A stretch of DNA of 64,000 nt from an uncultured Methanosarcinaceae archaeon (GCA_963847185.1 CAWJYV010000002.1:64001-128000); one strand, 5' to 3'. Shown: positions 1 to 64,000, counted from the first letter of the stretch. The notes: a model not told the origin generated them from the sequence alone. A program made the numbers and translations.

Positions 1-843
1 ATGCGGCGACAGGAAATGAACGGCTTTGGAATTTATAATAAAGCGGGAGATAATGTCCAGGCGATATATAGATCAAGACTTCTAATAGAGATACTTTTAT
101 CATTGAACGAAGGAGGCAAAAAACTTTCCCAGCTGCGTGAAATCACCGGAAGTGCGTCTCAGGCTATTATTCCAAAGCTCAGGAAACTGGAAGCAGATCA
201 TCTGATCGAAATAAAAGATCGCGAGTACTGTCTAACCTCAACAGGAAAAATTGTGGCTTCGGGAGTAGCTAACTCTTTTGCAACAGTTGGAACGATTAAT
301 AAATTCAAGCATTTCTGGGCCAGGCACTACCTTGAAGGAATTCCCAGTTCCCTGCTAAATGAAATCGGATGCCTTTACGAGTCTGAAGTCCTCAATGACA
401 GGGGTATGAAGATTCTTAATGTATATAGTAATCAAATAAAAGTGATTAGAGAAGCAGATCATATATATGGCATATCGTCTGTTGTAACCGAAGGATATGC
501 TGATTCCATCACTGAAAGAGTGAGAGAAGGAATCCCTATTGAACTAATTGTTCCACTTCATGTAGCAGAAGAATTGAAGCAATCGCCTTATTTAGAAAAA
601 TTGGCGATGCTGAAATACTGTGAGAATTTCAAACTAATGCTTATGAGCGAAGACATTAAAGTTGGGCTTATTGTTACGGATAAATGCCTGGCCTTAAGCC
701 TGTACAAAAAAAGCGAAATTGAATACGACATAACTACAGGTTTGTTTAGCTCTGATCCGAAGGCTATTGAGTGGGGAAAAAAGCTTTTTGAGTATTGTAA
801 GATTCGCTCAGAAGCGAACTTACATGATAGTTACACGCATTGA
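1..843 (+). CDS. Winged helix-turn-helix transcriptional regulator (DUF1724/FilR1-like)
   Basis: N-terminal wHTH (ILLSLNEGGKKLSQLREITG...KLRKLE) and C-terminal LIVTDK.LALSLY...SSDPKAIEWG motif typical of this methanogen family. The start may be at 16 or upstream of the window. Confidence 0.8.
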   Translation: MRRQEMNGFGIYNKAGDNVQAIYRSRLLIEILLSLNEGGKKLSQLREITGSASQAIIPKLRKLEADHLIEIKDREYCLTSTGKIVASGVANSFATVGTINKFKHFWARHYLEGIPSSLLNEIGCLYESEVLNDRGMKILNVYSNQIKVIREADHIYGISSVVTEGYADSITERVREGIPIELIVPLHVAEELKQSPYLEKLAMLKYCENFKLMLMSEDIKVGLIVTDKCLALSLYKKSEIEYDITTGLFSSDPKAIEWGKKLFEYCKIRSEANLHDSYTH

Positions 844-859
844 TGAAACTTTCAAAAAC

Positions 860-1489
860 TCAAACATACTTGAACAGATCATCCCTTTTCATTTCATGCA
901 GCCTGTCCCGAAGCAGACTCTTTAAGGCTTTGAAGTCTCCTTTTTTGGCGCTAATCGGAGCTATCAAGTGCTTCCAGTTCTGCCATGGTGGCTCAAGTCC
1001 AAGACGGATAGAAACCTCATCAAGAAGAAGATCATACTCATTTTCTTTTACTTTGTCCATCTTGTTTGCAGCGATAATAGTGTCAATGCCTATTTCCCTC
1101 AGGAAATCAAACATCTCAATGTCTACAGGAATTTGATCCTTCAAGTCCCAGCGGTCAACTATTTGCGGGAAAACCGGACCGTCTATTACAAGGACCCCGA
1201 TTTTGATCCTTTCAGCATTTTTTTCGATATAGCGTATTGTTTGGTCTTTTACAATATCCTGCTTCCTGTCTTTTACTCCGCTCATGAACCCGAAACCCGG
1301 CATATCCGTGATCAGCAGGTCCGAAGCCTGGGCGTGTCTGGGACGCAGGGTAACACCTGGGCGTTTTCCTACCCTAACTTTTGCCCCGAAGAGCTCCCTC
1401 AGGAGAGAGGACTTGCCTACATTTGAACGTCCTACGAAAATAATTTCAAGGTTTATGCCGCTTTCAGCTGCAGTTTTAGTTGTTTCCAT
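860..1489 (-). CDS. engB: GTP-binding protein EngB (YihA/YsxC family)
   Basis: G1 GRSNVGKS, G2 PGVT, G3 DMPG, G4 NKMD, G5 SAK. Confidence 0.92.
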   Translation of the reverse strand: METTKTAAESGINLEIIFVGRSNVGKSSLLRELFGAKVRVGKRPGVTLRPRHAQASDLLITDMPGFGFMSGVKDRKQDIVKDQTIRYIEKNAERIKIGVLVIDGPVFPQIVDRWDLKDQIPVDIEMFDFLREIGIDTIIAANKMDKVKENEYDLLLDEVSIRLGLEPPWQNWKHLIAPISAKKGDFKALKSLLRDRLHEMKRDDLFKYV

Positions 1490-1601
1490 TATATTTTACC
1501 TCATTTGCCTCTCCGATCTTTCCCCGGGAATGTATACTGAAATCATAAGCACCTTTTCTCTCACGGTATTCGGCTGCAAGTCCCACTCCATTTTGAACAT
1601 A
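1476..1601 (-). pseudogene. Displaced, internally deleted 3' fragment of the DHH phosphoesterase gene (attachment-site copy 1)
   Basis: Translates YVQNGVGLAAEYRERKGAYDFSIHSRGKI-GEANEVKYNGNN*. This matches the intact DHH gene (YGQKEVGIAAEYRERRGAYDLSIRSRGKI...FDKK) and overlaps the engB start codon. Confidence 0.85.
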
Positions 1602-1875
1602 ATACAGTTAGAACCTGCATCCTATTATTGCCGTGAATTTTAGAAGTAGATGATAATCAGGAAGGTCTTAAAGATGACATTTTGATGATAGAATACTTAG
1701 ATCCTATATAAAATTCCCTTACTTCTTAGTACCATACCTCCTCCAAGAATGATTCTAAGGCTATATGAAAGGTTCAAAAATCCAGCGAATAGTTTTGGTA
1801 TTCTTTGAAAGTCTCGTAAAGCCGTAAATATCCAGACTTAATACAGGAAAAAGTAAAAGATGGAATTACTGTTTT

Positions 1876-2244
1876 TTAAAAACTGAATAAATTAGTCTGT
1901 TTCCTCTCTTCCGGAATATTCCAGCCATTCAAATTAAAAATGTCTAACGCAATCCGTCTAGCTGTGATATTACCGTCTTCATATCTCTTAACTACATCCG
2001 GCCTTTCAGCCAGATAAATTAGAACGTTCCCATGACAAGGAGACGGAGAACACCAACACGCAAGAGTTTTATTATCAAGTGTTCCAAGGTCATTTAAGAG
2101 CCTGTTATTTTCTAGAAGATAGAAAACATATTTCCAAATTACGAGTAATCTACTCTTCTCAGAATTCATTTTGAAGGGGTTACCCCATTTAGATTTTCTA
2201 TCAACGCGTACATGCAGCCCAGGAACACAAGACGTATTATGCAT
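1876..2244 (-). CDS. DUF4326-like protein (common in viruses and mobile elements)
   Basis: Motifs RKSKWGNPF and KTLACWCSPSPCHGNVL. Confidence 0.8.
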   Translation of the reverse strand: MHNTSCVPGLHVRVDRKSKWGNPFKMNSEKSRLLVIWKYVFYLLENNRLLNDLGTLDNKTLACWCSPSPCHGNVLIYLAERPDVVKRYEDGNITARRIALDIFNLNGWNIPEERKQTNLFSF

Positions 2245-2270
2245 GTTTAGAAGAGTTGTCCCATTGATGT

Positions 2271-2633
2271 TTATCCCTCAGTCCCTTCGCGTCTCATATG
2301 GGTGGGTTGGCCTCCATGTGCTGCCTTCTCAAGCGCGTTTATCTGTTCTGCTAGCTCGTTAAGCTGTTCATGAAGAAAGATAAATTCAGCTGTTCGTTTC
2401 TGTAATTCATCTCCTTGATCTGTGTCCTTCTTTGATTCTTTTTCCAACTCTGCCAAATTCTTGATAATATAATCGCAAGTGGGATTCGGACAGGTCCAGC
2501 CAGATTTGACAAAACGTTGTTTCCCGTCTACTAATTCACGGATGTAATTTCTTTTAAGGTATTCACCACATTTCGGACATATTGGTTTAGGAGTTGCCCC
2601 CTTTTGTCCCTGCCTTCGTTTTGGTTCAGTCAT
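2271..2633 (-). CDS. Small zinc-ribbon protein with C-terminal coiled coil
   Basis: CPKC...CPNPTC pairs and a heptad-like tail (LNELAEQINALEK). Confidence 0.65.
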   Translation of the reverse strand: MTEPKRRQGQKGATPKPICPKCGEYLKRNYIRELVDGKQRFVKSGWTCPNPTCDYIIKNLAELEKESKKDTDQGDELQKRTAEFIFLHEQLNELAEQINALEKAAHGGQPTHMRREGTEG

Positions 2634-2784
2634 TATTTACTCTCGTAAATTTTTCTTTACCATATCTCGTAAAGTCGTTTTTCTCTTCTGTTGCATTGCT
2701 TATTTCTTCTTCCCATAGGACTCAGTTATGTCCTCTTAAATCGCCTCTAATTCAATCCTAATTTTAGTAGATCTTACTAGCCAT

Positions 2785-2997
2785 TTAATCTAATTCAATT
2801 AAATTATGGATCAATAATAAGGCTGCTACCTCATTTAGTGTCAATTTAAGTTCTGACTTTCCATGAAATAATTCATCGTGGATCGCAATTAAATACCTTT
2901 TATTCGGCGGAATATACCAATAAGGATGTGATAAAACTCCATTTTCGTAGATTAATGCCAGTTCATCTATTTTAGCTAAAACAGTCTTTCGATCCAT
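2785..2997 (-). CDS. Hypothetical 70-aa protein, first gene of island module 1
   Basis: Intact ORF with a diverged homolog at 10969-11094 that shows mostly conservative changes. Confidence 0.65.
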   Translation of the reverse strand: MDRKTVLAKIDELALIYENGVLSHPYWYIPPNKRYLIAIHDELFHGKSELKLTLNEVAALLLIHNLIELD

Positions 2998-3261
2998 AAT
3001 CCCTTCGGCTAATAATTCTTATGGTGTCTTAAGTTACTTTATAACTAATAAACGTCCTTTGACATTAAGTTTCTCTTTTGGATTAATATTTCTCCACTTA
3101 ATACAACACATTACTTGATTTCCCAAAAATAGAATTTTTCGTAACTATTCAGTTAACGGAGTTAACAAAAATTTTATATTACTTCTTTCAGAAAACAGGA
3201 GAATTTCTTTAAGTTAAGTTCAGGAAGAGAATAATAAAACTGCATCAAGGAGTCTTTATAT

Positions 3262-3369
3262 CGCTTTCAGCTGCAGTTTTAGTTGTTTCCATCAATTTTC
3301 CATCATATCTTCCTCATTTGCCTCTCCTATCTTCTTATCAAAATCTCCTATCTTCTTATCAAAATCTCT
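3262..3369 (-). repeat. Attachment-site copy 2: DHH C-terminal codons plus the first 10 codons of engB
   Basis: 3262-3292 is identical to 1459-1489 (31 bp, METTKTAAES). 3293-3369 encodes RDFDKKIG-DFDKKIGEANE, with a 21-bp tandem duplication at 3324-3365. Confidence 0.85.
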
Positions 3370-3371
3370 GA

Positions 3372-3488
3372 CAGGCTGTCTGAGAATTATTGCCAGTAAT
3401 ACAAAAATGCTGAACAGAAAGCAAATATGACCTTAAAATCAAAAAAAAGGAATTCTGTAATTATCTCTGGTAATTGTCGGCCAGCCTC
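3372..3488. mobile_element. Putative MITE / IS-end remnant
   Basis: Imperfect terminal inverted repeat CAGGCTGTCTGAGAATTA versus GAGGCTGGCCGACAATTA (14/18) around a non-coding interior. Confidence 0.4.
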
Positions 3489-3803
3489 TTTAGGGTGGGG
3501 TAGCCGTACGCAATTTGATTTTCTACAATAGCCTACTTGGGTTAACCTTGCGCTGACATACAAAACTGATTAATAAGCATGGGGGTACTACTGCACACTA
3601 AGGCTGACCAGATTAGAAATTAAATGAGAATATGCACAAGATGCATCCCAATTGCAGGAAATGTGCATCCAGTTCTTTACAGGAATATGGGTTTCTCAAG
3701 GCACGAAGCCTTTTCACTTCTTAGGATGGTATGGAAGCTGCCTGAAAGAAACCTGTAATACCGGATGTAAAATTGAGGGATTTACTACTTTGACCGTCGT
3801 CAC

Positions 3804-4895
3804 TTATTTCCCAAACAGATAGGGTGAGAGCTTAGCACTTATCAAAGCAGCTACGACACCAATAATTATCCAATCTAGATTCGTAGAAGGTTGTCTTAGT
3901 AACATAGATATTACAAAACTAAGTATACCAAACACAATTAAGGCAACAATAGCTACAGCAATTCCCTGTTCAAGCCAAGAAGATTCTTCTGTAGGAGTAG
4001 GAGATGATATATTTGGACTTTTAAACTGGCCGAAGGCAAAAGAACCATATCCTGTATTTACCGTGTCTGTAACTTTATTAGTGTCAGTGTCAATTACAGA
4101 AACAATGCCATCGGAGTTAACCACATACACTTTTGAGCCATCAGGATTAGCGATAACTTCAAAAGGATTGTTATCTACATCCACAGTGGCTGTAACTTTA
4201 TTAGTGCCAGTGTCAATTACAGAGACAGAGTTGCTGCCCCAGTTCGCCACGTATACATTTGTTCCATCTGGCGTAACTGTTAATCTGCAAGGAGTATCCC
4301 CTACCGTTACACCGGCTGTAATTGTGTTAGAAGCTATATCTATTAGAGAGACCGTGCCGTTTAAACAATTCGTTATGTATAGCATTTTCCCATCTGGAGT
4401 TATAGTAATTCCATGATGATGAGTATGTCCAACAGGTCTCTTATTCGTAACTTTATTCGATTTAGTATCAACTATATATATATTATAATCATTTTCGTCT
4501 TCATCTACTACGTATACATTTTTCCCGTCTGGACTGACTGCAATTTCCCCAGGGCTCTTTCCTACTTTTACTGTGGCTGTAACCTTATTGGTTGAAGTGT
4601 CAATCACAGAAATAGTGCCACTGCCAGTGTTTGCTACATATACTTTTTTTACATCTGGGCTGACTGCAATTCCAGAAGGATATTTTCCTACATCAATTGT
4701 AGTCGTAAACCTGTTGCTTGAAGTATCAAACACAGAGACAGTGTCGTTTTGTGGATTTGTAAAATACATATAGGAAGTTGCTGATGAGGTGTTCTGCGCA
4801 GAAGATACTGATACAGCAAAAGGACAAATAATTAAAAATAAAAGAAGGATCATTGAAACTAAAACGATTGAATATGGGCTTATTTCTTTCTTCAT
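3804..4895 (-). CDS. YVTN-repeat beta-propeller surface protein with signal peptide and C-terminal membrane anchor
   Basis: Repeated P.GIAVSPDG.KVYVAN..S.TVSVIDT units, hydrophobic N-terminus, two C-terminal hydrophobic helices. Confidence 0.9.
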   Translation of the reverse strand: MKKEISPYSIVLVSMILLLFLIICPFAVSVSSAQNTSSATSYMYFTNPQNDTVSVFDTSSNRFTTTIDVGKYPSGIAVSPDVKKVYVANTGSGTISVIDTSTNKVTATVKVGKSPGEIAVSPDGKNVYVVDEDENDYNIYIVDTKSNKVTNKRPVGHTHHHGITITPDGKMLYITNCLNGTVSLIDIASNTITAGVTVGDTPCRLTVTPDGTNVYVANWGSNSVSVIDTGTNKVTATVDVDNNPFEVIANPDGSKVYVVNSDGIVSVIDTDTNKVTDTVNTGYGSFAFGQFKSPNISSPTPTEESSWLEQGIAVAIVALIVFGILSFVISMLLRQPSTNLDWIIIGVVAALISAKLSPYLFGK

Positions 4896-4920
4896 TTGCT
4901 CTCACACATCAATATGAATT

Positions 4921-5128
4921 TTTTCGATATTAGTATAATTAATCGAAGTATATACAAATTTAGTAACCATATTTTAAATGTATTCAATTAATCCATATTT
5001 TTATAAAAATTCTGAAAATATTCGTTTTCGATATTAGTATAATTAATCGAAGTATATACAAATTTAGTAACCATATTTTAAATGTATTCAATTAATCCAT
5101 ATTTTTATAAAAATTCTGAAAATATTCG
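4921..5128. repeat. Perfect 104-bp tandem duplication
   Basis: 4921-5024 equals 5025-5128. It lies directly upstream of the YVTN gene. Confidence 0.9.
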
Positions 5129-5236
5129 AATTTTGCAGCTATGACTTATTTCAGAGGTTAATGGAAGAAGCACTATTTGCAGCAGATGAATACAAGATTC
5201 TGATGTAGTGGAATAAGATCATAAGGTACCGAAGCT

Positions 5237-6282
<1,046 letters not shown>

Positions 6283-6625
6283 ATTTTAAAGAAAAGTGAT
6301 AAGCATTTCACCCTAAATATCCATGTTTTGGAGAGGGTTAAAGCTGGGGAAAAATTAGTTTTGGAGGGGCAGATTAAGGATTAAGAGGGGTTAAATTTTA
6401 ATTATGGAGGTTAGGGGCTAAGTTTTAAGGTTAAGGGCTAAAGAGGAGAATCTACATTATATGCACCTAACCTTATGTACTATCTGACAGTCCCTGTTGA
6501 AATTTTTTACCTATGTCAAACCAAATTAGTTTTGACTCATTATAAGCTCTAATTACATTTGCTCTGGTGAGAAGCTATCAAGAATATATTCCATAATTAA
6601 TTTGCCATGACACTAGGCTTAATGA

Positions 6626-9600
6626 TTATCCTTGTTGTTCTATTCTCGCTCCGCGATCTAATAAGAATTGTAATAATGTTTGCTTTTCCTTTTGGTCCTG
6701 TCCAGAACATTTAATCTCTTGATAAAGCCCAGAAGCTCCCTCTATCTGCATATCCTGACAGTTCGTTTTTGAGATTAAGTTGGCTATACAATGTTGAATT
6801 TTTAGGTTTTCCGTATCTATTTCTAATATTTGAATCTTTGAATTATAAAGAATTGCGAGAAAACGACCGTCAAAACTAATCTTCTGATCTCGGATAAGTT
6901 GCTTAATTTCCAATAATGTAACCATTTTATTTTTATTTAGATCATGTAATGTCAATTTTGCACGGCCTGTCATTAATTCTTCCAATTCTCCCAATTCTTC
7001 TTCTATATCAATTATATAAGATCCGTCTGGACTCAAACTAAATCTATGTTCATGATTTTTAAAATCAAGTGAATAAATTGGTTCAAAATTAGGATAAGTC
7101 CAAACTAAAATCTTGCGATTTATATCTTCATATTTTTCAGAAAATCCATTATAAGTTATAGTTGCTCCAATGATATCCTGATTCGCGGTCATTTGAAGAT
7201 CATAAATGTTTTTTGCATCTTTTACAACAAAAGTGGAGATAAGATCTTGGTTTTCCCAGTTCCACGTTCTAATTTCTCCACCATATCCTGTTGACAATAC
7301 CAATTTTTCATCATTTATTGGATATGCCGCATTGCACCATCCAGGTTGAGCCTCAAATGAAGATAATTCAATACCACTTAAAGCATCCCAAATTTTGAGA
7401 ATTCCTGTTCCTCCATGACTTGATGAGATGTATCTTCCAGATAGTGAACAATATAGATTATTAGTCATCTTTACAGGCTCGCAATTTAATGATTTACCTG
7501 TCTTAACATCAAAAATAAGAATACTATCTTTATTAAATGAAGTAAGTGCGAAAAGGTCTGTATGAGTAATCTCGCAAATCATACCATATAAATCAGGATA
7601 GTCGATTTTAGTTTGAAAGGTAGAAATTAGTTGACCTGTTGATGCGTTCCAAATCCTAATGCTGCCATCACTTACATATGCTACTATACGTTTTCCATTA
7701 TTACACCAAGTGAAATCCCTTATTTCGGGGTCATCTATCCGAATCCCATCCAAAATGGAATTTTTTAGATTTGTGCGAAGTAATAAATTACCAGAGAGTT
7801 GAGAATTTGTTAAGTTACAATCATTCATTTTTGATTCAATCATGCTACATTGGTGAAAAAAAGAAAATGATAAATTGCTGCAATTAATATTGGCTCCATT
7901 CATATTACATCTTGTCAAATTAGAGTGAGATAAGTCACTCCCGATCATACATGAATTTTCAAAAGAGCAATCTGTGACTCTACACTCTTGAAGACATATT
8001 TTCTCAAGATTAGAAGATGTAAAATCACAATCCTCTAAATTTGCACCCTTTAATATAGTATTAGCTAAATCAATTCCTGCAAAAGATTTTCTTTTCGTTT
8101 GCATTAATGAAGCCGCATTTCCACCAGTGTAATTAATGGATTCCAAGCTTTTGTCACGTGTAAAATAAATTAGATTCAATAATTTTTCAGTAGAACTATT
8201 CGATAGCATCTCACGCAAAAATTTGTAGACTGCTCCCATCTGTTCATGTGTAAGAGGAATCAGACCAAAAACGTCTGTTAATTCAGTAATATTTTTTGCT
8301 TTAAAGGGTATAGAACATTTTTTTCCATCTGTTCCAAAATAAGTCTTCGAAAAAACTTCATCTAATATATCTAAATCTAATGTAAATTTCAATGCCACAA
8401 AATATTCAGCTAGGCTTTTATGTGCAAACTCATAATAACCAACAGCGTTTCGATGTAAAAGTGTTTGATTACGTAAATCAAAGTCCCAAGTGTCAAGTTC
8501 ATGCTGATCTTTTATACTTTTGCCAAAATAAGTTTGTATTCTTTCAGGGATTAATTTATAGTTAATACTCAAATTCCCGGTTTTGATCATCTCCCATGCC
8601 AACTCACACAAGAAATATAATTTATCAGTAGTTGTTGTAAATGTGCGCTTTGTCTCAATGTTGCGTAAAAGTAGCTTGTTAGTAGCATAAAGATAAACTT
8701 GGGCTTGGTTTTCTAGTATATCCTCATTTACTTCATCTAAAGCTGCTAGTAGCAACTCTATAAGAAGTGGTTTTCGTGCCATAGCAGCTAAGTTTTCTTG
8801 ATTCAATATCTTGTCGGCAACAATAGATCCCTGCTTATCTCCTCTCTGCTTGATAATAACATCACGTATTTGATCATCGTTAAAATGTTCCAAGTAAAGT
8901 ACCTCAAACTTAGGTGGAGACAATACAATAGTACTTCTCCCATACTCTTTTCCAGTTAGTATTTTTTCGGATTCTTTTGCCCACCTAAAGTACTCAGTTC
9001 TGCTAGTGAGTATCACTTTACTGTTATCATCTACCAATTCGGCTAATTCCCAAAAATTATCCACTACAGTTTGGTAATCCACCTGTCGAGCCATTTCATC
9101 GAAACCGTCTAAAATTAGAAGCAATTTCCCTTGACGATTCATTTCTTTAAAGGCATTGTAAGCGCTCCCAACAAACGGCAGTTTGTATTGTTCAAGCAAT
9201 GCATCATTTATCAGTTGTTGCACTGTAGTAGCTTTATTAAAATTACGCAGAGTGATTAGTAATGGGAGTCTTTGTTTAACCGGATCTTTAAGATAGCGAT
9301 TGAGCTGAATATAAGCATAGTGTCTACAGAACCAAGTTTTTCCAGTACCGAATTCGCCTAATAACGAAATATGGGTTTTTCCTCTCTCCATTAACCAGTC
9401 ATCTATATAGCTATCTAGACTCGAATATTCTTCCCTTGCCTCTCTTTCATCTTCAATTTTCTCTTTATAGCAACCAATATCAACGTACAGCTCTGGAATG
9501 TGTTCTTTTTCTACCAAAGATTTTAAGGTATCAAAATACTGTCCCCATACTTTTTGTCTCAAAAATTCGTTAAGTGTGAAAACTTCGAAAGCATTGTCTT

Positions 9601-10864
9601 CGCTAGCACGTACTCTAGCGCTTTGTGAAACACGTTTATCACTGATCAACCATCCCTGCGGGATTCTTCGATTGAGTAACCCATCTAGATCGTTTACGTC
9701 TTTCTCGCTAATCTCTCCCCCAATACATCTTATTAGCAAGTTCTGCTTAAAGGGATTAACCGTTTTGATATCTACAGTTCTTTCATCAGAACGGTTGAAC
9801 TCAATTACTTCAAATTTAATAACTTGTAGCCACATTTTGACTTCATCAGCCAGAGATATTAAAGGATCATTGCATTTTTGAAGATTCTCTAAAATGCCGG
9901 TTATTTCTATAGGTAATTTTTTCGAATAATTGTACTCTTCGACTTTCGAATCATTATCAATTAGAATTTGAATACTTTCTCTTGACAAAACATCCAATAA
10001 TACTTGGTTTTTGCTTTTAAAACCCTCGATGTATTCTTGCTGTATTAGTAAACCGTAGTTCCTCATGTCTTCTGGATGAAGTGCTATTTTCAGAAGTATG
10101 TGGTTTTTATCACTGAAGCTGATAGTAGTAAGGTTGTGAAGCCACCAATACAAACTACTGTGCGGATCAAATGAAAAATTTAATACAGTATCTATGGATA
10201 CTCGATTACTATCAATATCCAATTCGTCTGAAAAACGTAAGAGTGCAGCAACCAACTTTTTTCTCATTTCTATGTGGAGAGTAAAATTACTTGCACAGCT
10301 TGTTATTGGTAATTTGGAGTGATATTTGCACACATCCATTAAGTCTGAAATAAGAGTGTAGTGAACTGTTTGAATTGCAGGGCCAAGATTGGTTTTACCT
10401 GTTGTATATGCATATGAAATCCAAGCAGCAGATAGAAATTGGTGATTTTTTCGGATAGAGTTTTGTTCTTCAATGCTGTAGTTACTCGCAACTTTCGCAG
10501 TAAAATCTACTTCGAATTCTGCACCAAGTTTTTCTGCTTGCTCTTTTATTTGAGGAAACTTTACTACATCACACTGCATTCCTATATCATGTAAATAAAT
10601 GCCAGCAAGGAGAATATACATTTCATACTCAGTTAGTTCTTTACCGCCATTTACTTCTAATAATTTATCTGCAAAGCCTACTAGTCTTTCACAGTGTTTA
10701 TTTCCATGATCTGTATAATTTCGTACTATTCGTGGAGTATCTTCACTCCACAGTTTCTCCATAGATTCACGAATTAATCCCAGACTTGTGCGTAAATTTC
10801 TATTTTTAATGTATTTTTCGATGAGATCTACTTCAGCATCTGTGAACTCGGCCAAGAAAGACAA
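6626..10864 (-). CDS. NLR-like STAND protein: HD-type domain, inactive REase-like fold, NACHT NTPase, pentapeptide repeats, WD40 repeats
   Basis: HD motifs TDHGNKH / YLHDIGM / KYHS / LLRFSDELD; Walker A GEFGTGKT; Walker B LILDGFDE; ILTSR; PLL; FAHKSLAEYFVA; A/S-N-L pentapeptides; DGSIRIWN, GILKIWD and GEIRTWN WD40 repeats. Confidence 0.85.
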   Translation of the reverse strand: MSFLAEFTDAEVDLIEKYIKNRNLRTSLGLIRESMEKLWSEDTPRIVRNYTDHGNKHCERLVGFADKLLEVNGGKELTEYEMYILLAGIYLHDIGMQCDVVKFPQIKEQAEKLGAEFEVDFTAKVASNYSIEEQNSIRKNHQFLSAAWISYAYTTGKTNLGPAIQTVHYTLISDLMDVCKYHSKLPITSCASNFTLHIEMRKKLVAALLRFSDELDIDSNRVSIDTVLNFSFDPHSSLYWWLHNLTTISFSDKNHILLKIALHPEDMRNYGLLIQQEYIEGFKSKNQVLLDVLSRESIQILIDNDSKVEEYNYSKKLPIEITGILENLQKCNDPLISLADEVKMWLQVIKFEVIEFNRSDERTVDIKTVNPFKQNLLIRCIGGEISEKDVNDLDGLLNRRIPQGWLISDKRVSQSARVRASEDNAFEVFTLNEFLRQKVWGQYFDTLKSLVEKEHIPELYVDIGCYKEKIEDEREAREEYSSLDSYIDDWLMERGKTHISLLGEFGTGKTWFCRHYAYIQLNRYLKDPVKQRLPLLITLRNFNKATTVQQLINDALLEQYKLPFVGSAYNAFKEMNRQGKLLLILDGFDEMARQVDYQTVVDNFWELAELVDDNSKVILTSRTEYFRWAKESEKILTGKEYGRSTIVLSPPKFEVLYLEHFNDDQIRDVIIKQRGDKQGSIVADKILNQENLAAMARKPLLIELLLAALDEVNEDILENQAQVYLYATNKLLLRNIETKRTFTTTTDKLYFLCELAWEMIKTGNLSINYKLIPERIQTYFGKSIKDQHELDTWDFDLRNQTLLHRNAVGYYEFAHKSLAEYFVALKFTLDLDILDEVFSKTYFGTDGKKCSIPFKAKNITELTDVFGLIPLTHEQMGAVYKFLREMLSNSSTEKLLNLIYFTRDKSLESINYTGGNAASLMQTKRKSFAGIDLANTILKGANLEDCDFTSSNLEKICLQECRVTDCSFENSCMIGSDLSHSNLTRCNMNGANINCSNLSFSFFHQCSMIESKMNDCNLTNSQLSGNLLLRTNLKNSILDGIRIDDPEIRDFTWCNNGKRIVAYVSDGSIRIWNASTGQLISTFQTKIDYPDLYGMICEITHTDLFALTSFNKDSILIFDVKTGKSLNCEPVKMTNNLYCSLSGRYISSSHGGTGILKIWDALSGIELSSFEAQPGWCNAAYPINDEKLVLSTGYGGEIRTWNWENQDLISTFVVKDAKNIYDLQMTANQDIIGATITYNGFSEKYEDINRKILVWTYPNFEPIYSLDFKNHEHRFSLSPDGSYIIDIEEELGELEELMTGRAKLTLHDLNKNKMVTLLEIKQLIRDQKISFDGRFLAILYNSKIQILEIDTENLKIQHCIANLISKTNCQDMQIEGASGLYQEIKCSGQDQKEKQTLLQFLLDRGARIEQQG

Positions 10865-10968
10865 CTCCTACAGAGCTACTGTGTAGAATCTTATATATAC
10901 ATTATTAAATTTAGTTTTGTGTAGTTTTTGGGAATGGACAATTTTGTAGAATAGTCGAAAGATATAAG

Positions 10969-11094
10969 TTAACTTTTAGCCTTTTTTAAATTCCTTTTGT
11001 TCGGGGGGATATACAACTAAGGATGTGATAAGATTGCATTTTCAAAAATTAATGCTAATCCATCTATTTTGACCAAGACAGTCTTTCGGCCCAA
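10969..11094 (-). pseudogene. Truncated paralog of the 70-aa ORF at 2785-2997
   Basis: Reads (M)GRKTVLVKIDGLALIFENAILSHP*LYIPPNKRNL versus MDRKTVLAKIDELALIYENGVLSHPYWYIPPNKRYL. Upstream DNA is also homologous (11095-11186 versus 2998-3094). Confidence 0.85.
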
Positions 11095-11285
11095 AATCCC
11101 TTCGAGTAATAGTCATTACACTTCTCCAAACTTCTTTTATAACTGATAAATACTATTAAGATTCTCTTTTGGATTAATGTTTTCTCTTTATATTCTTTTA
11201 TTAGCTCCTTTATCCAGTCTTTTAAAGTCGCCATTACGTTTAATCCTGGGAATGAATTTGGCAGGGAACTTATATCATATTTTAC

Positions 11286-12260
11286 TCATTTGCCTCTCCG
11301 ATTCTTTTTATCAAAAGCTCTGAGGAAAGACTGAAGGCGTTTTTCGGGGATACGGGCTCCTGCTGCAAGAGGATGTCCTCCTCCGCTTCCTCCGAACTTA
11401 GGAGCAACAGAGCGGAGCAGACGGTTTATGTCAATTTTCCCTCGGGAACGGATGCTGAGATCATAAGCACCTCTTCTCTCGCGGTATTCGGCTGCAATTC
11501 CAACTTCCTTTTGACCGTACGAGGCTGCATAGATTGCGGCTTTTGAAATGGAGTTATTCGTATTTACAATATAAGCGCTATTTTTCAGTACTTCGACATT
11601 TTCTTTAACAAAAATCCGGACCTTTTCCTCTTTAAGCGCAGCTTCCCTGGCAAGTTCAAGAAGGCCAGAGATGTTCGAAGGGATAATATCATTTGAAAGA
11701 GGAGAAAGCAGATCTCTTTTAAATTCGTAATCTCTCCCTTTGTGAATAATTGCCTGAATGAGAGTGCCTGCCTGGAAGTATAGACTTCTTTTGTCCCAAT
11801 CCCGAACCCAATTCTTTACATGAGGCGTGTTGTCACAGAAATCCCCAATAGCTCCGTAAATTGCTATCCTTCGCATGTCCCGGCTTAATTTCTTCTCAAA
11901 TACTCTGTAGGTCAGCTCGGAAGAGCATGTTTCAATATCATGGTAGAACCACTCTTCCTTCCTGCAGCTTTCCGGAAGCGGATGATGGTCAATGTAGTAA
12001 AGGTTGCATTTTTCAGCAAATTTATTTAGTACTGAATAGAGTTCTGAACAGTGCCGTTCATCAATTGCAATATCGCAGACAATGAGGGTTTCCACGTCTT
12101 CTATAAGATTTAATTTGTCAAGAAGATTGACAGGGCTGGTAAAATATACATATGCGTCCGGATAAGCTGTTTTTGCAATTGCACCGGAGCAAATCCCATC
12201 CGAATCTCCATGGGTAAAAATCAGAGTTTTCTCATTGAGCCGATTCTGGATGTCTTTCAT
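11286..12260 (-). CDS. DHH/DHHA1 family phosphoesterase
   Basis: Motifs HGDSDG, IDHH, GAIGD, SIRSR, GGSGGGH..AAG. Confidence 0.9.
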   Translation of the reverse strand: MKDIQNRLNEKTLIFTHGDSDGICSGAIAKTAYPDAYVYFTSPVNLLDKLNLIEDVETLIVCDIAIDERHCSELYSVLNKFAEKCNLYYIDHHPLPESCRKEEWFYHDIETCSSELTYRVFEKKLSRDMRRIAIYGAIGDFCDNTPHVKNWVRDWDKRSLYFQAGTLIQAIIHKGRDYEFKRDLLSPLSNDIIPSNISGLLELAREAALKEEKVRIFVKENVEVLKNSAYIVNTNNSISKAAIYAASYGQKEVGIAAEYRERRGAYDLSIRSRGKIDINRLLRSVAPKFGGSGGGHPLAAGARIPEKRLQSFLRAFDKKNRRGK

Positions 12261-12661
12261 GTTTTACTTCCTTTTTGTTGAGAGCCTTTGATTCCTTTCC
12301 TGTAGGAGCCTATCCCAAAACCTATTTTTTTCCATATCTATAGGAATTTCATAATTACTTTCCTGATCAGTAGCTCAATTAAATATTTTTAAGTTGAGAT
12401 TCAAAGAAGTAGTTTTTGAGTTTTGGGATCAGCTCTAGTTGTAATGAGAACTTAAATCTAAAAGAAGCTTGCATTAATCTTTTGTTTTCCTGAAACCTGG
12501 GGGAAAATAAAGTCAGAGATTAAATGTGATTAAACAAAAAGTAAAGAAGGAAATTAAGTAAGGAAGTAAATAAATCTCAGGTCAAGCGGTATAAATGAGA
12601 AAAATAAATGAGAAAATAGATGTTCCTGAGCCGGAAACATCCAAAATCCCACTGTATTTTT

Positions 12662-14303
12662 TCAAACTCTTCTCTTTAGCAGGAGGCCTGTAACCGTCAG
12701 AAGCCCTGCAAGAGCACAGAAGAAACCGAATCCCGGGATCGAATCATCTTCTGTACTGGCTGTCTGCGCCAAACCGGCAGATCCATTTGAATCTGATGAT
12801 CCATTTGCATCTGAGGATTGGTTTGAATTTGAGGACCCGTTTTTCTCCTGAGAAGATCCAGTTATTCCTCCTGGCTGCGTACTGTTTCCTTCCAGGGAAA
12901 TTGGTACTCCTACGTTAATAACAGAAGCGTTGGAATAGACCTCTCCTGAGTATTTATCAAGATCGATAAAACTTGCTTTGCAGGCAGGAAGCTGGATTTC
13001 TCCTTCTTCATCTATCCGCATGATGTAACTTATGGTTTTTGAACCCCCTCCACTTGCAAGGACCTGCCTGAAATCTGTCTCTCCACTTATTAGTTTAGCT
13101 TCGGAAGGTAAAGTATCGGTTACTGTTACGTTTGCATTGACATTTCCGGTATTCTGTGCCGTAAGCGTCACATTCAGCTCCTCCCCGGGACTTAGCTGCT
13201 GCTTATCAACAGTTTTTGTGACTATGATGTTAGGCCCGTAAACTTTGAAAGTTCCCGATATATTGGAGCTTATTACTCCGTTTCCTCCATTAGGAAGAGT
13301 GAAAGTAGCTACAGATGGAGGAAATGTAAATTCTCCAGGAGTTTCCGGAATGAGAATGTACTCGAAAACCTGTTCAGCCAGCTCTCCGGCTTTTAGAGAA
13401 AGCGTTTTGTTAAGTGTTGTGTTTTCCTTAAGGCGCATTCCGGAAATAATTGAATCGTTAAGTGAAATATCATCTATGTCGCAAAGCCCTCTGTTCCTTA
13501 CAGTAACTGAAACATGCACGGTTTCTCCCATATGACAATCGTTGGGAAAAGTTTTTGAGACAATAAGATTCCACATTTTTCCGACTTTTACCTTTTTGGA
13601 ACCTATATACTCATATTCCTTATCCTTTACATCCGACACATGTAATTTTTGCAGTAATGTTATATTCTGTTTCTTCCCACGGAGCAGGTGCTTCGAGTGT
13701 GAGATTGACAGGCTCAAAATCCTCACTTTTAGAGACCTTTGTATCTGTATATTCACTTTTTCCTTTAATTAATTCCATCCCTGCTGTGTCGACTGTCAAT
13801 ATAACATTTTTAGCTTTTGCATCTCCATCATTTTTAGCAGTTATTGAGACATCTATTCTGTCATTAGAATCATATTCATCTTCATCAGTTTCGACCTTTA
13901 TGTCAAAACCTGGTTCTCCTCTTATAGAAATATTAAGTTCTGCGTAAGGATTCTTATTTTGCGTCTTGAATTCCTTGTCGTCCTTGGTGATAGTCTCATA
14001 ATTAGGATCTACATCCTTGGCACAAACCTTTATCTCGTCATCATATACAAGTTCCATTCCTTCAGAAAGCGGAGAGGTCTTCAGTGTTTCTCCATTCTTT
14101 GAAATCGAAATATAAACCATGTCGTCGCTGAAGTCGTCTGCCTTTATTGTATAGTTCTCTTCTGTTACGGAATCTCCCCAATACAGTTTTACTCCACTCT
14201 GTTTCTCTACCCACTCAATATCATCTGCCGCAAGAGCAGTAGTTGAGAGGATTAAAAAGATGAAAATAGAAAGTATTGCAATCAGTGCAATCTTTTTAGC
14301 CAT
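12662..14303 (-). pseudogene. Ig-like (BatD/DUF11-type) cell-surface protein with PGF-CTERM anchor, split by a 1-bp frameshift near 13633
   Basis: Signal peptide MAKKIALIAILS. ORFs 13620-14363 and 12662-13756 join as ITCV-DVKDKEY if one base is removed. C-terminus IPGFG + hydrophobic helix + KRR. Confidence 0.75.
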
Positions 14304-14725
14304 AGTTTCTCTTCCTTTTATTCTACATTTTCCATACCGGATACGGACACTGGAAGTACGCATTTTGCCTGTGCATTTTGCCTATTTTTCAATAGATAGC
14401 TTTGGACTAGCTACCTGACAGAATATTTGAAATCGTATTGCATTTTATAAATCTAAAAGTGCCTTCTTGTGTAATTTTAACTTAGGTTTTTCAAATAACT
14501 CATAAATTTTTGGTATTATTCATGGATACATTCATGGATACTTGCTAAAATATTATTTCAATACTCTATAAAGTATTTTGTATGAATATATTTTAATTTT
14601 TTCAATGTTCTGAAAAACATAATGAATTCTGGAGGCAAATTCAGGGTTGTAATTAAATGTTATAAAACCTTAATCTGGAATTTAAAACGAGAAAAATGAT
14701 TCATTCCGGATACAGGAGATTTCCC

Positions 14726-15493
14726 ATGGAACTTGCAAAAATAGTAGAAATTCTCGAAGAGATTGCACCGCCTGAACTTGCTGATAACTTTGATGAGGGC
14801 AGGATAGGATTAATCCTCGGCCTGGAAAATAATGTGGAAAGGATAGCAGTTGCCCTTGATGCTAATCCTTATGTCCTTAAGAAAGCCGCAGAAATAAGAG
14901 CAGATTTGCTGATTACTCATCACACTCTTATCTTCCATCCGATAAATAAAATTTCGAAATCTATGGCAGCTTCTCTCAAGCTTGCCCTTGATAATGGAAT
15001 ATCCCTCTATAGCATGCACACAAACTATGACAGGGCTGAAGGTGGTATTAATGATACTCTTGCAGCAAGGATAGGGCTAAAAAGTATCGAAATTTTAGAA
15101 ATAGGCAGGATAGGGGAAATAGAATCATGTTCTTCCGCTGAACTTGCAGCTCATGTCTCGAAGTGTTTGCAGACTCCTGTCATGTACGCCGGAGAAAAAG
15201 AAGGAATCAGAAGGGTGATGGTCTTTGGAGGTAGTGGCTTTAGAGAAGAATTCCTCGAAATTGCCAGAGCAAACAAGGCTGATGCTTTTGTATCTTCCGA
15301 ACTTAAACATGATATTCTCCGCAGCTATGAAGATCTCTGCCTGATTGACGCGACTCACTACGCCACAGAAAACCCTGGAATGAAGGCATTATATGCCAGG
15401 CTGCGCGAACTTACTGGCATAGAGGTTGAATTCATTGAACAGTCCTCCGGGATCAGGGCAATAGACGGTTCTTACATAAAAGAACAGGGATGA
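14726..15493 (+). CDS. Nif3-like dinuclear metal centre protein
   Basis: ITHH, SMHTNYD and DATHYATE motifs; AGGAG upstream of the ATG at 14726. Confidence 0.9.
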   Translation: MELAKIVEILEEIAPPELADNFDEGRIGLILGLENNVERIAVALDANPYVLKKAAEIRADLLITHHTLIFHPINKISKSMAASLKLALDNGISLYSMHTNYDRAEGGINDTLAARIGLKSIEILEIGRIGEIESCSSAELAAHVSKCLQTPVMYAGEKEGIRRVMVFGGSGFREEFLEIARANKADAFVSSELKHDILRSYEDLCLIDATHYATENPGMKALYARLRELTGIEVEFIEQSSGIRAIDGSYIKEQG

Positions 15494-15499
15494 AAGGGT

Positions 15500-15682
15500 A
15501 TGATAGAGAAAAGAAAGGAAGAAAAGGAAAGAGAGGAAGAAAAGATAACAAGTCACCATAAACAAGAAACAACAGGAACCGACCCTTTGGAATTGATGCT
15601 TGAAGAACAGGCAAGAAACCAGGTCCGTTCGGATTATAGGCGCAGTCTGGGCAGTGAATCTCGCAGAAGATATATGGAGTGA
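15500..15682 (+). CDS. Small charged hypothetical protein
   Basis: 60-aa ORF starting 6 bp after the Nif3 gene on the same strand. Confidence 0.5.
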   Translation: MIEKRKEEKEREEEKITSHHKQETTGTDPLELMLEEQARNQVRSDYRRSLGSESRRRYME

Positions 15683-15748
15683 CTCTTTTTCCAGAGTAGC
15701 TACTCTGAAATAGCTACTATTCATTCTGAGTACGCAGTTTTTCATTGT

Positions 15749-16591
15749 TTATTCCGGATAAGTCTCACCTACAATTTTACTTCCAAGTTTATCAACTCTG
15801 CTTCTGGCATTTATTTCGGCTTCATTCAAACATTTTTCAATATGGTTTTCAATGACATGTATTTCTCCTGGCGCTGACATTGAGGACATAATTATATCCA
15901 GATATTTGTGCTCTTTAAGAACCAAAAAAGTTGCCGGAAAATTAATATCAAAAATCCAGCTCAGACGAAGAAGCTTTACGTCGTTCTGGTTCCTAACGTC
16001 TTCGATTTTTGCCATTCTGTTATTCAGGATATCGTTAATTATGGATCCAGAGCATCCCGGGGTTTCAGGCAGATCGAAGTCGATGGCAGGATTCCTTTCT
16101 TTTTCCGTGTAATCCTCACATATAAGCTTAAGAATATCCAGTTTATCTGCATCTCGGATTAGTTTTGAATAAAAAAGCTGTTCTTTCGAATTTTCAGCAT
16201 ATTCAGGAATTTCCATAAGATTGTGATATTCCACAGCTTTCAGGATAAGATTTTTTTCAGTTAGGGGAAGTCGGGAAAGAATTCCTGTTCTTTTTAAAAT
16301 TTTTACTCCAAGAAGAGCATGATTTTCGGACGCCGAGTCTTTAAATGTTTTATATTTTGCAAACTGTTCAAAGCGCCCCAGGTCATGAAACAGAGCTATT
16401 GTTGCGGCGAGCCTGCACTCTTCCTCCCCTCTTTTTTCAGTTTTTGCAAGTAGAAGGATATTTTCACAAACTCTTTCCGTATGCTCAATTTTCAGCTTAA
16501 TGTTATCCTGGATAAAGGAGTCTGGAGAAGAGAACTGAGCTACATAGTCCAGAAACCATTTTCTGAAAAAATCCAGATCTTCTTTCTGCAT
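15749..16591 (-). CDS. HD domain phosphohydrolase
   Basis: KIEHT, LFHDLGR, NHA, YHN and RDADKLD motifs. Confidence 0.88.
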   Translation of the reverse strand: MQKEDLDFFRKWFLDYVAQFSSPDSFIQDNIKLKIEHTERVCENILLLAKTEKRGEEECRLAATIALFHDLGRFEQFAKYKTFKDSASENHALLGVKILKRTGILSRLPLTEKNLILKAVEYHNLMEIPEYAENSKEQLFYSKLIRDADKLDILKLICEDYTEKERNPAIDFDLPETPGCSGSIINDILNNRMAKIEDVRNQNDVKLLRLSWIFDINFPATFLVLKEHKYLDIIMSSMSAPGEIHVIENHIEKCLNEAEINARSRVDKLGSKIVGETYPE

Positions 16592-17054
16592 ATTTTCGCA
16601 ATAGGAACTTCAAACTATAATACTTTGCGTACAAATGAAGCTTATAGATTTAATTTAACTCTAATTTACGAGTATTTCTTAACTTTGGAGTTACAGCAAC
16701 ATTGGTAATTTTATTATCCTTTTATATAGTATTTTCTTACCATGAATTTTTAGACATGTAACACTAATATACTATTACGTAATTATAATGAAAGATCTGA
16801 TGATTTTTAAGAAACTGCATAAATTATATATGTAAGGAACACCCTCAAATTATGTTAGAAGACAGCATGGAAAAATCGATATAACAGTTATAATTATTTG
16901 ATATATGGGCAAAAGGAATTTATTTAGTGAATAATATTCTCTGAATGTTCCCAGTTAAGTGGTCAGGGAGATATTTAGTATAACATTGACTGTAAATTTA
17001 AAACTCTTTGTGAGAAATTTTCGTAGGAACTCATTAGAGTAAACGGGGTATTTA

Positions 17055-20000
17055 ATGAGCTCAACTAAAAAAACTAGTTTAATTGCTAATTTATTCGTCC
17101 ACATTGCTTTCTTAATATGTATTTTTTCAAGTTTTTTACCTGTGGCAGGAGCTATTGCAAACGAAGGATTGGTAATAGGAGATAACGGGACTTTTAATGT
17201 ACTCGATCTTGATGAGGCAATGGGAGAAAATGTGACCTCTGATTTACCAAGTCTTGATGAAGTACTAGCACAGGATCCTGTTTCTGTATCGGGTCTGATA
17301 GATAAAGGCAATTCTCTATATTTCCTGAGAGACTATGACTCATCCATAGGCTGCTATGACGAAGCACTTGAGATAGATTCCAATTCCTCAAAAGCCTGGT
17401 ATGGAAAAGGATGTTCTCTGGCAGAATTAAGAAAACACGAAGATGCAATTAATTCTTATGATAAAGCTCTTGAGACCTTTCCAGCTTCATCTGAGAACTG
17501 GTTTAATAGAGGCAATGAGTTTTATGACCTGAATAAGTATGTGGAGGCTATTAATTGTTATGATAAAAGCCTCACTGAAGACGAATATCTTTCTACAGTA
17601 TGGTTCCGAAAAGCTCGCTCTTTTGAGCAGCTTAATCAAAACCAGGAAGCTCTAACTTCTTATGAAAGAGCTATTGAACTGAGCTCTAATTCTTCTAGTG
17701 CTTTACATCAGAAAGGTATGGCTTATACCAGACTTGAAAAGTATGAAGAGGCAATGAGATGTTTTGACAGAGCCCTTAACATGACTCCTGATGACTATGA
17801 CCTATGGTACCAGAAAGGAGTTATTTTTGATAAGGCCTCAGAGTATGAAACTGCAATAGCTTGTTATGATAAGGCTGTCTCTTATAATCCTGATATGACA
17901 GAAGCCTGGTACAACAAAGGTTTAGACTTTGAGAATATTGGAATGTATCAGGAGGCTCTGACATGTTATGAGTCTGTTCTAATTTCAGGCCCTGAAAATC
18001 TTGGTGCTCTGCAGAGAAAAGGCTCATGCCTTGAGAAGTTGGGAAGAGACGAAGAAGCTCTCCAATGCTATGATCAGGTCCTGAATTATAGCCCTGATAA
18101 CAAAGAGGTATGGTATAGCAAAGGCCGCCTGCTTAATAAGATCGGAAACTACGATGCTGCAATAACCTGTTATGACAGAGCACTTAACCCGGATGCAGGA
18201 ATTATACTGGAAGACATAGACAGTGGCCTGCTTGAAAATCTTCAAGCTTACGAATCCACACTTCCTTCTTACCCCGAAGGACCTGAGTTTAAGTCTCCTG
18301 CGGTTAAGATCTGGTACGATAAAGGGCTGGCATTTGATAAGCTTCAAAACTACGAAGCTGCGCTTGAATGTTATAACAGTGTTACTAAAAACGAATCCGA
18401 ACATGCTGTAGTCTGGTATATTAAAGGGCTTGACCTTGACAGACTTGGAAGATACACGGAAGCTGCGGAGTGCTATGATAAAGCTCTGAATCTAAACTCT
18501 TCATATGCTAAAGTATGGTACAAGAAAGGCTCCGATTATTCAAAAGTTAATGATTATAAAGATGCAGTAAAAAGCTATGACGAAGCCCTTGCTATTGACG
18601 AAAATTATACACTTGCATGGTATGGTAAGGCTTTTGCCCTGGCAAAGATGGGAGAATACGAAGAAGCTCTTGAATGTTACGACAGAGTTCTTATCGTTGC
18701 TCCCTACAGTGCTGAGATCTGGTACAACAAAGGCCTTATTCTTGATCAACTCGAGAAGCCTGAAGAAGCTTCTCAATGCTATAACCAGGCTCTCGTAAGC
18801 AATTCTTCATTTTCCGCTGCTCGTTTCAAGCTGAGCAAAAACACGGATCTTATGTCAACAGAATCTTCATCCCAGCCAGTTGCAAATGATAGCTTTAATG
18901 TCAGTTCGTTAAGGTCACTTTCAGGAGCTTTCTTGCCTTATCTCCTGGACTATGAATATGCTAGCTCAGAAAACCATCCAGACATCTTCAAAAATCTGAA
19001 CTCCTTTGGTCCGGAATTCGGTTATGATGCAGCATGGTATGGGAAAGCTTCGGTATATAGTAAACTCGGAATGTACGAGGATTCCCTTACTTCTTATAAT
19101 ATGGCCCTTTCAATTAATCCTTCACGCAGTGAAGCCTGGTATGAAAAGGGCTCGACACTTGACAGGCTTGGAAGGAGCGAGGAAGCTTTAGAATGTTACA
19201 AGAAAGCTCTGGATCTCGACCCTCAGTCAAGCAGTGCATGGAATGGGATAGCGTCTACTGCAAGCGATCTTGGAAGATCTGAAGAGGCAGTTGGTTACTA
19301 TGATCAGATGCTTGCTCTTAACGCCAGCAATACCGAGGCGCTTTATGGAAAAGGCCTTGCCCTTTCAAATCTTGGAAGATATGATGAGGCTGTCTCCTGC
19401 TTCAGCACTCTCCTTAACTTAGAGCCCGAAAATATTGAGGCTCTTGAAAATAGAGCGCTTGCTCTGACAAAAGCAGGAAAATTCGAAGAAGCACTGACAG
19501 ACTACGATAAAATCCTGGAGCTCCAGCCTGACAATTCACAGGTCCTGGCTGAGAAAGCATCTTTATTTGAAGTGCTTGGAAGATATCAGGAGGCAGCTGC
19601 AAGTTATGAGAAGCTGCTTGAAATTTCTCCAGATAACAGAGAGATAATTTACAGGCAGGGGAAAGCTCTGGAACAAATGGGGGATTTCGAGGCAGCAATA
19701 GGCTGTTACGACAGGATTCTCGAGCTGGACCCGGCGAATATTGATGCTCTTAATAACAAAGGCTTTGCGCTCTCAAAACTGGAGAGATATCAGGAGGCTA
19801 TTGATAACTATAATAAAGCCCTCGAATATGACCCTAATAACGCTGCAGCCTGGTATCTCAAGGGATGTACATATTTCACAATAAAGAGTGATAAAACCGC
19901 CCTAGAGTGTTTCGACAAAGTGATAGAGCTTAAATCTGACTGCATAACGGCCTGGTATAACAAGGGATATATCAATAACGTAATGGGAGACGTTAACGCG

Positions 20001-20576
20001 TCAATCGAATGTTATAATAATGCCCTTGTAATAAACCCCAATGCACCCTCTGCCCTTTATAATAAGCGCTTTGCCCTCTACGCCATAAAGGATTTCGAAG
20101 GAGCTGAATCATGCAAGGTACAGCTCGATTCGGTTGATCCTGGCTTTGTGGAAGCCCTGGAAAAGAGAGGCACTAAATTCTTTATACCCAATACATATAG
20201 AGGCACACTGGATTATTCTCTACCCGCAAGATGGTATGGAGGAGAGGAAGTCTCCTCTGAGAACCTTAGCCTGAACATGACAAATGAGAACGTGACAAAT
20301 GTCCCTCAGCAACCAGAGACTAACTGGGAGTCCTATGAGAATCAGGAAAATAATAGTTCAGAGTATTATCCAGACTCTTACGAAGTCGATTCCGAAGCAG
20401 AAGGAAATATCGACAGCGGGTATTGGGATGATGTTCCAGAATCTAATGAGAGTCAAAACGAAACCGGGGAGTATACTGCCGGATCTGAGGAATATCAGGA
20501 TGAGGGATATACTGATGACTTTGATTCTCAAAACGAAACCGAAAACTGGTCTGTTCCGGAGCCCGATGAAGTCTAA
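17055..20576 (+). CDS. Large tetratricopeptide-repeat protein with N-terminal hydrophobic segment and acidic tail
   Basis: Many W..KG..L..LG.YEEA..CYDKAL repeats; D/E/N/S-rich C-terminus. Confidence 0.9.
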   Translation: MSSTKKTSLIANLFVHIAFLICIFSSFLPVAGAIANEGLVIGDNGTFNVLDLDEAMGENVTSDLPSLDEVLAQDPVSVSGLIDKGNSLYFLRDYDSSIGCYDEALEIDSNSSKAWYGKGCSLAELRKHEDAINSYDKALETFPASSENWFNRGNEFYDLNKYVEAINCYDKSLTEDEYLSTVWFRKARSFEQLNQNQEALTSYERAIELSSNSSSALHQKGMAYTRLEKYEEAMRCFDRALNMTPDDYDLWYQKGVIFDKASEYETAIACYDKAVSYNPDMTEAWYNKGLDFENIGMYQEALTCYESVLISGPENLGALQRKGSCLEKLGRDEEALQCYDQVLNYSPDNKEVWYSKGRLLNKIGNYDAAITCYDRALNPDAGIILEDIDSGLLENLQAYESTLPSYPEGPEFKSPAVKIWYDKGLAFDKLQNYEAALECYNSVTKNESEHAVVWYIKGLDLDRLGRYTEAAECYDKALNLNSSYAKVWYKKGSDYSKVNDYKDAVKSYDEALAIDENYTLAWYGKAFALAKMGEYEEALECYDRVLIVAPYSAEIWYNKGLILDQLEKPEEASQCYNQALVSNSSFSAARFKLSKNTDLMSTESSSQPVANDSFNVSSLRSLSGAFLPYLLDYEYASSENHPDIFKNLNSFGPEFGYDAAWYGKASVYSKLGMYEDSLTSYNMALSINPSRSEAWYEKGSTLDRLGRSEEALECYKKALDLDPQSSSAWNGIASTASDLGRSEEAVGYYDQMLALNASNTEALYGKGLALSNLGRYDEAVSCFSTLLNLEPENIEALENRALALTKAGKFEEALTDYDKILELQPDNSQVLAEKASLFEVLGRYQEAAASYEKLLEISPDNREIIYRQGKALEQMGDFEAAIGCYDRILELDPANIDALNNKGFALSKLERYQEAIDNYNKALEYDPNNAAAWYLKGCTYFTIKSDKTALECFDKVIELKSDCITAWYNKGYINNVMGDVNASIECYNNALVINPNAPSALYNKRFALYAIKDFEGAESCKVQLDSVDPGFVEALEKRGTKFFIPNTYRGTLDYSLPARWYGGEEVSSENLSLNMTNENVTNVPQQPETNWESYENQENNSSEYYPDSYEVDSEAEGNIDSGYWDDVPESNESQNETGEYTAGSEEYQDEGYTDDFDSQNETENWSVPEPDEV

Positions 20577-20607
20577 GATTTGTAGAGCTAAAAAGTAAAA
20601 ATTTTTC

Positions 20608-20634
20608 CGATATGCACTCTAGAATGCATATCGA
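20608..20634 (+). terminator. Possible hairpin terminator after the TPR gene
   Basis: CGATATGCA-CTCTAGAA-TGCATATCG followed by a T-rich tract. Confidence 0.4.
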
Positions 20635-21088
20635 TCTATTTTTCTGAACAATTGAGACAAAACATTATGCTGTTATTTTTATAGATGTGGCATATGTTGT
20701 TTTGCAAGGTCCGTTATTTTCTTGAAATCTCTTTTTTACAGGGTCTCCAGACAAGTTGACGGAGACTTTTCGGTTGATTAACCCAGTATTATCCATTGTC
20801 TTGGTATTGTAAACTGAACACAATATCATAGATTGAATATATTTCCTGATTTATACAGATTTACTAAAAATATTATTACAGTTGTTAGATTTTTATGGCG
20901 AATAATCATGATGAATTTGTGCCATTGGACACTGGAAATTTGAGAAGTCCGCTTAATTTTTTTAATTTGGAACGGATGAGCTCAGCATTTTAGTTCAGTT
21001 TCAGGATTGTTTTCTATAATTGCCGGCTTTTTTATGCTTTTGGGCTTTTTGAGGACAAAAATTCCTTTTTCTGAAAGCTTTAAACCAC

Positions 21089-22318
21089 ATGATGCCTTTA
21101 CCATTATTATCCATGACAGGCAAATCTAATGATACCGAAAAAAGAATTGAGACAGACGTAGTTATAGTCCGCTATGGAGAACTTGCCCTTAAGAGTACAG
21201 GGGTTAGAAACTGGTATGAAAAAATCCTTGTGAAAAATATCTCCTCCATGCTGGATTCCAGAAATATCCCTTACTCCCAGATAAGGCGTGAATGGGGCAG
21301 AATATTTATTGAAACTGCTGATTATCACGCTGCTGAAGCGGCAGCTGACGTTTTTGGAGTTGTTTCAGCTTCTCCGGCGTTAATGTCAGAGTCCAGCCTT
21401 GAGGATGCAGCCAGAGTGTGCGCCTCTCTAGCTCAAGACCTTGTTCAGGAGGGCGAATCCTTTGCTATCAGGGCAAGAAGGAGCGGAAATCATCCTTTTT
21501 CTTCAGCAGACATTGGTAAAGCCTGTGGAGATGCAGTCTGGAGTATACTGGAGGAAGGAGGAAAACGCCCCGGAGTTAACCTGAGTTTTCCTGACAAAGA
21601 GATTTTCGTCGAAATGCGGCAAAAAATGGCTTATATTTATTTGGAGACGTTTAAAGGAGTCGGAGGGCTCCCCCTTGGGACACAGGGCATTATGGTAGTT
21701 CTAATGTCAGGTGGGCTCGACTCCCCTGTTGCAGCCTGGTTAATGATGAAGCGCGGGGTTATGATTATCCCGATCTACTGTAACAATTCTCCTTATTCTG
21801 AGAATGCAGCAAGAGAACGTGCCTTTGATTGCATTCGACAGCTCCAGAAATGGGCTCCTGGATATCAGTTCACTACTTATGAGATTCCTCATGGTCCTAA
21901 CCTTCAATCTTTCATTGCTTCATGCAATCGGAAAAATACCTGTCTTCTCTGCAAACGCATGATGTACAGAGAGGCCTACGAAGTTATGAAAACGGAGGAA
22001 GCAAGTGGAATTATAACAGGTTCCTCTCTTGGACAGGTTGCTTCTCAGACTGCTGCTAACATGCATGCCGAGATTTATCAGCTTGCTATCCCTATTTATC
22101 ACCCTTTGATTGCCTTTGACAAAACCGAAATCATGGATCTTGCGAGAAAAATCGGAACCTACGAAATTTCCAATCGTCCGGCAGGCACCTGTGCTGCAGT
22201 TCCGGAACGTCCCGAAATAGGGGCAAGTTACGACCTCATAGTACTTGAAGAAAAAAAGATGGATATCGAAAATATGGTTTCCAGTGCTTTAAAAGCTGCA
22301 AAAATTCTTAAACTCTGA
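21089..22318 (+). CDS. thiI: tRNA 4-thiouridine synthase ThiI
   Basis: VRYGELALK, THUMP domain, PP-loop SGGLDS, CLLCKR, GQVASQT. Confidence 0.93.
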   Translation: MMPLPLLSMTGKSNDTEKRIETDVVIVRYGELALKSTGVRNWYEKILVKNISSMLDSRNIPYSQIRREWGRIFIETADYHAAEAAADVFGVVSASPALMSESSLEDAARVCASLAQDLVQEGESFAIRARRSGNHPFSSADIGKACGDAVWSILEEGGKRPGVNLSFPDKEIFVEMRQKMAYIYLETFKGVGGLPLGTQGIMVVLMSGGLDSPVAAWLMMKRGVMIIPIYCNNSPYSENAARERAFDCIRQLQKWAPGYQFTTYEIPHGPNLQSFIASCNRKNTCLLCKRMMYREAYEVMKTEEASGIITGSSLGQVASQTAANMHAEIYQLAIPIYHPLIAFDKTEIMDLARKIGTYEISNRPAGTCAAVPERPEIGASYDLIVLEEKKMDIENMVSSALKAAKILKL

Positions 22319-22355
22319 GAAAAACTGAAGTTTTTCTCTCAGTTTTATTTCTAAC

Positions 22356-22399
22356 TTGTCAAAAACTTTAAATTTGTCAAAACTTTAAATTTGTCAAAA
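22356..22399. repeat. Short tandem repeat of about 17 bp, 2.5 copies
   Basis: TTGTCAAAA(A)CTTTAAAT repeated between convergent genes. Confidence 0.7.
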
Positions 22400-22477
22400 T
22401 AAACAGACCACTATCTTTCGGTTACTCTCCAAAAGGATATCGATCATTAAATCGATACACTTCTGCTTTCTGAAAAG

Positions 22478-22900
22478 TTATTGCTTATTTGCGTTTTCAT
22501 TAGTATTTTCATTATCTCTTCTTTCGGCTCTATGTTTATGGAGAGCCATTTCTATATTACTGTGCAGATCTTCTTCCTTAAAAGGTTTTGAGATATATCC
22601 TGCAGGTTCTGTTGTTTTTGCCCTCTCTAGAGTCTCATCATCAGTATAGGCAGTCAGATAGAGGACTGGAATTCTAAGTCGGTTTTTAATCTCACGGGCA
22701 GCCTCAATTCCATCCATGTCCCCTTTTAACATGATATCCATCAGAACAAGGTCTGCATTCGTAAGCTCTGCTTTTCTTATAGCTTCCTCACCGGTAGATG
22801 CGGTACCAGGCACAGTGTAGCCAAGATTTTTCAATTTATTCCTTATATTAAGAGCCACAATATTCTGGTCTTCGACAACCAGAATTTTTGCTTTTTTCAT
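22478..22900 (-). CDS. Single-domain response regulator (receiver)
   Basis: ILVVED, LVLMDI, YLTAY, YISKPF. Confidence 0.92.
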   Translation of the reverse strand: MKKAKILVVEDQNIVALNIRNKLKNLGYTVPGTASTGEEAIRKAELTNADLVLMDIMLKGDMDGIEAAREIKNRLRIPVLYLTAYTDDETLERAKTTEPAGYISKPFKEEDLHSNIEMALHKHRAERRDNENTNENANKQ

Positions 22901-22917
22901 TGTATCTCCCCTTGATA

Positions 22918-23960
22918 TTAGATATCCATTTCCGGATAATTAGTTGTTTTCCTTAAATAGATTTTGAAAGCTGTTCCTGAACTTTTTTCAAGTAAGGTTG
23001 TACCTTTCAGTTGCTCAATAAGAATATTTACGAGTTGCAGGCCCACAGAGCTTGTATTCCTGAGATCAATTTTTCCGGAAAACCCAACCCATTGTCCGAA
23101 ACTACCAGTCAATATTGAGTACTTTTGTCAACTGAGCTCTTAAAACCAATATTATTGGTAATATTACTTATATTTTTATTGACATTACTTCCCTCGTTTT
23201 TGGAGAGTTATACGAATTTCCCCTTTTCTTCCTGGAGGAAATGCATGTTTCGGAGAGTTGGATACGAGTTAATTGATAATTATTCTTAAAGGCACTGCTG
23301 TATCCATCTACAGAGAAACCTCTACGAGATCAAGTTACATCCTGACATCACCTTCTTTGACAGTATGAGGCCAAAAAAGGTCTGTTGCCAGTTCTTTTTA
23401 TCTGGCCGTGCATAGATTGCAACCTACAAAATTCTCTTTTGTCGCTATATCCGAGGCTTCTGGATAATTTCGCGAATCCACCTTACTTTTCCATACTCTG
23501 TTTTATACGGTATTCATACTCTATAAGCAGTGGAGGATCATTTATTAGTCTACCCCCTATTTTCAAAAAGTCTTTTCCTGTTTTCAGGAAGGAAAATCTG
23601 ATGCCAATCTATCCTTCCATAAATGAGGCCCTTCTGCTTTGGATCCTGTTATTTCCCCCACACTCCCGCCAACAGAAATTGGGGTAGAATCGAATTCCAT
23701 CTGGAGGGCAATTATCCTGGAATTTTTCATAAACTACTTCTCTGCATGGGTTGCGAAAATAAAAGGGAAAAAGAGGTTACATAGAATAGGAAGTTGTGAG
23801 ATAAATAGGAAGTATAAGAAAGAAAAGTCATCAATGCTACCTGGAGAGTAACACAAAATAAATCTTTTTTCGGGGCTTGAAAAGAAATTACATGGGATTT
23901 TTGTGGCCAGAGGAACAATAACCTCTGGCCATCTGAGGGGGTTATTCTAGCGTGGGACAA
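22918..23960 (-). pseudogene. Decayed sensor histidine kinase (HisKA_2/HATPase type, probably with PAS domains)
   Basis: Broken fragments MDTAVPLRIIIN*LVSNSPKHAFP.GRKGEIRI and SVGLQLVNILIEQLKG...GTAFKI. The upstream boundary is approximate. Confidence 0.7.
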
Positions 23961-24599
23961 ACCACACTATTTTTTAAAAAGAGTTAATTCTATAAATTAT
24001 TTTGCTATTTTTACACAGTTATAATTTAGATTTCAATCAAAAAACAGTATCATACAAAATTACTTGCCTTAATAAGTAAGAACTTCATGAGTTTAATATT
24101 AAAATAATGAAATAAATTAATTGCAAAGTTAGGGCTTTAAAAATATAATCTGTCATAATTATTCTTAAAAAAGTGGTAGTTATAAATTTGAACTTGAGAA
24201 CATAAAATAAAAAACAAGATCTAAAAGACTATAAAAAACAAGAAATAGAAGAGCATGAAAAAATCAAGATATAAAGGATATATATGCAGAAGTACAGAAT
24301 ACAGAATTTAAATTCTCCTGGTGGACTCTGCGGTCCTGGATACCTCATGTTTTACGATGCTGTTTTCATGTGCTTCTACACGCTTATAGTATACGGATCA
24401 GATTCTGAAACAATAAAATTATTTCTCTTTAATCCATTCAGTACTGCTTTTCTTTATGTTACGAGAGTGATCTCAAAATTGTATTTACCGAAAGTTATTT
24501 TTATATATAAAATTCATGAATTATAAAAGAAAATTATAGAAATCATTTTATAACCCATCATGGAATATTTTTCGTCACTGTCTGTTTACATAGATAACT

Positions 24600-25667
24600 T
24601 TACTTTGTTGCCCCTTTCCCTATAAATTGCCCAATGAAAAGATGGGAACCTTCTACTTTCACCATGGTTATAACAGTATTGTTTTTTGTGTCGATTACAG
24701 AGATAGTACCATCCACGTTCGCCACATATACCTTCGTTCCATCTGGTGTGACTGAAATTCCTCCCGAAGGACGGGTTCCTACAGGCACCGTGGCTATAAC
24801 AGTATTTGTGGCAGTGTCAATTACAGAGGTAGTATTGCTAAAGAAGTTGGCTACATACGCTTTTTTCCCATCTGGACTAACTGCAACTCCCCATGGCCAG
24901 GTTCCTACATCCACCGTGGCTGTAACATTGTTTGTAGATGTGTCAATTACAGAGGTAGTATTGCTAAAGAAGTTGGCTACATATGCTTTTTTCCCATCCG
25001 GACTAACTGCGATTCCCATTGGACTGGTGCCTACAGGCACCGCGGCCGTAATCTTGCTTGTTGCAGTGTCAATTACAAAAAGAGTGCTGTTTAAATTTAC
25101 ATATTCAATATAACCTGTGCTTGCCACGTACACCTTTGATCCATCCGGACTAACTGCAATTCCTGAAGGATAAATCCCTACATTCACTGTACCTGTAACA
25201 TTGTTGTTTGAGGTGTCAATTACAGAAACATTACTATTGCCGCTATTCGCCACATATACCTTCTTTCCTTTAGGATCGATTGCAACCCCAGATGGATTGG
25301 TTCCTACTTTCACCGTATCTATAACAGTATTGTTCTTTGTGTCAATTACAGAGACATCGTTACTGTTATTGTTCGCCACGTACACCTTTGATCCATCCGG
25401 ATTAACTGCAACTCCACAAGGATTGACTCCTACAGGCACTGTGGCTGTAACATTATTGTTTGCAATATCAATTACAGAGGTAGTGTTGTTGTCATAGTTA
25501 GGAATATATGCAAATGGCGCTGCACATGCTATATTTGCAAGTATTAAAAGCGTAACTAACACCATACATGAAATTCCTAGAAGAGCGCTCCCTCTGTATT
25601 TTTCGGTAAATGTCATTTCTTTTATTTTAAGACCCCTCATTTGGTGTTTGATATTATAATAAAACAT
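24600..25667 (-). CDS. YVTN-repeat beta-propeller surface protein
   Basis: About 7 repeats of P.GVAV.PDG.KVYVAN; signal peptide ending AAPFAY. The true start may be a downstream ATG. Confidence 0.9.
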   Translation of the reverse strand: MFYYNIKHQMRGLKIKEMTFTEKYRGSALLGISCMVLVTLLILANIACAAPFAYIPNYDNNTTSVIDIANNNVTATVPVGVNPCGVAVNPDGSKVYVANNNSNDVSVIDTKNNTVIDTVKVGTNPSGVAIDPKGKKVYVANSGNSNVSVIDTSNNNVTGTVNVGIYPSGIAVSPDGSKVYVASTGYIEYVNLNSTLFVIDTATSKITAAVPVGTSPMGIAVSPDGKKAYVANFFSNTTSVIDTSTNNVTATVDVGTWPWGVAVSPDGKKAYVANFFSNTTSVIDTATNTVIATVPVGTRPSGGISVTPDGTKVYVANVDGTISVIDTKNNTVITMVKVEGSHLFIGQFIGKGATK

Positions 25668-26162
25668 ATATATTGATAAATAAATAGATATACATTTAAT
25701 ATTAAAAAGAATTCAAATAAAAAGGGAGCTTTTCTAAATGTTACTCTATTCACCATAATAACCTTTTAGCTCTCAAAATATCCTCAAACTTTGAAAAGTA
25801 CTGGATCCATCAAACAAGCATTTAAGCTTAAAAGGCAGGCTATTAAAATATAAAGCGTTTATTTTCCTTTTTATATAAGCACAAAAAATTAAGTTTTAGG
25901 TAAAGTATAGCTTTCCTATGGATAACGCTTGGAACATATCCGAAAAGAATAGTAATGGTTTATTATAAAAGTTACAGAAGTTCTGTAAAGATTTGTAATA
26001 CAGATTTTTTTGTGGTCATCTGTATTGTCTATTTTAAATGAGTATGGATCAGGACATTTTTTGCATGGATCCATAATGTATCGTAATCAAAGAAAAAAGT
26101 GATAGCAACTAAGTTCTTGGTATGTATCCTGAATTCTAGCCATTTCTTATATTACGTTTGCT

Positions 26163-26214
26163 ATTTTATATTATTATTATTATTATATTATTATAATTAT
26201 TATTATTATTTATT
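26163..26214. repeat. Imperfect (TTA)n microsatellite
   Basis: About 50 bp composed almost entirely of TTA/ATT units. Confidence 0.7.
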
Positions 26215-26339
26215 TCTTTTCGAATGTGGATTTCTCGGGAAAGGTCATTAACACAGCAATCTTCCTACCTTAACGAATGTTTTGAGTAATCAAATGAATG
26301 CTGCAACTAAAGACTATAAAGTAGTAGGAGTGAGGGAGC

Positions 26340-28418
26340 ATGGACAAGAAGGGAGTAATTTATTTATTCGCCCTTAGTATCGCACTAATTAACGCTTTAA
26401 CCTTTGTGGCTTTTGGTTCTTTTGAAACTTCGATGAACAATACGAGCACTTCCGGATATGAGAACGGATTCGATCCTGGGAGCATGAATCTCTCAGTAAA
26501 ACCGGGAGACGACTTCTATGAGTATGCTGACGGATCCTGGATAAAAAGCCATCCGGTACCTGCGGACAAATCCAGATATTCTGAATTCGATATAGTAGGT
26601 GACAGAACCGAAGATCGCATTAAAGAAATCGTGGAGAGCGCAGCCAACAATACTTCTGCCCCGGAGGGAAGTCTTGAGCAGAAAATTGGTGAGTTTTACC
26701 GTGTTGGAATGGATAATGCCACCAGGGATAAGCAGCGTCTGGATCCTATCAAAGACAAATTGATGCTGATAGACACCATCTCCAACTCTTCTGATGTCCA
26801 AGCCGTATCAACGCAAATGCTGGATTATGGCATAAATCCCTTATTCTCTATGCGCGCCGTACCAGACAAGAAGAACAGTAAAGTCATAATCGTCTCCCTC
26901 GTTCAGGGAGGTCTGGGTCTTCCGGATAGAGATCTATATTTCAGACAGGACAACGTATCTAACATGACCAGAGAGATATACTTAGCTCACATAGCCAAGA
27001 TGTTCGTCTATCTGGGAGATAGCCCAAAGGTTGCTGAGGATAATGCCAAGACCGTGATGAGGATAGAGATGAGGCTTGCCAACGCATCCTTCAACAACGT
27101 AGAAGAAAATGATGTAGTCAAAACGTACAACAAAATGAGCCTTGATGAGCTTCAGGCTTTTGCCCCGGGCATTAACTGGTTCCGGCTCTTCAGTGACCTG
27201 GGTCACCCTGATGTAGTTGAGGTGAATGTAAGAACCCCGTCTTTCTTTAAGGAGCTGAGTACAGCCCTTCAGGACGAGAGTGTAGCTGACTGGAAGACCT
27301 TCCTGCGCTGGAAACTGATTTTTGCCACATCCCCTTATCTCAGCTCCGACCTGGAGGAGGAGCATTTTAGAGTCACAATGAAAACTCTCAATCAGACAAT
27401 GCAGCCCCGCTGGAAGAGAGTTATCGATGTGGAAAACCGCGCCATGGGTGAGGCAATAGGTCATATCTATGTGGATAGGTATTTTGATCCAAGCACCAAG
27501 GATAGAATGCAGGAGATAGTATCTAACCTGAAGAAGGCCTACAGAGAGAGAATTCAAAACCTTACGTGGATGGAGCCTGAAACCAAGCAGAGAGCCCTCG
27601 AGAAGCTTGAAGTCCTCGAGGTTCAAGTGGGCTACCCAGATGAATGGCTGAATTATTCGGATCTTGAAGTGAAAAATGATTCATATGTAAATAATACCTT
27701 TAGGGCCTCTAAATTCTATTTCCACCATGGTCCCATCGGCCTGGATAGGATAGGCAAGCCTGTAAATCGCAAGCTCTGGTTAATGAGCCCCCAGGAAACT
27801 AACGCCTATGCTTATCAAAGAGAGATAATTACAACCTTCCCGGCGGGCATTCTCCAGCCTCCCTTTTTAGATAAAGATGCCGATGATGCAGTCAGCTACG
27901 GTTCCATAGGTTTCATTATAGGACATGAAATGACTCACCATTTCGATAGTCAGGGAAGGAAATTCGATGCAAGTGGCAATTTGACTGATTGGTGGACACA
28001 AAAGGATGAAGATAATTTCAACAATAGCACGGGAATTCTGGTGGATGAGTACAACAAATTCGAAGTTCTTCCCGGCCTACACATCAACGGCAACCTGACC
28101 CTGACAGAGAACATAGCAGATTTTGGGGGAGTGACAATAGCCTACCACGCCTATAAACTCTCGTCAAAAGGAGAGCCGGAAACGACCGATGGATTCACTG
28201 GAGATCAGAGGTTTTTCTTAAGCTTCGCCCAGGTCTGGAGGGAATCGGACACTGAAGGATACTTGTGGACAGAAGTGCTGACCGAGCCCCACTCACCTTC
28301 CAAGTACAGGGTCAACGGAGTAGTTTTTAACATGCCTGAGTTTTACAAGGCATTCCCTAACGTGAAGCCTGGAGACAAACTATACAAGCCTGAGAGTGAG
28401 AGGCCTGTTATCTGGTAG
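26340..28418 (+). CDS. M13 family (neprilysin/PepO-like) zinc metallopeptidase, secreted
   Basis: PGDDFYEY, NAY, FPAGILQPP, HEMTH (HExxH), ENIAD, HSP..YRVNG; N-terminal signal. Confidence 0.93.
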   Translation: MDKKGVIYLFALSIALINALTFVAFGSFETSMNNTSTSGYENGFDPGSMNLSVKPGDDFYEYADGSWIKSHPVPADKSRYSEFDIVGDRTEDRIKEIVESAANNTSAPEGSLEQKIGEFYRVGMDNATRDKQRLDPIKDKLMLIDTISNSSDVQAVSTQMLDYGINPLFSMRAVPDKKNSKVIIVSLVQGGLGLPDRDLYFRQDNVSNMTREIYLAHIAKMFVYLGDSPKVAEDNAKTVMRIEMRLANASFNNVEENDVVKTYNKMSLDELQAFAPGINWFRLFSDLGHPDVVEVNVRTPSFFKELSTALQDESVADWKTFLRWKLIFATSPYLSSDLEEEHFRVTMKTLNQTMQPRWKRVIDVENRAMGEAIGHIYVDRYFDPSTKDRMQEIVSNLKKAYRERIQNLTWMEPETKQRALEKLEVLEVQVGYPDEWLNYSDLEVKNDSYVNNTFRASKFYFHHGPIGLDRIGKPVNRKLWLMSPQETNAYAYQREIITTFPAGILQPPFLDKDADDAVSYGSIGFIIGHEMTHHFDSQGRKFDASGNLTDWWTQKDEDNFNNSTGILVDEYNKFEVLPGLHINGNLTLTENIADFGGVTIAYHAYKLSSKGEPETTDGFTGDQRFFLSFAQVWRESDTEGYLWTEVLTEPHSPSKYRVNGVVFNMPEFYKAFPNVKPGDKLYKPESERPVIW

Positions 28419-28739
28419 AGTTAATGGAAAAACAAGAACAGAAAAAGGGATATTATAAGGAGGGGGCAATGGCTCCGAAGCCTTTTTATTATCTCAAATA
28501 ATCATTTTTCTATTTATGTATCGTGTACGGAAAAAATAACACTGACTGGATGTTAAGGGTATTTCACTGAAATATTGGTATTTCTGTTCAATTATCTAAA
28601 AAGACCTTTACCTTGTAAAGGATACTTTATTTCTATAAAAAAGGGAAAATAAAAGAAGATCCAAATTTTTTTGAAATCTTTCGTGAAAACTATAAACAAT
28701 ATAGAGCATTATATTTAGGACTATTAAAAAGTTTTTAAG

Positions 28740-28811
28740 TGGACTCGGCGGGATTTGAACCCGCGGCCTTTACGTTGCGAACGTAACGATCTTCCCCTGA
28801 TCTACGAGCCC
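28740..28811 (-). tRNA. tRNA-Ala (anticodon CGC)
   Basis: Reverse complement GGGCTCG...TTACG-TTCGCAA-CGTAA...GGTTCAAATCC...CGAGTCCA folds as a cloverleaf with the G3:U70 alanine identity pair. Confidence 0.95.
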
Positions 28812-28873
28812 TTTAAAAAAAAGAGACGTAAAAGATAGTTTTCCCGGACAAATGCCCGGTCACCTTTTCCTCC

Positions 28874-29143
28874 TTAAATGCGGTAGGATTCCAGAACAAG
28901 AACGTTCTCTACGCCCGGAACTTTTGCAAATACCTCTTCTACAACTTCAGATCCGCCTTCTTCGTCGTTAACTATTAATGTCACGATAAGAGCTTTCAAT
29001 CCAAAAGCGATAGGTTCTTCAACGATGTCTCCGTGAAGATCGGCTCCTGCCGGAATTACGTTCTTGAGTTTTTCTTTCAGTTCTACAAGGTCGGTATCAA
29101 CGCTTTCTGGCATGATTTTGATTTTTGTTGCAACGTCACCCAT
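28874..29143 (-). CDS. ef1b: Translation elongation factor 1-beta
   Basis: MGDV...KIMPES, EPIAFGLKAL. Confidence 0.93.
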   Translation of the reverse strand: MGDVATKIKIMPESVDTDLVELKEKLKNVIPAGADLHGDIVEEPIAFGLKALIVTLIVNDEEGGSEVVEEVFAKVPGVENVLVLESYRI

Positions 29144-29252
29144 TATTAATTCCTCTTTATTTTTATGATCCTCTTGATCAAATTTATTTCAGATTTCCGG
29201 TAGTATCTCAATGATTCAAGATCTATCTCAGGGATTCAAGATCTGCCTGAAA

Positions 29253-29423
29253 TCAGGGAGCTTTGTAGCCGCACTTGGGGCAGGTATATATGTTACCCTG
29301 CTGTCTGCAGCTTGCACATCTTCCGACTTCTGATCCACACTGAGAACAGGGGAACTTTACATAGCCTTCTTCTACAAGGCGAATTCCACATGAAGTACAG
29401 TATTCAACTTTTTGTGATGACAT
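29253..29423 (-). CDS. Small zinc-finger protein (DUF1610/HVO_2753 family)
   Basis: CTSC, FPCSQCG, RCASCR, YTCPKCG; usual position upstream of EF-1beta. Confidence 0.88.
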
Positions 29424-29622
29424 TCTTTTTCTCCTTAAAGTTATTTGATATAGCAATTGAATGAGTTATCAGTGAATAAGGTGCTTTCCCGAAGCATTGA
29501 TTTTCCGTCTTCCGAGCACCTTTAATAACAGTATCAGATTTAATAAGCTGAATTTAAACGATGCTTTTTAGATACGCTTTACATACGCTTTGCTTCTTTC
29601 CTAGTCATATACGATATACGAT

Positions 29623-30291
29623 TTAAATATTCCCCTTTACCACTGTACCAAGCACAGGCTTACCATACACTGCCTGAATCACTCTTTCGGGAAATTTCCC
29701 ATTTACAATTAAGCACTCAATTTTGTTTTTCAGAAGAAACTGAGGAAGGACATGGTCAATGCAGCTTGAACAGCTTCCTGTAATATTGGAAGCAGAAATC
29801 TCTCTGACCAGCTCTCCTTCTCTTAATATTCCATCTACATCCGTAGCCTTTACAAAGATCGCACCGAGCTGCACCGCCACCCAGGCTGCAATAGTGTCAG
29901 ATGTCACATCCCATGAATGAGGTAAAGGATCTCTGGTTTTAAGAAGCCTGTAAGGAAAAAGGATAGAAACGCCCTGAGCCAGGTCCGCTATTGACTCCGT
30001 CGCTAAAGCCCTGCTTTTGTCCAGGAGATAGCAGGCGTACTGCTCCATCCCAAGTATAGCCATCCAGTGAGCTGCGTCGGCTCCGAGAGAATACATTTCG
30101 TCAGTTTCTCTTACGGCGTCAGCAAAAATTCCCCCTCCGGGCACAATGAGGACAGAGAAAGGCAGTCTTCCAGAAGCCCCAACTTCCTCAACAAAGGTAG
30201 GACTCTCTGAACCAAATTCTTTTACCAGCCTGCCCACAAGTTCAGGCGCTTCTTTGATTAAGCTCCCTCCTATTTTGACTACCACTTTCAT
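29623..30291 (-). CDS. mfnE: Amino-acid-kinase family protein, probable MfnE (methanofuran biosynthesis)
   Basis: VKIGGS, VPGGG.FAD.VR, PHSWDVTSD, TDVDG; clustered with mfnD and mfnF. Confidence 0.75.
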   Translation of the reverse strand: MKVVVKIGGSLIKEAPELVGRLVKEFGSESPTFVEEVGASGRLPFSVLIVPGGGIFADAVRETDEMYSLGADAAHWMAILGMEQYACYLLDKSRALATESIADLAQGVSILFPYRLLKTRDPLPHSWDVTSDTIAAWVAVQLGAIFVKATDVDGILREGELVREISASNITGSCSSCIDHVLPQFLLKNKIECLIVNGKFPERVIQAVYGKPVLGTVVKGNI

Positions 30292-30360
30292 AATTTTTCC
30301 TTTTCAGGCTTTTAATTACTAATATTTTCACTATTCTTTTCGTCATCAGGAACTGGAATT

Positions 30361-31335
30361 TCAGGCATCCAGAAGCCGGGCAGCAGCATATGCTGGAAAA
30401 ACCTTTGAAATCTCTTCTCCCCATTGCTCGGAAACCGAGATGAATTCAAAACCGAGTCTTTCTGCGGCCTCTTTTATCAAAAATTCTCCAAGGCCTGCAG
30501 CTGCAATTCTTTTAAGCCCGTTTCTTTCCGCAACTTCAAAAATCGCTTTAACAAGGACAGAAATCTGTTTATCCTTTACCTGGCATGCTATCTCATATAT
30601 TTCTTCTTCTGTGATTTCTGAAAGATCTGCGCAGACAAGCCTGGCAATCCTTCGCATTGCGTCCGTTTTGCTCCTGCCTGCCCCGTCAGCAGTTTCACAG
30701 GTGTACATATCTTCATTGATTTTGCCAAGTAAAAGATAAGCATCTGCAGTTGTTGCAAAGAGCTCTGAAGCAGTTCTGCACCAGCCGTTTTCGAGCTTCA
30801 CTTTTTCTAAAAGTACGGCAAGGTTTGTCCTGAGGGTGCCTGCATATACAAGTTCACTCCTGTTCAGGCGTTTAAAGTCCGTAAAGCTGGCTTTGTGCTC
30901 CCCTGAAATAATAGGGATAATATCACTTGTAGTACTGCCTACGTCTACAAAGATACAATCTCCCATATCTTTTTCTACCAGTCTGGCTGAAGCTGCCCAG
31001 TTAGCGGCTGCAAGTTCTCTTATGTTGTCAGTTCCGCACTGGAACTTCCCCATATTGTTTACATACGAAACTTTAGAAGAGCCAAACGCAGAATCAACAG
31101 CCTCTATTATAAACCGGATTCCCTGCTCTTTGTTCTCAAAGCAGTCTGCAAGTTCCCCGGTCATGACAACGGCAACCTTTTCAGGGTGAAGTCTCTGTGC
31201 TATTTCCTTTAAGACTTCAGGAAGTCGGGTATCCTTCCAGAGGGGCAGGTAGTGCAGTTCGACAAGTGTTCCGTCCGAGGAGGCAAGCTTAGTGTTTGCT
31301 CCCCCAATATCAAGCCCGATGACTTTAGAATTCAT
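30361..31335 (-). CDS. mfnF: Hydantoinase/oxoprolinase-like protein, probable MfnF
   Basis: GLDIGGANTK, MTGELAD.F, AAANW, DVGSTTSDIIP. Confidence 0.8.
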   Translation of the reverse strand: MNSKVIGLDIGGANTKLASSDGTLVELHYLPLWKDTRLPEVLKEIAQRLHPEKVAVVMTGELADCFENKEQGIRFIIEAVDSAFGSSKVSYVNNMGKFQCGTDNIRELAAANWAASARLVEKDMGDCIFVDVGSTTSDIIPIISGEHKASFTDFKRLNRSELVYAGTLRTNLAVLLEKVKLENGWCRTASELFATTADAYLLLGKINEDMYTCETADGAGRSKTDAMRRIARLVCADLSEITEEEIYEIACQVKDKQISVLVKAIFEVAERNGLKRIAAAGLGEFLIKEAAERLGFEFISVSEQWGEEISKVFPAYAAARLLDA

Positions 31336-31413
31336 TTTTATTCTTCCCTCAGAGTATTTTTCAGTTTCTCAGTTCATCCTCATTTTTCTGTTTACTTCCT
31401 ATCTTCATGGATT

Positions 31414-32373
31414 TTAGTGTCCGAAAAGTTCCCCCAGTGCATCTTTTGAAAAGCGGTATTCTCCATCAAGATTTATAGAGTCAGGAAGTTCTCCGAATTT
31501 ATTTCTCAAAAGCAGGTCCCCTATCTCCTCTCGCATAACATGGCTGATCCCGAAAAGTGAGGCTGTAGGTCTGGGATTTACGTCCACTACATAAGGAAAA
31601 TCAGCAAATACAATATCTACGCCAACATATCCGGAACAATTCAGGCATTCCACTGTAGAAATTGCAGTTTTGTAAAGTTCTTCTCTCCAGGGAGTTTGAT
31701 AAGGAGTGAGACTTCCATTGTATTTTACGCCGGAAACTGATGTTTTTTTCTCAGGCCCATCGGTTTCACTTTCTTCCTGCTCAAACTCTATGAACTGACG
31801 ATTTACCGTGAGTGGAAGCGATTTTTTCCCAGAAATGAGGCTTACGCTGAGGTGCTCTCCTTCAATATATTCGCTTGCAATAAATTCTTTATTGCTCATG
31901 AATTCAGTGACAAGATGCGTTGCCTCTGCTCCACAGCCAAATCTGGGTTTGGTAACATACTTTTTACCTTCCTCAGGCTCTTCCGCGATTTCAGGAACTT
32001 TGATTCCGGCTTTTTTCAGGATTTTCGTGCACAGAAGTTTATCCGCGCAGCAGGCTGCCGATTCAGGCGAACATCCAAGGTTTACGGTACTTTCTTCAAG
32101 AAGCCTGTTCAGTTCGGGAAGCATACAGTCAGGAGCAATAACAAGTCCGGCATCGCAGTCTTTTGCTTTTCTCTCAATTATCTGCCCGAAACTATCGGGC
32201 GTGGATTTAAGGGCAGTACCTGCACAGATCTTTAGGCCTGCAGATGGATAATACACTTCGTGCCCAAGGCGGACAAAGCTTTCTGCAAGAGTTTTCAGCA
32301 TAGCTGCCCCTTCAGGAATCAGAGACTTTTCAATGCCCGTGCCGACAGCGAATTCTGCAATCAGGATTTTCAT
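31414..32373 (-). CDS. mfnD: ATP-grasp ligase, probable tyramine-L-glutamate ligase MfnD
   Basis: EG.AML, VIAPD, KPRFGCG, GYVGVD, DVNPRPT. Confidence 0.8.
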   Translation of the reverse strand: MKILIAEFAVGTGIEKSLIPEGAAMLKTLAESFVRLGHEVYYPSAGLKICAGTALKSTPDSFGQIIERKAKDCDAGLVIAPDCMLPELNRLLEESTVNLGCSPESAACCADKLLCTKILKKAGIKVPEIAEEPEEGKKYVTKPRFGCGAEATHLVTEFMSNKEFIASEYIEGEHLSVSLISGKKSLPLTVNRQFIEFEQEESETDGPEKKTSVSGVKYNGSLTPYQTPWREELYKTAISTVECLNCSGYVGVDIVFADFPYVVDVNPRPTASLFGISHVMREEIGDLLLRNKFGELPDSINLDGEYRFSKDALGELFGH

Positions 32374-32715
32374 TCGAAAGGAAAAACCCGGGAATTTATA
32401 TATTACTTTTTGTCTGTGGAACTTGCGGCAAAAAGCAAGTAACAGGAATTATCAAAAACAAAAAAAGTAACAGGAATTGTAAAAAATAAAAGAAGAAAAC
32501 GAATTGGGGAAAAATGGGTTCAGGGATAAACTAATTGAGAGGGGTGGACCAGGGAATAAGGAAATTAAAAAAAATATACTAGAGGATATTAAGTTGAATA
32601 AAAACGGGTTAATGGATAATGAAAATAAGGGATAATATAAATCGAATGTATAAGTAAAAGTTTATATAATTCATATAGTTAATACCTTGAAAGTTATAAA
32701 TTGCAAAACATACAG

Positions 32716-33162
32716 GTGCCTGGTATTATTAACAGCAGAAACCCAAATTCTCAATCAGCGTTTGAGAACCCTTTTGTGAGAACTCTCTCTGTTAGCGGTT
32801 TTCATGGGCTATATTCCTGGTCGACATGGGGCTTGGACTTTTCGATATTTTTTTAACAAAATCAAGTCCATTGCCTTCAGCAGTCGTACTTTTGATTTTT
32901 GCAGTAATGTTTATCGCGGGTATGGTTTTTTATGAAAAACATGGACTGAGCGCCTTAAGCTCCATCATAGGGGGTGCTCTAGCGGGGTTTGGCGCTTTGT
33001 TTCGTGTTTGTTTCCCTAGTTGGCGGCGTGCAGTTTGCATTAGGAGGAGGAATTTCCGCAATTGGCTGGGATCAGGTAATTTCTTCAGTCGCGGCTTCTA
33101 TGGTTTCAAGTGTTATAATAATCAAAGTACTCTCTTATAAACTTCAAAATCAATTTTACTGA
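32716..33162 (+). pseudogene. Small multi-pass membrane protein upstream of grpE, apparently frameshifted
   Basis: Hydrophobic coding sequence continues across frame changes near 32790-32815 and near 33000; the ORF track shows only 32826-33140. Confidence 0.5.
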
Positions 33163-33288
33163 CTTCTCTTTTTTTTGTTCCTGAAGAAATGTGTATCTCT
33201 TAAATCACAGAAAAATATTTATAGAATTACAAACAATCACAGATCAGGACGAGCGTAACCGTTACAATTACTTAATGGGGATCGTATA

Positions 33289-33943
33289 ATGAAGATATTC
33301 AATAGAGAAGAAAATAAGGATTCTAAAGAAGATGCCCAGGCTGGGGCTGAAAGTTCTGAATCCCGGAATTCCGATCCTTCGGCAGAAAAGGCCAATAAAT
33401 GCAGGAGAAACTTCTCAGGCCTCTGTAAATTCAGAGGCTGAGAAAAGCAATGAAGCCGTCGCCTGCCGGGAGGAAAATGAAATCCTCAGGGACCAGCTTT
33501 TAAGGCTTGCAGCAGATTTCGAAAATTTCAGAAAACGGACCGCCCGCCAGATGGAAGAAAATCGAAAATCTGTACTTGAACAGGTACTTCTTGACTTTGT
33601 TGAAGTTACAGACAATTTCGATCGTGCTCTGAAATCTGCAAGGACCGCAGAGGACATGAACTCTATTATCAGTGGAATAGAACAGCTTTCAAAGCAGTTT
33701 TTTTCAATCCTCCAAAAATATGGGATTGAAAAGATCGAGTCCGAAAAAGCTAGTGAATTTGACCCTCACAGGCATGAGGCGGTTCAACATGTCGAGACCT
33801 CTGAAGTCCCGGACAACACTATAGTAGAGGTTTACAAACCCGGATATGCTTTAAACTCTAAAGTTATCAGGCCAGCTATGGTCTCAGTGGCCAGATGTCC
33901 TGATGAAACTGAAGGAGATGGAAAATCCGGAAAGAATCAATAA
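33289..33943 (+). CDS. grpE: Nucleotide exchange factor GrpE (apparent +1 frameshift near 33395)
   Basis: LRLAADFENFRKR, FDPHRHEA, GY.L..KVIRPAMVSV. The acidic N-terminus from the ATG at 33289 is in a different frame. Confidence 0.9.
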
Positions 33944-34126
33944 AGTTCTTACATGAAAAAATCATAGTCATCAAAAAATAGTAAGTTAAAAAATTTACTT
34001 AGATAAACCTGAATGCTTAATTTACTAAAAACTTTACCAAAGAACTTAATTAAATAATTTAATTTAATAACTTATCAAAATAATTCAACTTAATGGTTTA
34101 ACCAGGTAATCTAGTGAGGATATAAC

Positions 34127-35980
34127 ATGGCAAAAATACTGGGTATTGACCTTGGTACTACCAACTCATGCATGGCAGTAATGGAAGGTGGAGAAGCTGT
34201 CGTAATTCCCAATGCCGAAGGCGCCAGGACAACTCCGTCGGTAGTCGGATTTTCCAAGAAAGGGGAGAAACTTGTAGGTCAGGTAGCAAAGAGACAGGCG
34301 ATCTCAAATCCTGAAAATACAGTATATTCAATAAAAAGGCATATGGGGGACGCCAATTACAGGGTAACCCTTCATGGAAAGCAATATAAGCCGCAGGAAA
34401 TTTCGGCAATGATCCTCCAGAAGCTTAAAACAGACGCTGAAGCTTATCTTGGAGAAGAGATCAAACAGGCTGTTATTACGGTTCCTGCATATTTCAATGA
34501 TGCCCAGAGACAGGCCACAAAGGATGCAGGATCGATTGCAGGCCTTGAAGTCCTGAGAATTATTAACGAGCCAACTGCCGCATCCCTGGCTTACGGCCTT
34601 GATAAGGGAGATGTGGAACATACAATTCTTGTTTATGATCTTGGCGGCGGAACTTTTGATGTATCCATTCTCGAACTCGGAGGCGGAGTCTTTGAAGTAA
34701 AATCCACAAGTGGAGACACCCGTCTTGGAGGAGATGACTTCGACCAGCGCATAGTTAACTACCTGCTTGCCGAGTTCAGGAAAGCCGAAGGAATTGACCT
34801 TTCTAAAGACAGGGCAGTGCTCCAGCGTCTGACCGATGCCGCAGAAAAGGCAAAAATCGAACTTTCCGGAGTTGCCAGCACCAACATCAACCTTCCTTTC
34901 CTTACAGTCGGTCCTGATGGAGAACCAAAGCACCTTGACATAGACCTGACAAGGGCTCAGTTCCAGAAAATGACTGAAGACCTCCTCGAAAAAACCCTTG
35001 TGTCAATGCGCCAGGCTCTAAGCGATGCAAAGCTTACTCCAAACGATCTTGAAAAAGTCATCCTAGTCGGAGGAGCCACAAGGATGCCAGCAGTAGTCGA
35101 GCTTGTTGAGAACTTTACGGGCAAGAAACCATATAAGAACATCAACCCTGACGAAGCCGTTGCAGTTGGAGCAGCCATTCAGGCAGGTGTGCTTGGCGGC
35201 GAAGTCAAAGATGTCCTGCTGCTTGACGTTACTCCTCTCACTCTCGGAATCGAAACCCTCGGAGGCATAGCTACTCCGTTGATCCAGAGAAACACAACAA
35301 TTCCGACCAAGAAAAGTCAGGTCTTCTCAACTGCAGCTGATAACCAGCCCTCAGTAGAGATCCATGTCCTGCAGGGAGAAAGGGGAATAGCTTCCGAAAA
35401 CAAAACTCTCGGGCGCTTTACCCTGGACGGTATTCCTCCTGCTCCGAGAGGCATTCCGCAGATTGAAGTCACCTTTGATATCGATGCAAACGGGATCCTG
35501 CACGTGAGTGCAAAAGATCTTGGAACAGGCAAGAAACAATCCATTTCTATCCAGAAGCCAGGCGGGCTCTCGGATGCTGAAATCGAGCGCATGGTCAAAG
35601 ACGCGGAACTGCATGCCGAAGAAGACAGGAAGCGCAAGGAAGAAGTGGAAAACAGAAACAATGCCGAAGCCCTGATTAACGCTGCGGAAAAAACCTTGAA
35701 GGAATCCGGAGATGTGGCTACTGAAGACCAGAAGTCAAAAGTAAATGCCGCAATCGAAGACCTTAAGAAAGCCCTTGAAGGTAAGGACAGCGAAGACATT
35801 AAGGCAAAAACCGAAGCTCTTCAGGAAGCCGTATACCCGATTTCTACGGCTATGTACCAGAAAGCCCAGCAGGCTCAACAGGAGGCTGCAGGAAGTGCAG
35901 GAAGCACTGATGCAAGAGGCCCTGATGAGACAGTTGTTGACGCCGATTACGAGGTAGTTGACGACGAAAAGCGTAAGTAA
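34127..35980 (+). CDS. dnaK: Chaperone DnaK (Hsp70)
   Basis: [25 protein letters not shown]. Confidence 0.98.
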
Positions 35981-36091
35981 ATAAAGAAGGAATAAAAGTA
36001 ATGATGAGACAGGCCTGGAGCTTTTCAGGCCTTACCGGAACCTGTCTGCAGGCTCCGATCCTTATCTTTTTTAAAACTACAGGGAATCCTG

Positions 36092-37261
36092 ATGGCCACA
36101 ACACGTGATTACTACGAAATTCTCGGATTGGATAAGGAAGCCTCAGCCGAGGATATAAAGAAAACATACCGAAAACTTGCACTGCAGTACCATCCTGACA
36201 GAAACAAGGAAGCAGGCGCTGAGGAGAAGTTTAAGGAGATCTCAGAGGCTTATGCCGTTCTTTCAGATTCTGAGAAACGGGCTCAGTACGATCGCTTCGG
36301 ACATGCCGGAATAGACGGGCAATACAGTGCAGAAGACATCTTCCGGGGTGCGGATTTCAGCGGTTTCGGGGATATCTTCGAAATGTTTTTCGGAGGAGGA
36401 GGAGGCCGAAGGGGACCAAGGGGACCAAGGAGAGGATCCGACCTTCAGTACGACCTTTCTATCACTTTTGAAGAAGCCGCTTTCGGAGTCCGTAAGGATA
36501 TCGATATTCCAAGGACTGAAAGATGCTCGAAATGTTCCGGAACCGGAGCTAAAGAGGGAACAAGCCCCAAGCGGTGTCCCACATGCGGCGGAACAGGGCA
36601 GATCCACACTACCCGCTCTGGATTGGGGATGCAGTTTGTAAGCACTACCACCTGTAATACCTGTAACGGTAGAGGTCAGATTATTGAGTCTCCCTGTCCT
36701 GTCTGTAACGGCATAGGCAGAGTTCGGAATAGAAGGAAAATAACAGTAAACGTGCCCGCTGGAGCAGACACAGGTATGAGTCTGAGACTCAGCGGAGAGG
36801 GCGATTCCGGAGAGCCAGGCGCACCGGCCGGAGATCTTTATATCGTCATTCATGTGATGGACCATAAGTATTTCAGACGGGTCGATTATGATGTAATTTC
36901 CGAGCTTCCGATCTCTTTCGCCCAGGCTGCAATCGGAGCGGACGTGATGGTTGATACTCTCTACGGGAAGGTAAAAATGAATATTCCTGCAGGAACTCAG
37001 ACCCACTCAGTGTTCAGGCTCAAAGACAAAGGGATCCAGCACCTGCACGGGCATAAAAAAGGAGATCAGCTCGTCAGGGTTCTGATCAAAACTCCCACAA
37101 AGCTTACCCAGGAACAAAAGGAACTGCTGCTTGAGTTCGAAGATCTGAGCAGTGGCAAGAAACCCGAAGGCGATGAAAAAGATCGGAATGAGACAGCTAA
37201 GGAGAAATCCAAAAAAAACAAAGGATTTTTTGAGAAAGTAAAGGATGCTTTTGAAGGTTAA
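36092..37261 (+). CDS. dnaJ: Chaperone DnaJ
   Basis: J domain with HPD, G/F-rich region, four CxxCxGxG repeats. Confidence 0.98.
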
Positions 37262-37639
37262 AAATAACTTTTATCTGCATTTTTATCTTTTTAGCAAGTT
37301 TTTTCACTTAAAACTAAAAAGTAGCCTAATTAATTTTTCTCATATCCTTCTCTTCTTTTTAATATTATTCTTTTATTCTTGTTTGTCTCCTGGTCCTTGA
37401 AATTTATTTTGTGCTTTATGTAGTTTCATTCATCTTTTTGCATGCTAAATTACAGAATCATCCTCTATCAAAATTATTTGAAATTGATATATAAAAAGTT
37501 TACTGCATTCGAAAAGCACACAGAGTAAAGGAATTTAATAAGGAGAAATGTATTTATAACCCTTCTACGTTACGATTTACATTCGTTATCTGTGTGAATG
37601 TAGGCCGTGAATTTAATAACACAACAGATGTGAACCTAA

Positions 37640-39346
37640 TTGACAACACAAGATATAACCGTGGATGGTTTAATGCTCATCCTTTTTTTGGTCATTGTTA
37701 CCGGGATAGCATTACCTTTCAGCAGTTTTATTTCCCGAGTCTTTTCCGGAGATATGTCCCGAGGAATTCCGGGTCGTATAGAAAAAGCGATTTACAGGCT
37801 GATCGAAACAGATCCAGATAGAGAAGATGGGTGGAAGGGTTATGCCCGGAATATGCTCATTTTCAATGTTATAGGTTTTGTAGTTCTCTTCGCACTTCTT
37901 CTTCTTCAAGGTTTTCTTCCTTTTAACCCGCAAAAGTTCGGGGCTTTTGATCTGTATTTTGCAATTAACACTGCCGTTAGTTTTGTTACCAACACAAACT
38001 GGCAGGTTTACAGTGGTGAAACGACAGCAAGCTATCTTACCCAGATGGCTGGATTTACAGTCCAGAATTTCCTTTCCTCAGCTACAGGCATCTGCATAGC
38101 GATTGCAGTGATGAGAGGAATCACCCGTCATTCTACAGACAAAATAGGTAATTTCTGGGTCGATATGACTCGCTGTACCCTTTACATTCTTTTGCCGATA
38201 GCTTTCATCTTTGCCTTAATTCTGGTTTCTCAAGGAGTTATCCAGAATCTTGATCCTTATGTTCAAGCTACAGGATATGGCTCTACAGGACAGCAGACAA
38301 TTGCAATGGGGCCCGTAGCCTCCCAGGAAGCAATAAAAGAATTTGGTACCAACGGGGGAGGGTTTTTTAATGCAAACTCTGCACATCCCTATGAAAACCC
38401 AACACCTTTAACCAATTTGATTGAGATTTTTCTTATTCTCATTATACCTGTAACCCTGCCTCTGGTCTTTGGAAAAATGACCGGCAAAATTCGGCAGGGA
38501 TGGATGATTTACACTGTTATGCTAATATTATTTTTATGTGGTTTTTTTACTCTCTACGCTGCAGAACTGGCAGGAAATCCGCTTGTAAAAGAAATGGGCG
38601 TTTCCAGAATATCTATGGAGGGAAAAGAAGTAAGGTTCGGACTCCTGGGCTCGTCACTTTTTGCCACATCTACCACAGCAACATCCTGCGGAGCAGTCAA
38701 CTCCATGCATGATTCACTCACTCCACTTGGTGGTCTGGCGACTATGTTCATGATTCTTCTTGGTGAGGTTGCCTTTGGAGGAGTAGGATCTGGTTTCTAC
38801 ACTATGATCGGATTTGTAGTCCTTGCAGTCTTCATTGCAGGACTGATGATAGGAAGAACTCCCGAATATCTCGGAAAAAAGATAGAGGTATTGGAGATGA
38901 GAGCAGCTGTGATAACTGTTCTGGTTCCTGGAGTCCTTGTTCTTCTGCTTTCGGGTATTGCGCTGGTTCTTCCTAATGTCACAGAGTTAATGAAAAATCC
39001 GGGTCCCCATGGACTATCTGAACTGATATACGCCTTCGCATCAATGGCTAACAACAACGGCAGCGCCTTTGCAGGATTTGATGCATCAAAACCTTTCTAC
39101 ACACTCACAGGCAGCCTGGCAATGTTGATAGGCAGATTCGTACCTGCAGTTTCCATGCTGGCCATGGCAGGATCGCTAGCACAGAAGAAAAAAGTTCCAC
39201 CTAGCTCAGGAACTCTTCCCACAGACTCCATTACATTTTCTATCTGGACAATCCTCGTGATTCTTATCATAGGGGCTCTTACATTCTTCCCGCTTTTTGC
39301 AATGGGGCCAATCGCTGAACACCTGAGTATGGTAGGAGGAGTCTAA
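37640..39346 (+). CDS. kdpA: Potassium-transporting ATPase subunit A
   Basis: [44 protein letters not shown]. Confidence 0.95.
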
Positions 39347-39347
39347 C

Positions 39348-41417
39348 ATGTCACGAAAGCGATTCCCCCGTTTAGGTGCTTTTGAGCCTAAACTTATCCG
39401 CGAAGCACTCATCAGTTCAGTGTTGAAGCTTGATCTACGCCAGCAGAAAGGAAACCCGGTTATGCTACTTGTGGAAATCGGAGGTATTCTGACCACTATT
39501 AGTTTTGTCATTGGGATCTTCTCTGCATCTCTGAAATCTTCCTTCTTCACAGGCTTTGTGTCCTTCTGGCTATGGTTGACAGTGCTATTTTCAAATTTTG
39601 CGGAATCTCTATCCGAAGGTCGCGGGAAAGCCAGAGCAGCCTCTCTCAGGCAGTCAAGAACCAGCGTTCCAGCCAGAAAACTATCAGCAGACTCTTTCGA
39701 TGCTTCTTTCACTGAGATATCTTCTTCAGATCTCCGAAAAAATGACCTTGTCCTTGTAAAGGCAAACGAAATAATTCCTGGAGACGGGGAAGTTGTAAAG
39801 GGAGCTGCATTAGTTAACGAATCGGCAATTACCGGAGAGTCAGCACCTGTTGTACGTGAATCAGGTGGCGACCGGAGTGCTGTTACCGGAGGAACGACCG
39901 TTATTGCCAATGAGATTATTGTCAGAATCACCACTGATCCAGGACAGACCTTCCTGGACCGCATGATCTCGATGGTAGAAGGCGCAGAGAGAAGGAAAAC
40001 TCCTAACGAAATAGCTCTCGAAATACTACTCATTGCACTCACGGGCGTATTTTTAGCAGTCGTAGCCAGTACCTACTCAGTTTCTGCATACAGCGCTGCT
40101 TCAAGTGGAAGAGGCTCACCTGCCAGTCTTACAGTACTTATTGCACTTTTCGTCTGTTTGGCTCCCACAACTATCGCAGCCCTGCTCCCAGCAATAGGAA
40201 TAGCCGGAATGGATCGCTTATTCCAGCTAAATGTCATAGCTCTCTCAGGAAGGGCAATTGAGGCTGCAGGAGATGTAAATGTCCTGCTTCTGGATAAAAC
40301 AGGCACGATCACTTTAGGTAACAGGCAGGCAGCCGAATTTTTGACAGTAGATAGCAAATCAAATGAAGAATTAATGGAAGCTGCTCTCCTTTCTTCATTT
40401 GCAGATGACACTCCAGAAGGAAAGAGTATTATTGCTCTGATTCAGGAAAAAACAGGAAAGACTCCGTTTTCTCCCGAAAATGTCACATTCATACCATTTT
40501 CAGCTGCAACAAGAGTTAGTGGTGCACAATGCGGCGAAATAACTTATCTGAAGGGTGCTTCCGATGCAATAAAGAAGGCAGTTCTCGAACGTGGAGGGCC
40601 CATTCCTTCGGATCTTAAAGGGAAAGTAGACGGAATTGCGTCTGCAGGCGGTACACCGCTTGTAGTTGCTCGAAATGAAGTCATTTTAGGTGTGATATTC
40701 CTCAAAGATATCCTGAAAACGGGAATTAAGGAAAGGTTTTCAGACCTGCGTCAGATAGGAATTCGTACAGTTATGATAACGGGAGACAATCATCTCACTG
40801 CTGCCACTATTGCAGCAGAAGCAGGAGTAGACGATTATCTGGCAGAAGCCAGGCCTGACGATAAACTTAGAATGATCAAGGAATACCAGGATGAAGGATA
40901 CATGGTTGCCATGACAGGGGATGGGACAAATGACGCTCCTGCTCTCGCCCAGGCCGATGTAGCCGTGGCAATGAACAATGGAACACAGCCTGCAAGGGAA
41001 GCTGCAAACATAATTGATCTTGACAGCGACCCTACGAAACTGCTGGACATTGTCGAGATAGGAAAACAAATCCTGATGACCAGGGGAGCTCTGACAACTT
41101 TCTCCATTGCAAATGATATAGCCAAATATTTTGCAATCATCCCAGCTGCTCTTATAGGGATTTATCCGCAGCTCAAAATTCTAAATATAATGGGTCTTGC
41201 AACTCCTGAGTCTGCCATTCTTTCGGCAGTCATATTCAATGCTCTGGTAATTCCAATGTTGATTCCGCTTGCACTTGCCGGAGTTAAGTTCAAGACCATG
41301 CCCGCATCGAAACTCTTTGCCTACAACCTGACCATTTTTGGTCTTGGAGGAGTTATCGCTCCATTCATTGGAATCAAGGTAATCGATCTGATACTGGTCG
41401 GTTTAATGCATATCTGA
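39348..41417 (+). CDS. kdpB: Potassium-transporting P-type ATPase subunit B
   Basis: [38 protein letters not shown]. Confidence 0.97.
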
Positions 41418-41429
41418 GGAGGCATTGGC

Positions 41430-41981
41430 ATGACGTCTATCAAAAAAGCCACATTACTATTCGCAGTGTTATTCATCATCACAGGGTTCATCTATCCCAT
41501 AACTGTGACACTTGTTTCAGGGTTAATTTTCCCTGATCAAGCTCACGGAAGCCTTATTGTTGATAATGACAACCGGGTTATCGGATCAACTCTTATTGGT
41601 CAGAATTTCACTGAACCTCAGTATTTCCAGAGCAGGCCTTCAGCTAGCGGATATGATGCAGCTTCTTCTGGAGGATCAAACTTAGGACCTACAAATTCCG
41701 CTCTTCTAGAACTGGTCGACAACCGAACAGAGTCCCTCCGAAAAAACGGAATTAGCGGTCCAATACCTTCGGATCTGGTTATGGCTTCAGCAAGTGGACT
41801 TGATCCACACATAAGTCTAGAATCCGCTTTGATACAGGTACCTGGCGTGGCAAAGGCGCAAAATCTTTCGGAAGAAGAAGTTAAAGCTCTCGTACTTGCA
41901 GAATCTGTTAATTCCCCCTTTACTGGAGATTATGTAAATGTGCTGTCACTCAACAGGGCACTTGATCAAAGAAGTCAATAA
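41430..41981 (+). CDS. kdpC: Potassium-transporting ATPase subunit C
   Basis: GS.LIGQ.F, YFQSRPS, SGGSNLGP, SASGLDPHIS. Confidence 0.95.
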   Translation: MTSIKKATLLFAVLFIITGFIYPITVTLVSGLIFPDQAHGSLIVDNDNRVIGSTLIGQNFTEPQYFQSRPSASGYDAASSGGSNLGPTNSALLELVDNRTESLRKNGISGPIPSDLVMASASGLDPHISLESALIQVPGVAKAQNLSEEEVKALVLAESVNSPFTGDYVNVLSLNRALDQRSQ

Positions 41982-41993
41982 TGAGAGGGGATT

Positions 41994-43931
41994 ATGGCGT
42001 CTAACCGTTGTGATGAAGAAGGAAGGCCACTGCCCGAGGACTTACTCCTGGTCGCTCGCCGTGCTGAGGAAAAAGAGCATGAAGGACAGCTGACAGTTTA
42101 CCTCGGCTATGCCCCAGGTGTTGGGAAAACATACTCAATGCTTCAAGATGCACTTCAGCGGCTAAAGGAAGGAAAAGATATCGTAATCGGCTATATAGAA
42201 ACCCATGACCGGCCTGAAACCAATGCATTGGCAAGTAATTTTGAGATTATTCCGACGGTTTCCATCATACACCAGGGTCTCTCTCTGAGAGAAATGAATT
42301 TCGATGCAATTATCCAACGCCACCCCCAAATCGTCCTTGTAGATGAGTTAGCTCATACTAACGCACCTGGAAGCAGACATATGAAGCGATACCAGGACAT
42401 TGAAGAACTTCTACAAGCAGGAATCTCAGTTTATACAACTGTCAATATTCAGCATATTGAGAGTCAGAACGACGCCGTTGCTCAGATTATTGGCGTCAGA
42501 GTGTCCGAGATTGTACCGGACGCTTTTTTTTATGATGCCGATGAGATTCGGTTAATAGATATCACCCCAGAAGAGCTGAATATTCGCCTCAAAGCAGGAA
42601 AAGTCTATGTAAAAGATATGGCTGAGGCAGCTGTTCAAAGTTTCTTCAGGACAGGAAACCTCCTTGCACTCAGGCAACTTGCTCTCAGGTATATGGCAGT
42701 GTATACGGACAAGAGGATGATTGGATACATGAGAACCCGTGCTATTCCGGGTCCATGGCCGGCAGGAGAAAGGCTTCTTGTCTGTATTCGCCCAGGTCCG
42801 ACAGCAGAACATATGGTAAGGGCAGCATACAGGCTTGCAAATAGATTCGATGCTGATTTGATTGTGTTTTCAGTAGATATCAATGATGAAAGAGCATTAT
42901 CTTCTCAGGAGCGTGCCTGGCTAAACCAGGCTCTTGAGACAGGTAGGCGAGTAGGTGGAAAGATAGTGCGCTACCGTGGAAACGATGTAGCTGATGAGAT
43001 TATACGCTATGCCAGAAGAAATAATATCAGTATGATCATGTTAGGAAAACCTCATGGTATTGATGTAATTTTTTCTCCGGTATACCAAGTTGTTCGGCAA
43101 TCCCAGGGAATCGATATTCATCTATACGAACCAAAAGGAAGTAGTGTACACATACCACTCAAAAAACGGCTCCCGCTTTTATTTACAGCTGAATATGTAA
43201 TCAGCCTCATCCTAATTGCAGCTGTAGTGGGAATCAATTTTCTTCTTAGAGAGTATATTGGGCCTTCAAACCTGCTGATAATTCAGCTCATTCCAGTTCT
43301 GGTTTCTGCATTCTTTTTCAGGCGTAGAGTGGCTCTGTTTACGGCAGGCTTGAGCATTGTGGTTTTCGATTTCCTTTTTGTCGAGCCTTACTTTTCATTT
43401 ACGGTTAATGATTTGCAGTATTTTATTGCCTTTGTCGGGTACGTTACTATTGCCCTTATAATTAGCAGCCTTGCTACAAGGCTACGCCACCTTCTGCCCC
43501 AGATCTGGAAAAGTGAAGCTGAAGTAGAAGCAACATCAGGCCTTTCTCGCTTACTTGTAGAAGTAAAAACGAAACAAGAGATCTTCGAAATTCTTGCTGA
43601 CCAGATGCACAATTTTGGGCCAGGATTTTTTGCAGTGCTTATACCAGGACCTTCTGGACTTCAGACAGGAGCCGGTGATGCTGCCTATCCCCTTCAGGAT
43701 AAAGAAAAGGCTATTGCTCAATGGGCTTATGACAATGGTCAGATAGCTGGTCATGGAACGGACAATCTCCCTGCAGGAAAGGGATATTATATTCCTATCA
43801 AGACTCATAGAATGATTTTTGGCATTATGGCATTTGCCTTTGACAAACCTGAAGAAGCCCTGGCTCCGGAAAATAAAGAAGTATTTGAAACAATGGCGTT
43901 CCTTGGGGCTCTTGCACTTGAACGCTTATAA
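41994..43931 (+). CDS. kdpD: KdpD-like protein lacking the histidine kinase transmitter domain
   Basis: GYAPGVGKT, LVDELAHTN, USP domain, 4-TM region, GAF-like end (ALALERL*). No H-box or HATPase follows. Confidence 0.88.
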   Translation: MASNRCDEEGRPLPEDLLLVARRAEEKEHEGQLTVYLGYAPGVGKTYSMLQDALQRLKEGKDIVIGYIETHDRPETNALASNFEIIPTVSIIHQGLSLREMNFDAIIQRHPQIVLVDELAHTNAPGSRHMKRYQDIEELLQAGISVYTTVNIQHIESQNDAVAQIIGVRVSEIVPDAFFYDADEIRLIDITPEELNIRLKAGKVYVKDMAEAAVQSFFRTGNLLALRQLALRYMAVYTDKRMIGYMRTRAIPGPWPAGERLLVCIRPGPTAEHMVRAAYRLANRFDADLIVFSVDINDERALSSQERAWLNQALETGRRVGGKIVRYRGNDVADEIIRYARRNNISMIMLGKPHGIDVIFSPVYQVVRQSQGIDIHLYEPKGSSVHIPLKKRLPLLFTAEYVISLILIAAVVGINFLLREYIGPSNLLIIQLIPVLVSAFFFRRRVALFTAGLSIVVFDFLFVEPYFSFTVNDLQYFIAFVGYVTIALIISSLATRLRHLLPQIWKSEAEVEATSGLSRLLVEVKTKQEIFEILADQMHNFGPGFFAVLIPGPSGLQTGAGDAAYPLQDKEKAIAQWAYDNGQIAGHGTDNLPAGKGYYIPIKTHRMIFGIMAFAFDKPEEALAPENKEVFETMAFLGALALERL

Positions 43932-43944
43932 AGAAAAAAAATTA

Positions 43945-43967
43945 GAAGCTGGATGGAAACCAGCTTC
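43945..43967 (+). terminator. Hairpin downstream of kdpD
   Basis: GAAGCTGG-ATGGAAA-CCAGCTTC. Confidence 0.45.
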
Positions 43968-44056
43968 ATTACGTATATTCGATTTTATTTTTATTAAATT
44001 TCAAGATTGTATAAATGCCAAATAAGTACAAAACTGAGATCTCTCAGTTTTGCATT

Positions 44057-44164
44057 CTAGTGCTGCGATTCCGAAGTATGTTCACAAAACTTGATTTTTG
44101 AATCAATCCATTAATCACGAATTTCCTTTTAAATAAGGAATTTATTTTGGAATCTAAGCACTAG
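44057..44164. mobile_element. Putative 108-bp MITE with CTAG ends
   Basis: Inverted repeats CTAGTGCTGCGATTCCGAAGTA versus CTAGTGCTTAGATTCCAAAATA (18/22). Confidence 0.55.
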
Positions 44165-44177
44165 TTTTGTATACCAT

Positions 44178-46163
44178 TTATACTTTTATTGGCAAAACTA
44201 CGAAAGGAATTCCTTCAGCGTACAGTTTCCTCTGTGATGCGAAAACAGTATAGTTATGTAGCCATCTTGTAATTGCCGAATCATTCGGGAAGACGATTTG
44301 TCCACCAAAGAACACAGCATTAGGGAACTTCTTTAAGATATCTGGTGCCAATTTTGTAACCTCTGCAACGACATCAGTGCCTACTGAGGTAAAACCTTCT
44401 GCATAGTAGCCACGTGATGAGAGCAATTTTACGTACTTATCTGCATCTTTACTTACCTGGGTTTGAAGTCCTTGAATTTCTTCTGCCCCTTTGAAGACCC
44501 CAGCATCGATCACACCAATTTGTACAAATACGAAATTCTTGTACATTCCACCGAACAACTTGAATATAGTCGACAGAGCCTGCATTCCCAAACCGTTAAA
44601 ACCGTTTACCAGAAGCACTGCGGTCTTATCCTGCATGTTAATTTTATTTGGAGTATCATTCTTAATTATGTTCTTACATTCAGCAGGGGTTGTCTTTGAA
44701 TTCAACGCTTTAATAAGCTCTGAGGCATTGTCATAATGGCGTCTTATGAGAAGAACAACTCCAGCAAAGGCTCCGATAATAAGTAATGTTACCCATCCGC
44801 CTTCACCGAACTTGACAGCTATTACTGACATCAGTATCAAAACTGTCAAAATGAGTCCTATACCATTGATAATGAATTTCTTCTTCCAGTCTTTAACTTT
44901 CGCTTTTGACTTCCACCAATGACAAACCATTCCCGCCTGGGACAGAATAAACGTTATGAAAACTGCTATGCTGTAAAGTACTATCAGGAGTTTGACTGAT
45001 CCCTGAGTAAGGAAGACCACAGCTAGGGCTGAAATGCCCATTATCAATATGCCATTTTGTGTCACAAGTCTGTCACTAAGCGTTGCAAACCTTGTCGGAA
45101 CCCATCTGTCCAGCGCCATATTTGCCAGAACCCTGGGACCGTCTAAAAAACCGGTCTGTGCAGCTACAAATAAGAGTCCTGCTTCGGATACAAGAGTTGC
45201 TATTACGAAATAGTGACCAAAAGTTCCCCAGGATTCGGTAATATTCTCAAAAAGAACAGCATTCAGAGTTTTTCCAGCTTCTGGGGAGACATTGTAAAGT
45301 ATATAAGCAAGCATCAGCCCTGCTGCCATGAATGCTAGCGAAATCGCCATGAGCTGCATGGTTTTCTTTGCTGTCTTTACCCTGGGTTCTCTCATCACCG
45401 GAACTGCATTACTTACGGCTTCAATTCCTGTATATGTTCCTGCACCCATGCTATATGAATGCAGGATAATAAAAAGCAACGCTGAAAGTCCTCCTGCGCC
45501 AGATGTCACACTACGAACCTCAGTTACAGTATTACTCATCACTGTTGGCGCACTCGTAAAATGGGTAAAAAATGCATATAATATTAAAGTAACATGAGCA
45601 ATTATGAATAATGAAAAAATAGGCATTAAAAACAAAACGGATTCTTTTACTCCTCTTAAGTTTAACAAAATAATTACCATGATTACAAAAAATGCAAATC
45701 CTAGTTTGAATGAGTGCCAGTTTGGTGGTAGAAAACTTAGCATGGCATCTACACCACTTGCTATCGAAATAGCAATTGTAAGTATATAGTCTATAAGAAG
45801 TGCACAACCCGATAACATTCCAAGAGAGGGGGATAGCAATTTACTCGCAACCAGATAACCGCCCCCACCTGTGGGAAATAACTCAATTATCTGCGAATAA
45901 CTTGTACTAATTACAAAAATCGTCAATATAATGCTCATTGCTACGAATATGGCAAGGTAAATATTATCTCCCAATGCCAGATATGCTTCTTCTGGACCAT
46001 ATGATGCAGAAGACATTGCGTCAGAACCAAGACCAACCCATGCGAAAAGAGCTATTAGAGAAACTTTATGAAAGATGTCAGAATCAAAAGGGTTACGGGG
46101 TTCACCGATAACTAAAGTCTTTAAAGACTTTAGTTTTTTGTTAAAGATTTCATCATCTTGCAT
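44178..46163 (-). CDS. APC-superfamily permease, KimA-like potassium transporter
   Basis: DAMSSASYGPEE, P.GGGGY, LLIDYILT.A.SI, TGIEAVSNAVP; about 12 TM helices plus a cytoplasmic C-terminal domain. Confidence 0.75.
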   Translation of the reverse strand: MQDDEIFNKKLKSLKTLVIGEPRNPFDSDIFHKVSLIALFAWVGLGSDAMSSASYGPEEAYLALGDNIYLAIFVAMSIILTIFVISTSYSQIIELFPTGGGGYLVASKLLSPSLGMLSGCALLIDYILTIAISIASGVDAMLSFLPPNWHSFKLGFAFFVIMVIILLNLRGVKESVLFLMPIFSLFIIAHVTLILYAFFTHFTSAPTVMSNTVTEVRSVTSGAGGLSALLFIILHSYSMGAGTYTGIEAVSNAVPVMREPRVKTAKKTMQLMAISLAFMAAGLMLAYILYNVSPEAGKTLNAVLFENITESWGTFGHYFVIATLVSEAGLLFVAAQTGFLDGPRVLANMALDRWVPTRFATLSDRLVTQNGILIMGISALAVVFLTQGSVKLLIVLYSIAVFITFILSQAGMVCHWWKSKAKVKDWKKKFIINGIGLILTVLILMSVIAVKFGEGGWVTLLIIGAFAGVVLLIRRHYDNASELIKALNSKTTPAECKNIIKNDTPNKINMQDKTAVLLVNGFNGLGMQALSTIFKLFGGMYKNFVFVQIGVIDAGVFKGAEEIQGLQTQVSKDADKYVKLLSSRGYYAEGFTSVGTDVVAEVTKLAPDILKKFPNAVFFGGQIVFPNDSAITRWLHNYTVFASQRKLYAEGIPFVVLPIKV

Positions 46164-46648
46164 TTTTATTTAGCCTTCGTTTTATTTTTTCAGTCATTTC
46201 ATTATAAGTAATAATTATGAAGACCTCAAATTCACACAAGTATTGTTAACTCATTTGAGTCCTAGTATTTGGATTTGTTTATTAGATTCAAATTTTTGAG
46301 GGTGTTTTCAAAAACATATAATATTTCATTTGCTATCGTTTTTTGAATCAAATTCAATAAATTATAATTATTATTAATTGAATTTTGGGAAAGGATAATG
46401 GCAGACTTTTGATTAAGGTACAATATCTAAAAGTTGAGGATATTTTTTCAACTACTATTAAAATTTTAATTTTTTAAAAACACGCGTTTCAAACACTGTT
46501 AATGTTGAGACCATCCTCAAAAGAAAGGGTATTCCTTAGAAACATGCTCATTTAATTTTACTTTTTTCCAAAGGCTACTTAAACAAGAAGGTCAATTTAT
46601 TTAAAACAAGTTTAATTTATTTAGAATCGGTCTTTTTTAGGGAATCTT

Positions 46649-47995
46649 ATGAAAGCAATAATCATAGGAGCAGGAGAAGTTGGATATCATATTGCAAAGT
46701 CTCTTTCCCTCACACACGACGTGATTGTTATTGAGAAAGATGAGGAAATCGCAAGAAGAGCAGATGAACTGGATGTTCAGGTCATTGAGGGGAATGGTGC
46801 AAACGTCGATATTCTCACTGATATTCTTCATGATGCTGACATTCTTGTTGCTGTGACGGGTGTTGATGAAGTCAACATCGTTGCATGTATGACTGCAAAA
46901 CTGATAATAAGATCCCACGCTGGCTGGAAAGAAATAAAAACAATTGCAAGAGTCAGCAACCCTGATTATATTGATGTTCCTGTAACCTCAAGATCTCAGG
47001 TAGGAGTTGACATAATGATCTGCCCGGAACTTGCGCTTGCCTCCCAGGTTGCTGAAGTATTATCAAGTCCATCTGCAATAGATGCGGAAGTTTTTGCAGG
47101 TGGAAAAGTTCAGATGATGGAATTTGCCATCCGTCCTGAGAATAAAATGGTAGGAAAGCAGATACAGAATCTTAAGCTTGACGAATGTTGCATTGTCAGT
47201 GCTATCTTTAGGAAAGAGGAAATAATCATTCCTCACGGAAATGACCTGATAAAAGCAGACGACCATATAGTAATTGTGGGCAAGCCTGCAGCCGTGGAAA
47301 ACCTTATCCGTACCTTTGGAGACGGGGAACCTCACAGAATCAGAATTCTGCTTATAGGCTGCGGAATTGTAGGGTTCTATCTAGCCAAAATTATAGACAG
47401 AGACGGGAAAGCCGATCTCAAGATTATCGAATATAAGAAAAGCCGCTGCATAGAAGTAGCCGAGATGCTGGAAAATTCCCTCATCTTAAACGGTGATGGT
47501 ACTGATGTCAACCTTCTGAGGGAAGAGAATATCGAAGATATGGACGTTGTTCTTGCAGTTACAGATAATGATGAGAAAAATCTCCTGTGTTCTCTTCTGG
47601 CGAAGCAAATGGGAGCAAAAAAGGTTATCGCAAGGGCTGACCGCTCTGACTATGTACCTCTTTTCGAAATGGTCGGGATAGATATGGCAGTCAGTCCCAG
47701 GGAAGCGACTGTAAATGAAGTGCTCAAACTTACCATGGGAAGAGGGATACAGACCCTTGCCACTCTTGAAGATGAAAGGGCCGAAATTATCGAGTATACG
47801 ACTTCCAGGCAGTCAAAGATTACAGGGAAATCTCTTGAAAAAGTTAAGTTCCCCAAAGGTGCACTCGTTACCATGGTAGTGCGCAATGATGATGCCGTCA
47901 TTCCCAGAGGAGACTTTATAGTTCGGGAAGGAGACAAGGTAATAGTTTTCGCGTTATCTTCTACTGTATCAGCTGTGGAAAAATTGTTTAAGTAA
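46649..47995 (+). CDS. trkA: Trk potassium uptake regulatory subunit TrkA
   Basis: Two RCK N/C domain pairs with GAGEVG and GCGIVG. Confidence 0.95.
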   Translation: MKAIIIGAGEVGYHIAKSLSLTHDVIVIEKDEEIARRADELDVQVIEGNGANVDILTDILHDADILVAVTGVDEVNIVACMTAKLIIRSHAGWKEIKTIARVSNPDYIDVPVTSRSQVGVDIMICPELALASQVAEVLSSPSAIDAEVFAGGKVQMMEFAIRPENKMVGKQIQNLKLDECCIVSAIFRKEEIIIPHGNDLIKADDHIVIVGKPAAVENLIRTFGDGEPHRIRILLIGCGIVGFYLAKIIDRDGKADLKIIEYKKSRCIEVAEMLENSLILNGDGTDVNLLREENIEDMDVVLAVTDNDEKNLLCSLLAKQMGAKKVIARADRSDYVPLFEMVGIDMAVSPREATVNEVLKLTMGRGIQTLATLEDERAEIIEYTTSRQSKITGKSLEKVKFPKGALVTMVVRNDDAVIPRGDFIVREGDKVIVFALSSTVSAVEKLFK

Positions 47996-48049
47996 CAGAG
48001 AAATAGAAATAATCAAAAATTCTCATTATCTGTAAAATAGAGGTTTCTC

Positions 48050-49480
48050 ATGAATTTTAGGGTTGTCCTATACGTACTTGGCGGAGTACTCAGGCTGCTT
48101 GGAATTTTCATGATAATCCCTCTTGGAGTAGCATATTACTACGGGGAAAATTTAACTCCTTTTCTGGTTTCTATTGCTATAACCATGCTTACAGGTCTTT
48201 TCCTGCTCTCCTACAAAACTGAGGAGGAATGGATGCGTAAAGAGGGCTTTGCGATCGTTGCACTGAGCTGGCTTGCAGCTGCAGTTTTCGGAGCCATCCC
48301 TTTTATGCTCGATGGGATTTCTCCTTTAAACGCTGTTTTTGAATCCATGTCTGGATTTACAACCACAGGGTCATCAATTCTTACTGATATAGAAAGTCAT
48401 CCAAAAAGTATCCTTTTCTGGAGAGGTTTGATTATGTGGCTGGGTGGCATGGGCATTATCGTGTTTTTTATCGCCATCCTGCCTAAATTAGGAGTTGTGG
48501 GCCGCCAGCTTTTGCGAGCAGAAGCTCCAGGGCCTACAGAGGATAAGCTCAAACCACGAGTCAGAGAAACAGCAAGAATTCTCTGGATGGTTTATTTTGC
48601 GATCTCCTTTATGCAGGTTGTTGCTCTCCTATTTGCAGGTGTCTCGCTTTATGACGCGCTTAATCATATGTTTGCTACAATGGGTTGCGGAGGTTTCTCC
48701 AATTATGCGCTGAGTGTTGGCGCTTTTCAGAGTCCTCTTGTAGAGTATATAATAACTTTTTTTACTTTTGTTGCTGGCGCAAACTTTGCTCTATATTACC
48801 GGGCTATACATACAAATAAAAACTTACTTTTTAAAGACGAAGAATTTCAACTCTATACGTTTCTGATACTTGGAGCAAGCGGGCTTCTTACCCTCCTGCT
48901 CTGGCGAGATCTTGGTACAGGAATTCTTGATTCATTCAGGCTTGCTATTTTCCAGGTAGTCACAATCATGACCAGTACCGGGTTTGCGACAACAGATTTT
49001 AACCTCTGGCCCGAATCTGCAAAAATGATACTTATTCTGGTTATGTTTGTTGGAGCTTGTGCTGGCTCTACAGGTGGAGGTATTAAGGTTGTGCGTATCC
49101 TTATTCTTCTCAGGCACAGCAGAAACGAATTGTTCAAGGCCCTTCATCCGAGAGCTGTAAAAAGTGTCAGATTCAACAATAAAAATGTGCCAGAGGAGAT
49201 AATCAGTTCTATTGTCTCATTTGTTGTCATATATCTCCTTGTCTTTGTATCAAGTGCACTGATTCTCTCAGTTCTCGGCATGGACATAATGACTTCGATT
49301 ACCGCCTCCATAGCCACTCTTGGTAATATAGGTCCTGGTCTGAATGTAGTAGGCCCAATGGGCAGTTTTGATCCCATCCCTCCACTAGGAAAATTAGTAC
49401 TGATTGCAAATATGTGGATTGGAAGGCTAGAAGTCTACACTGTAATTTTACTCTTTACGCCTGAGTTCTGGAAAAAGTAA
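48050..49480 (+). CDS. trkH: Trk potassium uptake membrane subunit TrkH
   Basis: FESMSGFTTTG, WLGGMGII, GSTGGGIK, LGNIGPG, GRLE. Confidence 0.95.
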   Translation: MNFRVVLYVLGGVLRLLGIFMIIPLGVAYYYGENLTPFLVSIAITMLTGLFLLSYKTEEEWMRKEGFAIVALSWLAAAVFGAIPFMLDGISPLNAVFESMSGFTTTGSSILTDIESHPKSILFWRGLIMWLGGMGIIVFFIAILPKLGVVGRQLLRAEAPGPTEDKLKPRVRETARILWMVYFAISFMQVVALLFAGVSLYDALNHMFATMGCGGFSNYALSVGAFQSPLVEYIITFFTFVAGANFALYYRAIHTNKNLLFKDEEFQLYTFLILGASGLLTLLLWRDLGTGILDSFRLAIFQVVTIMTSTGFATTDFNLWPESAKMILILVMFVGACAGSTGGGIKVVRILILLRHSRNELFKALHPRAVKSVRFNNKNVPEEIISSIVSFVVIYLLVFVSSALILSVLGMDIMTSITASIATLGNIGPGLNVVGPMGSFDPIPPLGKLVLIANMWIGRLEVYTVILLFTPEFWKK

Positions 49481-49484
49481 TTAC

Positions 49485-49720
49485 CACCCGAGTTCCGCTT
49501 CGGCACCCGAATTCCGCTTCGGGAGCACGGGGTCTGTTTCGCTTCGCTCAAGCAGACTAACTTATGGTTTAGAATATCAAATTTTGCTTCTGGATCACAG
49601 GAAATTAGAGATTTTCTGGGAGTTGCGATGTAATCGCAACAGTATGCCATCCTTTTCGCTGAGCTCAAGAGGACTAATCTATGGGATAGAAATTTTCGTA
49701 TTTTTTTCAAAAGGACTAAC
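49485..49720. repeat. Intergenic palindromic repeat cluster
   Basis: Two 19-bp tandem units CACCCGARTTCCGCTTCGG, then two related TTTCGCT..GCTCAAG...GACTAA hairpin motifs at about 49532-49560 and 49650-49677. Confidence 0.6.
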
Positions 49721-49774
49721 TGCAAAAAGAAAAGAAATTAAAAAAGAATTGGAAATTGCCTGAGATTTCAGGCA

Positions 49775-50998
49775 TTACATTTTACTTTTTACTACTTCTT
49801 TTGCAGCGTCTTTGAAAAGCACGCGGAGGTCCCAGAGAAGTTTTTTATTGGCCTTAAAAAGGGCGTGCAGAAGATCGAGGAGGCTCATTCTCTCAAACTT
49901 TATACCTTCTAGAGAATAGGCAAGAGAATCCAGATCCTCATCACTAATATTAATAAAACAGTTCTTTACGATTAGACTCAGGTCTATGGCATGCCCTATG
50001 GTCGCTCTCCAAGGTTTCTCGTAAACCTCTTCGAGTTTCTCAAGAGAAACGTCTCCTGTTGATATAGCAGCATAAGCTGCCTCTCCTGCAAGCTCCCCTG
50101 CGTCCATAGCGTTAAGTATTCCGCCGCCTGTGATAGGGTCGGACTGGCGCGCAGCATCTCCAATTAGCATCAGCCCATTGGTTGAAGTCTTTTCAATGCT
50201 GCCTGAAACCGGGACTCCCCCGAAAACCATCTCGATTATTCTGGCATCAGGGAATCTTTTCTCAACGAAAGCATTGAGGTAATCCACAGGTCTTGGCTTG
50301 AATTTTCCTAATTTATTCCCAAGAACCCCTATCCCTACGTTTGCCTTGCCTTCCCCTTTAGGGAAAATCCATATGTAACCACCGGGTGCGACCTCATTTC
50401 CTACGTAAAACTCGCAGTACTCCTGATCTATGTTTGCACCTGCTATAAGATACTGGGTACAGGTTTCGATGTCTATGGGCTTTAAGGAAGTGTCAATGCC
50501 TGCCCACCTGCCTACCTTAGATTCGACCCCATCAGCGCCTATCACTATTTTGGCACGCACATCATACTCTTTTCCAAGATGCATGAGTCTGGCACCCTTA
50601 ACGAAGTCATCCTCAATGATCAGGCCAGTTGCTCTGGTTTTTACTCTGACCTCAGCTCCAGCTTTTGCAGCCATTTCTGCAAGAGCACGATCAAAGACCT
50701 TTCTTTCAAGCACATAGCCAACTTCTCCGCCGGCTATTTCTTCCGCCATTTCTATCTTAGTACCGTTAGGAGAGTAAATACGAGAGCCCTTGAGGTCAGC
50801 GCAAATCCATTGTTTGTCAATTTCCACGTGCTGTTTGAGATATTCCTTGCTCACACCCTCGGCGCAGCGTACGGGATCGCCTATTTCCTGGCGTTTCTCT
50901 ATTAAAAGCACATCAAGTCCCTTTTCAGCCGCGGTTTTGGCAGCAATGGAACCTGCGGGCCCGGCTCCTATCACTAAAACATCATACCTATCCTTCAT
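49775..50998 (-). CDS. Geranylgeranyl reductase (digeranylgeranylglycerophospholipid reductase)
   Basis: [39 protein letters not shown]. Confidence 0.9.
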
Positions 50999-51171
50999 TT
51001 TATTACCTCAATTGCTCCCACAGGACAGATGCGATCGCATATTCCGCATGCAATGCACATAGTTTCATCTACTTCAACCCAGGTCTCTACAAGTTCGAGT
51101 GCCCCCTTGGGGCAGACTCCCACACAGGCACCACAATATCCACACTTATATCTGTTTACGTTGATGCTCAC
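50995..51171 (-). CDS. 2x[4Fe-4S] ferredoxin
   Basis: [12 protein letters not shown] and [12 protein letters not shown]; GTG start with GGTGA upstream; overlaps the reductase start. Confidence 0.92.
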
Positions 51172-51623
51172 TAGCTCACCTGTAAATTTTAAAGGCAAAT
51201 AAGGTAATTATGGCATGTTAAGGCAGTTTGGTAAATTATAGTAATTTTAAGGAAGATAAATAACAATTATCTAACATATAGTTTTTGTTAACTAAGACTG
51301 CCAAGCTTGAAAAAAATCTTTCAAGTTATGCCTTCAGGAAAATCACTTTTAAATTTTTTACTTCTACTTAGTAAAAGTATTTTTGAGAATATACTTACAA
51401 AATTTTGACGTATAGTTTGGAAGCTCTCATTTATAATTGCAAAGAATTCTTATTTTACGAGAGTTTCCCTTACAGTCCATAAAGAGATTCCTAGCTATAT
51501 CACAATAAATATTTTATATTTTCCATGAAACCCCTATATTCCACTGATTTAACTTATGTTCCCATAATTACTTCCCTTTAACCCCATATAACCTTTTGCC
51601 GTCTTAAATTTGCTATTACAATA

Positions 51624-52259
51624 TCACTGGCTTGAAATTGGAGACAGTTTTACCCTTCCTCTGCTGATCTTGAGCAGGAACTTTTTACTAATGTAATCTT
51701 TTGAAGCTCCTTTTCCGTGTATAAACAGTTCCACCAGATCTTCCGGTTCATCTATATCAGTGCCTGCCAGGAAAGAATAGTATACCTCTACTTTCTGCCC
51801 TGCTTCTGCTGCAATCGAGCAGTGTGTCAGAAAACTTGACCCATAGTATCTGACCCTGTAGATCGATGGGTTCCTGATAAACAGGATATTTGTGCCTCCT
51901 CCTTTTCCCGGCACAATGCATACATCTTCTTTTGTTGAAATTATCTCTTTTATATGATCCGGAGAGAGAAGAGGCAGGTCAGCCATTGCAATCAGGACTG
52001 GCTCTTCAGCCTGCTCCAGATACCTGTTAAGAGCCTCATTCAGATCATTTTTATCCAGAAGGACTCTGGCTTTCTGCATATTCTCAAGACCGTACATCGA
52101 AGGACTGAGAATATCTATTTTTTCCACTCCGGCATCTTTAAGGGAGTCTATTACCTGATTCAACATAATTTCTACGAATTCTTCCCTTTCTTCCTGGCTG
52201 AAGACGGGTGATAATCGGGATTTTGCACCGGCTTTTTTATAGGGAATTACAGCTTTCAT
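51624..52259 (-). CDS. cofC: 2-phospho-L-lactate guanylyltransferase CofC
   Basis: AVIPYK..AKSRLS, MADLP, GGGTN, DIDEPEDL. Confidence 0.92.
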   Translation of the reverse strand: MKAVIPYKKAGAKSRLSPVFSQEEREEFVEIMLNQVIDSLKDAGVEKIDILSPSMYGLENMQKARVLLDKNDLNEALNRYLEQAEEPVLIAMADLPLLSPDHIKEIISTKEDVCIVPGKGGGTNILFIRNPSIYRVRYYGSSFLTHCSIAAEAGQKVEVYYSFLAGTDIDEPEDLVELFIHGKGASKDYISKKFLLKISRGRVKLSPISSQ

Positions 52260-52317
52260 CTGGACTCCTGAAAATAGTGATTTTTTAACCTTCTGAAAAC
52301 CCATATTTTAATCTGTC

Positions 52318-53484
52318 TCATTCCCTGCTGCCCAGTCTGGTTCTCCCGCAGCTCGAAAGAGAACCTTCCCTATTTTGGAATCCGGGCTCTACTTTCCTGT
52401 AGAGCGTATCTCTCTGCATGGGGATTCTTCCTGCACCTTTTATCATCCACTCAAATTCTGCTGGTGATACGTATTCTCCATGACTGCCTCCGGAAGCAGT
52501 TGAGATCTGGTCTTCCATAAGCGTACCTCCAAGGTCGTTTGCCCCGCACTGTAGAGCTACCTGAGCAAGTTTTTTCCCGAGCTTAACCCAGGTTGCCTGA
52601 ATGTTATTTACATAAGTATGCAGGATTATGCGGGAAATGGCTATGAGCTGCAGGTCTTCAAGGCCTGTGCTGGTAAACTTTCCGGAAGCCAGCATCTTTT
52701 CTCCTATGGGGTTGTTATAGGGTAAAAAGGACATAGGAATAAGTTCCGAAATTCCGCCGGTTTCTTTCTGGATTTCGCGTATGGTAAAAACGTGGTCAAG
52801 GCGCTCTTCCAGAGTCTCTACATGCCCGTACATAATAGTGGAATTTGTGGAAATTCCGGCCTTATGTGCCGCCTTTACCGTATCTATCCATTGCTGAGTG
52901 TTTATTTTTCCTGGACAGATTATTTTCCTCACTCTATCAGAAAGGATCTCGGCAGAAGTGCCTGTGAGAGAATCAAGCCCGCTTTTTTTCAGTTTACGCA
53001 GGGCTTCTTCTACAGACATGCCGGAAAGTCCTGCTGCATAATTTACTTCCATAGGAGACAGGGCATGAATGCAGAGATCAGGGAAATCGGATTTTATAGA
53101 TTCTATAATCTCAAGATAGAATTCCATATCAGCTTCCGGGGTATACCCTCCCTGAACACAGACCTCGACAGCTCCGGCTTCTCTCGCCTCTTCTGTTTTT
53201 TTCAGGATTTCTTCTACGCTCAGAATATAACCCTTCTCTGTCCTGTAGGCACAGAATCCGCAGTTTCCAACGCACTTGTTTGTTATGTAAATGTTCCTGT
53301 TTACTACATAGCTTACAAAATCGCCCACGGCATTAGCTCGAAGTTCGTTGGCGAGTTCGAAAAGCTCAAACGGATTTCCTTCAATCAGGAGAAGAGCATC
53401 CTCTTTTGTACATTTTCCCTGATATGCCCTTTCAACTATATCTTCAGGGACAGCTGCCGATTTTTTCATGTACATCTCTATCAT
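52318..53484 (-). CDS. cofH: FO synthase subunit CofH (paralog 2)
   Basis: VNRNI, CVGNCGFC, AEILSD, MYGHVET, GANDLGGTLME. Confidence 0.9.
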   Translation of the reverse strand: MIEMYMKKSAAVPEDIVERAYQGKCTKEDALLLIEGNPFELFELANELRANAVGDFVSYVVNRNIYITNKCVGNCGFCAYRTEKGYILSVEEILKKTEEAREAGAVEVCVQGGYTPEADMEFYLEIIESIKSDFPDLCIHALSPMEVNYAAGLSGMSVEEALRKLKKSGLDSLTGTSAEILSDRVRKIICPGKINTQQWIDTVKAAHKAGISTNSTIMYGHVETLEERLDHVFTIREIQKETGGISELIPMSFLPYNNPIGEKMLASGKFTSTGLEDLQLIAISRIILHTYVNNIQATWVKLGKKLAQVALQCGANDLGGTLMEDQISTASGGSHGEYVSPAEFEWMIKGAGRIPMQRDTLYRKVEPGFQNREGSLSSCGRTRLGSRE

Positions 53485-53529
53485 TCCCGTTTTAAACGTA
53501 TCTTTCAGTTTATTCCTGATAAATAAAAC

Positions 53530-54660
53530 TCAATTGGAAATTCCAAAACCTGCTCTCTTTCTCGAATTTCCTGAAGCCAGCTTATTTACTCCATTGTATA
53601 GAGTGTTTCTCTCTTTTGGAATCCTGCCTGCTCCATGGATCATCCATTCCAGTTCCTCTACAGAGATCATTTCTCCGTGACTGGCTCCGGCCGACCTGGA
53701 AATGCTTTCTTCCATAAGGGTGCCTCCGAGGTCGTTAGCCCCGCAGTGAAGGGCAAATTGAGCAAGCTTTTTCCCTAATTTCACCCAGCTTGATTGAATG
53801 TTATTCACGTGACCGTGAAGGAGTATACGAGAAACAGCATAGATTTTCAAGTCCTCAAGTCCAGGAGTGGCATATCTGCCTTCCCTGATCATTTTTTCCC
53901 CTACAGGATTGTTGTAGGGCATAAAAGGCAGGGGCACAAATTCCGTAATTCCTCCCGTTTCTTTCTGGATTTCTCTGATGATAAGCATGTGATCTATCCT
54001 TTCTTCCGGGGTTTCAACATGCCCGTACATCATGGTTGCAGTAGTGGGAATGCCTGTCGCATGCGCCTGCCTGACTACCTCAACCCACTCCGAAGTTTTA
54101 AGTTTTAAGGGACAGATTATCTCCCTTACCCTGTCGGAGAGAATTTCAGCTGCGGTTCCTGGCATAGTGTCAAGCCCGCTTTTCTTGAGTCTGAAAAGAG
54201 CCTCTTTCACTGAGATCCCGCTGACATGGGCGGCATGATACACTTCCATTGGCGAAAATGAGTGAATATGCATCTCCGGAAACTCAGCTTTTATAGCCTC
54301 TGCAATTCCCTGATAGAAGTCAAGGCCCACATCCGGAAGCAAACCCCCCTGAATGCATACTTCAGTCGCTTTTGCCTGCTTTGCCGCTCTTACCTTTTCC
54401 ATGATTTCTTCAATGCTGAGTACCTTGCCTGTGTTTGTCCGAAATGCGCAAAAGCCGCATGTTCCTATACAGCGGCTTGTGAAATTTATATTCCTGTTAA
54501 CTACGTAGGTTACCGTGTCCCCGACTGCAAGGTCACGAAGCTCGTCCGCAAACCTGAAAAGTTCGAAAGGAGGTATTTCCAGAAGCAAGAGCGCGTCTTC
54601 TTTTGTGCTCTTCCCCTGGTACGCACGTTCTATGAGGTCTTCGGGAATTTTGCCGTTCAT
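53530..54660 (-). CDS. cofH: FO synthase subunit CofH (paralog 1)
   Basis: VNRNINFT, CIGTCGFC, MPGTAAEIL, GANDLGGTLMEE. Confidence 0.92.
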   Translation of the reverse strand: MNGKIPEDLIERAYQGKSTKEDALLLLEIPPFELFRFADELRDLAVGDTVTYVVNRNINFTSRCIGTCGFCAFRTNTGKVLSIEEIMEKVRAAKQAKATEVCIQGGLLPDVGLDFYQGIAEAIKAEFPEMHIHSFSPMEVYHAAHVSGISVKEALFRLKKSGLDTMPGTAAEILSDRVREIICPLKLKTSEWVEVVRQAHATGIPTTATMMYGHVETPEERIDHMLIIREIQKETGGITEFVPLPFMPYNNPVGEKMIREGRYATPGLEDLKIYAVSRILLHGHVNNIQSSWVKLGKKLAQFALHCGANDLGGTLMEESISRSAGASHGEMISVEELEWMIHGAGRIPKERNTLYNGVNKLASGNSRKRAGFGISN

Positions 54661-55688
54661 TTTTTTAATTCCTCCGGATGCCCTTTTGAGGGTTGTTTCC
54701 TGTAACCTTCCCTATCAGAGAGGCATTCGATTAGCTCACCTACCCTTTCCGAGTACCACCCTTTTTTCACATACTGAGGGTAAATTGGCAGGCGTTCTCT
54801 CAATGAAATATTTCCCAGCTTTTTCTGTAAATCCCTTATATCCGGCCATTGGGCCTCTGGGTTGATCCAGTCTATGGTCAGAGGGGATATGCCCCCGAGG
54901 TCCGTTACCCCCTTTGAGATAAGGGCTTTTGGATCAATAAGATTTGGAGCAACCTGTACTGCAATGTCAATAGGCAGGATTTGTCTCGCAAGCATAATAG
55001 CATCAGTCATTTCCTCTGTTGTAGGCTCCGGAAAGTTTTCCATCGCTGTCCCGGGCTTTGGGGCAAAATTCTGAATAATAACCTCCTGAATGTGCCCGTA
55101 TGCTTTATGAAGGTCTGCTATAGCCTCAAGAGATTTTATTCTGTCTTCCCTGGTTTCTCCTATTCCTATAAGGAGGCCGGTAGTATAAGGAATCTGAAGT
55201 TTTCCGGCTTCCCGGATTGTATCAAGCCTGAGCTCCGGAACCTTGCCAGGGCAGTCCTTATGGGCATCAAGAACCGCGGTACTCTCAAGCATCAAGCCCA
55301 TACTCGCATTAAGAGGCTTTAAGGCTTCAAGTTCGGAGCGTGTCATAATTCCCGCATTCGTGTGAGGGAGGATACCAATATCGATTGCAGTTTCGCAGAG
55401 AAAAAGAAGATATTCCAGAGTCGAAGAATACCCAAGCTCTTTGAGCCATTTTCTATATTCCGGAACATCCTCTGCATGCTCTCCAAAAGTGAAAAGGGCT
55501 TCAGTACACCCTGCTTTCACTCCATTTTCGAGAACAGAAATAATTTCCTCAGGCTTCATGAGCCTGGCACCTGGCTGTCCGGGCTCTCGTTTAAAGCCGC
55601 AGTAAGCACAGCGGTTCCTGCAGATATTTGTAACCGGGATAAATACATTTTTTGAGTAAGTTACGAATTGGGAATTTTCCGGTGGAAT
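54657..55688 (-). CDS. cofG: FO synthase subunit CofG
   Basis: The frame stays open upstream of the ATG at 55559 and contains VTYSKNVFIPVTNICRNRCAYCGF; also PHTNAG, SMGLMLES, DLGGISP. The start codon is uncertain. Confidence 0.9.
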   Translation of the reverse strand: MPPENSQFVTYSKNVFIPVTNICRNRCAYCGFKREPGQPGARLMKPEEIISVLENGVKAGCTEALFTFGEHAEDVPEYRKWLKELGYSSTLEYLLFLCETAIDIGILPHTNAGIMTRSELEALKPLNASMGLMLESTAVLDAHKDCPGKVPELRLDTIREAGKLQIPYTTGLLIGIGETREDRIKSLEAIADLHKAYGHIQEVIIQNFAPKPGTAMENFPEPTTEEMTDAIMLARQILPIDIAVQVAPNLIDPKALISKGVTDLGGISPLTIDWINPEAQWPDIRDLQKKLGNISLRERLPIYPQYVKKGWYSERVGELIECLSDREGYRKQPSKGHPEELKK

Positions 55689-55721
55689 GGTAAAACACCT
55701 GTTGAGTTGTTTATTCCTGAA

Positions 55722-56999
55722 TTAGCCTAAGATTTTCTTCATGGTTGCAGCGACACCGAGAGCTACTCCTTCAACTTCAATGCCTCCTTTTCCTTTTGCT
55801 CCGTCTCCTACGACGTAAAGCCCTGGAATAGGAGTCTCATTACCCGGGTCCGTGCCAGAAGCTGCCCTGTTTACGGGCCAATCGTCATGATATGATTGAA
55901 TAAGCAGGACTTCATATTTCTTGCCAGGGAAAATATCTTTAAGATCTTTGAGCCCCATCTCGATTTCAGCCTCGAGATTCTTCACGTTTTCGGGAGCTAC
56001 GTGCTGGTGGGACATTGTAAGATGCTTGCCTGGAGGAGCCAGTTTAGGATCGATCTGCGTAACTTCATTGATTCCATTTACTCTTTTTGCATACGGGGTT
56101 AAGAGGACTCCTGAATGGCCTACCAGAGGCTCGTCTGCAGCAAGGCAAATCTTTATTCCGGCAGAGGGTTTCAGGGTCTTAAGCATCCTGAGATAACCTG
56201 AATATTTCTCTCCGGCCAGGGCTTCGCTACAGAGATATGCGGTTGCGGCATGTCCCAGATTACTGATAATCAGATCTGCCTCATGGGCTTTATCCCCGGC
56301 AATGATACCTGACGCTCGTTCATTTTCCACAAGAATTTTTGAGACTTCGGTTTTAGTATATATCCTTCCGCCGTTTGCAGCAATCACGGATTCCAGAGCA
56401 TCGGTCACTCCCTTGCATCCGCCAACCGGTACACCAGGGCCGCCACACCTGTACATGTTCTCAATGATCTCAAAAACCTCTTCTACAGAAACTTCGTCAC
56501 TTCTCAGGCTCAGAGCCCAGCCGCAAAAAGAATCGGCAAATTTCACAAGCCATTCATCCTTAAACTGCTTCCCAAGCCATGCCTGTAGAGTACTTCCTGT
56601 CGGACGGTTCTTTCTGGTACTTACTACAAGGAGGGCAAGCTTCAGGCGGTCCTTGTGGGAAAGAGGCGTGGCAAAATCAGTAAAAGAAATATCCTTAAAG
56701 CCTTTTGCATAATCCGAATCACTTTTTTTGAGAGGAATACGTACAAATGTCTGTTCTGCCCTCATTATCTTAACATCAGCTTTAACCTCATTAAGGAGTT
56801 GAGCAAGAGGGCCTGAGGGTCCATGGGGAAGAATATGGAAAGCTCCGCTGGAAAGCTGAAAGCCTTTGTAGTTGAGATTTGTAAACCTTCCTCCTATAAT
56901 TGGAAGTCTCTCAAAAACATCAACCTCATATCCTGCCTGTGAGAGCCTGGCAGCACTTAAGAGTCCACCTAGGCCCGCACCAATAACAATCGCTTTCAT
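55722..56999 (-). CDS. Phytoene-desaturase-family FAD oxidoreductase (possible second geranylgeranyl reductase)
   Basis: IGAGLGGL..A, FER...GGR, SSGAFH, GLYVVGD. Confidence 0.75.
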   Translation of the reverse strand: MKAIVIGAGLGGLLSAARLSQAGYEVDVFERLPIIGGRFTNLNYKGFQLSSGAFHILPHGPSGPLAQLLNEVKADVKIMRAEQTFVRIPLKKSDSDYAKGFKDISFTDFATPLSHKDRLKLALLVVSTRKNRPTGSTLQAWLGKQFKDEWLVKFADSFCGWALSLRSDEVSVEEVFEIIENMYRCGGPGVPVGGCKGVTDALESVIAANGGRIYTKTEVSKILVENERASGIIAGDKAHEADLIISNLGHAATAYLCSEALAGEKYSGYLRMLKTLKPSAGIKICLAADEPLVGHSGVLLTPYAKRVNGINEVTQIDPKLAPPGKHLTMSHQHVAPENVKNLEAEIEMGLKDLKDIFPGKKYEVLLIQSYHDDWPVNRAASGTDPGNETPIPGLYVVGDGAKGKGGIEVEGVALGVAATMKKILG

Positions 57000-57157
57000 A
57001 CCGACACCTCTATAGCCTTAACAGGGCAGTAGAGAACACAGATTCCACACTCTACGCAGGCTTTAGTAGTCTGTGCTTTTCCCTTTACCAATATTGCTTC
57101 TTTCTTACAAAAAGAAGCACACTGGCCGCACCCTACACAGTTGTCATTAATCTTCAT
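56996..57157 (-). CDS. 2x[4Fe-4S] ferredoxin (53 aa, not in the ORF track)
   Basis: MKINDNCVGCGQCASFCKKEAI...CVECGICVLYCPVKAIEVSV*; the stop overlaps the next ATG (ATGA). Confidence 0.88.
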   Translation of the reverse strand: MKINDNCVGCGQCASFCKKEAILVKGKAQTTKACVECGICVLYCPVKAIEVSV

Positions 57158-58175
57158 GTGAGTCCACCAGCCTTTTTATCATGAAAAGAGTTATTATAAT
57201 GTATTGGTATAGTGTGTTTCTTCACCTGTGTTCTCAAGATTGAGTCGGAAGCGCGATTTCTTTTTTCTATCAATTTGGCAATTATTAGCTTTAATAGATA
57301 GATATATATTATACATTTATTTTCGACGAATTATATTAATCTGTGACGTTTTGTAGAGTTGTCTATAAAGTTCCTTTCTGCCTCTTAAAAACAAAATAGG
57401 ACATTTCCTTTCTCCTATCTAAGGCAGGAGACTCTCAAACATTTTCAGTCCCTTACTATTTTTATTTTAAAAGTCAGCTCAGAAGCTTTTCACCTGTTGA
57501 ATTCATCATAATTATTCATAATATATACGGAGTTTTTTTAATCGGATTAAAAATAATTAAGTTACATATATAAATCTTATTTCTCACCGGAAAAAATCCG
57601 GATTTACGGCAGATTATTTTATAAATTATCAAAACAATAAAAAGAGAATAAGATATTTATGGTGTATATATAATTTCGTGAACTGGTCACTGCTTTTCCT
57701 CTACTTTTTTTAAACATGTCTATATTTTAAAGACTGATTTTTAATTATTTAGACTTAATATTTATATAATATTAATTATCTAGCAAATATCTATAAATAA
57801 CCCCTCATTCATTTGCAGAATTGAATCCAACTGTTTGTAATCTTAATTATTAATTATACTAATCTCACTGTAATTTGATCTAGCAGCCGGGAAGGGTACT
57901 TTTCCTTACTTCTGGCAGTTTATGATAAAAGATCGGGCAAAGAAAAAAATTTCAGAGCCCGAAAGTCAAGCCTGTATTAATATAGATTCTTATTTCCTGA
58001 AAAATAAAGAAACTATGGATACAGGTGAATCTTGAAGGGCCTGTGTCCGGACCGATTATTATTTTGTGTAAAGTCGGGTAGTCGGACATAGTTTTTTAGT
58101 CCAGATAATAAAAACCCACATTTCAGGTCATGTAATGCTGCAATTTCAGATTGCTGCACTTTAATAGGTGATATA

Positions 58176-58550
58176 ATGTCTGGAATAATTGATAGCTATA
58201 TACCGGTTGCAATATTTCTTGTCCTGGCACTTGTTATGCCGCCAATGACAATGTTTATGGTAAAGCAGCTGAGTCCGAGGAGCAAAGCAGCTAATAAATA
58301 CACAACATATGAATCGGGTTCTATTCCCACAGGAACTGCCAGGATTCAGTTCAATGTCGAGTATTATCTTTATGCAATTGCTTTTGTTCTTTTTGATGTA
58401 GAGGTGCTTTTCCTTTACCCGTGGGCTACTGTTTATAAGGGGCACGGGATCACCTCAATCGCGGTAATCGAAATGTTTGCGTTTATCTTCATACTTCTCT
58501 TTGGATACGTCTATCTCTGGAAGAAGGAGGCCCTTACATGGGTGAAGTAA
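58176..58550 (+). CDS. fpoA: F420H2:phenazine oxidoreductase subunit A
   Basis: NuoA-like YESG, FVLFDVE; first gene of the operon. Confidence 0.93.
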   Translation: MSGIIDSYIPVAIFLVLALVMPPMTMFMVKQLSPRSKAANKYTTYESGSIPTGTARIQFNVEYYLYAIAFVLFDVEVLFLYPWATVYKGHGITSIAVIEMFAFIFILLFGYVYLWKKEALTWVK

Positions 58551-59092
58551 AGGAGAAAAAAACGAGTACATCAAATGAAATCTCTGACGAAGAAATCCCT
58601 GGCGTGATCACAACAACAACCAGTGCAATCCACAACTTCCTTAAGAAAACTAAGGCTCAGGATCTGATCAACTGGGGAAGGAAAAATTCGCTCTGGTTTA
58701 TGACCCAGCCAATGGGCTGCTGCGGAGTAGAGATGATCGCTACAGGCTGTGCTCATTATGATACCGACCGTTTTGGGATAATTCCGAGAAACTCTCCAAG
58801 ACAGGCTGATGTCATGATTATCAGTGGGTACGTGACGAAGAAATACCTGCCATCATTGAAGAGGCTCTGGGAGCAGATGCCTTCTCCAAAGTGGGTAATC
58901 TGTATGGGAGATTGTTCGATAAGCGGAGGGCCGTTCTACGAATCATACAGTACAGTGCAGAACATTGACGAGCTCTTTCCGATTGATGTATTTATTCCGG
59001 GATGTCCACCCAGGCCCGAAGCCCTGCTTCAGGGATTTGTGGAACTGCAGGAAAAAATAAAGGCCAAAAAAGACCGGGGAACAGAGTACTGA
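58538..59092 (+). CDS. fpoB: Fpo subunit B
   Basis: GCCGVEM, SPRQAD, PGCPPRPE. Confidence 0.95.
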   Translation: MGEVKEKKTSTSNEISDEEIPGVITTTTSAIHNFLKKTKAQDLINWGRKNSLWFMTQPMGCCGVEMIATGCAHYDTDRFGIIPRNSPRQADVMIISGYVTKKYLPSLKRLWEQMPSPKWVICMGDCSISGGPFYESYSTVQNIDELFPIDVFIPGCPPRPEALLQGFVELQEKIKAKKDRGTEY

Positions 59093-59128
59093 AATCTTTC
59101 TGATTTTTTGAGAATCGAGGTAAAAATT

Positions 59129-59605
59129 ATGGATGCCAGCACGATTATCGAATCATTAACCGGCGCATTTCCGGAAGTAATTTCCGGAGCTGAGGTCGAA
59201 TCCCCTATCCGCATAAGGGCATATGTGGACAAGGAGAAAGCAAAAGAAGTCTGTCAGTACCTGAAAGATTCCCTTCAATTCGACCACCTCTGCTCAGTCT
59301 GCGGGGTAGATTACATAAAAAGGAATGAGATAGAAGCTGTCTATCACATTGCTTCATACGACCATCCCGTAGTACTGACGCTCAAGGCCGTACTTCCGAG
59401 AGAAGGCCCGGAAATCGAATCCATTGTATCTGTGTACTGGAATGCAAACTGGTATGAAAGGGAAACTTACGAACTCTTCGGGGTTATGTTCAAAAACCAC
59501 CCTAACCTGAAGCCACTTGTACTTCCGGAAGATATGCTGGGTGAATGGCCCCTGAGAAAAGATTACAAGGGTTTTCCGAATACGACAGCCAGAAACCTGG
59601 TGTGA
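59129..59605 (+). CDS. fpoC: Fpo subunit C
   Basis: ANWYERE.YELFG..F.NHP, PLRKDY. Confidence 0.93.
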   Translation: MDASTIIESLTGAFPEVISGAEVESPIRIRAYVDKEKAKEVCQYLKDSLQFDHLCSVCGVDYIKRNEIEAVYHIASYDHPVVLTLKAVLPREGPEIESIVSVYWNANWYERETYELFGVMFKNHPNLKPLVLPEDMLGEWPLRKDYKGFPNTTARNLV

Positions 59606-59614
59606 GGGTGAAAA

Positions 59615-60739
59615 ATGGAAGAAATGCTTGGACCAAATGAGATGATTGTACACCTGGGCCCTCAACATCCTATGCAGCCCGGACCCTTCAGGCTAAACCT
59701 GAAGTTAAAAGGGGAAACAGTAATGGGTGCTGAGATTGAGCTGGGTTTTATTCACAAAGGGATTGAAAAAATTCTGGAGAACAAGACCTATCTTCAGGGA
59801 ATTACAATCGTGGACAGGATCTGCTACCTTGTGGCCCTTGTAAACGAAGAATGTTTTGTAGGCTGCACTGAGAAACTATTAGGTATCGAGCCTCCAGAGA
59901 GAGCTCAGTATATCAGGGTAATTGTTGAGGAACTCACAAGAATTCAAAGTCACCTGCTCGGTATGGGTGAATTCGGAGAATTCATTGGTTTTGTTTCCAT
60001 GTTCATGTACACTATCAGGGAAAGAGAAGAGATTCTCGGCCTGATTGATATGGTAACAGGAGCCAGAATCACTCACAGCTATCTGAAATTCGGAGGGGTA
60101 CGTGAAGATCTCCCAGATGGGTTCAAAGAAAAAGCAATTCCTGTCCTGAATAACCTCAAAAAATCAGTCAACGATTTTGAAGAAATGTTTCATACTGACA
60201 GAATCTACAGGGAACGTACTGTAGGAGTCGGGGTCCTGACCGCAGATGTCGCAAAAAGCCTTGGAGTATCCGGGCCTGCACTGCGTGCAACTGGTGTACC
60301 TTTTGATATCAGGAAGAATGAACCTTACCTGGTTTACAAAGATCTGGACTTCACGGTCTGCACTGAAAAAGAAGGAGACTGTTTTGCAAGAGTTCAGCTC
60401 AGGCTTAATGAGATAAGGGAAAGCATCTACATCCTTGAACAGTGCCTTGACAGAATACCAAACGGACCCATATTCCCTGAAAACACTCCGTATGGCAGGA
60501 GGACACCTGTAATGAGAGTTCCGGCTGGAGAGGTTTTCCACAGAGTAGAAGACCCCAGAGGAGAAATGGGAATGTACATGGTCTCCGACGGTTCGGATAA
60601 GCCATACAGGGTAAAAGTTAGAGGCCCTTATTACCCAACCTTGCAGGCTCTACCCCCACTCATAATAGGCACCACGGTTGCAGACGTAGCAGCTATTTCC
60701 GGCAGCATGGACGGCTGTACCAGTGAAGCAGACAGGTGA
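59615..60739 (+). CDS. fpoD: Fpo subunit D
   Basis: GPQHP, HKGIEK, DRICY, PRGE. Confidence 0.95.
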   Translation: MEEMLGPNEMIVHLGPQHPMQPGPFRLNLKLKGETVMGAEIELGFIHKGIEKILENKTYLQGITIVDRICYLVALVNEECFVGCTEKLLGIEPPERAQYIRVIVEELTRIQSHLLGMGEFGEFIGFVSMFMYTIREREEILGLIDMVTGARITHSYLKFGGVREDLPDGFKEKAIPVLNNLKKSVNDFEEMFHTDRIYRERTVGVGVLTADVAKSLGVSGPALRATGVPFDIRKNEPYLVYKDLDFTVCTEKEGDCFARVQLRLNEIRESIYILEQCLDRIPNGPIFPENTPYGRRTPVMRVPAGEVFHRVEDPRGEMGMYMVSDGSDKPYRVKVRGPYYPTLQALPPLIIGTTVADVAAISGSMDGCTSEADR

Positions 60740-61785
60740 TTATAGTGGCAATAGAATTTCCTGAATTTATAATTCCTTTTCTCCCCTGGATCCGCGGGAT
60801 AGTCGGCCTCTCTCTTGTAGGAGTAATATTCATGGGAGCAATGGGAGCTGTCTGGCTAGAACGAAAGCTTTCCGCAGATATTCAGAACAGGATGGGACCC
60901 TGCCGCGTAGGAAAATACGGACTTCTGCAACTTGTAGCCGATGCAATCAAACTCTTTACTAAAGAAGACTTAAAGCCTTTCAATGCTGACAGTTTACTTT
61001 TCAATAATGCAAATATTTTCATGATGGGCTCTATTTTTCTTATGCTGGTTGCAATTCCTGTGGGCGCTGTTTTCGTTAATGGGGTCGAGTATCCATTAGC
61101 TGTCACCGAGATGGATATAAGTGTGCTTTATATTGAAGCAATGTCAGCAATCTCCATTTTCGGAATTTTCATGATAGCCTACGGTTCGAACAATAAGTAT
61201 TCCCTTCTCGGAGCATTTCGAAACTTCGCCCGAATGGTCGGGTACGAGGTGCCTCTGGGATTAACCGTTGTAAGTGTAGCTATTATGACAGGTTCCCTTA
61301 ACATAATTGACATCTCGAGATCTCAGGGCCTGCTCTGGAATATCTTTTTGCAGCCCATAGGATGCTTTGTATTCTTCGTATCTCTTATGGCCGATATGGG
61401 CCGACTTCCCTTTGACCAGAATGAGTCAGAAGAAGAACTGGTCGCAGGATGGATTACCGAATACTGTGGAATGCGTTTTGGACTTGCTTTCTTTGCGGAG
61501 TATATCCATATGATCCTGGGTTCCTTCCTTGTAGCCCTGCTCTTTCTTGGCGGCTGGAATGTACCAGGCTTTATTGCAAACAACCCTGTGCTTGGCCTTA
61601 TTGCCCCAACAGGTTTCTTGCTTGTAAAAGTTGTCTTCGTGCTGATGGTAATTATAGGGATGAGGTGGGCTGTTCCGAGGTTCAGAATTGACCAGGTTGT
61701 TGACCTGAGCTGGAAGAAACTGTTTCCTCTGGCTATGCTAAACCTTGTCTGGGCAGTAGGGCTCGGACTCTACCTGGGAGCGTGA
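60736..61785 (+). CDS. fpoH: Fpo subunit H
   Basis: ERK..A.IQ.R.GP, ADAIKL..KE, PFD..ESE.ELVAG, PRFRIDQ. Confidence 0.95.
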   Translation: MIIVAIEFPEFIIPFLPWIRGIVGLSLVGVIFMGAMGAVWLERKLSADIQNRMGPCRVGKYGLLQLVADAIKLFTKEDLKPFNADSLLFNNANIFMMGSIFLMLVAIPVGAVFVNGVEYPLAVTEMDISVLYIEAMSAISIFGIFMIAYGSNNKYSLLGAFRNFARMVGYEVPLGLTVVSVAIMTGSLNIIDISRSQGLLWNIFLQPIGCFVFFVSLMADMGRLPFDQNESEEELVAGWITEYCGMRFGLAFFAEYIHMILGSFLVALLFLGGWNVPGFIANNPVLGLIAPTGFLLVKVVFVLMVIIGMRWAVPRFRIDQVVDLSWKKLFPLAMLNLVWAVGLGLYLGA

Positions 61786-61791
61786 GAGATC

Positions 61792-62202
61792 ATGGTTCTT
61801 AAAAACATTAAGTATGCAATTAAAAACATCCCCAAGCCTCCCGTAACCAGGATGTATCCTGAAAAATGCACCGAACTCTCAGATCGGTTCAGGGGGCTTC
61901 AGATACTTGATAAAAGTAAATGCATAGGCTGTGGCATTTGCGCCAATACCTGCCCTAATGCTGCAATCAAGATAGTAAAAGCTCCGATTGCACCAGGCAG
62001 CGAGAAAAAACGCTGGTTTCCCCAGATTGACATAGGACACTGCCTTTTTTGTGGACTTTGTATCGATCAGTGCCCGAAAGGCGCGCTTTCCAGCGGCAAA
62101 GAATACACTAAAGGCGTCATAAAATGGAAGCACAAAGATCTGCTTATAACTCCTGATAAGCTCGCCAGGGAAGTTGATCTTGAGGAAGGTGATGAGAGAT
62201 GA
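61792..62202 (+). CDS. fpoI: Fpo subunit I
   Basis: CIGCGICANTCP and CLFCGLCIDQCP. Confidence 0.95.
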   Translation: MVLKNIKYAIKNIPKPPVTRMYPEKCTELSDRFRGLQILDKSKCIGCGICANTCPNAAIKIVKAPIAPGSEKKRWFPQIDIGHCLFCGLCIDQCPKGALSSGKEYTKGVIKWKHKDLLITPDKLAREVDLEEGDER

Positions 62203-62495
62203 TCGGGCTTGAGCTTGAAACAATCGGAGCAGCTCTGCAAATGGCAGTCTTCGGACTTCTTGCTATTATCACGGTATTCTTTGCAATTTTTGTAGTAATC
62301 GCAAAGGACGTTGTAAGAGCCGGACTTGCCCTTATTATGTGCATGTTCGGTGTTGCAGCATTTTACATTCTCTTAAACGCCCAGTTCATGGGAGTTATTC
62401 AGGTCCTGGTTTATATCGGAGCAATCGGAGTGCTGATTCTCTTTGCAGTTATGCTGACAAAGCGCGAGATAGGAGGTGGATCAGGTGCAGATTAA
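62199..62495 (+). CDS. fpoJ1: Fpo subunit J (N-terminal part)
   Basis: NuoJ N-terminal QVLVYIGAIGVL. Confidence 0.9.
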   Translation: MIGLELETIGAALQMAVFGLLAIITVFFAIFVVIAKDVVRAGLALIMCMFGVAAFYILLNAQFMGVIQVLVYIGAIGVLILFAVMLTKREIGGGSGAD

Positions 62496-62736
62496 TCGGC
62501 CTTTAGCCTTTCTTGTAGCCCTGCTCTTTGTTGCAGTTATTGTAATAGGGGCTTTTGGGACTTCCTGGAACACGGTCTCAGAACTGCCACAGAACTCAAC
62601 CGACCAGAGTAATATAGAGGGCATAGGTATGCTACTCTTTACTCAGTATGTGGTGCCTTTCGAAATTCTGTCAATTGTCCTGCTTGCATCCCTTATCGGC
62701 GCAATCTATATGGCAAAAGGGGAGGGTAACAGATGA
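62476..62736 (+). CDS. fpoJ2: Fpo subunit J (C-terminal part)
   Basis: [19 protein letters not shown]. Confidence 0.88.
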
Positions 62737-63035
62737 TTCCTTTAAACTTTTACCTTGGACTTTCAGCCCTGCTCTTCTCCATCGGACTTTATGGTGTAAT
62801 GACACATAAAAGCGGCATCAGAATAATTATGTGCATTGAGCTGATGCTCAACTCCGCAAACCTGAACCTTGTAGCTTTTTCAAGTTACACGGATACCTTG
62901 AACGGGCAGGTTTTTGCCATGTTCTCAATAGCCCTAGCAGCTGCTGAAGCAGCAGTCGGGTTTGCGATCTTTATGGCAATTTACAGAATGCACGGTAAGA
63001 TTAACCTTGATGAGCTCAACATCCTGAGGTGGTAA
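62733..63035 (+). CDS. fpoK: Fpo subunit K
   Basis: [19 protein letters not shown]. Confidence 0.95.
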
Positions 63036-64000
63036 AAACGGCTCTGGAAGAATTTGCATTTTTAATCCCCCTGCTTCCGGCACTGGCTTTTGTGATTACT
63101 TTCTTCTTCGGTAAGAAAATGCCCTCAGGAGGGGCAATAGTTCCTATACTTGCAATTGCCACCTCTTTTGTAATCTCTTTCATGATTACACTCAGATTGC
63201 TGGCAAATCCCGAAGAAGTCGTAAGTCAGTCCTATTCCTGGTTTGCAGCGCTCAATATAGGAGTATTAATCGATCCCCTGGCTGCAGTTATGCTGTCAAT
63301 GGTCTCCTTTGTGAGTCTGCTGATCCATATCTATGCAGTTAGTTATATGTCCCATGATCCCGGAAAAGCCAGATATTTTGCAGAAACCGCACTCTTCACA
63401 GCGGCAATGCTTTCCCTGATTCTCTCGGATAACATTCTGCAGCTCTTTGTTTCCTGGGAGCTTGTTGGTCTATGTTCCTTCCTGCTTATCGGGTTCTGGT
63501 TTGAAAAACCCTCGGCTGCAGCTGCTGCCAAGAAAGCTTTCCTTACAACCAGGATCGGAGACGTAATGTTCCTTTCAGGAATTATCCTGTTGACCTCCGA
63601 TCTTCTGAAACTTGCCGGCGGATTCCATGATGGAACATATCTGCTTCGTTTTGACGAAATCTTCAGTTATATCCCCCAGCTTTCAGCCCTGCAGGCAAAC
63701 ATTTTCGGCTTTGAAGTAAGCCACCTTACTATTATCACCCTGCTCTTCTTCGGTGGAGCAGTAGGAAAATCCGGGCAGTTCCCGCTGCATGTGTGGCTCC
63801 CTGATGCAATGGAAGGTCCGACAACCGTCTCAGCTCTCATCCATGCAGCAACAATGGTTACTGCCGGTGTTTATCTGGTAGCAAGAACCTTCCCAATGTT
63901 TCTCGCAGCCCCTGATTCCCTGATGGTAGTTGCCTATCTTGGAGGCTTTACAGCTCTCTTTGCAGGTACCATGGGAATTGTGATGAATGACCTTAAGCGT
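63029..64000 (+). CDS. fpoL: Fpo subunit L (partial, runs off the window)
   Basis: GTG at 63029; [50 protein letters not shown]. Confidence 0.93.

Follow-up and report, generated by a model that had tools for sequence, protein, structure and literature searches.

Fungal proteins of the HET-E/NWD type are accessory and polymorphic and combine an N-terminal death or effector domain with a NACHT domain and WD40 repeats. In Apaf-1 and the bacterial Apaf-1-like NB-ARC-WD40 proteins, a STAND NTPase is followed by one or more trigger-binding WD40 propellers that free oligomerization. For the NLR-related, anti-phage bacterial NACHT (bNACHT) proteins, the consulted part of the preprint of Kibby et al. 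(10.1101/2022.07.19.500537) lists β-propellers and pentapeptide repeats as sensors of the "antigen-receptor type" and names RNases, DNases, NAD-targeting domains, nucleotide-signal enzymes, and peptidases as effector classes, with the HD domain not among them. In the Avs (antiviral STAND) proteins the sensor recognizes conserved viral proteins; most Avs sensors are TPR-like, and WD40 propellers are one sensor type (Nature 2026, PMC13581612, in the part consulted). The words phosphohydrolase and phosphodiesterase are absent from the main text of that paper.

The protein described here is encoded in a 64-kb window of DNA from an uncultured methanogenic Methanosarcinaceae archaeon, the window being the whole 64,000-nucleotide stretch analyzed. 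Its domain order is HD-CE, a dead REase fold, NACHT with winged helix, a pentapeptide β-helix, a seven-bladed WD40 propeller, and a short tail (Table 1). With bNACHT, as presented in the consulted part of the preprint, it shares a central NACHT domain, an N-terminal enzymatic effector that varies between close relatives, C-terminal superstructure-forming repeats, and a NACHT-associated inactive REase with its own Pfam family. It differs in its HD effector and archaeal host, and the same part of the preprint reports no experimentally tested member of the HD-CE subfamily. With Avs (PMC13581612, same part) it shares the single-gene effector-STAND-sensor plan, effector swapping, and extensive horizontal transfer, but its NTPase falls in the NACHT clade and no PADLOC Avs model matched.

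The best fold match to the whole predicted model was full-length Apaf-1 (3shf, E 5.6e-18; 3sfz, E 1.4e-17), a likeness limited to the overall fold: the order of a STAND NTPase before a propeller is common to both, whereas the NTPase is NACHT rather than NB-ARC, a single propeller follows a pentapeptide helix, and an enzyme effector is present in cis with no CARD adaptor. An NB-ARC identity for the STAND domain was rejected, PF00931 being absent from the best 25 of 28 Pfam families at E ≤ 1. The fungal HET-E/NWD proteins have the same effector-NACHT-WD40 order and the same accessory and polymorphic character, but HD-CE stands in place of HET, and the blades are old and diverged, without concerted repeat evolution.

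Gene and domain structure

The reading frame, originally described as intact and AT-rich, is uninterrupted over 1412 codons from a TTG and has a GC content of 0.340 and a GC3 of 0.268, compared with a GC3 of 0.37–0.47 in the flanking core genes. The predicted length of 1412 amino acids did not hold equally well. Two observations make the second TTG, at 10855, the likelier start, with a protein of 1409 residues: homologues have their Met opposite residue 4, and this TTG is preceded at 9 nt by a Shine-Dalgarno-like GGAG.

Table 1. Features of the insertion and of the NLR-like gene, in window coordinates
Feature	Position	Strand	Basis or detail
GTPase gene, left flank	860-1489	-	
Junction repeat, copy a	1452..1517	.	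real 5' end of GTPase gene + 29-nt copy of DHH gene 3' end; repeat families D7, D8
Inserted DNA, ~9.8 kb, two tandem inserts	1518..11273	.	flanks adjacent in relatives; low GC
Insert A	1518-3254		
Junction repeat, copy b	3255..3364	.	first ~45 nt of GTPase gene copied (89%) + DHH 3'-end copy; D7, D8, D11
Insert B, carries NLR-like gene	3331-11273		
Decayed repeat element inside insert B	5249..6286	.	copies on contigs C6, C7, C10 of same genome, 87-89%
Whole ORF, NLR-like protein	6626..10864	-	1412 aa with TTG 10864; 1409 aa with TTG 10855
Stop codon of ORF	6626-6628	-	
Conserved C-terminal tail, aa 1366-1412	6629..6769	-	family consensus NCxGMxIxGAxGL...RGAxL
Seven-bladed WD40 propeller, presumed sensor, aa 1046-1365	6770..7729	-	Pfam, solved-structure matches, model
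Pentapeptide-repeat β-helix, aa 921-1045	7730..8104	-	PF00805, solved-structure matches, model
NACHT module, aa 496-830	8375..9379	-	PF05729, motifs, fold match
Walker B LLLILDGFDE, aa 581-590	9095-9124	-	
Walker A GEFGTGKT, aa 503-510	9335-9358	-	
NA-iREase1, aa 338-435	9560..9853	-	Pfam PF22722; R379-C380-I381 at (E/Q)xK position
HD-CE effector module, aa 1-335	9860..10864	-	Pfam, conservation, predicted fold, HD/PDEase-fold neighbors
Right-end module of insert B	10986..11190	.	homologous to right end of insert A (2889-3091); D2 80%, D10 93%
Junction repeat, copy c	11274..11330	.	real DHH gene 3' end; D7, 90%
DHH gene, right flank	11286-12260	-	

The metal center H...HD...D is found in the Cas3 and Cas10 HD nucleases and in dNTPases of the SAMHD1/dGTPase type, phosphohydrolases that act as antiviral effectors. 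The N-terminal module matched Pfam HD-CE (PF24391) over residues 48–266 (10067-10723) with E 3.3e-28 and 99.5–103.6 bits (cut-off 27); the other HD families gave no match to this region even at E ≤ 10. The residues of the metal set, H53, H57, H92-D93, H141, H182, and D216, are either invariant or conserved to 90% or more in homologue alignments, and all the metal-binding residues are intact. HD-CE shares the metal center with the Cas3/Cas10 and SAMHD1/dGTPase enzymes but is a separate Pfam family with three conserved cysteines (Cys-98, Cys-179, and Cys-190) and a β-rich C-terminal subdomain. The predicted structure of residues 1–335 (pLDDT 91.4, pTM 0.91) has fold neighbors of the HD/PDEase type (Z 8–12), the best being PPX/GppA C-terminal domains (Z 12), class I cNMP phosphodiesterases (Z 10–11), and HD-GYP (Z 8.5); a Z of 10–12 is nothing unusual for helical folds, and these closest neighbors are not nucleases. 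SAMHD1 gave Z 7.4 and the type I-D Cascade Z 7.7. PDB sequence profiles gave no hints beyond insignificant matches to class I PDEs, at E 0.8–1.5, along the H...HD stretch.

HD-CE has 1035 representatives at E ≤ 1e-3, nearly always at residues 1–330. Among 50 HD-CE proteins scanned for partner domains, NB-ARC was found in 8, NA-iREase1 in 7, NACHT in 6, and TIR_2 and FGE-sulfatase in 3 each; GGDEF, present in two, hints at a link to nucleotide signaling. Eight genomes of the same genus carry fusions of HD-CE to NB-ARC-like/TPR frames, and the studied genome has a fusion to a GHKL ATPase (HATPase_c_3).

The segment after HD-CE matched NA-iREase1 with an E of about 2.7e-14 to 3.8e-16 and 59.4 bits. 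Its sequence includes TVDIKT at residue 363 and, at 378, IRCIGG. At the catalytic position the family consensus is VRCIGGE, with R-C conserved, so that the (E/Q)xK position reads R-x-I. An active PD-(D/E)xK restriction endonuclease was rejected because R379-C380-I381 replaces the catalytic (E/Q)xK of the third core strand and because the active-enzyme model Mrr_cat (PF04471) gave only E 0.041 and 14.4 bits, below the cut-off of 21.

NACHT (PF05729) matched residues 499–626 with 31.1 bits (cut-off 26.7), and with 34.7 bits in a six-frame search of the genome. Besides the Walker motifs, the module contains TSR at 620–622 and the winged-helix motif FAHKSLAEYF at 813–822. The Walker residues G, K, T, D, G, D, and E do not vary across a 36-row alignment, and all NACHT residues for NTP binding and hydrolysis are intact. 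The winged-helix His-815 is also invariant and is equated, by motif alone, with the His that contacts ADP in NLRC4 (10.1101/2022.07.19.500537, in the part consulted).

The pentapeptide match (PF00805) covers residues 925–1045 with E 1.3e-15; the region matches solved pentapeptide proteins (E 1e-12) and forms a regular single-strand ladder in the predicted structure. WD40-type propeller models match residues 1040–1285, and the model of residues 336–1412 (pLDDT 78.5) has about 29 strands, equivalent to seven blades. A fold search with it returned seven-bladed propellers at TM 0.7–0.8 on the target. No tandem DNA repeat was found within 6770-8104, the pentapeptide/WD40 region.

Curated Pfam models thus matched every domain call of the original prediction, and the predicted structures agree with them: the full HD metal-binding set, the Mrr-like segment with a replaced (E/Q)xK, the NACHT domain with Walker A, Walker B, and FxHxSxxEYF, and the pentapeptide repeats and WD40 propeller were all recovered.

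Family distribution and genomic context

Searches yielded at least 188 homologues of the protein, spread over Methanosarcinales and no fewer than 10 bacterial phyla; the architecture is common, not rare, among environmental microbes. NLR-like architectures are abundant in Methanosarcina (Dyrka et al. preprint 10.1101/2020.01.06.895854, in the part consulted). Given these numbers, the published Methanosarcina architectures, and the existing Pfam families for the domains, the rarity implied by the original prediction was overstated, and the protein adds a member to an already known protein type. The family is patchy over Archaea and bacterial phyla, and an archaeal sequence is sister to one from Bacillota. 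The nearest homologue, from a Methanosarcina MAG, has an unrelated genomic context.

Median identity to the homologues is 82% in the NBD, 53% in the iREase, 16% in the WD40 propeller, and 40% in the C-terminal tail; the propeller varies most within the family, and the tail after it is better conserved. The gradient from core to sensor looks immune receptor-like. On the same NA-iREase1-NACHT-pentapeptide chassis, the HD-CE slot is occupied by SIR2_2 in P0113, P0116, and P0110 and by an active-type Mrr_cat in P0112, and TIR is added in P0089. Judged from these sequences, known immune effectors can take the place of HD-CE in the N-terminal slot. These chassis, together with the HD-CE fusions to NB-ARC/TPR and GHKL, bear out the proposed effector-NTPase-repeat logic.

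The gene was predicted to lie in an integrated module, and it does lie in an insertion. The flanking GTPase and DHH genes adjoin each other in 10 of 12 congeners examined, and their original junction is now present in three direct-repeat copies, copy b including a 21-nt tandem duplication (3323-3364). The inserts have a GC content of 0.356 and 0.331 versus 0.418, and their right-end modules share 73% mean column identity. The frames of the decayed repeat element are only 63–69 amino acids long, the element includes a poly(A) run of 41 nt, and the island also contains a perfect 104-bp duplication. The island ORF list, four of whose small frames were scanned against Pfam, contains no integrase-like frame. 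In sequencing run X1 a contig links 1521 to 11343 over the empty site at a depth of 709, and the NLR-like gene has a depth of 4–6 there. Contigs 96–98% identical to the gene in a sludge metagenome indicate that it is retained in more than one strain. It is not a conserved core gene, a possibility that would have spoken against the original prediction: the full gene is present in 1 of 59 genomes of the genus, only the one studied (G000), and DNA searches of G052, its closest relative, and of G032 and G004 did not find the gene. The insertion is recent, foreign DNA, and the gene it carries is accessory and appears to be horizontally mobile.

The protein had no match in PADLOC-DB v2.0.0, which presumably includes bNACHT and Avs models; there were two insignificant rows, CARF_HD (E 0.0037) and mad8 (E 0.03). 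The four other island proteins had no PADLOC match. Among 150 neighbor ORFs at 20 homologous loci, the defense-model matches were few and mostly generic (raw counts: mad2-like methyltransferases 5, mad3 3, AriA 2, and ThiF-type E1-E2 2). Defense-island enrichment is therefore unsupported, no clear excess being seen in these raw counts around the gene or the 20 loci. No neighbor gene is conserved across the 20 loci, which fits a single-gene system. The NLR-type repertoire of the same genome comprises CHAT-NACHT, NACHT-HEAT, TIR-NB-ARC-WD40, and a second HD-CE protein.

Proposed function

The protein, encoded by a single gene, is probably an NLR-like sensor for antiviral defense or cell suicide: one polypeptide, laid out like the NLR immune receptors of animals or bacteria, in which a STAND/NLR-type intracellular sensor would carry its own weapon, a metal-dependent hydrolase. 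We infer its defense role, its trigger, and the substrate of its HD domain. At rest, as in bacterial NACHT, Avs, and Apaf-1-type proteins, the C-terminal repeats would keep NACHT closed and ADP-bound. A viral protein, or a host protein altered by the virus, would bind the pentapeptide/WD40 region; NACHT would then take ATP and oligomerize, gathering and activating the N-terminal HD-CE domains. Active HD-CE would cleave phosphoester bonds and so stop the infected cell or the virus. Our first guess at its target, with perhaps an even chance of being right, is nucleic acid; a nucleotide pool or signal is a possible, less favored target. The dead REase fold may act as a scaffold or a nucleic-acid-binding adaptor joining effector to NTPase.

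The resemblance of HD-CE to PPX/GppA, class I PDE, and HD-GYP folds, the insignificant class I PDE profile hints, and the GGDEF partners would also suit a regulatory STAND protein outside immunity, in which HD-CE would act as the phosphodiesterase of a signaling nucleotide (cNMP, cyclic dinucleotide, or (p)ppGpp-like) and link an intracellular cue, sensed by the repeats, to the level of this messenger, and no defense-island context was seen at the 20 loci or among the four island proteins. We regard this as quite unlikely, as the same slot carries SIR2_2, Mrr_cat, and TIR, which are cell-killing or NAD-depleting rather than signal-tuning, as this strain-specific gene has a foreign composition and lies within an insertion, and as a hypervariable sensor is set against an 82% identical core. 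It would also merge in part with the immune reading, in that a second-messenger phosphodiesterase could be an immune effector.

A cellular or kin ligand could replace the virus if the protein were, in the manner of fungal HET-E/NWD, a switch for self/non-self recognition or programmed cell death in aggregate-forming Methanosarcina. The architecture equals that of the fungal NACHT-WD40 incompatibility proteins, and the NLR-type repertoire of the genome would be in keeping with such a role. Such systems have been linked to multicellular prokaryotes including Methanosarcina (eLife 2020, PMC7159879; Dyrka et al. preprint 10.1101/2020.01.06.895854, in the parts consulted). However, the WD40 blades lack the high internal identity that drives fungal allorecognition diversity, with no tandem DNA repeat found in 6770-8104, and the family is present in many bacteria of other phyla; we give the idea little credence, and its downstream mechanism would be identical to that of the immune reading. 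Very improbable, finally, is a newly acquired gene that is silent or decaying as inert cargo of a degenerating mobile element. The island without an integrase frame, its decayed repeat element, poly(A) run, and perfect duplication, and the TTG start would agree with this, but the 4.2-kb frame is open at 34% GC with all the catalytic and structural motifs of the family intact, GGAG precedes the likely start, and near-identical contigs occur in sludge.

The pentapeptide helix of Qnr/MfpA-type proteins has a DNA-shaped surface. In a bolder version of the preferred reading, that of an antiviral or cell-suicide sensor, the pentapeptide helix would be a bait for viral DNA-binding proteins and the propeller a second, fast-evolving sensor, and HD-CE would be an unrecognized class of immune effector, with chemistry unlike that of the Cas3 and SAMHD1 types, deployed interchangeably in NACHT, NB-ARC, and GHKL switches. 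We hold this to be unlikely, if conceivable. If it were true, the protein would be the first tractable archaeal NLR with a new effector activity.

Domain anatomy and predicted folds of the NLR-like protein

The NLR-like gene had been predicted to be an intact, AT-rich frame of 1412 aa, and it was found to be a single frame, open throughout from a TTG start, with a GC3 of 0.268 against 0.37-0.47 in its flanks. Met residues of homologues align with residue 4 of the 1412-codon frame and a GGAG lies 9 nt 5' of the second TTG, so the true start is probably 10855, giving a length of 1409 aa. The predicted domain set (HD, inactive REase, NACHT, pentapeptide and WD40) was matched in every part by Pfam models, as listed in the table. 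NCBIfam recognized the pentapeptide part alone, and PADLOC gave no significant match to the protein.

All of the HD residues (H53, H57, H92-D93, H141, H182 and D216) are present and conserved in homologue alignments. The NACHT motifs are likewise conserved, namely Walker A (GEFGTGKT, 503-510), Walker B (LLLILDGFDE, 581-590) and the FxHxSxxEYF motif (FAHKSLAEYF, 813-822). The (E/Q)xK motif expected of an active Mrr-like segment is indeed replaced: the corresponding strand position is R379-C380-I381, of which R-C is conserved in the family, and the active Mrr_cat model scored 14.4 bits, below its cut-off of 21. In comparison with 35 homologues, the nucleotide-binding domain had a median identity of 82%, the helical and winged-helix part 60%, the iREase 53% and the propeller 16% (range 13-40). 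The tail after the propeller has a median of 40% and may fold back on a conserved part of the protein.

A model of residues 1-335, built from a 32-row alignment, had a pLDDT of 91.4 and a pTM of 0.91. Foldseek returned nothing for it at E<=1e-3. A VIA-align search against representatives gave neighbors of the HD/PDEase fold only, headed by PPX/GppA C-terminal domains at Z 12.1 (rmsd 3.6, 182 aligned) and Z 12.0 and followed by class I cyclic-nucleotide phosphodiesterases (Z 10-11), YhaM (Z 9.6), HD-GYP (Z 8.5) and SAMHD1 (Z 7.4), although, as the tool itself notes, values under about 13 are nothing remarkable for a helical fold. These neighbors are phosphodiesterase-like rather than nuclease-like; at the level of a predicted model they confirm the superfamily and single out no subfamily. 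The HD-CE profile had no significant match in the PDB (Sm-E reached E 0.14, over positions 219-282 of the profile, and class I PDEs E 0.8-1.5) and the domain had none in PHROGs. All leads from the ESM Atlas stayed below 0.9, an "HD" cluster among them at 0.86.

In the model of residues 336-1412 (pLDDT 78.5), a small alpha/beta domain precedes a P-loop NTPase that has helical and winged-helix parts; then come a ladder of single strands of the pentapeptide-helix type, about 29 strands that make up seven blades, and a short tail. Full-length Apaf-1 (E 5.6e-18) and seven-bladed propellers matched this fold best. When the whole protein was searched against PDB sequences, pentapeptide and WD40 chains were the only matches.

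Features of the window, domains of the NLR-like protein (aa, counted from the TTG at 10864) and related loci of the source genome (G000)
Feature	Position	Strand	Details
HD-CE (PF24391)	aa 48-266		Pfam E 3.3e-28, 99.5 bits vs cut-off 27
NA-iREase1 (PF22722, NACHT-associated inactive restriction endonuclease 1)	aa 338-435		Pfam E 2.7e-14
NACHT (PF05729)	aa 499-626		Pfam 31.1 bits vs cut-off 26.7
Pentapeptide repeats	aa 925-1045		Pfam E 1.3e-15
WD40-type propeller models	aa 1040-1285		Pfam
Tail	aa 1366-1412 (6629-6769)	-	
NLR-like gene	6626-10864	-	
GTPase-gene DNA	860-1520		
DHH/DHHA1-gene DNA	11280-12276		
Ancestral junction (GTPase 5' end + DHH 3' end)	1452-1517, 3255-3364, 11274-11330		three direct repeats
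Insert A	1518-3254		DUF4326 gene and two small ORFs
DUF4326 protein (insert A)	1876-2244	-	matches phrog_464, a PHROGs entry of unknown function
120-aa CxxC-pair protein (insert A)	2271-2633	-	no family
70-aa ORF (insert A)	2785-2997	-	DNA elsewhere in congeners (83-92%); degraded copy at insert B right end
Insert B	3331-11273		YVTN-type propeller membrane protein, 104-bp duplication, decayed repeat element, NLR-like gene
Homologous right ends	2889-3091 (A), 10986-11182 (B)		80-93%
YVTN/YNCE-type beta-propeller protein (insert B)	3804-4895	-	N-terminal signal-like and C-terminal membrane segments; internal DNA repeats of 123-132 bp
Tandem duplication in spacer after YVTN gene	4921-5128		AT-rich 104-bp unit, 2.0 copies, 100% identical
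Decayed repeat element	5249-6286		87-89% copies on contigs C6, C7, C10; remaining frames just 63-69 aa
41-nt A run in decayed element	5761-5801		breakpoint of metagenome contigs
G-rich stretch	6290-6460		degenerate GGTTAA/GGGCTAA-like motifs
115-bp repeat just past NLR-like stop	6514-6628		91% copies at G000:C10:226299 and in G052
Repeat of ~130 bp	12306-12440		many 83-97% copies genome-wide and in close relative G052
Stand-alone HD-domain protein (PF01966)	15749-16591	-	weak PADLOC matches to Cas3 HD models (E 8.3e-6)
1173-aa TPR protein	17055-20576	+	TPR_1 E 1.3e-181, 21 stretches, nearly throughout
Second HD-CE gene	G000:C2:45666-46421; L104:151-2409	-	~18 kb before window start, ~25 kb from NLR-like gene
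STAND/NLR-like gene loci L106, L107, L109, L111	C4:162045-162563; C10:421352-421846; C10:591428-591862; C8:413225-413665		

Tandem insertion between the GTPase and DHH genes

The source organism is a Methanosarcinales methanogen, and its genome contains mcrA. DNA of the GTPase gene lies 0-400 bp from that of the DHH/DHHA1 gene in 10 of 12 same-genus genomes (G004, G008, G010, G016, G022, G028, G029, G032, G037 and G051), the remaining two being fragmented or lacking a resolved junction. The gap in the source genome is about 9.8 kb, bearing out the prediction that the gene sits in an integrated module. The ancestral junction occurs there three times as direct repeats, indicating two tandem inserts, A and B, whose right ends are homologous. 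No integrase frame was found among the ORFs of the inserted DNA. GC content is 0.356 in insert A and 0.331 in insert B, against 0.418 in the rest of the window.

The occupied site might have arisen by mis-assembly or from a contaminant in the bin. Against this, the junction repeats, both flanks and the gene lie together on a single contig, in a genome of 10 contigs that is 99.8% complete, and the left part of insert B is 98% in common with the closest relative (G052). The insertion is therefore taken as genuine. In a sludge metagenome (run X1) one contig joins 1521 straight to 11343 at a depth of 709, and contigs 96-98% identical to the NLR-like gene have depths of 4-6, so that the empty site is the commoner form there. 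Two further runs (X2 and X3) contain the gene as 151-nt pieces only, at depths of 2-3.6, too little for naming a habitat, and no contig of one small metatranscriptome (X4) covers 6673-11259, an outcome that weighs neither for nor against expression.

The YVTN/YNCE gene of insert B is 98% shared with G052. The motif YSRDYRTDKLK of the decayed repeat element presumably recalls IS1634/IS4-type transposases. Outside the inserts, the first ORF of the window contains a FilR1 domain. One X1 contig skips 12299-12436, and the ~130-bp repeat at this position looks like a MITE missing from other strains. The stand-alone HD protein is conserved in relatives and is probably a housekeeping protein.

Distribution and modularity of the HD-CE family

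The NLR-like gene is not a conserved core gene. Residues 1-900 were matched in 13 of 59 genomes of the genus (E<=1e-10), the full length being present in the source genome only, and a DNA search did not find the gene body in G032, G004 or the closest relative, G052 (flanks 94-98% identical, genome 81% complete). A word-indexed search returned 188 homologous proteins at E<=1e-3. Most of the 120 matches listed have HD-CE, NA-iREase1, NACHT and pentapeptide parts, followed by nothing, WD40, TPR or HEAT; among these matches the best full-length one was 54% identical (a Ruminiclostridium MAG) and the best N-terminal one 72% over 67% of the query. Close relatives (47-70% over iREase-NACHT) occur in named genomes that include four Methanosarcinales (a Methanosarcina MAG, a Methanosarcinales MAG, Ca. 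Argoarchaeum and ANME-2) and bacteria labeled Bacillota, Planctomycetota, Acidobacteriota, Chloroflexota, Abditibacteriota, Myxococcota, Pseudomonadota and Aminicenantes.

The nearest homologue is in the MAG labeled Methanosarcina, which has the gene alone in common (residues 1 to ~973, 70.6%) in different surroundings. The two pair with an SH-aLRT of 100 in a rapidly built ML tree with 27 rows, in which the Argoarchaeum and Ruminiclostridium sequences group together (95) within a mostly bacterial group. At its base the tree is a polytomy, and 10 of the 24 inner branches are open, so it points to no donor and to no direction of transfer. A tally of the tree as "archaea, 1 change" was set aside because it leaves out 18 ungrouped bacterial rows.

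The NA-iREase1-NACHT-pentapeptide chassis carries different effectors in different proteins: SIR2_2 at the N-terminus of P0113, P0116 and P0110, an active-type Mrr_cat in P0112, and TIR ahead of HD-CE in P0089. HD-CE itself has 1035 representatives (50% identity) at E<=1e-3 and 198 at E<=1e-30, nearly all with the module at residues 1-330, in proteins 184-1820 aa long; stand-alone forms (323-355 aa) are among them. Its partners in 50 scanned proteins included NB-ARC (8), NA-iREase1 (7), NACHT (6), HEAT_2 (4), TIR_2 (3), FGE-sulfatase (3) and GGDEF (2). Eight same-genus genomes have an HD-CE module, 49-54% identical to residues 3-335, fused to other frames; the three inspected (loci L010, L014 and L015) have a P-loop and an hhhhD motif and finish with TPR-like repeats. 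A second HD-CE protein of the source genome (753 aa) combines HD-CE (181.6 bits) with a GHKL-type ATPase (HATPase_c_3, E 2.4e-7). The same genome encodes, at loci L106, L107, L109 and L111, a CHAT-NACHT protein (767 aa), a NACHT protein with an unassigned N-terminus, a NACHT-HEAT protein and an Apaf-1-like TIR-NB-ARC-APAF1_C-WD40 protein.

No neighboring gene was conserved across 20 homologous loci, which fits a single-gene system. Weighing the other way, defence-model matches among the 150 neighbor ORFs of these loci were few and mostly generic, as raw counts with no clear enrichment, and PADLOC gave no match to the four other proteins of the island. It is the swapping of effectors, the shuffling of HD-CE, the gradient of conservation, the lack of a conserved neighbor and the repertoire of similar proteins that give the gene the look of an immune receptor.

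Proposed mechanism and significance

To the observed anatomy, intact motifs, modularity and mobility of the NLR-like gene we add a mechanism inferred by analogy. As in bacterial NACHT, Avs and Apaf-1 proteins, the pentapeptide/WD40 region would bind a viral or virus-altered protein, and nucleotide exchange by NACHT would then lead to oligomerization. By similar reasoning, the HD-CE domains would switch on once clustered and hydrolyze nucleic acid or nucleotides, arresting cell or virus, and the dead REase fold may serve as a scaffold or nucleic-acid-binding adaptor. The NLR-like immune interpretation is supported within the limits of computation. It is well supported that the protein belongs to an uncharacterized HD-CE subfamily of NACHT NLR-like proteins, of a known kind and freshly acquired by a methanogen.

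Exactly this logic is set out in passages of a preprint by Kibby et al. (10.1101/2022.07.19.500537), which list beta-propeller and pentapeptide sensors and mark catalytically inactive domains; the effector classes named in those passages include no HD domain, whereas the protein described here has HD-CE. WD40 sensors and effector swapping are both noted for the STAND families of a Nature 2026 paper (PMC13581612), in the main text of which the words "phosphohydrolase" and "phosphodiesterase" are absent. An eLife 2021 paper mentions "the nucleotide phosphodiesterase HD domain" in one passage, as a possible effector. The experimental STAND/NLR work described in the relevant passages of these papers concerns bacterial proteins. 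The view of the family as uncharacterized rests on a literature search, which returned no relevant paper on HD-CE or its activity, and on passages of these three papers and of an eLife 2020 paper (PMC7159879); supplementary tables of architectures and tested genes may include family members.

No new category is opened, since Pfam already has families for the domains and NLR-like proteins are described in published text (10.1101/2020.01.06.895854) as abundant in Methanosarcina. The interest lies mainly in the untested HD-CE effector and in the host being an archaeon. No thread between prokaryotic and eukaryotic innate immunity is clearer than that of STAND/NLR sensors, and the NLR-like gene adds an archaeal example that is concrete, intact and of recent acquisition, in a genus for which genetic tools and viruses are available. 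The substrate of HD-CE, once defined, would annotate the whole family of 1035 representatives at once. With an NTPase core at a median identity of 82% across two domains of life, beside a sensor that hardly aligns at all, the family offers a clean natural experiment on the rebuilding of NLR-type receptors after transfer.
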